A DNA stretch of 64,000 nucleotides. Origin: Basidiobolus meristosporus CBS 931.73 (taxonomy: Eukaryota; Fungi; Basidiobolomycota). Both the position numbers and the translations under genes were made by a program. The DNA is taken from positions 1 through 64,000 of the forward strand of contig MCFE01000387.1 in the NCBI GenBank assembly GCA_002104905.1, written 5' to 3'. The notes beneath the pieces were generated by a model, which searched no databases, was not told where the DNA came from, and saw only the letters and a list, made by a program, of their open reading frames with translations. The first letter of the stretch is position 1. Each line of letters starts with the position of its first letter. This document shows, one piece after another, positions 1-64,000 of this stretch.

Positions 1-291
1 TATGCAATCTGATACACCAATCAATAAACAAGGCTTTATCTAACTGGTATGATGTGACACATATGGATAAAATGCCAACTAGCCTCAACATTGATGGTTA
101 TACCATGTGAGGATGTGAATGCCAACTTGGTACCAACATCTCAACAAGATTCAAACATTCCCATGGATTTTCTTGTGGCAGCATTCAAATGCATGGCTGA
201 ACACCTGTATGAGCAGGGCTGACACGTCGAGTCATTGGAAAAATACACGGCGACTTTATTGGCATAATTAGGCGAGCCGAGGGCAATGTCC

Positions 292-1398
292 TCAGACCTT
301 CTGCTTTTTCGCAGGGGGGTCTTCAGACTCGTCGAGTTCATCCCCGAAATCGTCGAACTCCTCGTCATCCTCGTCATTATCAAACCCTTGGAAGTACCTA
401 GCATCAAAGGTGAGGGGACAGGCCATGCGCATCCGGTTAAAAGGGAGCCACCTACTTGACAGCATTGGGGTATAGATCGTTGGCGATGAGATCGCCAATC
501 TCGGGGTCCTCTTCAGAGAACCAGGTGAAAAAGCTGTCCTTCTTTTCCCCGTCAGATTGGGTTAGATCCTACGGGAAACCGGGTGAGTAAGCAGTCCGGG
601 CAGAAAACGTTGGGGAAAGGTTTACTTGGCCATCCTTCCAGAGAATTGGGTGGTTCTTGATGATCACCTTGCCCGACTCGTCGTGGGAAAATTCCTTGAT
701 GAGGGAATCATTTGAGAAGTAAGGGTTCTCGGAGAATGACTAGTTCCAGGAGTTGTGGTCAGTCCGGGTCAGCTGCAGGAAGAAATACGAGCACCGTACC
801 AAAATGACCTTGTATACTGTGCAATCGTCTGTGCTTCTGTCGATGGTGATGTCGGTAAGATGGTTGAAAACCTAGGCGTATGGATGGGTGGTATGGTGAG
901 TTGGGGAACGCATAGATACGAATGGTTTGGCTTCGGACAAACCTCGACATCCTCCGACTCGAGTAGTCCCTCTGTCATAAAAGCAGGTTAGCTAACATAC
1001 AAGGAGGAGTAGAATAAGCTCGCAGGACGTACGAAGCATGGGGTGGTTTTTGAACTGCATACAAAAAGTCAGTCAATGGCGTGAAGGAAGGCTCGCTAAA
1101 TGGTTGTCACGTACCGTGATGGTCCAGAAATTAGGGATCTGTCCAAGAAGCTCCTGGCGCTTTTTGTAGACAGGTCCTTTGGTGTTTTCGTATTTTGTGG
1201 TGAGTTTTCCTTGTTCCTTGACTACCACGACTGGTTCAATAAGATACTCATGGGTAGCGACCGAAAGAAAGCGTACTCACACAGTTTCTCGTTCACCTCC
1301 TCCATCTCTTGCTCCACGTTAAGGAGCTTGGCCCAGGTCTCCTCCATGACCGGGTCTTCAGAGGCATTTTTTCCGTTCTGGTTGATAGCTTTGGACAT
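292..1398 (-). CDS. SET/TAF-I (Vps75-like) nucleosome assembly protein, NAP family; multi-exon
   Basis: Spliced by eye: MSKAINQNGK..WAKLLNVEQEMEEVNEKL..YKKRQELLGQIPNFWTIT/FKNHPML/QGLLESEDVE/VFNHLTDITID..FSENPYFSNDSLIKEF..SFFTWFSEEDPEIGDLIANDLYPNA..KYFQGFDNDEDDEEFDDF..PPAKKQKV*. NAP motifs (IPNFW, NPYF), acidic tail and C-terminal NLS. Confidence 0.85.
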
Positions 1399-1653
1399 GG
1401 TGTAGGAGCTTTCTGAAGAACGCCTTGGCACGGTGGAAATTTGGTTTTATGGTGGGAATTTTTTCGAGTCTACGACTTGGCCAAGATCTACCACCTTGAT
1501 ACATGATTAAGTGCAGGGTAAAACCCACTTAAATCGCGCGGATGTTGGTTACATTTTTTTTTAGTTGTTGAAAAAAATGGGATTCACCATATCATACTCC
1601 TCGAGGCTGTGTACTTCCACGCGACACCTTGGTGCTTGAAAACGTATACTAAC

Positions 1654-3346
1654 ATGGTTAGACATCCCTTCACAAAGACCCTCCACAGCCCTACCGAGGA
1701 CCTCCTGGTGCTCGTGTGTGGCAAAGACTTTCAAGTGGTGGACACCAAGTTAGTTTATTGCGTACCGGTTTGAGTGAGGACGACCAATAGTTAACCTTCG
1801 TTTTCAGGGATGGCTCCATTAAAGCTAGCACCTGCGACGTTCCCGAGGAGATCAAATCTTCGGTAGTAGAAATTAAAGACGGTCACACCGACATGATTCG
1901 CACCTTGGCCTTTAGCCCAGACGGGAAATTATTGGCCACCAGTGGTGAAGATAAAACACTCAAAGTATGGGCTGTTGAGAACTGGCAATGTCTTAACACC
2001 AGGTAATTCTACCATACTACTACCCCATTTGCAACCGATTCTGACCACATGGCGAATACGATACAGACCGGTCATTAAGCGTTACAATGCCATCAAGTTC
2101 GCCGCACAGAGCGATGCCATCTTTGTAGCCGACAAGTTCGGAGATGTTTACAAGTAGCCGCCATACTCCTATTTTTCGAGTAGAACCCTTTAACCTAAGC
2201 CTTCTTTCCCCTCCGATAGACTCCAAATTGATCCTGCTGCTGGTCAAGAGGAGCTCCTTCTTGGTCACGTCTCCATGATCACAGATATGGTAATGATCGA
2301 GTCACCACCGCTGTTGCCGAGATCGAAAGTGACTCACTCTTCCTCAGGTTCTCTCCGCAGACAACAAGCACATCATCACTGCCGACCGTGATGAAAAGAT
2401 CCGAGTCAACAATTACCCAGATTCCTACAACATTCATTCCTTCTGCCTTGGCCACACCGAGTATGTCCTTCACTTGTGTTCCATAATCTATCGCCACTTT
2501 CGATGATTAACCGCTGGTGAGTAGATTCGTCTCGGCTGTTCGTCTGCCTGTGTTCTCCCCCGGAACCTTGATTTCCGGCGGTGGTGATGGGATGATTATG
2601 GTCTGGGATTACATGAACGGGTCTCTTAAGCAGGCGATTAACCTCCGCGAGACACTGGCTCAACATGGCGCTGAACCGGTAATGGCTTCAGACAAATTCT
2701 CGGGGGATGTCACGAAGTGGAGACGCTAACATCGGCGGGTTTTAGGTTCAAGGAAACTTCGTGTTTGTCACAAGCTTGGTGATCTCTCAACAAAAGGACG
2801 TCTTGGTGTTGATTGAAAAGTACCTTCCTTGAAAATCCCTCTTCTCAAGTGAACCCGAATTGACGTTTCTCCCGGACTCTAGGTACAACAGTGGATTAGT
2901 CTTTAGATGGAATGATCAATCTGGAACTTTGGAGTTCGCCCAGTTGATCTCCTTGAGTGCCGATCCTCTGGATGGGGCCTTCGACAACCAAGGAAACTTG
3001 TGGTTCTCGATCTCCGACAAATCGGACGATATGGTTGTGGCTTTCGACTACAAAGATGGCAAGGTAATCATCGCCCAGCAACAAGTGGTGGAGATATCTT
3101 ACTAAATGTATGTTACCTCTCAGTATGAGCAATCCGAAACCAAGCCTGTGAACCAGTTTGGCTCCTTCGAAGGTAATTCTCTTGATGCTAGCTGGACCGA
3201 ATTTCCGGAAACTAACCAAGTACATAGCCGAGTCCCTTCCAAACTTGTATCCCACCGGAACGCTGCGTAAGATCACCGTCCCAGAGGAGGAACAAAACGA
3301 GCAGGAAGAGGAAGAACAGCCCAAGAAAAAGGCGAAATCCGAGTAA
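1654..3346 (+). CDS. TRM82: tRNA (guanine-N7)-methyltransferase non-catalytic WD40 subunit (WDR4/Trm82); multi-exon
   Basis: Exons encode [11 protein letters not shown].., [80 protein letters not shown]; ends [10 protein letters not shown]. Confidence 0.85.
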
Positions 3347-3647
3347 AGCTTGCTTGGACTGTTGCGTCGTGGGAGATCCAACATAGTCCCAACGTACCCC
3401 ATCCCATGCCTAACGCTAGAAAGATTTCTCTTGAACCTTATCTATACATATCTATAGTTAGAATAAACATTTAGAAAATCTTACCTGCTTGCTCCCGATT
3501 TTGGTACTTGCTTTCCTAAACGTTGGCGGTTTTTTGACCAAAGGCGGGATTTTTTCTCCATCGTGCTGGTCACGTGATACCCACAGGTCATTAATTAGAC
3601 AGTGTACTTGCAAGTTGGTTGCACTAGTAACATATCGACTCCCAACC

Positions 3648-4044
3648 ATGGTAAAGGCTATAAAAGGTATGTAGTGTAGTCGCTCTTCACGAATGCTAGA
3701 TTCAACAAAAGGATAAGCGGGCTGATTGGTTGGAACTTATATTAACAAAACTTGCTTGGCATTTCCCACTTTCCATTTCACGACAGGCATGCTGATTGAG
3801 TGGTAAGTGGTACCCTTCAGACTGATTTTGCCTGACAGGAGTACAACGAACTGAATCCATATATTTCTCGCTTAGCGACGAGGCAGTGAAGCAGATCGTT
3901 CTGAACCTAAACAACTCGTACCATTTTGTGATTGAAGATCTAGACGACACCCATGCGTTCATTGATGGGAGCTGGTTGGACCGATTGAAATACGAAGTAG
4001 AGAAACTACTAGACGAGAATACATACAAGCTAGAGGAGAAATGA
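3648..4044 (+). CDS. TFB5: TFIIH subunit Tfb5/TTDA (GTF2H5); 3 exons including a 16-nt micro-exon
   Basis: Spliced product MVKAIKG-MLIEC-DEAVKQIVLNLNNSYHFVIEDLDDTHAFIDGSWLDRLKYEVEKLLDENTYKLEEK*, with the Tfb5 hallmark FVIEDLDDTH. Not present in the ORF track. Confidence 0.9.
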
Positions 4045-4374
4045 GCGGGCAGTGTTTGTGGGGCAGGACACAGTCCTGTTCTGCGAATAACTTCTGTCTC
4101 CCACGGCCGTTCTCTGATGGAAGTAACTTGCCTTTACACAGACGAATACGGACTGTGGAATGGAGGTGAGGATGGCGGGGTTGAGTATTTTGTCTGCCTG
4201 TTGGGGTGGATGTGATGAGTTAATATTGCATTTATTGAAGGAATTTACATAAAACTCGCTATTCTTGTAGCTTTCAAAGATTCGAAAACAGACTATTTAT
4301 ATGCGAGCTAAAGGCCATCGGGAACTGGGGAGCAGTATGAGTATATATACGTGTGTGTTTCTCTGGTGTCCACA

Positions 4375-5241
4375 TCATTGGACTGTGGCATTTGTCACTG
4401 ACCAGATAGTAGTGTATGGCTTGACCTTGCCGCTATTTGTAGGTTCTGGTGTGGACGTCCCATCGGAAAGATTATAATTGTTGATTAGTTCTTCCAATTC
4501 TTCTATGGAAGAGGTATCCTCGTCTTCATGAATGATCTCCCCGTGTTCAATTGAATTCGAGAATCTGTTGGGATCCCGAGTAGTGGAGTTCTCGTACACA
4601 ATGTGATGGATCTTCTTGAGCACATCGTAAGGCACACCCTTTCTGTACCGTTCGCACTTGGCTAAAGATGCGAGGACATCCCAAGCATTCTCGTCAGTGG
4701 GCCGAACACCTTGCGACAACAAAACCTGAACTTCGTCGTCGGTAAAGCCGCAGTTTCTCATGCGTTGCTGCTGCTCTACCATATCTTCCTCATCCTCCGA
4801 GTCGGTCAACTCTTCCTTCGGGTGAGTGAAGCTGCACCCGTTCCCGTTTGGACAGCTGCCTCTTCTTAAAAAAGGGCATTCCAAGGAGCCAGAGGAGGCT
4901 TTCCTGTCGTCAGTCACGTCAAACCCTGCTCCCTTGAACGTAGCGCTACCAGGAGTGGGCATTTCAGGGACTAAGCCCTCCCGTACGTCGGTGATCATTT
5001 TGACGATCTTCCCGTTGGTAGTGAGTTCGGTGGCGGTTCCGAGCTCGTTTCTTGCATCCGGATCGGCACCGGCAAGAAGAAGCTCACGAACGGCCTGGAC
5101 GTGGTTACGCTTGGCGGCGATCATAAGAGGGGTTCTCCCCAAAGCGTCGGGGGAGTCCAAGTACTGGGGAGTGTTGAGTAGCTCGAACCTAAGACTCTCG
5201 ATGTCACCTTCGTTTGCTGCTTTCCATATAGCGGTAATCAT
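4375..5241 (-). CDS. Ankyrin-repeat + single CCCH zinc-finger protein, intronless (paralog A)
   Basis: ANK motifs IWKAANEGD and GRTPLMIAAKRNHVQAVRELLLAGADPD; CCCH CPFLRRGSCPNGNGCSFTH; downstream motif RMRNCGFTDDEVQVLLSQGVRPTDENAWDVL. Confidence 0.8.
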   Translation of the reverse strand: MITAIWKAANEGDIESLRFELLNTPQYLDSPDALGRTPLMIAAKRNHVQAVRELLLAGADPDARNELGTATELTTNGKIVKMITDVREGLVPEMPTPGSATFKGAGFDVTDDRKASSGSLECPFLRRGSCPNGNGCSFTHPKEELTDSEDEEDMVEQQQRMRNCGFTDDEVQVLLSQGVRPTDENAWDVLASLAKCERYRKGVPYDVLKKIHHIVYENSTTRDPNRFSNSIEHGEIIHEDEDTSSIEELEELINNYNLSDGTSTPEPTNSGKVKPYTTIWSVTNATVQ

Positions 5242-5873
5242 GATAAACAACTACAATAACAATACCAAGAAATGAACGGGCTTCAATAGACTATTAACTT
5301 GCAAGATAGGTCGCAGCCACAGTTTTCATAGATTTATAAAACCGCGATCTAGAACAGAGGTCACCAATGAGTCAAGCTCCCCATGGGTGACTGTAGTCTA
5401 TGCCAGTGATTTAATCGCAGTTGGGCAAGTCACATATGCATATTAGGACCAATCCAATGGGAATCCAGCAGGGAATATGGTCAAGCGCGCATGTCTACTT
5501 GCACTCGGCAAATCCATTTGGAAATAGGATTTCGAAAGTGATGCCTCGTTTCAATTGGCAGGGCCCGGGGGATTACGTCTCTCAAAAATTGACTGATTGA
5601 CACCGAAAGGCCGTAGTTACGTTTGATTTCGTCGATACGTAATTAGGTGGCACGAGTCGATTGCATCCACTACAAAATGGTTGGAAGGGGGCCTGTCATT
5701 CCATAGATAATCTAAACTAGATGTAGAGTTGCTTCCCATCAATTCTTGGAAATGTCAAGGAATATTAGGTGTTATGTGCTGTTGGAACCAAGTAAATACA
5801 GGCTTTATGTGGTAATGGCAATGGTGAAGGCAGGGATCATGTAAATATCAAGGATGGTATTATTATAGGAGCT

Positions 5874-6662
5874 TCAGTTTTGGATGGCTTTTAGTATCTC
5901 CCAGGCATTGCTTTCCCAGGGCATTACGCCGTAAGCTAGCAACGACAGGACTTCCTCTTCGCTGAATCCAAAATTCTCGATGCGCTCCTCAATCTCCCTG
6001 TCGTACTCAAACTCCTCCGAGCTGTATTCCTGACCTGGATAATTTTCTAGAGGTAGCAGAGGGGGTGGCATAGGGACATATGCGACGGGAAGCGGATATG
6101 GGAATGGCGCCGGGATATTTGGATTTACGTGAATAGGATGCTCATATCTACACTGGTTTCCAAAACGGCAGTTACCCTGCAACCAGAATCGACAGGTTGG
6201 CATTGGGTTACGTCGACCCAGATATGGTTCGGGTTGGCCTTGGGGCAAGCCTAACCCTTGGTGAGAGAATCTACAACTATTGCCAAAACGGCAATATCCC
6301 TTCATGAAGAAACGACATACTGAAGGTGAGCCAGAAGTAACGGAGTTTGGTGAATTCTCTTGGGAACGTGCTCTGGCATAACCTTCAGCCCTGGCTTCGG
6401 CGAGGATTCGAAGGATTTCCGGGTGCACGGTGAATTCAGAAGCAGTTCCGTTCGAAGAATAGGCATTAGGGTTAGCCCCGGCAAGTATCAAAGCACGAAC
6501 GCACTCTAAATGGTTCTCTCTTGCTGCCATCATGAGCGCGGTTAAACCTTGGGAATTGGTGACTTCAAGGTCACAGTTGGCGTTCTCAAGCTCTCGTTGA
6601 AGCATCTCCAGATCGCCTGTTCCTGCAACATAGCATATGGTCGGTTCGTTCATGATGCTCAC
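5874..6662 (-). CDS. Ankyrin-repeat + tandem CCCH zinc-finger protein, intronless (paralog B)
   Basis: ANK GLTALMMAARENHLECVRALILAGANPN; two CCCH fingers CRFFMKGYCRFGNSCRFSH and CRFWLQGNCRFGNQCRYEH; Pro-rich linker; C-terminal RIENFGFSEEEVLSLLAYGVMPWESNAWEIL. Confidence 0.85.
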   Translation of the reverse strand: MSIMNEPTICYVAGTGDLEMLQRELENANCDLEVTNSQGLTALMMAARENHLECVRALILAGANPNAYSSNGTASEFTVHPEILRILAEARAEGYARARSQENSPNSVTSGSPSVCRFFMKGYCRFGNSCRFSHQGLGLPQGQPEPYLGRRNPMPTCRFWLQGNCRFGNQCRYEHPIHVNPNIPAPFPYPLPVAYVPMPPPLLPLENYPGQEYSSEEFEYDREIEERIENFGFSEEEVLSLLAYGVMPWESNAWEILKAIQN

Positions 6663-7460
6663 AGAAATTCCGAATCGGCTTCAGAAACTGCCACTTGAAA
6701 CGAAAGGTGGATTAGTAAAAATTACGATACCCAGGAAAGTGCTATATAGAATCTATTGTGTACCAGTTAGGGCTTTCGGGAGGTTGACCACTCAAGAGAT
6801 GTTTAGTTCTAGTTTAACTGGCTTTGTTTAAAACCGGATCATGTCGAGATCCAGAAAATTCAGTATGCCTTGTTGATACCGGATTCAGGCAAAATTTAGG
6901 TGCGCTGTTACGTAATCGAAGCTGATCAGCGCCAGCTGCTTAGATAATGGTCACCCTTGATTTCAATTCTAGGTGGCTGTCCAGTGCTCAAATGAAGAGA
7001 TCAGTAGAAGATGCTTTACTTGGAAGGTTTCAAGTAGAGGGGATGCTTGATGAATGTTTGTTATGCCTACGCTACTCGTAAGAAATGAGGGATGATTTAT
7101 GAAGGGTAAGCCATCGACATTCATCTGCTATGAACGCGAACCAAAGGTGCACTGGAAAATCATACATTATGTAACAGAAAAGGTAGATCCATATGTACAA
7201 GTGATATGGAAATCATGACGAAGTAACAGGCATTGCTTGGAGTTGACTGAGCCACGATCAAAATAGGGATAGTTAGAATAATATGTATATGGAATCGATT
7301 GCCTTCGAGAGGTGCACTATCTTGTTTGCTCCGTGGAATTGTGTCCCAAAAATGCGGATAAGAACAAAGGGACTTTCATTCATACCCAACTGCTCCGGAT
7401 GTTCTGTACAATGAAAACTGGGGTGGGCGATTTTGGCACTAAGTCCTTCATACATACTGA

Positions 7461-8063
7461 CTACCAAACTTGATACGAGTCTCGGAGGAATTTTCGAGGT
7501 GGCGGGCTGTTCTCAAATTTGCTACCCAGTTTCAATCGACTCAGCCTCCAGGAACCATCTTTGACTGGCTTGGGCAAGACTACCTGCTGCGATGATGATT
7601 TTGTTGTGGGGGCAGCCGGGTCGTGAAGGGTACCAGTTGGCGGGATGTGTAGACTTGCTGAGTACCCTTCTTCGGCATCCAGGATGGTCATGATCTCTTT
7701 GAAGTGCTTCTCGTTCACCTCGCAGATGGCGTCGGGGTCTGAATGTTTGGAAAAGGGGAGGTTTCTCGGTGGTTCAGGGAATATTTTATTCTTTCGTCTG
7801 CTAATAAGAAGATATACAAGGGCAACGAGCGCCATTAGAAGGAAAGAGCTCCCAAGGCACATGCCCAGTAGCAGGGTCGGGGTATCTTTTTTGGCATATG
7901 GATCAGCTTCCCGTCCCACTTCTTGATGAGGCATTACAGTGGAGTGCGGTGGAGTATCCATTGGTGCGTTGGCAGGAGAAAATCCTCTTTTGACTGACCC
8001 TTCCACGGCTCCCTGAAGTAATACAGTGACAAGGACTATTGGCACTAATCTTGGCAGGTTCAT
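7461..8063 (-). CDS. Hypothetical single-pass (type I) membrane protein, intronless
   Basis: From ATG 8063: signal-like MNLPRLVPIVLVTVLLQGAVEG, short ectodomain, hydrophobic helix LLLGMCLGSSFLLMALVALVYLLI followed by basic SRRKNK, then a cytosolic tail. No family recognised. Confidence 0.6.
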   Translation of the reverse strand: MNLPRLVPIVLVTVLLQGAVEGSVKRGFSPANAPMDTPPHSTVMPHQEVGREADPYAKKDTPTLLLGMCLGSSFLLMALVALVYLLISRRKNKIFPEPPRNLPFSKHSDPDAICEVNEKHFKEIMTILDAEEGYSASLHIPPTGTLHDPAAPTTKSSSQQVVLPKPVKDGSWRLSRLKLGSKFENSPPPRKFLRDSYQVW

Positions 8064-8780
8064 TCTTTGCGTAGAAAGACGAACGGTTACGTACAAACAG
8101 GGGTAGTGCCAGGCGGCCAAGGGGTTTAAATAGAAGCAAGTGGAACAGCATGAAGCAAGAGGCTTGGTGACTGCATTAGCTAGTGATTGAATAAAATGAG
8201 CGAATTTATTTATTTCCGAATTTGTTCAACTTGCCGAGGTTTAACTCATCTTCTGAGCTTGCATATACACGCATATACGCTATTCAGATACTGATCCAAA
8301 CCTCCGTCTGTATTCTCACAGGAAAACAATGGGATTTGGAGAGGGGACAAGGGGAGTAAGGAACCTAACACCTCAGGGTATAGGAGTGGTCATTTTGAGT
8401 GGTCATTTTGCCATTTTGATATTGCTCCAGTTTTCTGCCACATTAAGTAATCCCAAAGTGGCATCTGGTCCCTAACATTTTGATGCTGCACGCCCCTGAG
8501 ATGTCTTCCAACCGAAATTTACTCATTCGACGATCGTATGAATGCTCATCTTAGGGACAGATGGCCATGCAAGCAGCGTTGGGATCAAGATTTACCCTGA
8601 CAAGGCTGATTGAGCATTAATATATATATAGCTTTATTACATATTCCCTACAGAGGTAAGTGTTTCTAATTTGGACTGGATCCAAAGCTGTCCGGGGCTG
8701 AAGATAACACGAAGCCAGAGTCTACCCATTAATAAAGTGTTACGGATAGTAGCCGAAGGGCGAGTTCTTCCCACTAGGCT

Positions 8781-9591
8781 TTAGACTAATCCGTCATACA
8801 ATGAGAGTGATTGAACAATGGTCGGGTCTTGCTTAGATCCCTCTTGGAATTCCTCCATTGATAATCTGCCGTCATTATTCTGCGATAACTGGTGTGAGAA
8901 ACTAGAGGGGCTCAGACGACGACTAGTTGGTATGGTACCTTATCCATGAGTCTGAAAATCTTATCCACTCGTTTCTCCGGAGTGTCTTCATCCTCTGGCA
9001 ACTTCACCATGCTGCCAACCATTTTATAGATGGCTTCCACGATAAGCAGCATCTCTTCGCGTGTGATAAAGCCGTCGCTGTCAATGTCGTACAGTTGGAA
9101 GGCCCCTGGACAACCTGATTAATACACGCGAGATGGTATTCACAATTACACCAAGCTTACAAAGCAGTTTCTCTTCGGTTTTGCCTCTGGATGTGACGGA
9201 AAGTGCGCATATAAATTCCTTAAAGTCGATGGTGCCATTTTTGTTTTCATCGAACACGTTGAAGACATATTCTGCAAAGCCTGTGGGATCGCCAAACGGG
9301 AAGAATTGTTTGTATATTTTTTTGAATTCGTTTCTGTCAAGATTTCCGGAGGGGCAATCTTTGATGAAACCTTTGTACCTGTGGATCGATACTGGGTGAG
9401 CGGTACATAACTGGTGTTTCAGGAGGCATAGGCTTACTTACCATTGTTGGAGTTCTTTCTTGTCAACTACGAGGTGCAAGGTTAGATGTCAGGCAATCGC
9501 AGTGAGTAAAAGAGACTGAACACCTACAGTAGGTACATTTCTGTAATTCGCCCAGCTGTTCAGGGCTTAGTTTACTTGTCTTTTGCCCCAT
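8781..9591 (-). CDS. FRQ1: Frequenin / neuronal calcium sensor-1 EF-hand protein; multi-exon
   Basis: [21 protein letters not shown] (myristoylation-type MG)..[104 protein letters not shown]. Confidence 0.95.
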
Positions 9592-9936
9592 GTCGTAGAA
9601 TAGCGAGACGAGGTTGACCCAAAAACCATTTCAGTCTAGGCATTCATTTCGTCACGTGATAATTCACTATTTTTCCTAGAGAACGAAGCAACTGCAAATT
9701 GATTTGAATCGAAGATGTTACATTAATTGGGCAAGCCTGATCAAGGGGCTTGGGAATGAATGTAGACTTGATGTAAGCATTGAATTAATGAGGTTTCGAA
9801 AATCCAAAATGCTTCAATTGTCGACTGCCATATTAATCATGAATCTATGCAACACCGAATTTGCTAAAAAGTTTGTAGTGGGGGGGGGGGTACAGATAGT
9901 CATGAAACCTGTAGTAGCGATATCCATTAGATAGCC

Positions 9937-10875
9937 ATGGCCACTACTGTCGACAACCCGGAGGCGGAAGTTCCTCTAAAGCCCACAACAGAATCGCCAA
10001 TTCTATCCATCGACCTCTCCAATGAAACACCAGAGCAGAGAAGCAAGCGAGAAAAAGAGTGTAAGCTCTGCGAAGATTGGAAGGAAGAGATTATTCAAAA
10101 CAGTAATTTCCAGACCAGTAATATTTCTCGAGACCTGGTACTTAAATGTTCTTTCCAAGACCCTATGGTAAAAACCCTTTTGGGGGCCATGAATAGAGCT
10201 GGGTGCAATTTTGAAAAGAAGCATTTTCGTTGCGTACCTTGCAATAATTCCGGTTCCGGTGGGTTTTCTTCTGAGGAAGGCGTACGTTGTTTGCTTAATT
10301 GACACCACCCACACAAAGAGTACGTTGTTTATCGTAAGCTTTATAGATCATATTGTGCCAAAACCATTTTCGGAGTCGACCCCACATGGAGGAAACCGTT
10401 GTGCACGAGCTTATCCATGCCTTTGATTAGTTAGTATTCAGGTTTAGACAGGAACGACTCTGCTTTCTAACTCGAGCAACTTCCAATAGCTGCAAATACA
10501 ACGTTGACTTGACTAACCTCAAACATCACGCGTGCACTGAGGTATGCTTTTATTGCCCCGTTACTTGGCCTTTTGATTGAGCATATTTCGCTGGATAGGT
10601 ACGTGCAGCTAGCTTAAGTGGGGATTGCAAGTGGATGAGAGAATTCCTTCGAGGAAAATTCAACATCAAAAAGCAGCACCAGGTATTCTCCATTCCATTG
10701 TGACAAATTCTTCGGTCGCCAACCGTTTGCTTAGGAATGTGTCAGGCGGCGGGCCATCCTTTCGGTGAGATACAATCCTTATTGTCAAGATGAGGGCCAA
10801 GCCATAGATGCTGTGAACAGTGTATTCGATAGCTGCTACCAAGACACTACGCCGTTTGCAGAGGATCACAAATAA
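9937..10875 (+). CDS. ATP23: Mitochondrial inner-membrane metalloprotease Atp23; multi-exon
   Basis: PMVKTLLGAMNRAGC..FRCVPCNNSGSGGF..IILCQNHFRSRPHMEETVVHELIHAFD (HEXXH)..HHACTEVRAASLSGDC..ECVRRRAILSV..AVNSVFDSCYQDTTPF. Confidence 0.92.
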
Positions 10876-11025
10876 ACATGATTCAAATAGAACCAATCTT
10901 CATTAAATCCAGTGAGACTTGTTACACCATAATAGGCAATCAATCATAAAGCTGCCAAATGAAAGGGGCTTTCATCAACTCCAACTCCACTCAACAAGTG
11001 TTGTGGTAGTTTGCTTTAACGAACT

Positions 11026-12302
11026 ATGTTGGATACCGCTGGGAACACCTTTCTTGAGCTTCGGGTCGAGTGCCAGTAAGTTTCCTGCATCCAAAGGTCT
11101 CACTAAGGAATTCGGCATAAACTGGACCTCTTCGTCCATTTAGAATGTTGCCGAAGCTCGACTTCTTCTCTGAATCGGATCCAGTAGTAATTATGAGCTT
11201 GAGAAGTGACGAGCCTCCAAATCTCTGGCTGGAGTTTGGTAGAACTGAAGTGATTCAAGATACCCCTAATCCGCGGTTTACCAAGTGCTTTGTTTTGAGA
11301 GGAAAGGAAACGCAACTTAGGTTGAATCTCTCAAGACCACTTGATATGCTTTCAATCTTACCGTCTCTTTTGAAAACAGATTCGACGCTTTCGACATTGA
11401 CAATGAATCGGACAACATGGAGGAGCAAGACTATATAGGATTCCTGGAGACCTCTCTCGAAGATATATGTATGCGATATATTTCATTCTGTCCATGGCGA
11501 GATCTCACCGGATATGTTCAATTGAAGTGTTGACGAAGGGTAGAATACTGACTCAACCCTTAATCAATCCCGAGAGAGACTTCTCTGGAGAGATCACATT
11601 GATTGCTGAAGAAATGGCTGATACCCCCGAAAAAGTCACGTAAGATGAATTGTTTCCGACAACCTGAGAGGATGGATTGACAGGACTCTTCATTAGATTT
11701 CGATTTGCAGCGGAGAGCATTGAGGTTAATGTAAGAACAACCTCAACGATGCTTGTAGTGCGACCTCCAGATTAACACCCTCTAGCATGCTTCATATTTC
11801 TTTGAGATCTATCGCCGGCGTAAAGGTTTGATAACAATCTGATGAAGAAACCATCGCTCCACTCACAATTGAAATCATCAAGACGGGCGTTCTGTCGTAG
11901 TTTATCGGAGTAATCCTTGCAAAAAATCATCTAGCATCACTTGGGAGCCGTTTACCAGTAGGTTTGTTGACTTGGCTGCTATTTATGGAAATGCTGAAAG
12001 CCCTCTTCAGTCTCATTAGGGATGCTCGTCTACGGCGACTTATACCAAGACTTTACGGTGCAGCTATTCGGTTTCAATAAGAACGGCGGTAATATATACG
12101 CAGTACATCCAAGCGAAGCAACGAAAACTAACGACCATGTGCGATAGATCACCCGCCACTTGGGGCAGCTAAAACTTCCATAATTGAGCTTAAGAATGCC
12201 ACAGAGGCGGCGCCTTGTTCCTTTGACATGGTTGGCGAGTGGCGAGATGGAGCAGAAAGAGTGGGCTGTCTGCTCGTAAAGGAGTGTCAAGTCGCACTAT
12301 AG
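11026..12302 (+). CDS. Copine-like tandem C2-domain protein with no vWA domain; multi-exon
   Basis: MLDTAGNTFLELRVECQ/MLPKLDFFSESDP..EFGRTEVIQDTPNPRFTKCF..RFDAFDID..QDYIGFLETSL (copine C2A-like); second C2 VVYRSNPCKKSSSITWEPF..GDLYQDFTVQLFGFNKNG..; stop TAG at 12300-12302. Start codon uncertain. Confidence 0.7.
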
Positions 12303-12939
12303 CGCCTCCACATCTACTTCCATGCCCCCTCGAATCATGAATAAACTCAGTGATATCGTCAATCTAATTATCGTTGCTTCAGATAATCACATCCCTGAGG
12401 TTGGTATCATAAGATGCGCTTAAAGATCAGTCGGCATTGATGCAATGTACCCGACTAACTAGAGGCATCACAGTGCTGGAGTAAAGCAAGGAAAGTGACG
12501 TATGATTGATCACTGGGCAGTTCAACAACACATTCCCTTGAAAAATTCCATCCAGAAATCACGATTGAATTTGTTTGGTCAAGACAAGCAGGCCCTTTGC
12601 CTCTTTTTCCATTTTCTCTACATTGACTGAACTGAGGTTTTTTTGTCCTTCGTCCCGTGCAAGAAAATTTTTCATCACCGTTTCCCCGTTGTTGCACAGC
12701 TTCCCCCAAGACCAAAGTTCAGTGGTAACCATCCTTCCCTCTCATCCCCTTTAACATCGTGATTTGACCTTGCCCAAATTGGTTTATGCTGTTCCTTGAG
12801 TCAACCTAAATTTCCCACCAATACAAAGGTACCTCTCTCACTCTTTTTCCACTAGGCTTGTGACCATTCATAACTGTCGTGCACGAACGAAGAGCTTCTT
12901 GTCGGTTTACTTATTTCCCCTTCTGAACAGTAATCCAAG

Positions 12940-14462
12940 ATGCCACCCACCACGCATTATCACCATTCAAATAAACGCGACCGTTCCAACAGAGAAAAAG
13001 AGCGAGATTCCAGTCTGTCAGAGGAAAAATATCGCAAAATAAAGCGCAAGCTAAAGGAGGTGCTAGAGGTGAGAGTCAACCCAGCTGCTCAGCAAATCAA
13101 TTCAGTGTCGAGGCCGTGCTAACAACTGCCCTCTTGCGAAGGAAAATGATAAAGTCGTGGAGCAATTAGACAAAAGTAAAAGACAGATTCTCCGCTTGAG
13201 ACGGGAGAGAAAGTGTGCCCCTTGGTAAAAAATATTCATTTATTGACGTGATCCTGACTTCGTTTTGTTGTAGTCTATTACTAGAACGCATCGCAAAACT
13301 CGAAGATTCCGACTCGTCCAACATGTCAAGTTTGTCCTCTACCTCTGATTCCGAGGCTTCTGGTAGGCCAAATCTTGCTGACGTGCTTTAATCCAACCGC
13401 TAACCGTTAGTCACCTTCTAGATGATCATTTGTCCCAACGCAGTCCGCCAAAAAGAAAATCTGATAAAGCAGCACGTATCGTTAGTAGCACCAAACGTAG
13501 CGCCCCTACGACACCTGTTGCACCAGCACCAGTCAAAAAGAGACGTAAGAAGCGCAGCGAGATGAAGCCTCGTCGCGTTCAGCAGCTCGATAAAGACGAG
13601 AACGGAAACTACGTTCTTCCCGTCCAAATTGGTATCCTCACAGTCATCAGTCTTGGTAAAGTAGAATGGGAGCGGGATACCTTCCACAATGATAGATATA
13701 TCTGGCCCATTGGCTATACCGTCAGAAGGTTAGCATCATCCTTCGGTTCAACCCGGCTACCACTTGCACACGGACTTACATTTGTGCGTTAACTATAGAA
13801 CATACAGCTCCATGGTCGACCCCGAGAAGCAAACCACCTATGTGTGCAGCATTTCCGATGGTGGGGATGGGCCCAGGGTAAGTGAATCTCGTGTGATGTA
13901 AACGATTCAATATTGACCTTGTTGAACTTGCCAACAGTTTATCATTGAGCCCGAAGACCAAAACAACCCTATTATTGCGAACACTGCTACAGGTGCTTGG
14001 ACCACTGTCGTCAAGGTGGCGAACGCCATTCGCAAACGTGACCACAGCAATTCTGCATCGGGCCCTGATTACTATGGCTTCTCCCATCCAACCATAGCCA
14101 AAATGATCCAAGATCTCCCCGACACAGATAAATGTAAGAACTACGTGTGGCAAGAGTTCATTGTCATGCAAGGCCGTGGACCAGCGAATCGACCAAGATC
14201 ATTGCCAGCCACCCCAGTTCCAAACAAAAAGGAGGAGACCAGACCTGAGCCAGGTCACTCGGAAGAGGAAGATGCAGTCGAGGAGTTTGAAGAAGATTCC
14301 GACAACAACCTAGGCTCCTTCAATGAACAACCGAAAATCCGGCCCACCCACGGAGGCAAGAAGCCTTTAAGCTCACTAATCGGAAGGGACTCGAGCCCCA
14401 TCAGCTCAGGGGAAGAACTCGAGGTGGATGAAGGCTCGGAATCGGAATTGGCGTCCGACTAA
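12940..14462 (+). CDS. FYRN/FYRC-domain chromatin protein (TBRG1/NIAM-like) with an INO80E-like N-terminal coiled coil; multi-exon
   Basis: EKYRKIKRKLKEVLEEND..ILRLRRERNLLLERI; FYRN LTVISLGKVEWERDTFHNDRYIWPIGYTVRR..YSSMVDP..CSISDGGDGPRF; FYRC SGPDYYGFSHPTIAKMIQDLPDTDKCKNY. Confidence 0.8.
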
Positions 14463-14848
14463 CGGCAACTAGTGTTTGTTTTTGGCAACAGATATAGACC
14501 CTTCTACGTTCCCTGTTTATTTTAGTCCTATGATCTCTTTTGAAATATATACATATATCTTGATACAACTGGTCCATCCAAATCGTAATATAGCAGTGTG
14601 TTTGGGTGGCATCCCGGCTTGATTGATCTTGGTCTATTGGGTCGTAGTTGATCAAGAAGTTAACCGTGATTTGCAAATAAACTGATGACGTTTTGTCAAA
14701 AATTTGGCTACTGTTAGCTCTTCACAACCTTGATTCTGACCACATCGCTATTTTCCTGAGGGAATATACATTTTTGGCAAGCTCTCAGCACTTCACCTAG
14801 ATAACCTCTCTCTCATCCCACCTTCACCTTCTAACCCAACCAGCCAAG

Positions 14849-16105
14849 ATGATTCTTCTCGAGCCCAACTCTATGATTCTGGAGGACACCCTCTTCAAAA
14901 TCCTCAACAGGTACTTGGCAACATTTTGAGCCAGCCATCCGTACTGCCCTTTCCAATCAAGGCCCAAATCTTTTCATCTGACCTTGTTTTCTTTCGGTTT
15001 CCTTTCCATAGTGAAAAGCATGAGGTGGTGGATTTGATTCTTGCTGACTACGACTCTGTATCCTATCACATCTCCACCCCGGAGACCAAAACCCAGCTTC
15101 TCATCTCGATGGCCATGAAATGCTACAACGACCTCGAGCAATACGGAGCACGTGAAATCCTCGAACGTGAATTCAGCTCGTATGTGACTAATACCGAGCA
15201 GGGTTACAACTTCTCCCTTGCAGTGGACCTTGAGAACTTCTCCGAAGACAAAAGTAAGTGCTTCAACTTTCCCGTAAACCTCACTGGTTGCTTTTCGATA
15301 ACCATGTCCTCCCCACTGGTTACTAGCCGAGTTCTCCAAGAAGATTGGTCTCTTGAAACGCTACGCTTTCGCTGCACCTTTCGAAAGGGCATTCCAGGAA
15401 CAAGCAGCCGAGAACGCTAATGCTGACTTGATGACCATCAATTACCGCGAGAACGAGTCTTTCTACATCAAGCCCTCGGCCGACCGCGTTACTGTGGTCT
15501 TCTCCACCGAGTTCCAAGAGGAGATGGATCGTGTGTTTGGCAAAGTCTTCTTGCAAGTAAGTACCCCACCGGATATTCCTCGATGGCGCCAGTGTTTAAT
15601 CGGATGATTTGTCAGGAATTCGTTGATGCTCGCAGACAGCCAGCGATCCAAAACGCCCCACAAGTGCTCTACTCGAGCCGTGAGCCACCTCTAGAAATCC
15701 GCGGCATCCCAAAAACATCGGATTCCGAGGGCTTTGGCTACGTTACTTTTGGTAGAGACCGCTCTTATTTACTTCCATGCCGATTGCCACTAACTCCCCC
15801 CTTCACTCAGTCCTGTTTCCTAGACACTTCATAGAGGGAGATATCCGTGAGAACACCATCTCTCAAATCCAGCTGTTCCGTGATTACCTTCATTACCATA
15901 TCAAGTGCTCCAAAGCATACATGCACTCCCGCATGCGTCAGCGCGTTAGCGATTTCTTGAAGGTTCTAAATCGTGCCAAGCCAGAAGTGGCCAACGCCGA
16001 GAAGAAGACCATCACGTAAGTACTTGAGCAGTCCTCGTAAAAGTGACTCTGAACTAATGATTTCGACTTCGCGTTACTAGTGGTCGTAGCTTCCGACGCC
16101 AATAA
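14849..16105 (+). CDS. ARC35: Arp2/3 complex 34-kDa subunit (ARPC2); multi-exon
   Basis: [132 protein letters not shown]. Confidence 0.95.
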
Positions 16106-16443
16106 GTCATCAAAGCTTCGGAGAATGATGGTGGAGACACCCTTGAATGTCTAACCCACTTTTCCTCTCCGCCTAGTAACATGATTAATCCATATTGTCA
16201 ATAAACCCAAAACTATCCATAAACCACTGGTATCCTCGAATCGACTCCATTTTGCCCATTGGCCATAGGTCGAATGAAACCTACGGATTGGTAGAATGTG
16301 CACAAGCAGTCGGTGTCCATACGAAAACGAACTCGCAAAAAGAAACATGCATTATGATTTATGTTGTTTATTCAAGTATTACTACTCTAGACAGCAATCT
16401 CAAAATAGTCCGGCAGGAATATTCAAGAAAAACCACCGACCGT

Positions 16444-17200
16444 TTAGTAAAGACGTTGGGGCTTGCCCATGGAGGACTTGATGTAGAGGGACTTGACGTT
16501 TTGCCAGTTCTTCTTCAAGAGGGAAACCAAGAAGTTGACAGACAACATGATGTTACCGAGGATTTGGTCCTCAGTCATCTCAACGTGACCGACAGCAACA
16601 CCGAGGCAAAGAACCTTCTTAAGTTGGAACTTGATGGTGGAACGGAGCTCGTTGGCCTTGTCGGACAAGTTGTCGTTGTGGGAAACGGGGGTAGGGAACT
16701 TACCGGCCTTGTGGAGACCAGGACCCAAGAGACGGGGGATTTGCTTGATCAAGGCTTCGGAAGCAAGGAAAGCATCGTACTTCTTGGCGAGCTTCTTGAT
16801 GAGCTTCTTGTTCTTGTTCAACTTCTTGAGGTCTTCAACGGACATGGATTCCAAACCTTGTTCCTTGGCTTGATCGCAGTGATGAGCATCACCAAGAATG
16901 CAGACAGACATCTTGGGGCGGGGAACGTGGGGAAGCTTGACAGTTCCAGAGAAACGTTTATCACGTTGGGGATCGTAGTTCTTGAGACCGATTTGGAGCT
17001 CAACGGTTTCGGTGAACTTGCGTTGTTTCTCTTTGGATTCAGCCAAGAGAGTGCGGACGCATTCTCTGACAGCGGCGACGGAGACCTTGCTGGGAATCGA
17101 TAAATATACAGTTAGCTCATGCACATCACATCAGCACACCCGCGTCATCAACGGATGGATTGTCGATTCGCGATGGATATTGTGGAATAACATACCTCAT
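16444..17200 (-). CDS. RPL1: 60S ribosomal protein uL1 (L10a)
   Basis: MS/intron/[71 protein letters not shown]. Confidence 0.97.
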
Positions 17201-17478
17201 GTTGACGATTTACTGTCTGAACAGAAAAGGAGGTGGAATGGAGAAATGGCGTCAGGCTTTTATTACTCTACCTAACAGGGCTCCTGGAATTAGGGGCCTT
17301 TTTTTTCCACCTAAAATGCTGATTTTCGTTTTTTTTTTCATCCTCATCATCCATGCTCACCGACACCCACGGGCTCTTTCTAATTCTCTTTATTCATTAA
17401 TAAATAACTCTTTCTAAATCATGGATTTGAGGATCGATAGGGAATAAAAATTAACCACATTCTGGACCATGGATGGAG

Positions 17479-17938
17479 TTACTGCTCGCATATCGTGAAT
17501 TTTCCGGATTCTGCTTTACATATCTGGCCATCCTTGGTGATGCCACGAACCTCCAGGACGTGTTCGACATTGGGGATGAAGTCCTTGGGTAACTGTACAG
17601 TTGTCTGGCCCAACTTGCTGGGCACATTCTCGCTTTGAAGTACAACCGAGCGACTCGAGGACGCTCCATCACTCTCTACTTTACTAACCAGCTCGACGTT
17701 TACTATTTGTTCTACACACGAGTCACCTAGAGCCCACTTTATGGTTTGTGGGGTACCCGCGCCAAGCTTCAAATCCTTGGCACACGCGTTAGGGCTGGTT
17801 ATCGCGAAGCCTAAAAGATGCTGTTGAGCAATGTGACGCCTACTGAAAAGGCGGACAAACCTTACCTGCACACCCGTCAGCAGCGAAAACGGAGCTGGCT
17901 GAGGAAACAATAGACAAGAAAAGGACGGCGAGTCTCAT
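17479..17938 (-). CDS. Small secreted protein, probable Kre9/Knh1 N-terminal-like Ig fold; 2 exons
   Basis: Exon 1 is a signal peptide, MRLAVLFLSIVSSASSVFAADGCA, followed by a GTAAGG..TTTAG intron; then GFAITSP..TIKWAL..VNVELV..GQTTVQLP..CKAESGKFTICEQ*. The ITSP..W..SGxFTI pattern fits that fungal family. Confidence 0.65.
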
Positions 17939-18844
17939 TATAAGAGTAGTTGGTTTGGGGGATATGTTTTATCTGGAGCGTATCAAGGTTGCGTGTCAGA
18001 GGAAGTGGTTTTGCTTCTCTATATATACTCGTTCCGCCTCAGATATGTTGGAGCCTCAGTAAGGTCAGGTTAGGTGCATTATTGAAGCTGACTCTACATA
18101 CGGAAGCTCTAATGCCACTCTCCACACCAGAACAAACCAGTATATAGTATGCAGCATTCATCCCATTTCTCACTTTGATCACATCCCTGCTTCACTGATT
18201 CCCTATTCGAGAATTTTCCGGTCACCATATTCCTTCCCTTGGTCGGAGGATTTTTCAAACCATGCATTTGCTGAGGTGGGGATGGTACGTTGGATATCTA
18301 TTAGATATTTGACACCTCGTCCATGTCTTAAAGCACTGGGCCAGATTGATCTATACGTATATATCTCATCAGTCGGTGTATTTACCCAAACTTGAAGGGG
18401 CAACGAGACACAATAAATCACTGGAGACGTCCACTGTTCCATGGCTGCTGGATGAATAAACATACTAATCCCTGGGAGAGCATGATTCCAAATACGGTTA
18501 GTGTTTTGCATAGAATCCAACTGATCATCAAGCCTTCACAGATCTAGACGATATAAATGGGCGTTACACCTGACTTGAAACATACATCGTGGTGACTGTA
18601 GGAGGGTGAATCAGAATGGTGGAAATTCTGAATAATGGGGGGCAAGCCACATAGGATACTCTATAAAGTAATCATCGCTTTGGAAGTTGGGGTATCTTAA
18701 GAGCAGTTACGTGTAAAGTGGGAAAATCATTCGTACGACTAAACTTCATTCCACTATTTATACATCCACTGCTGCCCTGCGCTTAGTCCTCGGTCGTAAT
18801 TTTGGGAATTCTTTTGTACATTATTTTCAATCACTTGCATAAAC

Positions 18845-19326
18845 ATGTATTTAGTTCAGAAATTGTCACCTGCAACCAAGCCTTTGGCAGGTTCAGCATC
18901 CCCTTTGGTCGCAAGGTTCAGAGGGTGTGGCGGATTTGTTCACGGAAAAATCTTCTCCACTTTTCCCGCCAACTCCACCACCTCCGAAGATGATTGGGAT
19001 GACCTTCCAAACCATTCAAAAAGCATTACTTTCACCCAAAAGTATCAGCCTGCCAACTCTGCTTCGGGTTCCATCCGTTCCACATCCTGTTCGGGACTAG
19101 ATCTTACCCCTAATTTATTGGTGCAACAAATGCTCTTCAATCCTGACTCCGAACCAAAGAGTAAGTTTTCATTTGGGTGTTACCACACGATTCACTATTG
19201 ACTCCTTCTCTTTGCACCTCAGAGCATATCACAGCAGATAAAGATGACGACGACGAATACTTCGTTTCTGGCGCACCCACTACACTATTCTACACTTCTC
19301 CATCTCCGGTGTCGCCTTCTCTTTAA
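18845..19326 (+). CDS. Hypothetical Ser/Pro-rich protein, possible mitochondrial presequence; 2 exons
   Basis: ORF MYLVQKLSPATKPLAGSASPLVARFRG..SEDDWDDLP..FNPDSEPK spliced (GTAAGT..CTCAG) in frame to KHITADKDDDDEYFVSGAP..SPSL*. Confidence 0.5.
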
Positions 19327-19914
19327 GCGTACTTATTTTGCAATTTATCAGTCAAAGGGGTCACTGGTCTGAATTTCTACTTTCTATCTTGTACATTTCC
19401 AAAGCAAAATCATTGTTAATACCTCCTATCCATGAAGACCACACATAGTGATTTTTTTGTACCGTCTAGTACTATTTGCACAAATATACAATAAATACTA
19501 TTATTCAGCCTCAAAGATATCCCAGATAGACAGTCATGAATAGCCTGTTAACAAGAAAGGGCAGCCCTTCCCACTCGAGCTGCCTACCTCAACCATTTAT
19601 GAGGGTAGATTTAGCTATAGCAGAGAACCAAATCGCCACCAAAAATACGAAATATCTGGTTACATTAAATCATCAACACCATCCGTTTTATCTGTAAAAT
19701 GGGGGGGGGGGCTGTGGGTAATCGATATATCGAATGAAATGGCTGAATGTAGAGCACAAAAAATACACACTGTAAATGAAAGACGCATGGAGGCAATAAT
19801 GTTACGAGAATCGAACGAGAGGTCAATAGTATTCACAATTTGAAGAGAGGAAAATAGATTTGGGAGAAAGGTATCCAAGGCAAAGCAGGGGTAGGTCGGG
19901 ATCAGGGATAGATA

Positions 19915-22521
19915 TTAACGTCGACGTCTGCTCCTCTTTCGTTTGCGGTTTTTCACTCTCTCCAAAGTATTTGGTGGGTCCTCCAACATATCATCATTAG
20001 CAGGCACACAAAAAAGAGCCAGAAGCGGGTCGGTGTCCTGACCAACTTCTCTTCCTTCCTCGTATTCGTTCAAATTATGACTGGTAGCATAATTATGAAC
20101 ATGCGAATCAAGTACAGGGTACAACAAGGGTGAGCAGCCATGGTTGATGACAATCTTTCCAGTTGTATTTCTTTTGGCAACATTCAGCGTATGATCACTC
20201 AATAGGGTGGTGTTTGGCGTTTTCATGGCAGAAGACACTGAAAGCTTTGGCGCACTTGTACGACGACGACTGCGTCGGAAAGTTCCAATGGGGATGCGAT
20301 CCCATCGTGATAAAGCTTGCAAATACTCCTGGTACTGCTTAGAGCTTGGCTCGGGTGAGGGTGACCGAGACGAAGACGAACTATAGAGCTTTTCGGTATC
20401 GACCACCTCATCGATTGGAATAATCGTAGGTGGATCAGTCTCGCTCACCTTGTCCGAACCAGCTCCAACGGAACTGTTTCTTCGCCGCTTTCCTGCGGAT
20501 GACTAAAGTGATATGAAAGTCAGATTCTTACAATTTGGCTCGTAACAGAATTCAATTGGAACTTACAATAGAATTAGAAGTCAGGGATGAAATGTTTGAT
20601 GTCTGATGTCTTGATTGAGCCGGTGTTGGCAATGGGCTCGGATCTTCATTAGTGCCGTTGGGCCTAGAATACAGCTGCTGATTTGAGAGAGATGTGGATA
20701 GTAACGAGGGCGGTGGTGGATTAAGCGGTACGGTATTTATAGCACCAAGTTGATGCGATGTCATAAGGAGAGGGTCTGCTGGGGACGTTAAGGCGGAATG
20801 ATTGGCGTTGGCGGTCGTAAAATCCGAGAGCGACGAAGACGTGGAGGCTAGCCCAATCAAGGCTTTTGGAGGGGTTTCTAACTTCGGCACAACAGCATGG
20901 CTCGCAGAATCATAATCAGATAGGAGAGTCAGCGAGTAAGCGTTAGCCATAAGTAGTCGCGTCATGTCGGTCTGGGATCCAGCACTATCTGACGACTCGG
21001 TATCAGACCATCCTGATGGAAAATCCGAGTACTCTTCAAAACTGGAGGACTCCCATCCTGTCCTTGTGAAAGGTGCTTCTTCCACCAAATCCTCCATAGT
21101 TTCAACCGCAGTTTCGTTGAATTCCATTGGAATCTCCGGCATGTCATCAGATTCCGCTTCATCTGAGCTATCGGTCAATCCCTCAATGTCCACGAAATCC
21201 GAAGAAACGCAGCTGAGGGACCCGAGTTCATCCTCACGAGAGTCGTCGACCACTATGTCTATCATCAACGTCGTATCACTCTGGAAGAATGTCGCTGAAT
21301 GGTTAACACCGGGCAATCAGGAAAAGAGTCGAATTGCCGGAAACGCTGCTTACCTCTGCTTCGAGAATACTTGGTTTGACATTGTTTTTGGATTTGCAAT
21401 CGATGACTTCGTCCTCTGCTTCTTTTTTTTCTTTTGCTGGGAGCTTTTTGCTTTACTCCTCTTGTTGTTTTTGGCTTTCCTTTGAGATCTCACCCACTCC
21501 TGCTTGTTATCCGAGTCCTCCGAGTCCGTTGTTATGGATAATGCGCTAATAGAGAATCGACGCCTACGTGTAGGCATTTTTTTCCGGGATATCAAACTAG
21601 AATCCGGTCCGTCGCTTTTGTGCGTTTGGGCCTTTTTGACGTTGCTTCCCATCCCACACGTGCATTCAAGTTCACACACGGGGCATATATCATCGCCATC
21701 CAAATCATCTTCGAGCACATCTATAGTTTCTTCTATATCAGAGCTTGCCTCTAGTTTAATAATAGACCCGGAGAACTCCGGTGATTGGGGTCGTTTAGAG
21801 CCTAGAATGCACGGTTGGTTAAATTGATAATTGACATAGGTACCCTGTCTTCCTCCACTATACCTGGTATACGTTTGGCTTGTATTTTGTTGTCTTCGCT
21901 CAGAATCACTGAGCCAGGGTGTAGCATAGATCTATTTAACGAAGTCAAACAAACTGTGCAATAGTGATGCTGATCAACACTACTATCATCGGGAGTCAAA
22001 CCTACACAGTCTCCGTGAAACCATTCTAAATGTGAGAAACTACATTAAGTATGGCGGTGATATTGAGTAAAAGGATAGTTAGATCAACTACCTTGACAAC
22101 CATCACATTCCACCATCAATTCAACTCCGTCGTAGCCATTCCGACAAAAACAATAGACAGGCTGACCCTGTGCGTCAGCCTTTATGGGTCGAGACACCGC
22201 TCTAGGTGAATATTCCAGCTCTTCATCGGAGTGAAATAAATTACGGGTGGTGGACGATTGGGGAACCGCCTCTTGGGGGAAGAAACTTTTCGTAGCAGAC
22301 ATGCTCGAGGTGTAAGGAGCTTTTCTTGGGTAGTTTGAGGGGATTTTGCGAGGGAGTATTTGGAGGTGTGGTTCGGAATCATCGTCTTCATCGTCGGAAG
22401 AGAGGGACGAATTGGACGACAGCTCACTACCGGAAATATCGACATCTTCTGGCGAGTACGTACTTGCGTGGTTACGAAACCGGGTGTTATTTGTGTGGAA
22501 ATTGATGTCTCGAGTGCTCAT
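19915..22521 (-). CDS. Large low-complexity nuclear protein with an N-terminal PHD finger; multi-exon
   Basis: PHD split by an intron: VYCFCRNGYDGVELMVECDGCQG/WFHGDCVGLTPDD..YCTVC. Later DDICPVCELECTC, long acidic/Ser tracts, RWDRIPIGTFRRSRRR and a basic C-terminus RKRKRSRRRR. Confidence 0.7.
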
Positions 22522-23397
22522 AGCAGCAACCAACATTTCCGTTCGAAACTCTATCCACTTTATTGACGCTTGTAATGCCTGACAAACCTCTTATTAAAGC
22601 CGTGCTGTTCGGTGGAAAATACGATGAGCCTGGTAAGGAGGGCTTTCGGGGGGAGTGTCGTTTTCTTAGCTTTCAATTGAACTGTAGCGTCTTATGTGAC
22701 GAAAACTATGGGACTTGATATTTCCAAGAGAAAGCCACCTAGCCATCAAAAAAAAAGTGGAACTACGACGATTATAATCATGTTTAACGAAATTTGAAAT
22801 ACCTAAAGATCTCCAGATAAAAGAAGTAATGTAATTCGTTGGCTCGAGATTACCAGAGAGATTTTTTTATTTGAAAGGAACGTTTTCGTCGGATTTCTTG
22901 ATTAGCGCTGTGAGCTCTTCATCCACCCAGGCCAGTCCAAATTAGTTCTCGATAATTGGCTACTTCGTAACTCTCTTGATCGAGGAAAAAAATGGGAGCT
23001 GCTTCCACCTTGAATATAATACAATGGCAAAAGGCATGGTTTAATTGTAATCATGGCTCAGTTTAAGCCAACCTAGACCCATATTTTTAATCAACTTGTC
23101 CAAATTTATCGCTCTTATTAATGAATATCCCATATATCAGTATCATTTGTAATATTCGAGTGCCAAATTTTTACATGTGGTAGTCGATAAGCTCAAGCTT
23201 AGAACTTATATAATACCTACCTTGGTTCGTTTGGTTTACGTTATCAGATAGTTATGAACTTCACTAGCAAACGTATCGGCTCGGCTCTATGGAGTCTTGG
23301 AAGGTAAGATGGGTGATGAGTTTCCCCATCAACGTCACTTCCTAACCTTCTTGCTATCAAATATAGCCGCCAGTCCACACATACCTTGAGAAGGGGC

Positions 23398-24651
23398 ATG
23401 TTCAGAGCAGGCCTCCATACTAGGCCAAATATCGTGAAATCGGGCATCTCGATTCCGGCAACTATTGCTGCCATAGCGCTTGGTGCTGGCGTTGGGTATT
23501 ATCAGCTGGTTAGTGTATTTATGCGGCAGTTGACTCCATGTGCCTTTTATGTATATTGGTTCAGAATAGAGTATCTTATTCCGAGCAACAAAAAGCACCG
23601 GGTGCTACTTCAGTGAAGGGTGAAGCATTGCCGGTACTACCCTTTGCATTAGCTTTTATCATGCATGTTCTAACTCGAGCTTTAGACATACGAGGAGCTT
23701 CTTCCTAACGTAGAAGTCAGCGAACACTCGCCTATGCGCGAGCGGATGTCAAACTATATCCACACCCTACAATACAACATTGTAAAGAAACTCTCCGAAA
23801 TCGACGGAAAACCCTTTCTAGTCGATAAATGGACACGCCCCTCCGGGGGAGGCGGTGTTACGTGCGTTATCCAGGATGGTAATGTTTTTGAAAAGGGAGG
23901 CGTTAATATCTCCTTGATTACCGGAACTCTTGCTGACGGAACCGTGCGCAATATGCGTTCACGTGGAAAAGAGTTGAAGGGAGACGGGCCATTTCACTAT
24001 TTCGCTGCTGGGCTATCTTTGGTGCTTCATCCACATAATCCCATGGCACCCACCGTGCACTTGAATTACAGATATTTCGAAGTGAACGACGAGAAAGGCC
24101 AATTGATCTGCTCATGGTTCGGTGGTGGCTCGGATCTTACACCGAGCTACCTGTTCGAAGAAGATGCCACCCACTTCCACAATGTTCTCAAATCCACCTG
24201 TGAGAAGCACGATCCGGAATACTACCCAAGATTTAAGAAATGGTGCGACGAATACTTCTACCTGCCACATCGTGGTGAATCTCGAGGCATTGGTGGGATC
24301 TTTTTCGATGATTTAGCCTCAGCCAACCAGAATCAAACCTTCAGCTTCTTACGCGACTGCGGTGACTCTTTCCTTGACGCTTATGTACCAATTTTGGAAC
24401 GCCGCAAGGATATGGCATTTACTGAAGAAAACAAGCGCTGGCAACAGCTTCGACGAGGCAGATATGTCGAATTCAACCTGGTCCATGATAGAGGCACCAA
24501 GTTCGGCCTTCTGAACCACGGCACAAGAATCGAAAGCATCCTTATGTCTTTACCGCTCACCGCTAGATGGGAGTATGAGCACAAGCCGGAGCCCAACTCA
24601 AGAGAGCAGGAGCTACTAGACACATTAAAAGCCACCAAGGAGTGGGTCTAG
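23398..24651 (+). CDS. HEM13: Oxygen-dependent coproporphyrinogen III oxidase with an N-terminal targeting/TM segment
   Basis: GGGGVTCVIQDGNVFEKGGVNIS, PHNPMAPTVHLNYRYFE, WFGGGSDLTP, RGIGGIFFDD, WQQLRRGRYVEFNLVHDRGTKFGL, RIESILMSLPLTARWEY. Confidence 0.96.
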
Positions 24652-25537
24652 GTTTCTACGGCATACCATGTATCTAGCATCACCAATTCATCAAATGAAA
24701 TGTATACAAGTTTACCTTGGGTCCCGGATTCATATACAATATTAAACGCGGCTCGGTTAAATGCGTCAACAAGGCCCATTGTTCCGGTTTCTGTGGGATG
24801 GAAATAGCAATCGGGAATTTCTTGGAAAATCAAGCAGAATGCCAAGACTTAACCACTGGATTCAACCACTTCCGAAATATGCGGGAAAACTATGCAACAT
24901 TCCCCGGTAGCTAGGGGGATTTCATTTGATATAAACTAGTTTAATATGGAAATTAGTTTAGCTACTTCAAGTCACAGCCAAGCCCTGACGAGAATACCTC
25001 TATTCCTTGGCATACAACCTGCAGTGGCCAATTCCAAACAAAGTATGAATCAGCTTCGAGAGGCTTGGACCATGAAAAGTATGTGAAACGTCGCTCAAGG
25101 ATCCAGTTGATAATATGACAACCAACCATATCCCACTAAACGCGACCTTACCACGGTGCAAAAATATCGAGTACCTTGTAAGAATGATCGAATGAGATGC
25201 GATATGTCGTCATTGGGATCAGAAATCCATGGTTTTTGATGACTAAGTGATCGATTAAATGACCCTTATTAGCCAATGGTTACCTAATGCCATATCATTC
25301 ACCTTAATCAACAAATCGATCCTATTTTTCGAAACGAGCCTGGATAAGGTTAGAGATCATGAACGGGACCATTTCTAGAACAGTATCCGCAGAAAAGCTT
25401 TGAATCGAAATCTAGGGCAGATGAAAGCTGTCAAAAAACTATAAAAGAAAAAGGTTGCACTTCGCCATACTCCAACATAAGATTTCCCAAGATTTCGATC
25501 CTGTTGAAATTGCCAGTCCCAACAGCTAATATTCAAA

Positions 25538-26374
25538 ATGAATACATTATATTCTTATCCAAACGCCATGACAAATCCATTTATCACAATGCCTTCACAA
25601 AGACAACCCACGGCAACGGTCTACCCGACTTCAGCCCGAAGCCTTCAATACGACCTACCAAATAGCTATTCTGGTTCTATTGAACAAATTCTCGAAACGA
25701 CTGCCCAGAATTGTCCGGGTGTGCTTGCTGACCTCGTGTCCAGCCTGACCTACTCCCTCAGCTATTCAACCATTGTCCAGTGTGACTCGACAAATACAAC
25801 GGGCATGGAGTTCCGTGAGTTTTGCCGTGGTTTGCTTCGCCGTGCACAACTCTCCACACGAAACATTATTATTGGTCTTCAATACCTATATCGTCTTCGA
25901 AAACGCGCACCAGAGCTATGTGCTCAGGTTGGATCGGAACGCCAGCTTTTGACGGTGTGTCTAGTGCTCGGAATGAAATATCATGAAGATATTCCTTACT
26001 TTAACGGAACCTGGAGCAAACTATCCGGAATCCCACTGTCCATATTGAATGGCTTGGAGATGCAGGTGCTGGAAATCCTAGGGTTTGACTTGTACTTCTC
26101 TGGCGAGGAGTACGAAAGATGGGTTTGTGAGCTGGAAGGAATGGTCCGATTGATCAGAAATCCATTCTCGCAAATCGTCTACCAACAAGAACAGTACGCT
26201 GCCCAGTGCATGCCTGGCGGCGGATATCCTATGCCATTGCCATACCAACAAACCAGCATGATGCCGGAGTATCCACAGCTTGGCAACTCGGAATCATGTA
26301 ACTGCAAGCTGGACTCCTGCAACGATCTAGTGCCATGCCCATTACACCTGGCCGAATACCACAGTCTGGTGTAA
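25538..26374 (+). CDS. Cyclin-fold protein of the Pho80/PCL (Pho85 cyclin) family, intronless
   Basis: FREFCRGLLRRAQLSTRNIIIGLQYLYRL..RQLLTVCLVLGMKYHEDIPYFNGTWSKLSGIPLSILNGLEMQVLEILGFDLY. Confidence 0.85.
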   Translation: MNTLYSYPNAMTNPFITMPSQRQPTATVYPTSARSLQYDLPNSYSGSIEQILETTAQNCPGVLADLVSSLTYSLSYSTIVQCDSTNTTGMEFREFCRGLLRRAQLSTRNIIIGLQYLYRLRKRAPELCAQVGSERQLLTVCLVLGMKYHEDIPYFNGTWSKLSGIPLSILNGLEMQVLEILGFDLYFSGEEYERWVCELEGMVRLIRNPFSQIVYQQEQYAAQCMPGGGYPMPLPYQQTSMMPEYPQLGNSESCNCKLDSCNDLVPCPLHLAEYHSLV

Positions 26375-26805
26375 TGGCTTTTTCAATTCTTGTATTTTTA
26401 GTATTTTCCTCTACATACTCTTTCTAATGTAATGTTAATCAACCTTGTAATTTTTTTGTCCAACTGACCATTATAATCCTATATAAATGACAAATCCAAA
26501 CAACATTTCAAATTGACCGAACCGCCGATTTCTCCATGACCCGGTATCATCCGAAGTAATATTGGATGCGTCAACTTGGAACATGACAGGGTAGATATCC
26601 TGACCAATGGGTGTTGGACCAATTTACTGTTGCCATATAGACGGAAGGGCATACTAAATATAGATTTTTGGCGATGCTTCTTAATTTCTGGTGTATTGGA
26701 TAATGATATGTGTACAAGAACATGTGATTGTGAGATGAATGGGTTCATCTCCTAGTGAATTCTAATCAGTAAGTATAAACAAGTATCTTTCAAGATGGTA
26801 AAAGG

Positions 26806-28449
26806 CTAAGCGGAATCGTGGCTAATTGCTGTCTTGGTTCTATTGGGAGCACCGATGTTGCGTACATCATATCCGTTCTGTGCCAAGTACTCCTTGAATG
26901 CCTCATCCTCTTCCTCGAGACAGTCCTTGGAAAGATTCGGAACGAAGAACCATGTGAGGATGGCTCCTAATAGTGCCAAGCAACATCCAATAATAAAAGG
27001 TGAACGTTGGCCGTTAGTCGTGTTCGGTCCCCCAAAGGCATCGACAATCGGTTTGAACGCGGCGGTGCCAACACTAGCCCCAACTTTTCCAATAGCAGCT
27101 GAGATACCGTACGCAGTTCCACGCACTGCAGTCGGGTAGCTCTCGGCACTTATGAGGCCTATGCAGTCACCAGGTCCGAACTCGCCAAATGCAAGGTAGA
27201 TCCCATACAGAACCTAAGAGTATATTTAGATGTCTATTCGTTCCGTTCCATTCGTTTTGAACACTTACCACGAACAATGGGAAAGCGTTTTCAATCAACG
27301 GCTTGTAGGCAACTCCTATGGCAATTCCAACAATCCCTTGAAGGGCAAAGCCAATGGCCATGGTTCGCTTCCGTCCAATCTTGTCGGAAAAGATGGCACC
27401 GCCAACCACACCCGGGAGGTAGAAAGAATAAAGTAGGAGGTTCCAACTAGTGATCTTCATCAGTGAATCGTCAGGCACCGCCTTACTCAGAATCGTCGAG
27501 GAAAACACTCCAGATGGATAGGATATGAAATCGTAAAAGAACCACAGGCCAGCAGTGGTCAATATACGGGGCCAATACCTCTTGAAGATGAGTATATATG
27601 GGACATTCCGTTTGATTCCATCGGATTCATATCGAGCAGAATTATTCATCTTCATTCGGACTACAACATGCATGTTAGCGACTAGCTTCAAGGTAGAGGT
27701 TGAGAGAATCCTACTAACAGTAAAAAACGGAAAGCGGGGGGATCGCACCGAGCCCTAAGGCGATTCTCCAGATGGCCTCGAGGTTTTCATGGAAAATAGC
27801 TAGCAAGATGATAGGGACCAAAGCAGAGAGAACGTATCCAAAGTCGATGACAAAGGCGGTTACCTATACGAACAGAATTGATTCAGCGCTGCCGGACGGC
27901 CGAGAAGTCAACAGTTGCTCTTACCATCACAAACAAACAGCCTCGATTATTCGGCCTAACTTCATCTGCAGACTCGCTGGCACTTACCGAGCTGCATGGG
28001 TACTCTCCTCCTACTCCCACTCCTAATATACCACGGCAGATGGTCAACATCCAGAAAAGTCCCGATACAGAACCACCAGCACCATAAGATACAGCAGATA
28101 GAATGGCACCAATGATGACCAGTGCTGTCGTAGACATCATTCCTACTTTTCTCCCAATCCTATCGCACACCAGACCAAAGCCCAATTGCCCAATGATCAT
28201 TCCTACAAAGAGAGCATTGCTGATCCTGGCTGAGATTTCACTGGTGTATTCTGTAGGATGAAGTTTGGTCAAAACAAGATTCACAAAACTAATGACACCA
28301 GACTGATATCCGTCCGATAGCAAGGCAAATCCGGAGAATATGACGGTGAAAAGAGCTGAAATACGACTCTTTCTTCTCGAATGATAAGCAACTTCTTCGC
28401 TCGTCGGCTTCGAGTTTACAGTGCTGTACTCTGACTTGAAGTCGGACAT
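26806..28449 (-). CDS. GIT1: MFS glycerophosphodiester/phosphate permease (Git1-like); multi-exon
   Basis: FSGFALLSDGYQSGVISFVN, GQLGFGLVCDRIGRKVGM, RGILGVGVGGEYPCSSVSASE, YWPRILTTAGLWFFYDFISYPSGVFSSTI, GEFGPGDCIGLISAESYPTAVRGTAYGISAAIGKVGA. Confidence 0.88.
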
Positions 28450-29490
28450 TTTCAACCGCTGGGTAGGAACGCTGTTTCAGAAGCCAGCCTAGGGTATATA
28501 TATGTTATTCCCCAATGTGACCAGCCTTAGGGATTTTTGGACAGGGACTTCGATCGGTCTGTACACGAGAAAATACCAGTCTATCGATTGGTGCTTGAAT
28601 CACCATAACATCACCAATTCCATAAAAACTGTCTACTCTCCGACCTCAACCAATACTCTGCGGTCACGTAACACCAAACTTGTAACAGTTTATCCATATC
28701 GATCACAAGCGAAAACTCCCTATTTTGGATGCTTGCCAACTGCAGCCACAGAATTGTAGCTATTCCAAAGACTCGCCAGATAACTTTGCTATGGAAGATG
28801 AAAGAATGCCGAAGTAGTGAACCCTGGAGGTTACGGAAAATTCCATGCTACCGTTGAGGATTGGGGCGCCTGTAATATATGTCAACCGTTGGCCTTTATC
28901 TGTAGGTTCTATATAAAGTATACGACAGGAAAATAAGAAACGGCGATTAGTTGCTTGTCACACTGAAGCTTCGAGAAATTTTGTTGTTTCCAAGTGCCCC
29001 AACCTCATTTTTTCCTTTGGTTGTCCTTAAGTAGGCCGAGATTGAGGACTGCAGTCAATGTAATATAGCCAATTTCTGAATGCGTTAATGGATATGATAT
29101 CGGTGGGACCTGATGCCTTAATTAGTATTTGTTAGTAGATTAGGCTTGCCAATTTTCGAGCTACCACGCTTTCACGTGAAACTGCCCGGGTTTGTTGTTT
29201 ACGTAAAATACAGACCAATTTCGACCGAATGTGAGTTTCGATTCTACATTTCGGCTTTTCGGCACATGGTGGCTAGACCTGTGACAGCTCCTAATGAATT
29301 CGTACATATTCCATTCAAATTGCTACAATGTGGTGTATTGTGTAAGGTATTAGCCAAGGTTTATTCTTCATTATATTGCATGTCCACAAAATGGACCATT
29401 CCAATTGACTACTAAAAATGATACAAGAAATTGACTGATTACAAAAAGGACGACCGTTGATAATAAATAGCCAATGGAGATTAATCAGCA

Positions 29491-31009
29491 TCAACGGCGA
29501 GAGTTTCTATTAGGTGCGCTACCGGCTGAAAACAACTGTCTGGGTGGGTTGATCAGCCTGGAGGTCGCTTCGTTATCACGGGGCTCCTCTTTGATGAATT
29601 GAACGTCATCTTCAGAAGATTCACCTCGCGGCTCGCTCTTAACCACTACGTTCTCATCTGGTGGTGCAATTCGACCGGGCGTGCGCACGGCGGTTTGAGG
29701 CTTTTTATGGGATTGCGGGCGGGGTGGACTCTCAGGCTCCATATCATCGCTATGATCTCTAGAGCGCTTCGTTGGTGGAACCCGGTTTTTCATGTGAGCC
29801 GGCATGCGGTGCTTTCTGCTTACCAGATGAACTTGTTCGTAATCGTAGTTGTCGATGTTTAGGACGAACTCCATCATATGGTTGTAAGTTATAGTGTTGA
29901 AGCGAATGTCGATAAATTCGCTACGAACATGCTTGCGCATCTGCAGAAGGTCATTCTTCAATTGCTCCAGTGTTCTCTCCGGGTAGCGAGCGATGATGTA
30001 CCCGAAAATTACAAACTCGATGGGCGCCATGATCGTCGGGACGAAGAAAATGTCCAAGGAGTCCTCCACGAGCTTGCTGTACTTCCTGAAGGTATCAGTG
30101 CACCTGGCTCGAAAGTCAGGGTCGATGGTGATATTGGTCCTGAGGAACTTCTCGATATTGCTGGAGCTGGATTGCATTTTCATGGGCTCGTAATAGATCA
30201 TGTGGATGGTTTGCGCTGCAAGTAAGTAGGGACGTGCACGACGATTGTCCATGATCTCTAATACGCGAGGATACTCGTCCAGCAACGTACGTACAAATTG
30301 CGCCATGGGGGTGGCAACTGCCTGAAGCTTTTCCGCAGCAGTAAGGGCGACGCCCATTTGTACTCTTGAGAAAATCTCATTCTAAAAATGGATTAGTCAG
30401 CCGTCGCGAGAGCTAAATCCTGGCTCATTCACAGTACCTCCTGCTCCATGGTTAGACCGTAATATTCAACGCAGATAAGCTCAGAGTAACGGAAATCTTC
30501 GCGCTCACGTTCAGTCAACACATGTCTTCGGCTAACGGTAGGGTCCTCGTTGAACCAACGTTTGACAGCAACTGGGCTGTTTGGATCAATATGAGGAATG
30601 TCGTTATTCATAAAGCTAAATGTCGATTGTGAGTATCAGTGCTTCTAGTGTGTAAAGGAACACAAATGAAATACCGTCTAATGGAAGACAAGCGCTGTTT
30701 TCCATCAATGCATACTTTCAAAAGTCTGCCATCAGGTAAACGCTTGCAAGAGAAGATAACCGGAGGAACATAGAAATTCTTCAGGATGGAATCTATCAGG
30801 TAACTCATTCGCTTTTCGGGCCACACAACGTCACGCTGAAACTCCGGACCTTTGGTAAGAGGATTAATAAGTGTGAAGTGGTGCCTAGATCAAATAAGCC
30901 ACTTACAAAGATCGATAAGATTATTCTCCATCATTTCGTGAAGCTTGTAAAGTTGATGCGTGACATTCCTCGGTTTGTTGAGAGCCTCTACGGCAGGAAG
31001 GCTTGACAT
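29491..31009 (-). CDS. DUF262 (GmrS/ParB-Srx-like) domain protein; multi-exon
   Basis: MSSLPAVEALNKPRN..LHEMMENNLIDL/CPEFQRDVVWPEKRMSYLIDSILKNFYVPPVIF..KVCIDGKQRLSSIRR/FMNN..EQE/NEIFSRVQMGVALTAAEKLQA. Contains the QR-x3-W, DGxQR and F-xRxxxG-xxL motifs of DUF262, then a helical region and a disordered tail. Confidence 0.8.
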
Positions 31010-31400
31010 AGGAAACGAGAAGGCTGATTTAACGGTCTTGGAAGAGGATATTCAATCACAATCTAAGAAAGAGTATCTCATTAAAAACAGCCAGGTCGAG
31101 GAAAATAAAAATAATCAGAATATGACAATGTGGAGCAGACGTCTTTGATGGAATGTTTTCCTATCGAATATAGTCAATAACTTGTATCCCCATTGTTCAT
31201 AGCAACCAATGGCTTTGGTTAACTGATTTAAGTGAGATTGAGTAATTTCATTTATTGTATCATCCATTGTCGCATGTTTCCTGAGAATTGCCTGGGGACT
31301 GGATCCTCTTCAAGAAATGATCAAATTTGGGTGTGCATTTCTCTTTGTCTGCCTCGCCTACTTTTGGGTCGACTTCGATTACAGCAATAGCCAGCCAAAT

Positions 31401-32504
31401 ATGTCCGCAAGAGCATTGACTTCAGTGATTCAAGCAGCTAAAGGAAAGCACAGCGCTACGGTTATCTTTCTTCACGGATTAGGGGATAGTGGAAATGGAT
31501 GGTAGAGAGATACGCTTATATACGAAGCTACTTGGTATACCAACCTAGTTTTTTTTGTTAGGGCGCCTGCCACCGCCGCAATCGCACCGCTACTTCCTCA
31601 TGTAAAGTTTGTCTTGCCTAACGCGTATGTATTCTATACAGACATATCTTCGAGGTGTATGTTGCTTATTCATTGAAATAGCCCCGCCCAACCGGTAACC
31701 CTCAATTTCGGGATGGCCATGCCTTCATGGTAGATTTACATTCATGTCTTTTTGTATTCAACACAAGTGACCTTTATCAAAACCACGACAGGTACGACAT
31801 TTACTCTCTTGATAGTATCAATAGAGAGGAGGATGAGAAGGGCTTGTTGGAGTCTTCCAGAATCAGTTAGTGATGTAGCCGCAAAGTTTGGCTTTTGAGC
31901 ACATTTGGCTAACATCATTGTATAGTCAATACCCTTATCCAGAAAGAAATCGATAATGGAATCCCTGCTAATCGCATCGTGTTGGCTGGGTTTTCTCAAG
32001 GTATTTACTGTAAATAGCCCTCTAGGCACGGGTCATATTTAACCATGAGATATTGCCTAGGATCGGCCATGTCTTTGCTGACTGGATTGACCACCGAGTA
32101 CAAGGTTGCCGGTATTATTGGGTTGAGTGGTTACCTGCCAATCCGCAACAAAATTTTCTCCGTAAGTAATCGTCAAACAGGATGTCGCGAGCCCGTACTA
32201 AACCACTGCGATTCCCTGTAGATGGTATCCGACAACAAGCCGCCTATTTTCATGGGCCATGGTACCTCAGACCCTGTAAGTTTATTGCCAGTTTCTTGCA
32301 ATCCCTATGAACCATTCTGACCAGTGATTCTCTCCTGACCACCAGGTCGTTCAATTCCAATTTGGCCAAGGATCTAGCGAGCTGCTTGAAGCCAAGGGCT
32401 ACAATGTGGAGTTCCACGCCTACCCTGGAATGGCTCATAGCTGCTGTGACGAAGAGCTGAGCGACATGGCCAAGTTCTTGGAAAAGGTCATTCCACCTGA
32501 ATGA
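31401..32504 (+). CDS. Acyl-protein thioesterase 1 / lysophospholipase (LYPLA family); multi-exon
   Basis: KHSATVIFLHGLGDSGNGW..HVKFVLPNA..TLNFGMAMPSWYDI..RIVLAGFSQG (nucleophile motif)..GLSGYLP..PIFMGHGTSDPVV..YPGMAHSC..FLEKVIPPE*. Confidence 0.92.
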
Positions 32505-32782
32505 TTCTGAAACCCTGATTTTGCATTCTGTTCAATAAAACCAAGCCATTCAGAGTTTTTTATTCACGATGACGTGATTCCCGACCACCCGACCTCTGTC
32601 AGGGACCAAAAAATTGAATAAATTGATTGCACGAACACGGTGTGCAGCGCATCTCCTCTTAGATTCCTTCCTTTTCGTTGGTCGATCGGAAGACGTGTCG
32701 AGGAGTAAAGAATGAGCAACCCGAATCATTCGTCTCGTGCCAACTTCACTGGTGTTTTCACGGGTTTTCGGGTGCTCGAAAC

Positions 32783-32806
32783 TACATCTACATCTACATC
32801 TACATC
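32783..32806. repeat. (TACATC)4 microsatellite in the convergent 3' intergenic region
   Basis: tacatctacatctacatctacatc read directly. Confidence 0.8.
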
Positions 32807-32961
32807 TCGACCATGGGAAAGTTTGGCTGTGTTTATTCGTTAGGCTATTAGACATTGTGTTGGTATTTATGCGGTGATTTGGACTTGATGGATGCCCGAT
32901 CTAGTTTTGTTTATCCTCTCTATATACTACCGCCCAATCAAGTCCCATCCGATGGCATGGT

Positions 32962-35900
32962 TCACGAAGCGCCAAAGCCTCCGTTATTAAGGATACATAG
33001 ACATCCACAGCCAGTAGGGCACATCTGGTTGCTGCTAAACCAGTCACGTATGTGGTTGCTGTGGCCACCATGGAGACAGAGTAGACAGAAATTGGTCAAG
33101 CCTAGTGGGAGTTGACGATGGCCATTAGCAGGGTGTAAAGAAATTGGATGATTTGAATCGCTACCTTTTACAGTTACTCGACATATGACACATTTCAATC
33201 CCGCCCGTTTTCTATCGCAGATAAAGCATTTGCTACCAGGTGGAAGCTCTTTGTTGCACTCGGAGCAGTAGGTTGCAAATTCTGGAGAAGAGTTTCAATA
33301 AGATGAGTATATGGTCCAAAAAACACAACCACGAACCAAGTCCGATTTGTCTACTCTCCGCTCGAATCAGTGAGTTCCAGGGCTTGTGGATGGCAATGAA
33401 TTTGAGGACCTCTGCTCGCGCATCCAACAGCCCCCAACGATAAAGCGTTTCCGCGTATGCAAGACGATAGCAGTCGTAGCGAGCGCCTAACGCAGGATCC
33501 AAGAGTGTAACTTTGGCTGGGCTAATATTGTGTTGAATGGTTTGGTTAGTAGCTATGCATTGAGCGATGTATCTAACAGCTTGTACCGTTTGTCCTCGTC
33601 GAATTCATCTTCATTCATCATGACAACCTTGACCGTCTCGATAGGTACTATGCTGGGGGCCGGTCTTCGTTTGAACACAGATAACGAGGAGCTAAGGTTG
33701 TCGTAGTTTAGTGATCCCCGGCGGCTTCTGTTGCCCAAAAAGGGCGTATACATGGGTTGGTTGTATGCAGACATGGTAGAGTCCTTTCTAAATGGATGTA
33801 ACGGTCCATTGCTAGCTGCACTGCTTCCACCACCACTTCCAATTCCCGGAGGGACATGACTTTGACTTGAAAGCGCACCACGAGGGGTCATAAAGCTCTG
33901 TACTAAAAAGTAGGGAAAATCAACATTAGCTTCGCTATAATACATCAAATGAAGTAGGGGCTGTTTAGAACCTTCGTACTGCTGGTATCCTCGAGGCGAG
34001 TCATCTAAGGTTGGGTAGGCTGGTCGACTGGAGAATTGGGATGAAAGAGAGCTCGATCGAGGTATCTTGGCAGGAACAGTAAACGGAGTTCTCAAAATAT
34101 GATCTATAGCGGAGTTTCCATTGCTATCGCCCCAAGAAGGGTTGTTGAAATTGGACCGGTAGCTTCTGATGTTAAAGTAATCCGTAGATCCCAGCAGATC
34201 CGGCTATATCAATGGAAGTAAGGATAAATCTCCCAAAAAAATACTCATTGATGAGCGTTACCTGTGCACGTTCCAGTACCATGTTGTCTCGTGGTGGGAA
34301 TGGTTGTGAGAATACGCACGCCAAAAGCGCAAGAGTTTGAATGTCCCCTAGTTTCTCAAAGTGTTGCATCCTTTCCAAATCTAAATGTTAGAATCCATTT
34401 TGAAGAACCCCAAGTAGACTTAACCTACAGACTCTGGACCATAACCCGTCCAAATGGGTGTCCTCCCCAGCCAGACATTTCCAAAATTCTCTTGCCGTCA
34501 ATGAGAGAGCTCATGCTTTCATGCGCCCTCTCCTCATCTAGTAGACCTTGTATTTTGGCAGGGTTCTCTACGCTGCCGACGCACTCGGTTAATATCAAAG
34601 CCGCCAATGACCAGACCTTAAACAGATCATCTCTGTTATGCGCAAGCGCTGCCTTCGCGTTGTGTCGGCATACTTTGACGGGGTCATCACCGAGTAAACT
34701 AAGAGGTATGAGTATACGAGTGGGGGAGCGCAAAGCTATCAAGACACAACTAACGTGTAATGTGGAGCCAGTTCCCGATTGATTGGTAATAGCCCACTCA
34801 CATCCATCGTGCTAACAAAGTTTCCAGAACTTTGTTGCTTTGCACCTGGATAGAGTGCAACATCACCCGGTGTCTCAGCGGTGGATATACCCCTGGTAGG
34901 TTGTAAATTCTACAGATGTCGTATGGTTAGTTGGAGAGAAAACGCACTGTTCAGATCCGGGGTTACCTTTGGTTTGAAAAATAGTGACGGAATAGTCAAC
35001 AGCTCGTCTTCATCTTGGTCCTGGTCTTCGTATGGTGTATCTTCTTCCAATCTACGAGTGGTGATGCGCTTTGGTAATCTCGACACAGCCTTGAATTGTT
35101 CTAGCGAATCATAGGAGCGTGGGTGTACGTATGTGTACGAGGACTTCATACTACTCTTCGACTTTCCAGGTTTTGATCCCATTGTCCCCAGATTGGGCAA
35201 GCGCAATGAAGAGAAAAAGTAGACGAGTTTGTCTTACTTTCGGTTAGTGGTGAATTCAACGGCAGTTCTGGATACATTATGCTTACCGTTCCCGGTGAAT
35301 ACTGCACCACACATGCGCGGAAACGGGACACTCTGGTCATCTTTGTCAGCAATCACTGACGCCAGCCTTCTGCCCTCACGGTGCTGTATAGATTCGTCAT
35401 CAGAATCATCCATGTTAAGTTTATCCATGCTATCATCTGGGAACGTTTCTCCCAAAAGGAAGCTGATGCATTCATCAAGGCAAGATGTCTTGTGGGGCAC
35501 GTGAGCGGCAGAGATCTGTTGTAATTGCTAATAAAAAACCGACTTCAGTCATAGTCCACAGGGTGATAATGTTCTCAAAAGGGAGATACCTCCAGAAGAT
35601 GAGCCAGACTCGAGTCCTGCAATACCCCAGTTTTTTGAATGTCGAACAAAGGCGGCGTATCGTCGGGATAGTCAGTAGGGAACGTGATGTTTACTCGTAA
35701 AAACGCCGAACCATTGTCAGACCAGGGGCCATTAAGTGTGAGAGTACATGTACGATTGGTCAAGTTAATCTTCTCAAACTTGACCAGGTCTTGATACTTC
35801 TTAGATATCCAAGCAAACTCTTCTGCCAGGTTGTGTGGATTGCCGGAAAACACCTCACTATCTTCGCCACCTGCTTTTAGCATACGTACGCCTTGCATCC

Positions 35901-37722
35901 AGCCTAGGGGCGACATTGAGCGTCTTTCTCGGTGGAGTATTGAGCTTGTATTTCCGGGTGAAAATCCGGCGGTACCACGAGTTAAGGCTGCTAAGGTTGA
36001 AGGGCGTATGACCGAAAATGTAGGACCGATATTCCGCTCATGGCCATGGCCAGCAAAATACGAAGACAACGGCGGAGAAACAACATGCCCTGAGCTTCCT
36101 CTGCCACTTCCTTGTCTGTAGGAAACAGTCTGCGCATTTAGCGTAATGGGAGAGACAGGCTGGGAGACAGCAGATTTATGACCTACAGCCTGGAGAGCAG
36201 CTAAGTATATAAACGATTGGTTGCCATTTCAGCACCTCTTACTTACAACGAAGTTGGGATCATCGATGGGCCATAGTCGGAGGTGTTGATCATTTGACCA
36301 ACTCACTAACTGAAATTCCCGAAAATCTTGAAAGGTTTCTTCATGTTAGACAACAGTGGAATTGGGTGCGAAACAACAATCTACCTTTATCGCCCATCGT
36401 GTCGCCTCGAATGCGCCATACAAACTCTCGAATGGTGTCTGTGTGGCCCTCGAACTTACATACAGGTTTGCTGAGGTCGCTACGGCTCCACATATACAGG
36501 CTGGGGTCACCGCGTTGCGGCATCGTAATAATACCGTCTCCGAATGGCTGGTTGATTTCAAGAAATGTTAGAAATAACATTTCATACCCGGATTTATGAA
36601 AGTACAAGTACTGACTGTAAATCTTGCCCGACGTATAGGTGAATTCGTAGTGATGGTTCCGCGACATACGGATGGATCATCGATGTTCCAGATCTAACAA
36701 AACGTTCGTTCCATGCGATAAGGATGGAACGTCCCAAGGTTTCTTCACTCATTAATAAGCTTACCTTGACGGTCTTGTCTAAACCGCACGTTAATATTTC
36801 CTTCGGGTTGTGTGTGTTCCAGTTAATGCCGAAAATTCGATTGTTTTGGGGCGAAAACTTTATAACTGGTTCGGTTCCTTTCTAGAAGACATCAGCAATC
36901 GATTAATAACCATCTTTCACCAAAATAATGATGGATACGTGCTCTGCAATCCCATATGTTAAGCTCTGTTTCATGCGAGGAAGCGATCATATATTCGTTG
37001 TTTGGGTTGAAGTCAATCTGTGTAGCACCAGCTTCGTTGTAGATGTTATTATTTGTCCCTAGTAAACGTGGCAGCTATGTTCGTATTGTACCTGTCCATG
37101 CGCAAAATGACTGGCTTGGCTTGGAAGGGGTTCTCAAATCCCATATATGTACAAAAGTATCGATTGAGGAGGTTCCGAGAAGCTGTGGATCAATCGGGGA
37201 CCAAGAAACATCGGTGATGGCTCTCGAATGACCATGCAGAACATATTCGATAGATCTTGGTGCTGATGAGGCCACATTCCAAACAAGCGTTTTTTGGTTG
37301 GCCTGTGTGGTTAACAATACAGTGAACAATAATTCGTGGCAATCTGATGTTATAAATGAGTACCGTGGAGACAATCCAAGTATCTCGAGAATTATGGGGA
37401 TTCCACATAACATCTGCCACATCCCATCGGGAATAATGGTGAATGACTCTAGGCGGCTTATAAGGCGTTTCCAAGTCCAATATGTACAATCCTACACGAC
37501 TTTCACATATTTATCAGCACTGAGAACCTGAAACAAATTACGAAGCAACAACACCCACGAGGCGAGCACTATATCTCGGCCAGACGGTGATATGGACATA
37601 TTCCTGACTGGCGTATCAATGCGTATGGAAAGCTGTTGATAAAAAGAGGACACTGCCGACGAACTTTTTCGCCTAAACGGGGGCTCCTCCAATACCGGTT
37701 GTTTTAGTTCCTCCACTGTCAT
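32962..37722 (-). CDS. MTC5: WDR59/Mtc5 (Sea3) GATOR2/SEACAT subunit: WD40 + RWD + C-terminal zinc finger; multi-exon
   Basis: N-terminal NMSISPSGRDIVLAS..YILDLETPYKPPRVIHHYSRWDVADVMWNPH..YVLHGHSRAITDVSW; RWD RTCTLTLNGPW..FLRVNITFPTDYP; PFPRMCGAVFTGNG; YRLAYAETLYRWGLLDARAEVLK; C-terminal CVICRVTVKG..FCLLCLHGGHSNHIRDWFSSNQMCPTGCGCLC. Confidence 0.92.
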
Positions 37723-38234
37723 TTCTCGCCTTTATGATGTGTGTTCCTCCTATTAAAATCTTGCAATAATCCAGCTATCAGGGCATTAACGTATAGAGCA
37801 AGGTGACTGGGAATTCGTTTTAATAGTAGAGCCGTATCCACGTGATGAAAGTATTTTATCCACACATCCATTAGATGTCGAGAAATAATCTCGTTGGAAA
37901 TAATTCCTCACAATATTAGCGAACCCCCGCAAATAGAAGATAAACATTGCCTGCCAGAAGTACGCACTAATCACGAAGGCGATCTTGGATACATATTCAA
38001 TAAGCCTCCATAGCCCAGAGTCGATTCATTTCATGAATACTAGGATTATGATTTGTGAAATTTATTTTTACACGGACAACATAATGAGCCCAATACTGCA
38101 AGAAATCTGCTACATTTTCCGATTCGGACTTGGCGAACGAATTATACAAAACTCATTCAATACAGAAGACGAACATCACTACTACGTACTAATTCTAATG
38201 GGGTTGTAATGGCACGTTTTGTGCAGCCGAAGGT

Positions 38235-38847
38235 TTAGAAATCCAAGTCGGCAGCTTCGGTATCCATTCCGGTGTGCATGTCAACAAACTCGGCACCACC
38301 AGCAGCTCTGGCTTCTTGTTCCGCACGAGCGCGAGTTAGATCATACTATATTTTCGACCATTGTTGAGTTTATGAAGCACGTAACAGGTAACCTGGATCA
38401 AGTGCTTACCTCAAACCTTTGTCTAATAGTTCCGTATTCCCCGATCAATTCGTTGATGGCATCTGACAGGGCAGCGACTGGGGTTGTTTCGGGTGTAGTT
38501 TGGATTTTCAGTTGGAAAAGATGTTCCAATGGATGTGGGGCCTTGTAGCCAGCGAACAATACACGGGGATCTTTTAGAAGTTGGCTACACGAGATACATA
38601 TTATTAGATATAGCTCCAGCTAAGCATCAATCCTTCACTGGCACTTACAAGCGCAAAATATTTGCTAAAGTGTGATCTTCCTTTTGGATCGTAATAGTCG
38701 CGGCATTGGGAATTTTGTTATCAGGCTCTACCGAAACCCTACAAAACGAAGTAAGAATCACGGGAGAAAATTTTCAGAGTCTGGAGGCAAGTACTTTTTA
38801 ACGCCCTCTGGAAGAATAAATAATTCGAAACGATCTGGTGCGTTCAT
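38235..38847 (-). CDS. RPB11: RNA polymerase II subunit Rpb11 (POLR2J); multi-exon
   Basis: MNAPDRFELFILPEGVK..PDNKIPNAATITIQKEDHTLANILR..QLLKDPRVLFAGYKAPHPLEH..IQTTPETTPVAAL. Not present in the ORF track. Confidence 0.95.
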
Positions 38848-39470
38848 TGTAGTAGTGAAGTTGTCTGGGAAGAGTTAATACACTCTTTAGGAAAACCTTA
38901 TTGCTGGGATGATATCGAAATATATCGTGATTATTCAATCGAAATCATGTTAAATGTTGAGTAAAATTTTGTGATGGTCATTATTGAGATAAAAATGAGC
39001 CTATAAACAATACTACGTTTAAGCAGAGAGCAACTTTCAACAAGCATCCGCTTTTGATAAACCACTTCCATTGGCATGTTTTCCTTCGTGATATTACTTG
39101 ATTGTTACAAATACTTCATATTCTGGAGATATAATAACATCATTCAGAGTATAAGTAACTCTCAGAAAACAGTATTGCTTTATGATAATATGTCTGATGG
39201 CGAAGTTCAAAGTACATGTGCCAACATATATTGTGAATTTCCCTCAAAGACTTGGTTGTGCTAGACATTGAACATGAATACAAATATGTGTAATCGTTAA
39301 AACACATTCAGTTGTATTGACCACGTTGACTTGTTGGATACTATATGATGTAAAATCTGGTGATAATGGGTCACTGAAGCTCATATATATCGAAGTTGAT
39401 CAAAGCGAATGTCATTAAGTCAAAGATTCCGCAGGTGGGTGTTCACCATGAAGAATACGTGCGCTCACAT

Positions 39471-40491
39471 TCAATCAATCTGGATAGATTGCTTGGGTGG
39501 TCCGTCTTCAATTTGGACAACTCCGTTGATCTCAGTTTGTGAGTGTCCATTGGGAAAAACGGTTGTGGTTGTTACGTTGCCCTGAACACACACATTATTA
39601 GTAGTTATTTCTACGTTGCTGCTGCAATGAAATGGCAAGTTACCTGGGCATCGGTTGTTCGTGTTACGGTCGTTCTCTGGCCGTTTACGATACGAGTTGA
39701 AGTTGACGACGATACTCCCCCACCGTTGAAGGATCCAAAATTACCGAACGAGGAGAAGTTAGAGAACGAGTTGTCGAACCCAGAGTTGTGGAATCCGTTC
39801 ATTGGAAAGGGCGGCTGAAACGCATTTCCAAAGAAACCGTTGTTCATCCCCCCAAAGGGGGCCATGGGTTGCGCAAAAAAGGGATCTCTGCCAAACATGC
39901 CACCATCTGTGTAACCCGGTTAGTAAAGCCTCGCGCTCCCTATTTTGTTGAAGCAACTTACGGTTTCCAAAAAAGTTGGCGAACGGATCCTGGCCATTGA
40001 AGAAAGTTCTGAAGATTTCGTCAGGAGAATGGAACTATTCAAACACGATTAGAAGCACCCCAGAAGTTGATTAGTGAGTTCAAAAATACCTGGAAGCCAC
40101 CAGAGAAACCTGGGTTTGTACCATATCCACCAGATGAGCCCCCATTTTTGAGGCCTTGCTCTCCTACATAGCAATATTTAGCGCACTGAATGTACTAGAA
40201 GAAATTCTGGAACTTACCGTAGCGATCATAGATAGCACGCTTCTCCGCTATACAAAAAATGGGTCAATGCAAGGGTTTACGTGAATAAAAATAAATGGCG
40301 ACAATACCATCTCCCAGCACTTCGTATGCTTCTGCCAGTAGTTTGAACTTATGCTCTGCTTCTTCCTTGCGATCTAGATTTCTATCTGGGTGCCACTGCA
40401 AAGAACCCTTACGATAGGCTTTTTTGATGTCGTTTTCAGTGGCATCTACAGAGACGTTGAGGATTTCGTAGTATCTGGTTTCAATTGCCAT
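39471..40491 (-). CDS. J-domain co-chaperone, DNAJB6/B8-like (J + G/F-rich + S/T-rich beta domain); multi-exon
   Basis: [47 protein letters not shown]; G/F-rich region; [47 protein letters not shown]. Confidence 0.88.
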
Positions 40492-41442
40492 GGCTACTAT
40501 GAATTACGAGTGTAAATTACAAAGGATAAGCGACATGTAGGGCACAGAGGTAATGTTATCCTTAAACAACAAATGCTGCAATGACATCACAGTCGCAATC
40601 ACCATGCAATCAATCCTGTATCAGGAATGAAGGCAATCAATGCCGGCTTCAATATTATTGGCTAGTAGAAATATACGGATCAAGTGGCATTTAACCTTGA
40701 CAGTCCAAATTCTCGATACGCACCCACACTTTGAAAAGCAGGCCGGCAAATGTAAATGTGGAGCCCCTCCCCAATATTCCCCACCAATCCTCTAACACAA
40801 CATCGGAGCAGAAAGTATAACCAAATGATATTAAACTACGCATTGATTTGTAGGTATTATAAGCAACATTTCCCAACAGTTCAGGGAACAGATTCATCCC
40901 GTTATTATTTATATGATTCCCGAGATAAATGCTGGACTTGGAGACCTGCTGCTGGCGACAAGATCAAGATGAAGATGGAGTATGACCAATACTGACGCCT
41001 CCATCAGGGCCAATGGGAGTTCAAGCTCATTTTTCGTCACATGGGGATTTTGGAAATGATCATTGTGAGTCACTACTTCCATGCTCCAGGTGTGGTAACA
41101 GCCGATTAATACGTTTCACGAGAAGGGCTTTCGAAGAGGAACCGGTATATTTATATTCATTTGTGTTCAGAGGAGTAGGCTGATTGTACTAGGCAGTGGC
41201 CAACATGCGTTCCACATATAGTACGGGATTAGCTTTGACAAACTATCAAGCCACATGACTCAAGAATCATGAGTTCCTTTCTTGGGTATAGCCTTTGATT
41301 ATCAGTGCTGGTCATTGTGATTTGCATAATATTCTGCAAAATGCTACTTATTACTGGGTCTCGAGAGAGTACTTAAATTCAGCACCCCCACTGATTTATC
41401 AACCATTCTTGACCTTTATACAATCTCTGTTGTAACTGCGTC

Positions 41443-43542
41443 ATGTCGCACCTTACTTCTATTCTAAATTCAACAAAATGTTGCAACCTGTCTCAGACCG
41501 CCAAAAGGTATGTTCAGTTTTGGATTCCAGCAATCTGGCTCCTCATTAAAGTGTGCCTTTTGCAATTCAGAGCGTGCTGTGCCTTGCCTACAGCTATCTC
41601 TAGCACCACTCGTGCCTACTCTTCAGACAGCAAGCCCATCAACAGGTTCAGCGCCAAAATTACCCAGCCCAAATCCCAAGGCGCCTCTCAAGCTATGCGT
41701 ATGTATCCCCTTCAATACGCTCAAGTAACCCGATCCAATATCAATTATACGTTGCTCTAGTTTATGCAACCGGTCTCCAGCCTGAAGATATGAACAAGGC
41801 ACAAGTTGGTATTTCCAGCGTGTGAGTACATGTCCCTTTTTGTTATGACAGCATGGTTATTAAATTCCTATTCATCTTAGCTGGTATGAGGGAAATCCAT
41901 GCAACATGCACCTTATGGATTTGGCCAAAGTCGTGAAGGACGGAGTCGCACAAGCCGGACTTATTGGATATCGTTTTAACACCATCGGTGTAAGTGATGG
42001 TATCAGTATGGGGACCAGAGGCATGTCATACTCTCTACAATCTAGAGATATTATTGCTGATTCCATTGAAACCGTCATGAACGGACAATGGTATGATGCC
42101 AACATCTCCCTTCCCGGTAAGCATTTCCCGTTTTTGTATCCTGGCTACTTTGGCTGACGTCTAGCTAGGCTGTGATAAGAACATGCCCGGTTGTTTGATT
42201 GCCATGGCCCGCGTCAACCGCCCCTCATTGGTAGTTTATGGTGGAACCATCAAACCTGGTAAATCTGGTTGTGGTGGTGGCTCCCTTGATATCGTTTCTG
42301 CATTCCAATGCTATGGCCAATATCTTGCCGGTTCTATTACTGAAGAGCAACGCAGTGACATCGTCAGAAATGCCTGTCCTGGTGCTGGTGCTTGCGGAGG
42401 AATGTACACTGCTAACACAAGTAATATGATTGTATATGTAGTTTTCTGATAGCGCAATATGCTAAACCTTTACTTTAGTGGCCAGTGCTATTGAAGCTAT
42501 GGGAATGTGCCTTCCTTACAGCTCCTCCACCCCTGCTGAGTACCCTGAGAAACTTCAAGAATGTCTTCAGGCCGGTGCTGCTATCCGCAACCTTTTAGAG
42601 AATGATATCAAGCCTAGAGATATTATGACCAGAGAGGCCTTTGAGAACGCCATTACTTTGATCATGGCATTGGGTGGCTCTACCAACGCTGTTCTGCACT
42701 TGATTGCTGTTGCTAGAGCTTGCAATGTAGAGTTAACTATTGATGACTTCCAGAAGATCAGTGACAAAACTCCATTCATTGCCGATTTGAAGCCAAGTGG
42801 TAAATATGTCATGGAAGACGTTCATACCATTGGTGGCACACCAGCCATTCTCAAGTACCTGATGGAAGAAGGGTTGATCCACGGTGATTGTTTGACAGTT
42901 ACCGGAAAGACCCTGAAAGAAAATCTTGCTGAGGTTCCTGGATTGAAGGAAAATCAAGATGTTATTCTGCCACTTTCCAAGCCCATCAAAGCCACAGGCC
43001 ATCTCCAAATCCTTCGTGGTAACCTTGCTCCCGAGGGATCTGTAGCCAAGATCACAGGTAAAGAGGGATTGAGATTTGATGGTACCGCTCGTGTATTCAA
43101 CTGTGAAGAAGACATGTTGAGCTCTCTCGAACGTAAGGAGATTCAAAAGGGCGATGTCATCATCATTCGCTACGAAGGTCCAAAGGGTGGACCAGGTATG
43201 CCAGAAATGTTAACACCTACCAGTGCCATTATGGGTGCTGGTCTTGGTAACGACGTTGCCTTATTGACTGACGGTCGATTCTCTGGTGGAAGTCACGGAT
43301 TCATTATTGGTCACATCACGCCCGAGGCTCAAGTCGGTGGACCCATCGCTTTGGTAGAGAACGGCGACAAAGTTACCATTGATGCTGAAACCAAGAAGAT
43401 GACTGTTCATGTCAGCGATGAGGTGTTTGCCGAGCGTCGTAGCAAGTGGACGCCTCCCGCCCTGAAAACCAACCGTGGTACTCTTCATAAATACATCAAG
43501 AATGTCAAGTCTGCATCTGAAGGATGTGTTACCGATGAGTAA
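41443..43542 (+). CDS. ILV3: Mitochondrial dihydroxy-acid dehydratase; multi-exon
   Basis: Presequence, then [119 protein letters not shown]. Confidence 0.97.
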
Positions 43543-44021
43543 TTTTTTATGACTCCATCTTCCGAAAGCATAATGGCCAAGCACCCATCCATGATTATTA
43601 GTTAACACGTTGTTGATTTTATATTTCGGATTCAACATAGCATCTTTCATCACATCCTTCATGTAAACATTTCACCTAATAAACTTATCTAGAAATCCAA
43701 TACCGCTTACCTGGTCATTGATTGGTTGGATAAGGGTGGATTTGCAACCACTCTGGAAAATATAAATGAGGATAAACTCTCCATATCGATCAAGAACAAT
43801 TCAAATTCCATTACTAAATCCATGCAGGATAGCACACCAATGGAGCAATGATACGTTGCATCATATATCCTTTGTGACCGGCATTAAAAACCAGCCATAA
43901 ATTCTTAAAGCTTGTTTGGTTTGAAGACAATATTTATTGTGTGTATTCAAACAGGATATGGGAATTTAAGAGTATGTATGAAGGCATGCCTTGATTATTT
44001 AACTACTTAAGGGCATGTAGC

Positions 44022-44618
44022 TTATTTGGACATCTATATGAATGGATGGGAGGTATTAGTTTTCGCGCTGAGGAAAGAGGAAGCAATAGTGCCAAGAATA
44101 CATACCATCATCTTGACGAATTCGTCATAGTTGATTTGACCGTCACCATCGACATCAGCTTCGCGGATCATCTCGTCAACCTCCTCATCAGTAAGCTTCT
44201 CTCCGAGGTTGGTCATGACGTGACGGAGTTCGGCAGCAGAGATGAAACCGTTGCCATCTTTGTCGAAAACTTTGAAGGCCTCCTTAATCTCTTCCTCGGA
44301 GTCGGTGTCCTTCATCTTGCGAGCCATCAAGGTCAAGAATTCGGTAAAGTCAATTTGACCGTTGCCGTCGGCATCAATCTCACTGACCATATCTTGTAGC
44401 TCGGCCTCAGTTGGGTTTTGGCCAAGGGAGCGCATGACAGTTCCTAGCTCCTTGGTAGTGATGCTGCCATCACCATCTTTGTCAAAGAGAGAGAAAGCTT
44501 CCTTAAATTCGGCAATTTGCTCTTCGGTAAGTTGGTTGGCCTATAGGATAAGGAGAGCTTAAATCAATACACTGATACAGAGACTGTGGAGGATGACATG
44601 GTGGTCAACACATACCAT
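44022..44618 (-). CDS. CMD1: Calmodulin; 3 exons (ATG-only first exon)
   Basis: [115 protein letters not shown]. Confidence 0.98.
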
Positions 44619-45222
44619 AGTGATAGAGAAAAGCAAGAATGGGATTCTACTCTTGCATCATGAGAATGGTAAGCTCTATAAAGGGGACATGTGGGCACAT
44701 TTCAGACAACAAATCAGCTACGTTCAATGTTGGCAGCCCAATCAGAGGGAATTCAGCAAATCTGGTACATAAACTTCGTTCAACTCAAAGCTGCACACTT
44801 ACGTTGGCTTTGTGAAAGGCTCAGTAGAATGGAGATATATATGTATAAATGGACATACATTAAAAACTCGATCAATCTCAGCCTAGTTTCAATTGCAATG
44901 GTTATGCTGTGGGCACCAATTAATGGGGTAAGCCGAAGACACGTACTGTAGGATTTGCCAAAATTATGATGTGCTGACCCGAATCAGATGATCGGAAAAT
45001 TTTGGAATCGGCTGGCTCAGAGGGTTGGTGAGGAAGAGTATTGAGATGGGTTCAACAGCCATTGAAATTCCTTCTCCTTCAATTTCTACTTTTGTTGACC
45101 ACGGTACGTTAGCATATCATCAAAGGATGAGATCCATCCAACAAGTAGCCGTAGCTAGTTGGGATCTAAAGGACGAAAATGACAGCGTCAGGACTAACTC
45201 TCTTTAAATAAGGATAGCAATC

Positions 45223-45757
45223 ATGAACCCCGAAAAACTTGCCAAGCTTCAATCCCAAGTTCGTATTGGTGGTAAGGGTACTCCTCGTCGTAAGGTCAAG
45301 AAGGCCACCAAGGCCTCCGGTACCGACGACAAGAAGCTTCAAGGTGTTATCAAGAAGTTGAACGTCCAACCCATCCCTGCTATTGATGAGGTCAACATGT
45401 TCAAGGATGATGGCAAGGTTCTTCACTTCACCGCTCCCAAGGGTACATATACGCTCCAACAAGATCCACACGAAGTGCCCATGACTAACGACGAATTTAT
45501 TTATAGTTGCTGCCTCTATCCAATCCAACACCTTCGTTATCTCCGGAAAGGGTGAGGACAAGGAACTTACTGAGCTTATTCCCGGAATCCTCCACCAACT
45601 TGGTCCTGAGTCCCTTGCTTCCCTTCGCAAGCTCGCTGAAGCTTACCAACAAGCTGAGGGTGCTGCTGGTGCTGCCGAGGATGATGAGGATGTCCCTCAA
45701 TTGGTTGAGAACTTCGAAGAGGCTTCCAAGGATGAGGAGAACAAGGAATCTGCTTAA
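45223..45757 (+). CDS. EGD1: Nascent polypeptide-associated complex beta subunit (BTF3); 2 exons
   Basis: [97 protein letters not shown]. Confidence 0.96.
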
Positions 45758-46363
45758 ATTAGCATAATTCCGGTCGGCACATTGTTGTTTTATAAAAGCT
45801 CATAAAAACCATTTGTAGATGCTAATATTGTGCCTAGTTGACCCTTCTTGAAGTAACTCGTCAAATAAATTTGCAATTAGCTCGAGTCTTTATTCATTGG
45901 CCATCGCGGCGTGTTGTCATTAATGCTCCTTAACGTATAGCCCTCCAATTTGCCAGAATTCAAGTCTCACCTCAGGTATTATTATTTCTATTCTGTCCAG
46001 ATATATATATACTGCCTTACGCCATCATTCAACCGGTGAAGTGGGCATCAACCAATTTAGGAACCAGCCCAAGGAGAGTATATGTACGTGTATTTGATAG
46101 CATATATGATGATTGACGTATTATGTATAAATATTATGGTGATAACGATTATTTTGGGATATTTCGATTTTTTTGATGTGTGCTTTGCTATGATGTTTAT
46201 TGCTACAATTGGCTTGTTATCCATTTATTGATTTTTATAGCTGGATTCGCAGTGTCCACTCATAGAGTTCTCATATCATCAATATACAAACGAGTCTTGG
46301 ATTTGAACTCTTCCCCACCCACTATCTCCGGCTGCTTTAGGTTTCACATTATTCTGAACTTCA

Positions 46364-47828
46364 ATGTCAACCGTCAACTTTAAAAAGGTGCTAGCTGATC
46401 TTCAAACGCAAGAAGGGAACAAGGTATTACTATGTCTACTTGCCATTTTTCGTAGGCCATCTTGCTTACGTTTGACTCAAATAGAATTGCATTGACTGTG
46501 GAGCTCCCAACCCACAATGGGCTTCAGTGACCCTAGGGATCTTCTTTTGTCTAGAGTGCTCTGGTGTTCATCGCTCTCTAGGCGTGCACATCAGGTAGTT
46601 TTTTAATGAGTTTGTTGTAGTAGCCATACATTAACAAAGAACAGCTTTGTCCGCTCTGTAACTATGGATAAATGGTCAAAGGAACAGTTGAAGCGTATGG
46701 AGGTACAGTTACTTTCAGTGAGACTTTGAAGTTCACCTTCACTCAATGGGTGCCTTTTAGTTGGGTGGAAATAAGAGAGCCTTAGAGTTTTTCGAGAGCC
46801 AACCTGATTATCGCGAGGGAATGTCAATTCGCGATAAATACACGAGTCATTTTGCCGATCTGTACCGTGAGAAGGTATTTGCTAAGGAATGTTTAAGGAT
46901 GTTCGTACGATTAGAGTATTGAGTGTTTTTGTAGCTTTCAGCAGAATGCGAAGGTCGTAAATTCAGCGTATCGTCAGCTCCAGTTTCTCGTTCAGCCTCA
47001 CCACGAATTGCGAGCAAAAAGCAAACAGCAACTTCACCAAAGCTAGGACATTCACAGCGTTCATTTTCGAGCTCCTCTTTCAATAGTAATCCTGCTAGCG
47101 AGGTGGAGCAAAGCGATTACTCTCAGAAGTCAAAGAATGAGGACTACTTTGCTCGCATGGGAATGCTTAATGAGAGTCGTCCTGATAACCTGCCTCCTAG
47201 TCAGGGCGGTAAATATGGTGGGTTTGGGAATTCCGCATACCAACCAGTCGATAGATCTACTTCAATGAACCCTCAAGATATTCTTGCAGACCCTATGAGC
47301 TATCTCTCGAAGGGTTGGTCTATGCTATCAGTTGGGGCATCGACTCTTGCCTCCGAGGGGGCTAAGCTTGCCGCCGTTGGTGCAGAAAAATTGCAAGAGC
47401 AAGTGCTTAAGCCAGCCACAGAGACTGTCACTGATCCCGATTTTACGAGAAATGTATCCAACTATGTGTCTACTTTTGGCCGAACTGTAACTGAGACCGG
47501 ATCTCGCGGTATCTCAATGTTTTCTGATTATGTTAATTCAGTCTCTCAAGGAGGACAGAGATCAACCAGCTCTTACGAGTATTCAAACCCTAATGAGAGC
47601 CATGATTATGATTCGTATCAGAGCCAGTCGAGGAATAATTACGATCCTAACCCTAGCTACAACTCCAATACTCATGATGAACCAAACAATGAAAACCACG
47701 GCTTACTGACCTCTAAAAGTAGCAGCAGTCCTCGTGCAGGCGCAGCCCGACTTTCACCTAGAGCTAGAAAGAAGACCCCCGTCAACAAGAATGATAGCTG
47801 GGATAATGAAGAATGGTCGTCATTCTAA
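46364..47828 (+). CDS. GCS1: ADP-ribosylation factor GAP (Gcs1/ArfGAP1); multi-exon
   Basis: [57 protein letters not shown]; C-terminal half [27 protein letters not shown]; ends WDNEEWSSF*. Confidence 0.93.
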
Positions 47829-48275
47829 GGCATCATTTTATCTCGCTGCAAGATGAGCAACCCCGTTTTTTCATTTCTTTTCTTATGTTTGTGTTGGGCA
47901 AATATCCACCAATTTGATACCAGCGAGCATTTACCTGACTTTTTATGTAAGTTCCGAATACACACACTACTTCCCTGGGCCACAACTATATTTACCTCGT
48001 TATTGTTTGTAAAATTGTATTAATCTATTTAAAAGCCATTTGGTTCCAGTAATCATTGCTTTACAATCTCCTAATAAATGATAGTGTTTGGGTAAGTGGG
48101 ATTTTCTAGATCAGGGCCTAGCCTAACAGTGACTAAATTTCGAAGTCAATAGTGTTGCTCCACTAATGATTATTCAAGCAATAATGAATTTTTTGGGATA
48201 GTTACCGATTACTGATATCATATCGTTCTTTCAAACGAATTTGTAGGTTTCGTTTCATCATTCTCTATAGCTGTT

Positions 48276-48817
48276 ATGCTTACTACCTCCAAACCCCTTG
48301 ACTCTCAGTTAACTCCTGAGAATTGGGAGGCTCCTTTGTTAACCTGGGAACTGATTCGGAATCGTATTGGTAGTGTCTAGTATTTTTCATCTCACTGAGT
48401 GCACTTGAGCTTAGTATTATTTCTGTAGAGACCGATTCAGTCCATCTACTACGTCGCTCGCTAAATGCCGAAAGAAAATACCGTGACTGGATTGTGAAAA
48501 TTAAGGAGGAATATGGGAGCACAGATGTGTATGTCCAACAGGTTGCCCTTGGTTGGCAGGATTCCGAGGGACGTACAGTAAAGGGACCTGACTATAAGTT
48601 TGTTCCGAACGACTTCCCTTATAATATGGAGGAAGGCCTAAGCCATTGGGTATTCTGGTATCGGAAAGACTACTCTTTGGAGGACATAAAGAGAATCTTA
48701 CAGCATGAGCTACCCGGCAAAGAATTCCAGTTTTTCATTAATCCCAAAGCTAGACAATCTGTCAAAACTGTTTCTCATGCACATGTCATGTTCAGAGAGA
48801 AAACTGCCGAAGAGTAG
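48276..48817 (+). CDS. DUF3605 / GIG1-like HIT-fold protein; 2 exons
   Basis: LTWELIRNRI/ETDSVHLLRRS..RKYRDW..FVPNDFPYNMEEGLSHWVFW..FFINPKARQSVKTVSHAHV matches the NDFPY..HxxxW..NP..SV..HxHV pattern. Confidence 0.8.
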
Positions 48818-49127
48818 GTACCTGGTCTATTGAGCTCCACTCCACTGAATATGTATATGTATATAGTCGTGTATCATACAGATAATATACCGACATCATA
48901 ATACATTGTAGTGTATTGCCAGGTTGAGCTCGACACATCTTAAACATTAATAAAACACTGATGATTAAAGTAAAACCAAAATTCCACGATCATCCAAGGA
49001 AATTTCTGGGAAGTGAATATTGGCTATGGCGCAAATCGGTAAATCGTCGAATCTAGACAGTGTGATATTAAAGGAAAGTTGCTTCTAATGTCCTTGGTCC
49101 CACTCAACTTGGTCTTTCTTTTGCAGT

Positions 49128-49842
49128 ATGCCAGAAACAAGAGTGCTTTTCGTGTGCCTTGGTGGGTGTTTTTATTGTTTCTAGCTATATGTTTAGTTTT
49201 TAATTCTTCTTCTCAGGCAACATATGTCGCTCACCCATGGCCGAGGCGGTGTTTGCACACACCGTAAAATCAAAGGGCCTAGGTGACAAATTCTTTATCG
49301 ATAGTGCCGGTACTGCAGCTTATCATGTCTGGATATTTCTTAAAAACCGAATTTTGTTAAGCAAATAATTGACACTGACGAGACAGGTTGGAGAAACTCC
49401 TGATTCAAGATCGGCTGCAACTTGTAGAAAGCACGGAGTTCCAGTTAACTCACGGGCTAGACAAGTTAGTGACACTATTTTTGCCGTGTTTTCGAAGATC
49501 CCTAGGGTTAACCAATTAACTTCTATAGGTGAGCGCGAAGGATTATACTGACTTTGATTACATCCTGTGCATGGACGAATCCAACCTGGCCAATTTGAAG
49601 GCGCGCAAACCCAAAAACTCAAAGGCTACAGGTAATCTTATATAGAAAAGCTTCCTATATCACAAGGTACCAGTTAGTTCTAATACCCTTGTCTACACAC
49701 AGTTGAGATGTTTGGTCGATTTGACCCTGAGGGCGAGTTGGTTATTGAGGATCCTTACTACGGAGGTCAAGATGGCTTCGAACACAACTTTAGACAGGTC
49801 ACTCGCTGCTCTCTGGGTTTCTTGAAGAGCTTAGGGTATTAG
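49128..49842 (+). CDS. LTP1: Low-molecular-weight protein-tyrosine phosphatase; multi-exon
   Basis: MPETRVLFVCLG/NICRSPMAEAVF (CX5R)..IDSAGTAAYH/VGETPDSRS..FDYILCMDESNL..VIEDPYYGG..QVTRCSLGFLKSLGY*. Confidence 0.95.
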
Positions 49843-49935
49843 GGCTTTTAGATTATTTATTTATCATCCATTATGCATACAAGCTTGAAAATGCAAATAA
49901 AGTACGTCTAGTGTCTATATGCTCTGGTGGGCGTC

Positions 49936-51726
49936 TCAAACTGACAATAGTTTCAGAATGTAAACAAGTGCACCCACCATGGTGAACATTCCAAATAAAT
50001 ATTGGAAGACCAATATAGTGGCCACTTCTTTAGCCTCACCGGTTGGGCTAAAAAACTGCGACAAAATCATTATCGAGGTTGCAGTAGGTACACAGGATGC
50101 AAACATGGCCAGGAAACGCAATGGCTTGTCCTCCACGGGGATCCAGTGTATCGTGTAAGTAAGAAATTGAATGGTTAGAATCCCGATTATAGGCGTGATG
50201 ATTAACTTCACCACGACGAAAGATAGCGAAATATACAGCGGTATCGCGTCAATACTGAATTTTGCTAATGCTCCGCCCAAGTTGGCTAACGACAAAGGCA
50301 AGTAGGCCGAGCCTATCATCGAGATAACCTCGAACAAGAATTCTAGCGGTGGCTCGAATGGACTGTTGGGGGTTTCTCTAATCCACATACGTTTCAAAAT
50401 CGGTATTAGCCCGATCACTATCCCCGCGATCACTGCGATGTTGGGTGGTGAAAAGATGACCGACAAAATGTCAACCATGCGAGTGCTTAGCTTCGCTGAG
50501 CGTGGTGGCATTGCCTTATCAAAGTCTGTTATACCACTAAAGGTGGTCCGTGTGCGTATTGGGTGCCCTATCACACTTGGATCAAGACCCTCCTCTTCAC
50601 TGATGACATGGAAGCTGGAAATAGTGGTGCATGTTCTTTTGAGATTTCCCGGTACACTGATTGGGTTCGTTAGTATACTGCTGTTGGAGTATTTTCGACT
50701 AATAGGAATGTTAGCCGGTTCTGATGAATGTCGTATCATCGGTTGTCTGGTGGAGATACACTTGGAGCTCTCCGTATCGCTGAAAGTTACTCTGGAGCAT
50801 CTTCGTTTACTGGAGGGCTCCGAATATGTTGGGGGACCCATTTTCTCACACGAAGGGTATCCTTGCGCCATGTCATCAGTATCCATCTTGTCTAGCGTGG
50901 CGGTCCGGCCCTCCTCATCCAACTCTGCGTCTTTATAATCATGTTCTACCAATTTGTATCCCCCTAGTGTGAACAGACTGAGATTGAACAGCATGATCAG
51001 GACTGACATGTAGGCAACCCCGATGGAGCTATCCCCTGGCTTGAAAGGCGGACTGTCTCCCACTGAAACCATTACCGCCAAAGGCAGATCGCCCTATCAA
51101 ATCATCGTCAGGAAAATAGAAGAAACGGTATATCAATGATGGAATTATACCCAGTTAGCCCAAATCGACGCCGCTTTGAAGACAAAAGTCGGTTACTAGC
51201 ACAGTTGAATTGTAGGGGGTTGAATGATTTACCAACAAAGCCATTCCGAAAGTTCTTTGGCAATGGCACAAAGGATTTATAGGCCAGACCAAACACTCCC
51301 CCTAGGAAGATATAGAACAGCACCACGCAGGCCAACATTCTTTCGCTTAGTTAGCTGCGGCTCAATGTCGAAGTGGGCTTGTAAAAGCTCTTACCCCATT
51401 TGTGAGAGATTGTCTACATTTATGCTGGTCACCATTTTTGAGAACAGCAAGCATGGTAGCAAGAAGTTGACAATGATCTGGTTCAACCCAAGTTAGCCTA
51501 TATCAACGAGGAGGTAGATTGGACTGGCTACCTTTGACAATCCCTTTGATGTAACCGGATTCAGAATACCACTTCTCGCCAGAAACACGCCAAAACCTAC
51601 ATTCGAATCTGTACAGTATTTGAGCCGGCATATATGCTTCTACATATTCTTACCAACATTGATTACTAGCTTTAATATGGGTTTCAGAGCTATCCAGACT
51701 ATATTCAACGTGTTAGTAGCGGACAT
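49936..51726 (-). CDS. Auxin-efflux-carrier (PILS/Ecm3, Mem_trans) family transporter; multi-exon
   Basis: IVWIALKPILKLV..GVFLARSGIL..IIVNFLLPCLLFSK..FGIVGCAVLYL..FRNGFVGKSFNP..PFKPGDSSIGVAYMS..GYKLVEHD, long cytosolic loop, PPNIAVIAGIVIGLIP..LPLSLANLGGAL..KLIITPIIG..CVPTATS. Confidence 0.88.
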
Positions 51727-52190
51727 GATCTCAACTCCGCCCTTGTTCAGATGAAAGAAACCAGCAAACAATAGAAAGGCTGCTTTCTTATATTTGCAGG
51801 TACGGTAGATCATGATTAAACATCGTTTCAAGAAGAGCACTCGCTATTGTTGTCACCCAGTGATCGTAAATCATTTCGTCCCCTCCTAAGCTTTAGGGCG
51901 ACGATGGAGGATGGGGATGGGGGATTGGAAACAATAGACCCATACTTCACTCATCATGCGCTTTGCCACACTGCCCTGGGATGACACATATATTTGAAAC
52001 AGACATAATAAGTGGCAAAGTCATTTGTAATTTACTAGTAGACAACCTAGATGGATACAGACCATCCAGTGGGTAATTAATGTAGTGGATCTTCCAAACA
52101 GTCCTTGATCAACAAGTGCATATTCAGGCCGAAAAAAAATACAAAAAAGAAAGGAGCGTGACATTATACTAGAAAGCACGACAACGTTGA

Positions 52191-52460
52191 TTACATCGCA
52201 AGACTGCTTGAGGATCGGTCGCCCCGGGGAGTGTTCGCTCTTGCCATATATTCCTCGAGTCGCATCGACAAATCCACCATGGAAGGCTTGTTATGGATGT
52301 GTTGACGTCTGTTATTGAGGCAAAAATTCTTCGCCTGCTCCATGTTCCTTCGATGTTGGATTCTTCTAAGAGGGGTATATGTGTTGTTCGTTCTTTGCGA
52401 TAGCAGAAGGAAATATCTTTGGGCGTTATCGAGAAAGTGGCGCGTTATTTTATCGTCCAT
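52191..52460 (-). CDS. Small hypothetical basic protein (89 aa)
   Basis: Single ATG-initiated ORF MDDKITRHFLDNAQRYFLLLSQ..YTPLRRIQHRRNMEQAKNFC..; TATAAAA on the minus strand about 100 nt upstream (52561-52567). No family recognised. Confidence 0.4.
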   Translation of the reverse strand: MDDKITRHFLDNAQRYFLLLSQRTNNTYTPLRRIQHRRNMEQAKNFCLNNRRQHIHNKPSMVDLSMRLEEYMARANTPRGDRSSSSLAM

Positions 52461-53235
52461 AATAGTAAGGTGTTAAGTGAATTATGCGGGTTCGTTTATT
52501 TGATTTGCCGTGGCAAAGGATTCTGGATATGACCTTGGCGGTTTGTTCCCTTCGAAGAGATTTTATATTGACTTGAAACTTCGTCTTGGGACTATCTCAC
52601 TAATCGGCTAACCCTAACCGAGCCGTTTCTCAAGTGAAGTCTAATCCCATTGGCTGAATTCCTACAGTGAACTGATGTTATCTCTCAGCCTAATACTGAA
52701 ATCCGGACCATGCCGGTTTTAAACTTGCCAAGCGATAGAGAAAGTCGATGAATTCCACATGGAGCCATTGATTTTGTCGATACTTTCAATACGTGTATTC
52801 TATCTTGTAACCTTCTTAATTTTTCTTATGGCAATTCAACTTTTTTGTTCCCACATTGAATTCCCCCCCAAAACAACTACTTGTATTGGCCATTTCTACC
52901 ATCACAAATTCACCCACAAATGACTGCCCATGATTTCTCCGGAAGTTGGCCAGGTTACTCACCCAGGTCCCCTAGCCCTAAATCCTCGACCATGAAGGTG
53001 GAGAAACTTGTAATCTTATGATTACCAAGGCGTCTAAGCCACCAAATGATACCACTGCTGTCAAATAAATTACCACACGAAATATCTACCCAATTTGAAA
53101 ATTCCGTCTCTAGAAAATCCCGAAAACCTTACCAAACTCACTAGTATAGGCAGAATTATGGTTAGATAGCCCAAGGAGGTTTGATAATCGCGTAGATTCA
53201 GTCAGTGGCTTAGATGCCTACTATGTTGCAAGCAG

Positions 53236-53242
53236 TATAAAA
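53236..53242 (+). promoter_or_regulatory. TATA box of the tandem-repeat protein gene
   Basis: TATAAAA about 66 nt upstream of ATG 53308. Confidence 0.6.
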
Positions 53243-53307
53243 GTATCCACCTTAGTCCTTGAAAAAGTGTGCTCAACTTCGCATTGAAGAAATCCTCCTT
53301 TGAAAAC

Positions 53308-54357
53308 ATGTCCTACAACCGCTCACCTCTTTCCCGTTCTCGCCAAAACGTTGGAAACAACTACGATGAGGAGCAGAACCGTAATCAAAATCGCTATGGT
53401 CGTGGATTAGGTCGTCAGTACGACAATGAATATGAGCAATATCCTCGCAGCGGTCGCTATGGTCGCAACTTGGGTCGCCAATATGAGGATGAGGAAGAGC
53501 AAGAATATCCTCGTAGCCGTCGCTATGGCCGCGGCTTCGGTCGTCAGTATGAGGATGAGGAGCAAGAATATCCCCGCAGCCGTCGCTATGGCCGTGGATT
53601 TGGTCGCCAATATGAGGATGAGGAACAAGAATATCCTCGTAGCCGTCGTTATGGCCGCGGTTTCGGTCGTCAGTATGAGGATGAGGAACAAGAATATCCC
53701 CGCAGCCGTCGCTATGGCCGTGGCTTAGGTCGCCAATATGAGGATGAGGAGCAAGAATATCCTCGTAGCCGCCGCTATGGTCGTGGCTTTGGACGTCAAT
53801 ATGAGGATGAGGAGCAGGAATATCCCTACAGCCGCCGCTATGGCCGTGGACTTGGTCGCCAATACGAGGATGAGGAGCAAGAATATCCCTACAGCCGCCG
53901 CTATGGCCGTGGACTTGGTCGCCAGTACGAGGATGAGGAGCAAGAATATCCCTACAGCCGCCGCTACGGTCGTGGCTTTGGACGTCAATATGAGGATGAG
54001 GAGCAAGAATACCCCTACAGCCGCCGCTATGGCCGTGGACTTGGTCGCCAATACGAGGATGAGGAACAAGAGTATCCTCGTAGCCGCCGCTATGGCCGTG
54101 GCTTTGGACGTCAATATGAGGATGAGGAGCAAGAATATCCCTACAGCCGCCGCTATGGCCGTGGCTTAGGTCGCCAATATGAGGATGAGGAGCAAGAATA
54201 TCCTCGTAGCCGCCGCTACGGTCGTGGCTTAGGTCGCCAATATGAGGATGAGGAGCAAGAGTATCCCCGCAACCGTCGCTATGGCCGTAATCTGGGCCGC
54301 CAGTACGAAGGTGAGGAGCAATACCCCCGTAACCGCCCATACGGCCGCCAATACTAG
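53308..54357 (+). CDS. Intronless 349-aa disordered tandem-repeat protein, unit YEDEEQEYP(R/Y)SRRYGRG(F/L)GRQ
   Basis: Open frame from AACATG at 53308 to TAG at 54355-54357. Twelve 21-aa units, one 22-aa unit and three degenerate flanking units; many synonymous differences between units; TATA upstream and AATAAA downstream. Confidence 0.85.
   Translation: MSYNRSPLSRSRQNVGNNYDEEQNRNQNRYGRGLGRQYDNEYEQYPRSGRYGRNLGRQYEDEEEQEYPRSRRYGRGFGRQYEDEEQEYPRSRRYGRGFGRQYEDEEQEYPRSRRYGRGFGRQYEDEEQEYPRSRRYGRGLGRQYEDEEQEYPRSRRYGRGFGRQYEDEEQEYPYSRRYGRGLGRQYEDEEQEYPYSRRYGRGLGRQYEDEEQEYPYSRRYGRGFGRQYEDEEQEYPYSRRYGRGLGRQYEDEEQEYPRSRRYGRGFGRQYEDEEQEYPYSRRYGRGLGRQYEDEEQEYPRSRRYGRGLGRQYEDEEQEYPRNRRYGRNLGRQYEGEEQYPRNRPYGRQY
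53419..54354 (+). repeat. 63-bp coding tandem repeat array (about 15 units)
   Basis: GAGGATGAGGA(G/A)CAAGA(A/G)TA recurs every 63 nt (e.g. 53551, 53614) with no unique spacers. Confidence 0.95.
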
Positions 54358-55062
54358 GCGATCTTATCATATTGCCAACGTAAGAAAACCCCGTTATATA
54401 ACTATTGTACCTAACTAAGCTTTTTTATCAAAACGGTAACGGTAACTGTTCATTCGAGATAAAATAAAATCCCAAAAAACCAATTCTGCCCGGGTCCTAG
54501 CAACTGATTTTCCACATCTTCACCGATTCCTAGACCGCAAACAGATTAGCATTGCATGTGCATGCCTTATCTAATCATCTAAGGAACCGTGAATTGGCAA
54601 ATAGCGGTAAATCCACCATACCTAGCTGTAATGAGCTGTCAAATAACCATCCACTCCGGTATGTCGGAATATAGGCTATTTCCATTAACAGAGCCTCTGT
54701 AGCTAGAATGGTACTGTTTCAAAAATTCCCATACATACCTCCAGGAATGATTCGGTATAATAGTTCATCTATATTCCGATATTCAGTTCAAAGGAAATGA
54801 CATGCAAGAAACACTGTAATTTGGCTTGCGCTTAACAACATAGGTATCTTGGATGACAAGATCATTCGAAACAAATGAATTATACAAGGAAACGGAGTTG
54901 TTTATTTGCTCCGTTGTGGATTTCTCATTGAACATTAGTTATTATGGATAAATAAACTGGAAAAATAATAAGTACAAGCAGGCAGAAGAAGGTCACATCG
55001 CAAGCAATTATAGCTCTATGCTGGGACAAAACGATATCTATGTATAATCCACGCTACTGTCC

Positions 55063-55311
55063 TCACGCTTCAGCCATTTGTGGAACGGAGGTGCGATTCA
55101 TCAAAAGAGAGTAGAGGTCCTTCGAAAGGACTGGCTTTCTTACTATGTGGGTGTGCTTTTCTCGAACCATTGGCACACCTCCAAGGTGAATATTTCGAAG
55201 TGATTTGACAGAACCATGTGGGAATTGCGGATTGGACTGGGAAGAAACCTGGCTTGGTAGGTTACTTGGCTGGGTGTCAAGCGTATTAGCGTCCGAAGAG
55301 AAAGGTGCCAT
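55063..55311 (-). CDS. Small hypothetical Ser/Pro/Gln-rich protein (82 aa)
   Basis: ATG-initiated ORF MAPFSSDANTLDTQPSNLPSQ..; TATATAAA element at 55384-55393, about 75 nt upstream (orientation ambiguous). Confidence 0.35.
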   Translation of the reverse strand: MAPFSSDANTLDTQPSNLPSQVSSQSNPQFPHGSVKSLRNIHLGGVPMVREKHTHIVRKPVLSKDLYSLLMNRTSVPQMAEA

Positions 55312-56623
55312 TGAGATATTATTATAAGTTTAGGTTGTAATATACAGTGATATGAGCGATGCGAACTTCGAGGCCAGGCAGGATTTATATAAACCTCAGT
55401 GCACCCGCGGGTAGAGCTGTACCGTCCAATCAACTTTCAATGTCTCACATTCTACATTGAGCAATTGTTCTAAATATAGTAATAGAAGTGTCACCACCAA
55501 AAGTATTACGGATACACGGATGTGATTCTGGAGAATTTTACTACGATTTATACCAGTTCATGCAACCTGGCTTCAGTAACTAGGTTCCATTTTTCCCGTT
55601 CTACAATTGTAATAACGAGACAATCGCGACGTAGATGTTACCGAACGAAGGTAAAACCACACAATCACACTTCCGTGTCCTTCATAATCACATTAAATCA
55701 CATATATGTAAGGGTAGTGACTGTAGTGTAGTGGTAATGTGTATACCGTTTGTTGAAGTTTTTAAGGTTTTCAAGATTTTTGGTTACTTTAGGAATATCA
55801 AACCGGTACTGACGAATCCCTCAGATCGCTGGATAATGCGATCATTTAATGGAATACTTCCAAATGTGTGCATTGCCCGTTACAATATGATGGTTACTTT
55901 GATAAAAACCAAACTCATTATGCTAGGTGTTGTGTATGGAAGCTAGCCCTTTCGTATCGTTTTTTAGCAGACATAATTCAGCTCATATGCTTATCAGCTG
56001 ATCATTAGAAATTAGACCCAACTTACGTATAATAAAATAGAACGACTGTTTCATGATGGTGCTAATTTAGGAGGCACTTGTGCCTGGCAGCATGCACTTT
56101 TTCCAGTGTCTTTTCCAACATGTGGCTTTAACACACATCTATTTATATTTATAAAAGCTTATTTAGCCGCAAGTCATGATTTTCATATGTCGGGCAGATA
56201 ATAAAAGCCTATAATTCGCAAGGCAAACCATTGGTCAACAAGTCGCTTCTCCTCAGCCAATATTGAACGCATTCGTTCATATTCTATTTAATCATCTTGA
56301 TTAGCATTTGAATCAAAGTATGATTAGATTCGCTATCCCTCTCAGCATCCGCTGCTAAGCCAAGAAATCCGGAAATTGTATCTCTGGTAGAAAGATTTTC
56401 TTCGATCTTTAGGGCCAAATAATTTTTGGAGAATCATTCCAATGAATTCGGTAGATAGTCACGTGTCGATGCGAGACGATTAACCAATCAAGTCTCGTGT
56501 AATCAATACAAAGTGAGGACGTTCAAATGCAGGTTCAATCCTTTTCCGTTAACTCTCTTCGCCTGTGGTATCAGACGTTAGTTAATTGCTCATCAGCAAT
56601 AGAGGAAACTTACACTATCCAAT

Positions 56624-57635
56624 ATGGCCGCACAAATTTCCAAGAAAAGAAAGGTAACTAATCATTCACAACCCCCTCCACTTGGATGGATGGCACAGAG
56701 AAGCACGATTGGATTCACCCATCCTTTCGAACATCGGCCATTGTCATAATGATGAGATTTTGATTTCTGACACCTCTTGTTTGAATGCCTGCCTTCGGGA
56801 ATGTGGCATAATGCACTGAATTTTATTTATATCTCTGATATGACATTATACATCCAATCCTTACCTCAACCGCCACTTTATCACACAAGGAATCCGCTTT
56901 ACTAATTGATCTGTCGTTTAGTTCATCGCTGATGGTGTTTTCTATGCCGAACTTAACGAGTTCTTCACCCGCGAGCTCGCCCAAGAAGGTTACTCCGGTG
57001 TCGAAGTTCGTGTCACCCCTGCCCGTACCGAAGTCATCATCCGTGCCACCCGTACTCAAGATGTTCTCGGAGAGAAGGGACGTCGTATTCGTGAATTAAC
57101 TGCCGTCGTTCAAAAGCGTTTCAACTTCCCCGAAAACACTGTCGAGCTTTATGCCGAACGTGTTGCTAACCGCGGTCTCTGCGCCATCGCCCAATGCGAA
57201 GCTGTTCGTCACAAGTTGCTCGCTGGTCTTGCCGTTCGTCGTGCTGCCCACTCTGTTCTTCGTTTCGCTTTGGAATCCGGAGCCAAGGGTGCTGAGGTTG
57301 TCATCTCCGGTAAGCTTCGCGCTGCCCGTGCCAAGGCCATGAAGTTCGCCGATGGTTTCATGATTCACTCTGGTCAACCCGTTCGCGACTACATTGACAC
57401 TGCTGTTCGTCACGTTCATCTTCGTCAAGGTGTTCTTGGTATTAAGGTCAAGATCATGTTGGATTGGGATCCTTCTGGCAAGATTGGACCTAAGAACCCT
57501 CTTCCTGATATGATCACTGTGATGGAACCCAAGGAGGAAGCTCGCATCACTGAACCTATCTCTGAAGATTTCCAAAAGAAGGTCGAAGCACCTGTTGAGC
57601 CCGAGGTCGCTGAACAAGCCACTGAAGCCCAATAA
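56624..57635 (+). CDS. RPS3: 40S ribosomal protein uS3; 2 exons with a 268-nt intron (56654-56921)
   Basis: [114 protein letters not shown]. Confidence 0.98.
56742..56845 (+). ncRNA. Intronic box C/D snoRNA candidate in RPS3 intron 1
   Basis: Perfect 7-bp terminal stem TGTCATA (56742-56748)/TATGACA (56839-56845) directly flanking box C ATGATGA (56749-56755) and box D CTGA (56835-56838). Internal CTGA (D') at 56767-56770; internal hairpin ATGCC..GGCAT. The host intron is several times longer than neighbouring introns. Confidence 0.8.
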
Positions 57636-58692
57636 ATATTGAAGCTCAATAAACAAACACCTTCACGTATCATAAATTTCAAAGTAATAAACCTCTCCAA
57701 TTTATTTTGTTTCAACTTGCCTATGTGTTTCCAGCGTTGCTGAGCCCTGAAGTATGCACAAAGGTCTTTCCCTGCATGTATCAAATTTACGCCAGGCAGG
57801 AATCCATCCGCGTGTTTGAGCCTCTGTAACGCGCTTAGTGTAACATTTCATAAGAACAAATCAAAAATTGAACGCGTATAACGTGAATAGTGAAGGTTAC
57901 CACTTGTATATAGGGTGTGCCAACACTCCGTCTCAATATACAAGGAAGATAACTTTGTTCCTTGTGCCATCTACCATCCAGAGTGTAATGGGTTGTTTCG
58001 CTCGTTAACACTAACCGTTCCATTCCATTATGGCAATATTCTACGCAATGATGCCTAATATATTGATGTAGGTCGCCTTAGGATTATGGCAACTCTATCT
58101 ATCTAGGGCTGCAAACGGGGTAAGCTTGAACTCCATTGGACACGGGGAGGTACACAATTTAATGGGATGTATTTAATGTTACATCGATTAGATAGTGTAC
58201 TTAGGGGCATCCAGAGCAACGTTCCTCAATTGAGGTTAATTTACGAATCAAGTTTATTTATGAAATGGCTAAACATTATTTCCCTTGATAACTCAAGGAA
58301 ATCTCCAAGGGTAGGATTCTAAAGGAGGGGTGGCTTTAAAATCCATTTCACCTTTTTTCAACTGGTGGGCTGAAATGGAATTGTACAATAATAACGCAAT
58401 GTCGGTGATAATATACTGTGAAGTCAAGTTATTTTACTACAGAGTAAACGAAAGTCTATGGATTGTGATAGCGTGTAAGGAGTTGAAACAAGTTCACCAG
58501 GCTATTCTTTTTTGACTCAGTCAATAGCGAATGGCTGCGATCGTGACTAGATGATGAAAGCCAGCTGAAACAATGACTCGTCACGAAAGCGCATAGGGAG
58601 AGGTTTGATCTTAGTATGTACAGGGTCGAGGATATATAGATGGAATTCAATCGATGAAACCTATAAACATCAGGTGGGAAGGTAGAGTAGCT

Positions 58693-59484
58693 TCAAGCAC
58701 ATGCTGTAGAAGCTCTACGGGTCAAAGTGGGGGTATTCGGCTCCGCGAATTCGACCCCTTTGTGTTCGAGATTCAGTGTCTTTTCAAGATCAACCAGTTG
58801 ATAAACCAAGCTCATGTTGGGCGAGATGGTAGAACTACGGGCCTTTACGAAAGAATACGCTTCGTTTACGTTCATTCGAAGAGTGCGCATGACGTAGGCA
58901 ATGATCAAACTAGCCGATCGAGACACTCCACATTGACAGTGAACCAGCACTGATAATCCACGAGAACGAGCTTCGTCAATGTAAGAGAAAGCTGTTTCGA
59001 AAAAATCAGATAAATTCTCTTGATTATGTCCCCAGGCAAATTTCTTATAGCCCAATCGACGAACATCTGAACCATCTTCTACCGTGAAGGTCGCATCTAC
59101 ACTCTGAGGATCCGCCAACAATGGGTTTTTCACCTCCTTCGCCACATTGAGAATAAAATGTATGTCGCATTTGTTCAAGTTGTCCTTACTGGAGGCATTC
59201 TGCTCAGTTCCAAGATAGAGATAAGGAAGGATGCACACAGGCCCATTGACATAAGGTGAATCGTAATTGGACAAATTCTCCTTGGTTGGAACTTGGGAGA
59301 TTGAACGGCGGAATGATGTGGCTGGAGTCCTTGGGGTTGCGGGAACAACAGAGTTCGCGACGGAACCAGAGAGAGCCAAGGATAAATTCTTGGAGTTTCT
59401 GTTTTTCATCGACATCAAAGGTTTTTTAGGCAAAGAGGTTGAGGAGAGGCGGTTTGTCGAGTGGTTAGATAAGGTAAAAGTCAT
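58693..59484 (-). CDS. Dual-specificity (MAPK-type) phosphatase, Msg5/Sdp1/Pmp1-like, intronless
   Basis: RNSKNLSLAL N-terminal motif; GPVCILPYLYLGTEQNA; FILNVAKEV; FETAFSYIDEARSRGLSVLVHCQCGVSRSASLIIAYVM (HCX5R); ISPNMSLVYQL. Confidence 0.93.
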   Translation of the reverse strand: MTFTLSNHSTNRLSSTSLPKKPLMSMKNRNSKNLSLALSGSVANSVVPATPRTPATSFRRSISQVPTKENLSNYDSPYVNGPVCILPYLYLGTEQNASSKDNLNKCDIHFILNVAKEVKNPLLADPQSVDATFTVEDGSDVRRLGYKKFAWGHNQENLSDFFETAFSYIDEARSRGLSVLVHCQCGVSRSASLIIAYVMRTLRMNVNEAYSFVKARSSTISPNMSLVYQLVDLEKTLNLEHKGVEFAEPNTPTLTRRASTACA

Positions 59485-62400
59485 GATAGGACAAGAGATC
59501 AAGCTACGAATCTATGAAATAATAATCGTGGTGAATAGAAGTCAAGCTGAAGTATCAGCGACACTTGGAAACTGTTATATAGAAAATGGAAAGCGGCAGT
59601 CATTGGCTGGGGAAATTACGAAACAAAAATAGACAAAGGGCTGCATTGCTGAATAAATGAATCAAGTATTATAACATGATGCATTCTGTGCTGTATCGAG
59701 AAAAGTACCGAATCAAATAAACCCAGAACTGCCCCCCTTTGGAGATGTTTAATTGTCTACCATATATGGACGCGAATAATAATTGTGCCACGAATATAGA
59801 TTAATTGCCTCACAAAACCTACGGACGGATGCTCCTTAATAAGCTATTAATACGAATGAATTAAGTAAAGCTGACAACATTGAAACATCTCTTGTTTGTG
59901 ACAGACGCGATAATCGTCGGTGGATTAATGACTTCCCTCTATGTCGCAGGTTGTGGCATATGGCTTAATGATGTCCATTAATCCCCAATACTTACCACAT
60001 AGCGGAGCTCGCTACAAGTGCTTTGTGGTCGAACTTTCGATAGAAGAACATTGATCGGCCTTGTGACACAGCAGGACATATTCGTATTACTGAACTAAGG
60101 GGTAAGGCTTGGTATTCTGCTGAACGTCTGATTGTTGGTCTCTTCAGCGTTCTGTGCGTTTGATTCAGAGAATCACGCTTGCTCAGCAAATCAACATGTC
60201 CATTATGTGAGTTGTGGCTTTCTAGAACTGTCTCATTAACTAATTAGAATCTGAGTTGGTGAACAGTCACTGTCAGAATGGATTGAATCAACCATTTATA
60301 AGCGCCAATACAACTTGCAATACATGACTCTTACACTGCCCAGAGTCGTGGTTTCAATTGACTTGATTGGGCCTAAAAGGTTTCCAAGCGTGGCATATAT
60401 TTATATACATTAACTATTGATCGACAAATTATACAACCGAAACAGAGTGTTTCCTATTAATGATTATCGGACCAACAAGATTTCCCAAGCCTAATTTGAT
60501 TATTGACTGGGTGCGCCGAGTGTTGAAAGGAAAGCTAGTGAATGGATGGCAAATGAGGTTAGCAAGTAGCACAGATCTTGTGCTGGTTTTTCCAGAGGCC
60601 TAGACCTTTTGCTCTTCTTCTACAAGCAATCTTGTCAAGAACCTTCCCAAACGACTTGGCTTACGAATTAGGAAATGTATTTACACTCCATCTCCATATG
60701 CACGCACAGCAATATCCACTGTTTTCTGCACAATCTATACTGCTTGATTAGGAAAAAAATCTCGATATGAGGAGGTACTATGCACGAAATTTGTAGACCG
60801 CACAAGGTTGCAACTGGAATACTCCGGAGGACATTAGCCCTAACTGTATGGGATTAAGGGAGATAATTGTAGGAGGGCAGCATCGAGGTGGATGATAGTC
60901 AAAGCAGTGCAGCGGGGGATCTATTTTGTGTGGGTTGCACATGAAGGCATCCTACACTAGGCGATGATTAGAGGGAGACTAAGCTTAATTGAGCCACGAT
61001 CAGTTAAGCATGGAGCTATCCCATCAATGATATGATGCGCGAAATTATTTTGCTGCGCAATCTTGTGAAAATGTCCCTGAAGACAATGAAAGCTGTTGTT
61101 CCAGCACCAACCAGCTGGGTGAATTAACTGAGTGAGTGCACGTATGTATGTGATGCACCGCACCTGCCTGCTTATTGATTTCGAAAAACTTCATCCTACC
61201 TCGATTCTTGATGTTGATGTAATGATATACATACGGCTAACAAGACTACCCCAGACCTATCATTGGAGGGATTCTTTTTATATTTGTCCACTAAGCCAAA
61301 CTAACCAGTAAGGCGTATGGCTGGTTTCGCGCCTTTATCCCCTGCTGCGTTCTTTTCGAATAAAAAAGTAAAGGGAATTTTGCTAGGCCATCTCAAAGCT
61401 GCAATATAATAAAAAAACAATTCTTTCAGCATCAAACATTCCATCGTACTAACTACGCCCAAGGAGGTGTTGGTGTTAATTATTTGTAACGCAAACAAGT
61501 TGTGCACGAACTTTTTGATCTCCCACTTACATGTTAGTCGATAATATATCCTTGATGATGCAGTCGGATTGCCACGGCATCAATCAATTATTTCCCAATG
61601 CAGATTTATTGGGTTTTATTTCCCAAAAATCAGCTGTTTGAGTTCAGTCCCTAGAAAATATCACATTGCATATCTTAGCATCAAAATATTTACTCAAGCT
61701 GATACTGTGACGAGGCAGTGACCAAGTGAAATGGGCAAACAAATATGAAATACAAGCATGTACTCGAATTACTGAGCAAGTGAAGCCCTCAATCTTGGGG
61801 ATTGCCAATCATTGCAAGAGATTAGGGTTAGACCTAGTTATGCATCTATGCCGAGAAAGATTCTTTCAAGTTCATCAGAATCGTGAAAGTACCGAAATAT
61901 CCCAAGTATGACATACATGCCTACGCTTGGTGAATGAGTTCAACTGAAAGCATGTTCATTTCTTTTTCTAAATACACTAAGAAGCGATAAACCTTTTTCT
62001 TTAAATAAGCCAAATCACTTTCATTGTCTGCTAAATTTGGCTGAATTTAACGAGACCCCTGGTGAAGGGAAGTGTGAAATGTGTGGATTGATGCATCGTT
62101 GTATTAAGAATGTTTAGGTATGCACTAAATATTCATATGGTGACCTCATATTTGAAATTAATAAGCAGTTTCCATATCGTCCAAAAGCCCCCATAATTAC
62201 AAACATTCTTTCAAGACCTTTTTTCATAGTTGATTTTTCAGTACCTAAATTAAATGAATAATTTACCAACTGAATATCATGTTTTCTTGTAGCCCCAGCA
62301 AGTTTTCTACTTGCTTTATCTATCCCATTTAAAATATACACACTTCTTTCCATGAATATGGCTATTGGCTTAATACTCTGAGATGGTGTGAATGTGGGTT

Positions 62401-63665
62401 CAACAAACCTTTTTTTGGTATTCTAAACATACACCAAGTTGGGGGGGGGTGGCATATTTCATTTGACATCACAACAGTTCTAGATGAACCTTGGTAAACA
62501 TTGGATACCGAGTCAATCATGAGCTCTAGCGAAAAGCCATTTACTTTCCAAATCTTGATCATATTTACCGAATATGGTGATAATTTCCGGAAGTATTGCA
62601 TGTATTTTCAGAATCAATTTTGATTTTCATCGACTACTCGATCAGCCGATCAGGACCAAGGTAGTCGATATCTGGAAAAACGTTACCTTGATATAGGCAG
62701 GAGGTCGGCACTGGTAGGTGGCCCCCGTATTTCCCCCGACCCTCCACATTGGGAGGAAAGAGGCCCTCACCCATGTAAAGGGTGGGTGGGGAATCGATGA
62801 GTTAGACCTGCTTAGCCTGTAATGTCAGTTTTATGTGACTCTACCAAGTTGGTTACTTAAACTAATCGACTCAGACCACATTGAAATTGCAACTAGAAGC
62901 AACTGAGCAACCTTATGATTCTGAAAAGACCACACTAAATTTTGAATTGACAAGAGTTTCTGAAAGGCTTCTTTAAGCCTTAGCTTTGCTAGTAGATGGG
63001 TGGGCCGAGGTCTCATATATTTTACATTTTAACATATTTATCTAAAGCAGAGGGGGGATGATACCGCTATGCTATATATTTGCGGGTTGTTTTTGTACTC
63101 GAGGGTTTTATAGAAGGGCTAAAGCGCCACATTTATTCTTACTGCTCGGATGATATTTATACAGTAATAGGTCAAGGTAAACAAGTTAGAGTAGTCATAT
63201 GATAGCTCTTATTGAGGTTAAGTTTGAGGTCATGGAAATCTATTGACTACTTTTGGGAATAGCTTGGTGTGCGTTCGCTCCGGAATGACCATTGCACTAG
63301 AAGGCTTGCTCCGTGAATGATTATACCGGAACTCACATATGTATCGCGGGGAATTTAGGAAAAGATGAACGGCTCTCTAACTTGGGGAATTCTTGAAATA
63401 GGCTCACCTGATGGAATTACCGTTATTGGTTTCCAGGTGTTACCACTATCCTAATCCGAGACCATGAAGGGTGGCTAAAATGTGGAACGAGGATTTCACA
63501 ATAAAAATGACCATACGATCGGAGGAGAACGGGTTATCATGAGGAAAAGTAAAAGATCTCCAGATAAACCACCCGAAAACTATAAATACTAGCCCAACAG
63601 CATTCCCATTCTCAGTTTCATCTCAACTACTGTATTGTACATCTGTCCCTCGCTTCTCCAACTCA

Positions 63666-63935
63666 ATGATCGCTTTACCTGCCAAACATTACACCGGAAG
63701 CTCCCAGTGCTCAGACAAAGGGCCCTCCGTGAAGTCGTTTTTTGGAAATGCTCCATTTTATCAACAGGAGCTGCCAGTCGATCTACTCCGGTGCCCGAAA
63801 TTATCCCAATTCAAGAAACAGTCCCCTCCTACCAAGGTCGAGTTCAGTAAACTCAACCAGGATGAAGCCATTGATGTACTCTACGATTTGCTTAGCGATA
63901 CATTCGACAAACTCGTTGAGCTCGCTCACTCCTGA
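63666..63935 (+). CDS. Small hypothetical protein (89 aa)
   Basis: ORF MIALPAKHYTGSSQ..FSKLNQDEAIDVLYDLLSDTFDKLVELAHS* with an amphipathic C-terminal helix; TATAAATA at 63581-63588 upstream. Confidence 0.5.
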   Translation: MIALPAKHYTGSSQCSDKGPSVKSFFGNAPFYQQELPVDLLRCPKLSQFKKQSPPTKVEFSKLNQDEAIDVLYDLLSDTFDKLVELAHS

Positions 63936-64000
63936 GTCTGAAGTTGCCTAATCCATATGCCAAATAACACTTGTTTATCATGGATCGGAGCTCTTCTTTA

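Follow-up and report, generated by a model that had tools for sequence, protein, structure and literature searches.

This locus raises two questions: whether a tandem array in the genome of the frog-gut fungus Basidiobolus meristosporus is a gene, and what a protein built on one reiterated unit may do. The window analyzed is the whole 64,000-nt stretch, corresponding to positions 1 to 64,000 of contig MCFE01000387.1. An intronless ORF of 349 aa, reported by the initial annotation, was confirmed on the + strand from 53308 (ATG) to 54357 (TAG), where assembly GCA_002104905.1 carries a single-exon 349-aa gene call. The gene, hereafter called solo, encodes a protein of 43.8 kDa (pI 6.2 and GRAVY -2.37, as computed from the sequence). 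Tandem Repeats Finder identified a 63-bp period in 13.5 copies, with 86% matches and 0% indels, spanning 53438-54288, and this periodicity is far above chance level. A hydrophilic N-terminus (starting with MSYNRSPLSRSRQ), alignable to the ortholog of Basidiobolus ranarum, is followed by two degenerate units and one 22-aa unit (aa 59-80), the whole segment covering aa 1-80 (53308..53547, +). Twelve core units of 63 bp, each exactly 21 aa long and described by YEDEEQEYP[R/Y]SRRYGRG[F/L]GRQ, reside at 53548..54303 (+; aa 81-332), and a C-terminal degenerate unit, YEGEEQYPRNRPYGRQY, made by 16 aa and a final Y, closes the protein (54304..54354, +). With 12 exact, one 22-aa and three degenerate units, the earlier estimate of about 16 units was a fair one. 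A candidate polyadenylation signal, AATAAA, is found 106 nt past the stop (54463..54468, +). A tRNA scan of the 64-kb window found none.

Differences among the core units are distributed as in a translated sequence. In the 12 units, 17 of the 23 variable columns fall on third codon positions, synonymous codon differences in pairwise comparisons number 388 vs 92 nonsynonymous ones, and the units are 86% identical at the nucleotide vs 93-95% at the amino acid level. Over the array, every one of the six frames is unusually open, and one antisense ORF measures 365 aa. The latter was rejected as coding, unit identity being 68% in this frame vs 95% in the sense frame. Comparison with the B. ranarum ortholog over 86 codons gave pN 0.16, pS 0.59, and dN/dS ~0.15. 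Because substitutions track the codon positions of one frame, and given this dN/dS ratio, the solo ORF is judged to be coding and under purifying selection. Almost all unit residues are fixed while synonymous sites diverged, a constraint tighter than a composition-driven sticker-and-spacer protein would need; binding to a specific partner, assembly into an ordered form or processing may lie behind it. We conclude that the segment 53308-54357 is a genuine nuclear gene of B. meristosporus.

The gene is preceded by a TATA box, as originally noted. The box, TATAAAAG, is located 72 nt ahead of the ATG (53236..53243, +), is kept in B. ranarum, and lies too close to the ATG for an upstream exon to fit. 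In the paralogs described below, TATA boxes read TATAAAAGG or TATATAAGG. A 9-mer, GTGGCTTAG, occurs 23 nt upstream of the TATA box (53205..53213, +), and this proximal copy is kept in the promoter of the B. ranarum ortholog. A distal copy in opposite orientation (53034..53042, - strand; the + strand reads CTAAGCCAC) is part of a 14-nt block, CTAAGCCACCAAAT, identical in B. ranarum at 14/14 positions. Matches to the 9-mer in the 64-kb window are limited to the two promoter sites and three sites within the CDS. GTGGCTTGG is found upstream of the TATA box in every array paralog. A GTGGCTTRG motif followed by a TATA box is an arrangement common to all family members, and GTGGCTTRG is a candidate cis-regulatory element shared by the family. 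Codon usage is peculiar as well. All 74 Arg codons of the solo gene are CGC or CGT, as are 21/21 in RPS3; the share of these two codons is 33-60% in three ordinary neighbour genes. Arg codon bias and TATA promoter may be read as signs of condition-specific high expression.

Expression evidence is partial. In a single run, recognized as RNA from its spliced RPS3 intron, exact internal pieces of the gene were found, covering 53568-54252 only; the unique 5' and 3' ends are absent from the RNA contigs, which may be due to tip-clipping. Depth in this run was ~30-50 for the solo gene vs ~21,900 for RPS3. Both flanks and internal unitigs are recovered from genomic runs with zero mismatch. Short-read unitigs break within the array, and the copy number rests on the assembly.

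The initial annotation had called the protein an orphan, a claim that does not hold. On the same contig, a tandem array of paralogs with 22-aa units is located 20 kb downstream of the solo gene. A duplicate of this array is found on a second contig; one or two array copies carry a frameshift. The B. ranarum ortholog is syntenic, and sits after DUF3605, LMWPc and Mem_trans genes. Family members vary in length from 309 to 442 aa and in unit size (21 or 22 residues). Residues Y1, Y9, P10, Y15, G16, R17, G18, F/L19, G20 and R21 are retained by the paralogs in 50-63 of 64 units, and the RR pair in 53/82 units, HR or RH being found in the other 29 (35%). All members are near neutral (pI 5.7-6.4, net charge -1 to -12 among 130-200 charged residues), and the paralogs resemble the solo protein in Gly content (11.3-11.8%) and GRAVY (-2.29 to -2.35). 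The neighbour genes are NAC, ArfGap, RPS3, DSPc, GH16, NicO and a generic methyltransferase. The latter, located beside the array, was considered as an arginine methyltransferase and discarded; it measures 278 aa, gives only generic Methyltransf_11/23/25/31 matches, and has no space for a PRMT C-terminal domain.

The claim that the protein belongs to no known family was borne out by Pfam and two large protein searches, none of which returned anything named. Pfam gave no family for the solo protein at E <= 1 nor for the paralogs at E <= 0.1, and no match to Dehydrin, LEA or KGG-repeat profiles (K-segment, DPR motif, PF00257, PF10685) was found in either. When 5.8 billion clusters were queried through a word index, the single sequence found nothing, and the family profile retrieved only a fragment from B. 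ranarum and a look-alike repeat, probably of phage origin. Exhaustive phmmer against 1.84 billion representatives gave 20 matches. P0002 is the only true relative; other matches are unrelated charged repeats lacking RYGR or EYP motifs. The protein collection searched does not include the B. meristosporus proteins themselves, which bounds any absence elsewhere. Pattern matches in JGI metagenome contigs and in GTDB bacterial and archaeal genomes revealed no relative, and a prokaryotic origin is therefore without support. A literature search with motif strings found no paper, and the Basidiobolus transcriptome literature makes no mention of the solo gene. No relatives were found outside Basidiobolus in the collections searched, and the family, made by one solo gene and one tandem array of paralogs, appears to be limited to this genus.

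The composition of the solo protein is biased (R 21.2%, E 17.2%, Y 15.8%, G 13.5%, Q 9.7%). It lacks K, A, T, I, H, C and W, much as first described, and includes a single M and a single V. Net charge is near zero, also in line with the early description, as 74 R face 75 D+E and core units have a net charge of 0 or -1 each. Charges are segregated (FCR 0.43, NCPR ~0, kappa ~0.43), and their blockiness exceeds that of composition-preserving shuffles (z = +12.8). Aromatic residues are spaced more evenly than in such shuffles (z = -4.4; gap CV 0.41 vs 0.88), and adjacent aromatic pairs are 0 vs 10.6 expected. The protein contains 13 GRG, 32 GR, 16 YG, 6 FG and 6 GF motifs. The early emphasis on RG motifs calls for some qualification: each unit features one GRG, but RGG and RG-x(0-4)-RG, which define the RGG/RG-motif class, both number 0 in the solo protein. 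No 19-residue window has a Kyte-Doolittle mean above -1.52, which upholds the view that signal peptides and transmembrane segments are missing, and the protein, which is extremely hydrophilic and exactly charge-balanced, is predicted to be cytosolic or nuclear. AlphaFold2, run with the family alignment, gave a mean pLDDT of 35.9, all residues being <50, which is consistent with an intrinsically disordered protein. At odds with AlphaFold2, ESMFold (ESM Atlas) gave pLDDT 0.64, pTM 0.52, and fibre or solenoid look-alikes, among which ice-nucleation, tail-fibre and KGG-repeat proteins; feature matches in the ESM Atlas scored 0.74 or less, which corresponds to chance level.

Three roles had been envisaged at the outset: a condensate or coacervate protein, an arginine-rich nitrogen store, and a precursor of multiple peptides. 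The sequence data incline to the first, as the protein is predicted to be disordered, its charges are blocky and its aromatics evenly spaced, neutrality is conserved, and the composition is hydrophilin-like. The reading tentatively preferred, one possibility held with less than even confidence, is a self-associating polyampholyte which, under stress or during dormancy, would turn into a condensate or a gel. Each unit combines an acidic block (Y-EDEEQE-Y-P) and a block that is basic, aromatic and Gly-rich (R-S-RR-Y-G-R-G-F/L-G-R-Q). Acidic blocks of one chain could interact with the basic ones of other chains, in the manner of complex coacervation of a block polyampholyte, while ~55 evenly spaced Tyr and 74 Arg residues might provide cation-pi and pi-pi sticker contacts, Gly, Ser and Gln acting as spacers. 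An increase in concentration, or changes in ionic strength or water content, would induce demixing to a dense liquid, a gel or a glass. The protein could serve as a conditionally induced, hydrophilin-like protectant, or as cytoplasmic material of stressed cells or dormant spores, under the putative control of the TATA promoter and the family-specific GTGGCTTRG element.

Other functions can be imagined for the same features. Arg/Gly/aromatic blocks might bind RNA as GAR/RGG regions do, acidic blocks tuning the interaction as built-in competitors, and the protein would then be a nucleic acid-binding scaffold, or a nucleolar or RNP component. Disorder, lack of a secretion signal and the abundance of GRG, GR and FG/GF motifs are in keeping with this unlikely proposal, as is the alternation of acidic and basic repeats, typical of nucleolar proteins such as Nopp140. 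RGG, di-RG and tri-RG motifs are all lacking, however, as are RRM, KH or other domains, and exact intramolecular neutralization leaves little free positive charge for RNA. Rather unlikely, too, is an ordered structural material, in which units would fold on assembly into a fibre, a solenoid or a crystal-like array, or be cross-linked via dityrosine, for instance in spore or zygospore structures or in an adhesive. The tight conservation of all unit positions despite synonymous divergence, the Tyr content, and the ESM Atlas scores and repeat-fibre look-alikes would suit such a material; against it stand the AlphaFold2 model, devoid of structure, a GRAVY value which, with F/L as the sole hydrophobics, leaves no core, and the absence of a signal peptide, as a wall or extracellular role would require unconventional export. 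That the locus is no gene at all, but a transcribed minisatellite in which an ORF arose by accident, or else an artefact of assembly, is scarcely credible and largely refuted. The six open frames with the long antisense ORF, the unitig breaks and the frameshifted array copies speak for this reading, yet substitutions obey the codon positions of one frame only, a syntenic ortholog with low dN/dS exists, the promoter is conserved, and both genomic and RNA runs contain matching pieces.

The sequence evidence leans against a peptide precursor. A polyprotein or RiPP-like product, cleaved at the RR of each unit to free ~13 near-identical 21-mers, is improbable, although units are strict in length and near-identical, residues are strongly conserved, and RR is present in 13/13 full units of the solo gene, where it occurs 13 times. 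Multi-copy antimicrobial peptide precursors feature an acidic spacer plus a cationic peptide, and the layout of the repeat resembles this design. In the absence of a signal peptide there is no route to Golgi proteases of the Kex2 type; moreover, tailoring or protease genes are missing within ~20 kb, RR is replaced by HR or RH in over a third of paralog units, and the freed 21-mer would be charge-neutral, not cationic. Quite improbable is also a leaderless, cytosolic multi-core precursor, from which units would be excised at RR or by another protease, possibly modified at Tyr or Arg, to yield a dozen copies of one peptide. Hardly more probable is a nitrogen store, in which arginine would be laid down and the protein later degraded. 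Arg (21%) and Gln (~10%) contents, Arg codons restricted to CGC/CGT as in a highly expressed gene, and tandem expansion of the family are all compatible with it. Storage needs composition only, however, while paralogs and species have kept charge balance as well as the positions of Tyr, Pro, Gly and F/L, and storage would not account for nearly all residue positions being fixed amid synonymous divergence. Signals for targeting to vacuoles or protein bodies are absent; fungi store Arg in vacuoles as free amino acid.

Were the condensate reading correct, the solo protein would be a natural, genetically simple block polyampholyte, with periodic charge blocks, Tyr/Arg stickers and exact neutrality, made by 13 amino-acid types only, and an evolved counterpart to sequences engineered in condensate biophysics for testing charge-patterning and sticker-and-spacer rules. 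It would also represent a fungal stress or dormancy protein of a chemistry unlike that of LEA proteins, Hsp12 and tardigrade CAHS, and the family a tractable regulon, whose members vary naturally in the length of the unit (21 or 22 residues) and in copy number (309-442 aa), and which has a candidate dedicated promoter element. A leaderless multi-core precursor would instead define a repeat-encoded peptide route unlike any described fungal RiPP or antimicrobial system, and strict unit conservation would mirror selection on the peptide itself. If the protein is just a low-complexity product specific to this lineage and its role is minor, the gain is one of annotation, a hypothetical protein becoming a named family.

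Similarities to known systems are of different kinds. P0001 and P0021, metagenomic and probably phage-borne proteins with QSRRYGRRFADD-acidic repeats, share with the solo protein SRRYGR-x-F followed by an acidic stretch, repeated >10 times, and score phmmer E = 1e-16 and profile E = 1.5e-14; composition-adjusted BLASTP gave E = 0.008. They differ in having an N-terminal globular domain of their own, zinc ribbons, irregular unit lengths and few Tyr, and the likeness is judged to be convergence. Fungal multi-core RiPP precursors such as UstA (ustiloxin) and PhomA (phomopsin), and multi-copy antimicrobial precursors such as apidaecin and the Gly/Tyr/Arg peptides of the C. elegans NLP-29 type, also carry many near-identical short units per ORF, with dibasic pairs and with acidic stretches adjoining Arg/Gly/Tyr ones. 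Unlike these precursors, the solo protein has no signal peptide or neighbouring tailoring genes, its units are charge-neutral, and the dibasic site, seen in 13/13 full units of the solo gene, is kept in only 53/82 units of the paralogs. By comparison with dikaritins, its N-terminus, MSYNRSPLSRSRQ, is hydrophilic (KD19 maximum -1.52). Pfam detected UstYa/DUF3328, tyrosinase or P450 families in none of the gene calls at 43-83 kb of the contig, and a prolyl oligopeptidase or another tailoring gene is likewise missing within ~20 kb.

The N-terminus of Ddx4, the LAF-1 RGG domain and FUS-family regions resemble the solo protein in disorder, alternating charge blocks of ~8-12 residues, Arg close to Gly and aromatics (GRG, FG, GF, YG), even aromatic spacing and near neutrality; predicted disorder (pLDDT 36), kappa ~0.43 and association of Arg with aromatics are Ddx4-type features. 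Ddx4 condensation is reportedly driven by blocky charge with FG/RG motifs, the saturation concentration of FUS-family proteins is said to be set by the numbers of Tyr and Arg, and even aromatic spacing reportedly favours liquids over aggregates. In contrast to these regions, with which it has no sequence homology, the solo protein is strictly periodic and stand-alone, has no helicase or RNA-binding domain and no RGG/di-RG, is far richer in Tyr (16%) and Arg (21%), and its acidic blocks are nearly all Glu/Asp.

Known hydrophilins and LEA proteins are aromatic-poor, and rich in Lys, Ala and Thr. The solo protein differs in being Arg/Tyr-rich, with no Lys, Ala or Thr and no Dehydrin, LEA or KGG Pfam match. 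Hydrophilins are defined by Gly >6% and GRAVY < -1 / mean hydrophilicity > 1 (PMC4190154); Gly (13.5%) and GRAVY (-2.37) place the solo protein within these limits, and the paralogs likewise. Dehydrin-like stress proteins with 23-aa repeats are found in A. fumigatus (DprA/DprB; PMC3103405), and a hydrophilin/LEA-like stress protein in yeast (Hsp12; PMC6054528). With these proteins and the KGG repeat (PF10685) of B. subtilis GsiB the solo protein would share a cytosolic location, disorder, hydrophilicity, Gly >6% and tandem units of ~20 residues, and the KGG-repeat cluster is its sole stress-linked structural look-alike in the ESM Atlas. The TATA promoter and the low depth in one culture RNA run would fit an inducible gene.

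The solo gene is a single-exon CDS of 349 aa on the forward strand, running from the ATG at 53308 to the TAG at 54355–54357, exactly as read in the initial annotation. The window corresponds to positions 1–64000 of contig MCFE01000387.1 (assembly GCA_002104905.1). Tandem Repeats Finder resolves it into 13.5 copies of a 63 bp period, with 86% matches and no indels. Residues 81–332 are made by 12 core units of 21 residues each, YEDEEQEYP[R/Y]SRRYGRG[F/L]GRQ, preceded by two degenerate units and one 22-residue unit, and followed by one degenerate 16-residue unit. Only 13 amino-acid types are used, and the composition previously described holds: K, A, T, I, H, C and W are missing, and 74 Arg face 75 Asp+Glu. 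GRG occurs once per unit; motif counts revealed no RGG and no di-RG in the protein. Signal peptide and membrane segment are absent, as had been noted, since no 19-residue Kyte-Doolittle window exceeds -1.52. The TATA box already recognized is TATAAAAG, 72 nt 5' of the ATG, and an AATAAA lies on the same strand 106 nt 3' of the stop.

Judged from its sequence, the ORF is a coding gene under selection, rather than a minisatellite in which an ORF arose by accident. Among the 12 core units, third codon positions account for 17 of the 23 variable nucleotide columns, pairwise codon differences are synonymous in 388 cases and nonsynonymous in 92, and identity is 86% at the DNA and 93–95% at the protein level; the same units, read in a 365-aa antisense ORF, are only 68% identical. 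That antisense ORF (53273–54370, reverse strand; unit identity 68–71%) has been ruled out as a gene, and ORFs of 94–143 aa found in other frames across the array are by-products of the stop-free repeat unit. All 74 Arg codons of the solo gene are CGC or CGT, which swap freely, the remaining four being never used. CGC and CGT make up 21/21 Arg codons in the neighbouring RPS3, but only 33–60% in three ordinary neighbours. The bias resembles the usage of highly expressed genes, a likeness suggestive only, because the repeats share ancestry.

The protein had been regarded as an orphan, and a search of fungal proteomes with its unit had been advised. Exhaustive phmmer among 1.84 billion representatives turned up a single true relative, Basidiobolus ranarum KAK9720696.1, an 88-aa partial protein ended by a contig edge. 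Gene order is shared with B. ranarum (DUF3605, LMWPc, Mem_trans, then the repeat gene), and 86 alignable codons give pN 0.16, pS 0.59 and dN/dS ~0.15. Orphan status is contradicted also by an array of paralogs, reached by contig walk at ~74–82.7 kb of MCFE01000387.1, on the strand opposite to the solo gene (14392–20070 of stretch L003; 598–8272 of stretch L006). It includes three intact paralogs (309, 332 and 315 aa); a further one or two copies are frameshifted (L003 17810–18355; L006 598–1669). Contig comparison located a second array copy on MCFE01000850.1 (stretch L004, 7587–13682); the two contigs have a methyltransferase-NicO-NicO-array block in common, and the 332-aa member of the former measures 442 aa in the latter. 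Paralog units measure 22 residues (YEDDEELEYPRNRRYGRGFGRQ), and Y1, Y9, P10, Y15, G16, R17, G18, F/L19, G20 and R21 are kept in 50–63 of 64 units. All family members are near neutral (pI 5.7–6.4). Family k-mers encoding EYPYNRR were found in sequencing run X4, DNA of a diverged relative. No family relative was detected beyond Basidiobolus when 5.8 billion clusters were searched with a profile, nor in JGI metagenome contigs or GTDB prokaryote genomes, and the family motif was not found in the literature. The family is apparently restricted to Basidiobolus, within database reach only, since B. meristosporus proteins are absent from the protein collection; its size and phylogenetic spread are minimum estimates.

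Two metagenomic proteins matched in the searches, P0001 (619 aa) and P0021 (668 aa), look phage-derived. Both have zinc ribbons and an N-terminal domain that is globular, and in both QSRRYGRRFADD together with an acidic stretch recurs more than 10 times. They have in common with the fungal family the motif SRRYGR-x-F followed by acidic residues (BLASTP E = 0.008), a likeness probably due to convergence.

The region upstream of the solo gene is poorly conserved in B. ranarum apart from four elements: the TATA box, the block GTGCTCAA directly downstream of it, GTGGCTTAG 23 nt upstream of it, and an inverted GTGGCTTAG ~170 nt further upstream, within a 14-nt identical block. GTGGCTTGG is found upstream of the TATA box in every array paralog, usually with a second motif copy ~280 nt further up. 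The 9-mer GTGGCTTAG occurs five times in the 64-kb window, against 0.7 expected, always at the solo gene. The motif (GTGGCTTRG across the family) is a candidate family-specific regulatory element. Within the CDS, GTGGCTTAG is found at 53720–53728, 54161–54169 and 54224–54232, where R-G-L-G is spelled CGT-GGC-TTA-GGT. The gene has four TTA codons, all in this context; TTA is rare in RPS3 (6% of Leu codons) and infrequent, at 8–14%, in the other neighbours sampled. The 9-mer inside the CDS may be a coincidence, or may denote a link between coding sequence and regulatory motif. A further GTGGCTTRG pair is found in the interval from NicO to the first array gene (L003 13782–13790 and 14063–14071, reverse strand), with the ~280 nt spacing of paralog promoters; no intact ORF follows downstream, and the pair may be what is left of the promoter of a copy since lost.

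The surrounding genes are housekeeping or unrelated ones, encoding dihydroxy-acid dehydratase, NAC, ArfGap, DUF3605, low-molecular-weight phosphatase, an auxin-efflux-type carrier, RPS3, dual-specificity phosphatase, GH16, a generic methyltransferase and two NicO transporters; nothing like a peptide-tailoring cluster is found among them. RPS3 intron 1 (56652–56919, forward strand) hosts a match to Rfam snoR1 (C/D box) at 56742–56808 (forward strand; 27.1 bits, E = 0.018), under the gathering score of 49. A contig joining 56816 to 56920 is present in each of the genomic runs X1 and X2 and the RNA run X3, with 8 (X1/X2) or 5 (X3) mismatches in the next 60–80 nt, which points to a further RPS3 copy, of diverged sequence, at another genomic site.

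Runs X1 and X2, genomic DNA of the same strain, match both flanks and several internal unitigs of the solo gene without mismatch; their contigs break within its array, so that copy number comes from the assembly alone. Run X3, labelled 'DNA?', is RNA: RPS3 intron 1 is skipped at GT..AG, and depth is ~21,900 on RPS3 and null on most intergenic DNA. Exact pieces of the solo gene are found in X3 at 53568–53723, 53748–53808, 54036–54126 and 54189–54252 (depth 31–49), and come from this locus, because each of them is single-copy in X1 and X2. The unique 5' (53201–53567) and 3' (54253–54450) ends have no X3 coverage, holes which prove nothing and are plausibly due to assembler tip-clipping of short dead-end branches of the repeat graph. 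In the single culture sampled, the solo gene is weakly transcribed, as seen from internal pieces in this one RNA data set. Other exact X3 contigs, 52069–52526 (458 nt, depth 21) and 54908–55283 (376 nt, depth 43), lie where no gene is called and all ORFs are short, and may represent small transcripts missing from the annotation, or non-coding RNAs, on either side of the repeat gene.

The solo protein (43.8 kDa, pI 6.2, GRAVY -2.37) has a fraction of charged residues of 0.43 and a net charge per residue of ~0. Charges are patterned (kappa ~0.43), blockiness being 12.8 SD above shuffles. Spacing is even among the 61 aromatic residues (gap CV 0.41 vs 0.88 +/- 0.11 in shuffles), which are never adjacent, against 10.6 pairs expected. 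AlphaFold2, run with an eight-sequence family alignment, gave a mean pLDDT of 35.9, with no residue above 50; the ESMFold model in the ESM Atlas (pLDDT 0.64, pTM 0.52), which resembles generic repeat fibres, disagrees. More weight is given to AlphaFold2, and the protein is predicted to be disordered. By the physico-chemical criteria for hydrophilins, it classes as one.

Self-association of Ddx4, LAF-1 and FUS-family proteins into condensates is driven by a design that combines acidic with basic blocks of comparable length, abundant Tyr and Arg, spacers of Gly and even aromatics. In the solo protein, similar-sized blocks, Tyr/Arg residues, Gly spacers, evenly spaced aromatics and conserved neutrality would likewise promote self-association into condensates. 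The TATA promoter, the Arg codons of highly expressed type and the low expression in culture would fit an inducible gene. This design, the hydrophilin character and the signs of inducibility favour, tentatively, a protectant or cytoplasmic material that would be expressed under certain conditions and self-coacervate. The Arg/Gly/aromatic blocks also resemble RNA-binding regions, yet an RNA-binding or nucleolar scaffold is unlikely, charge being exactly neutralised and RGG motifs missing. Per-residue conservation is strikingly strict, beyond the need of a purely composition-driven function, as would suit an ordered or cross-linked structural assembly, a rather improbable reading.

The initial annotation had considered, next to a condensate, a peptide precursor and a nitrogen store, and chances are slim for both. 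There is no signal peptide, tailoring genes are absent among the neighbours, RR is lost in 29 of 82 paralog units and the putative product is neutral, all of which speaks against a precursor; a nitrogen store leaves positional conservation unexplained. An artefact or non-gene is hardly credible, being largely refuted by coding, ortholog and read evidence.

The repeat family is previously undescribed; its physical chemistry places it in known classes, the hydrophilins and the charge-patterned Arg/aromatic intrinsically disordered regions. It is a variant of those classes, set apart by its strict periodicity, exact neutrality and Arg/Tyr/Glu chemistry, rather than a member of a homologous family. 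The nearest functional analogues in fungi are A. fumigatus DprA and DprB, tandem-repeat dehydrin-like proteins associated with dormancy of the conidia and with stress (PMC3103405).
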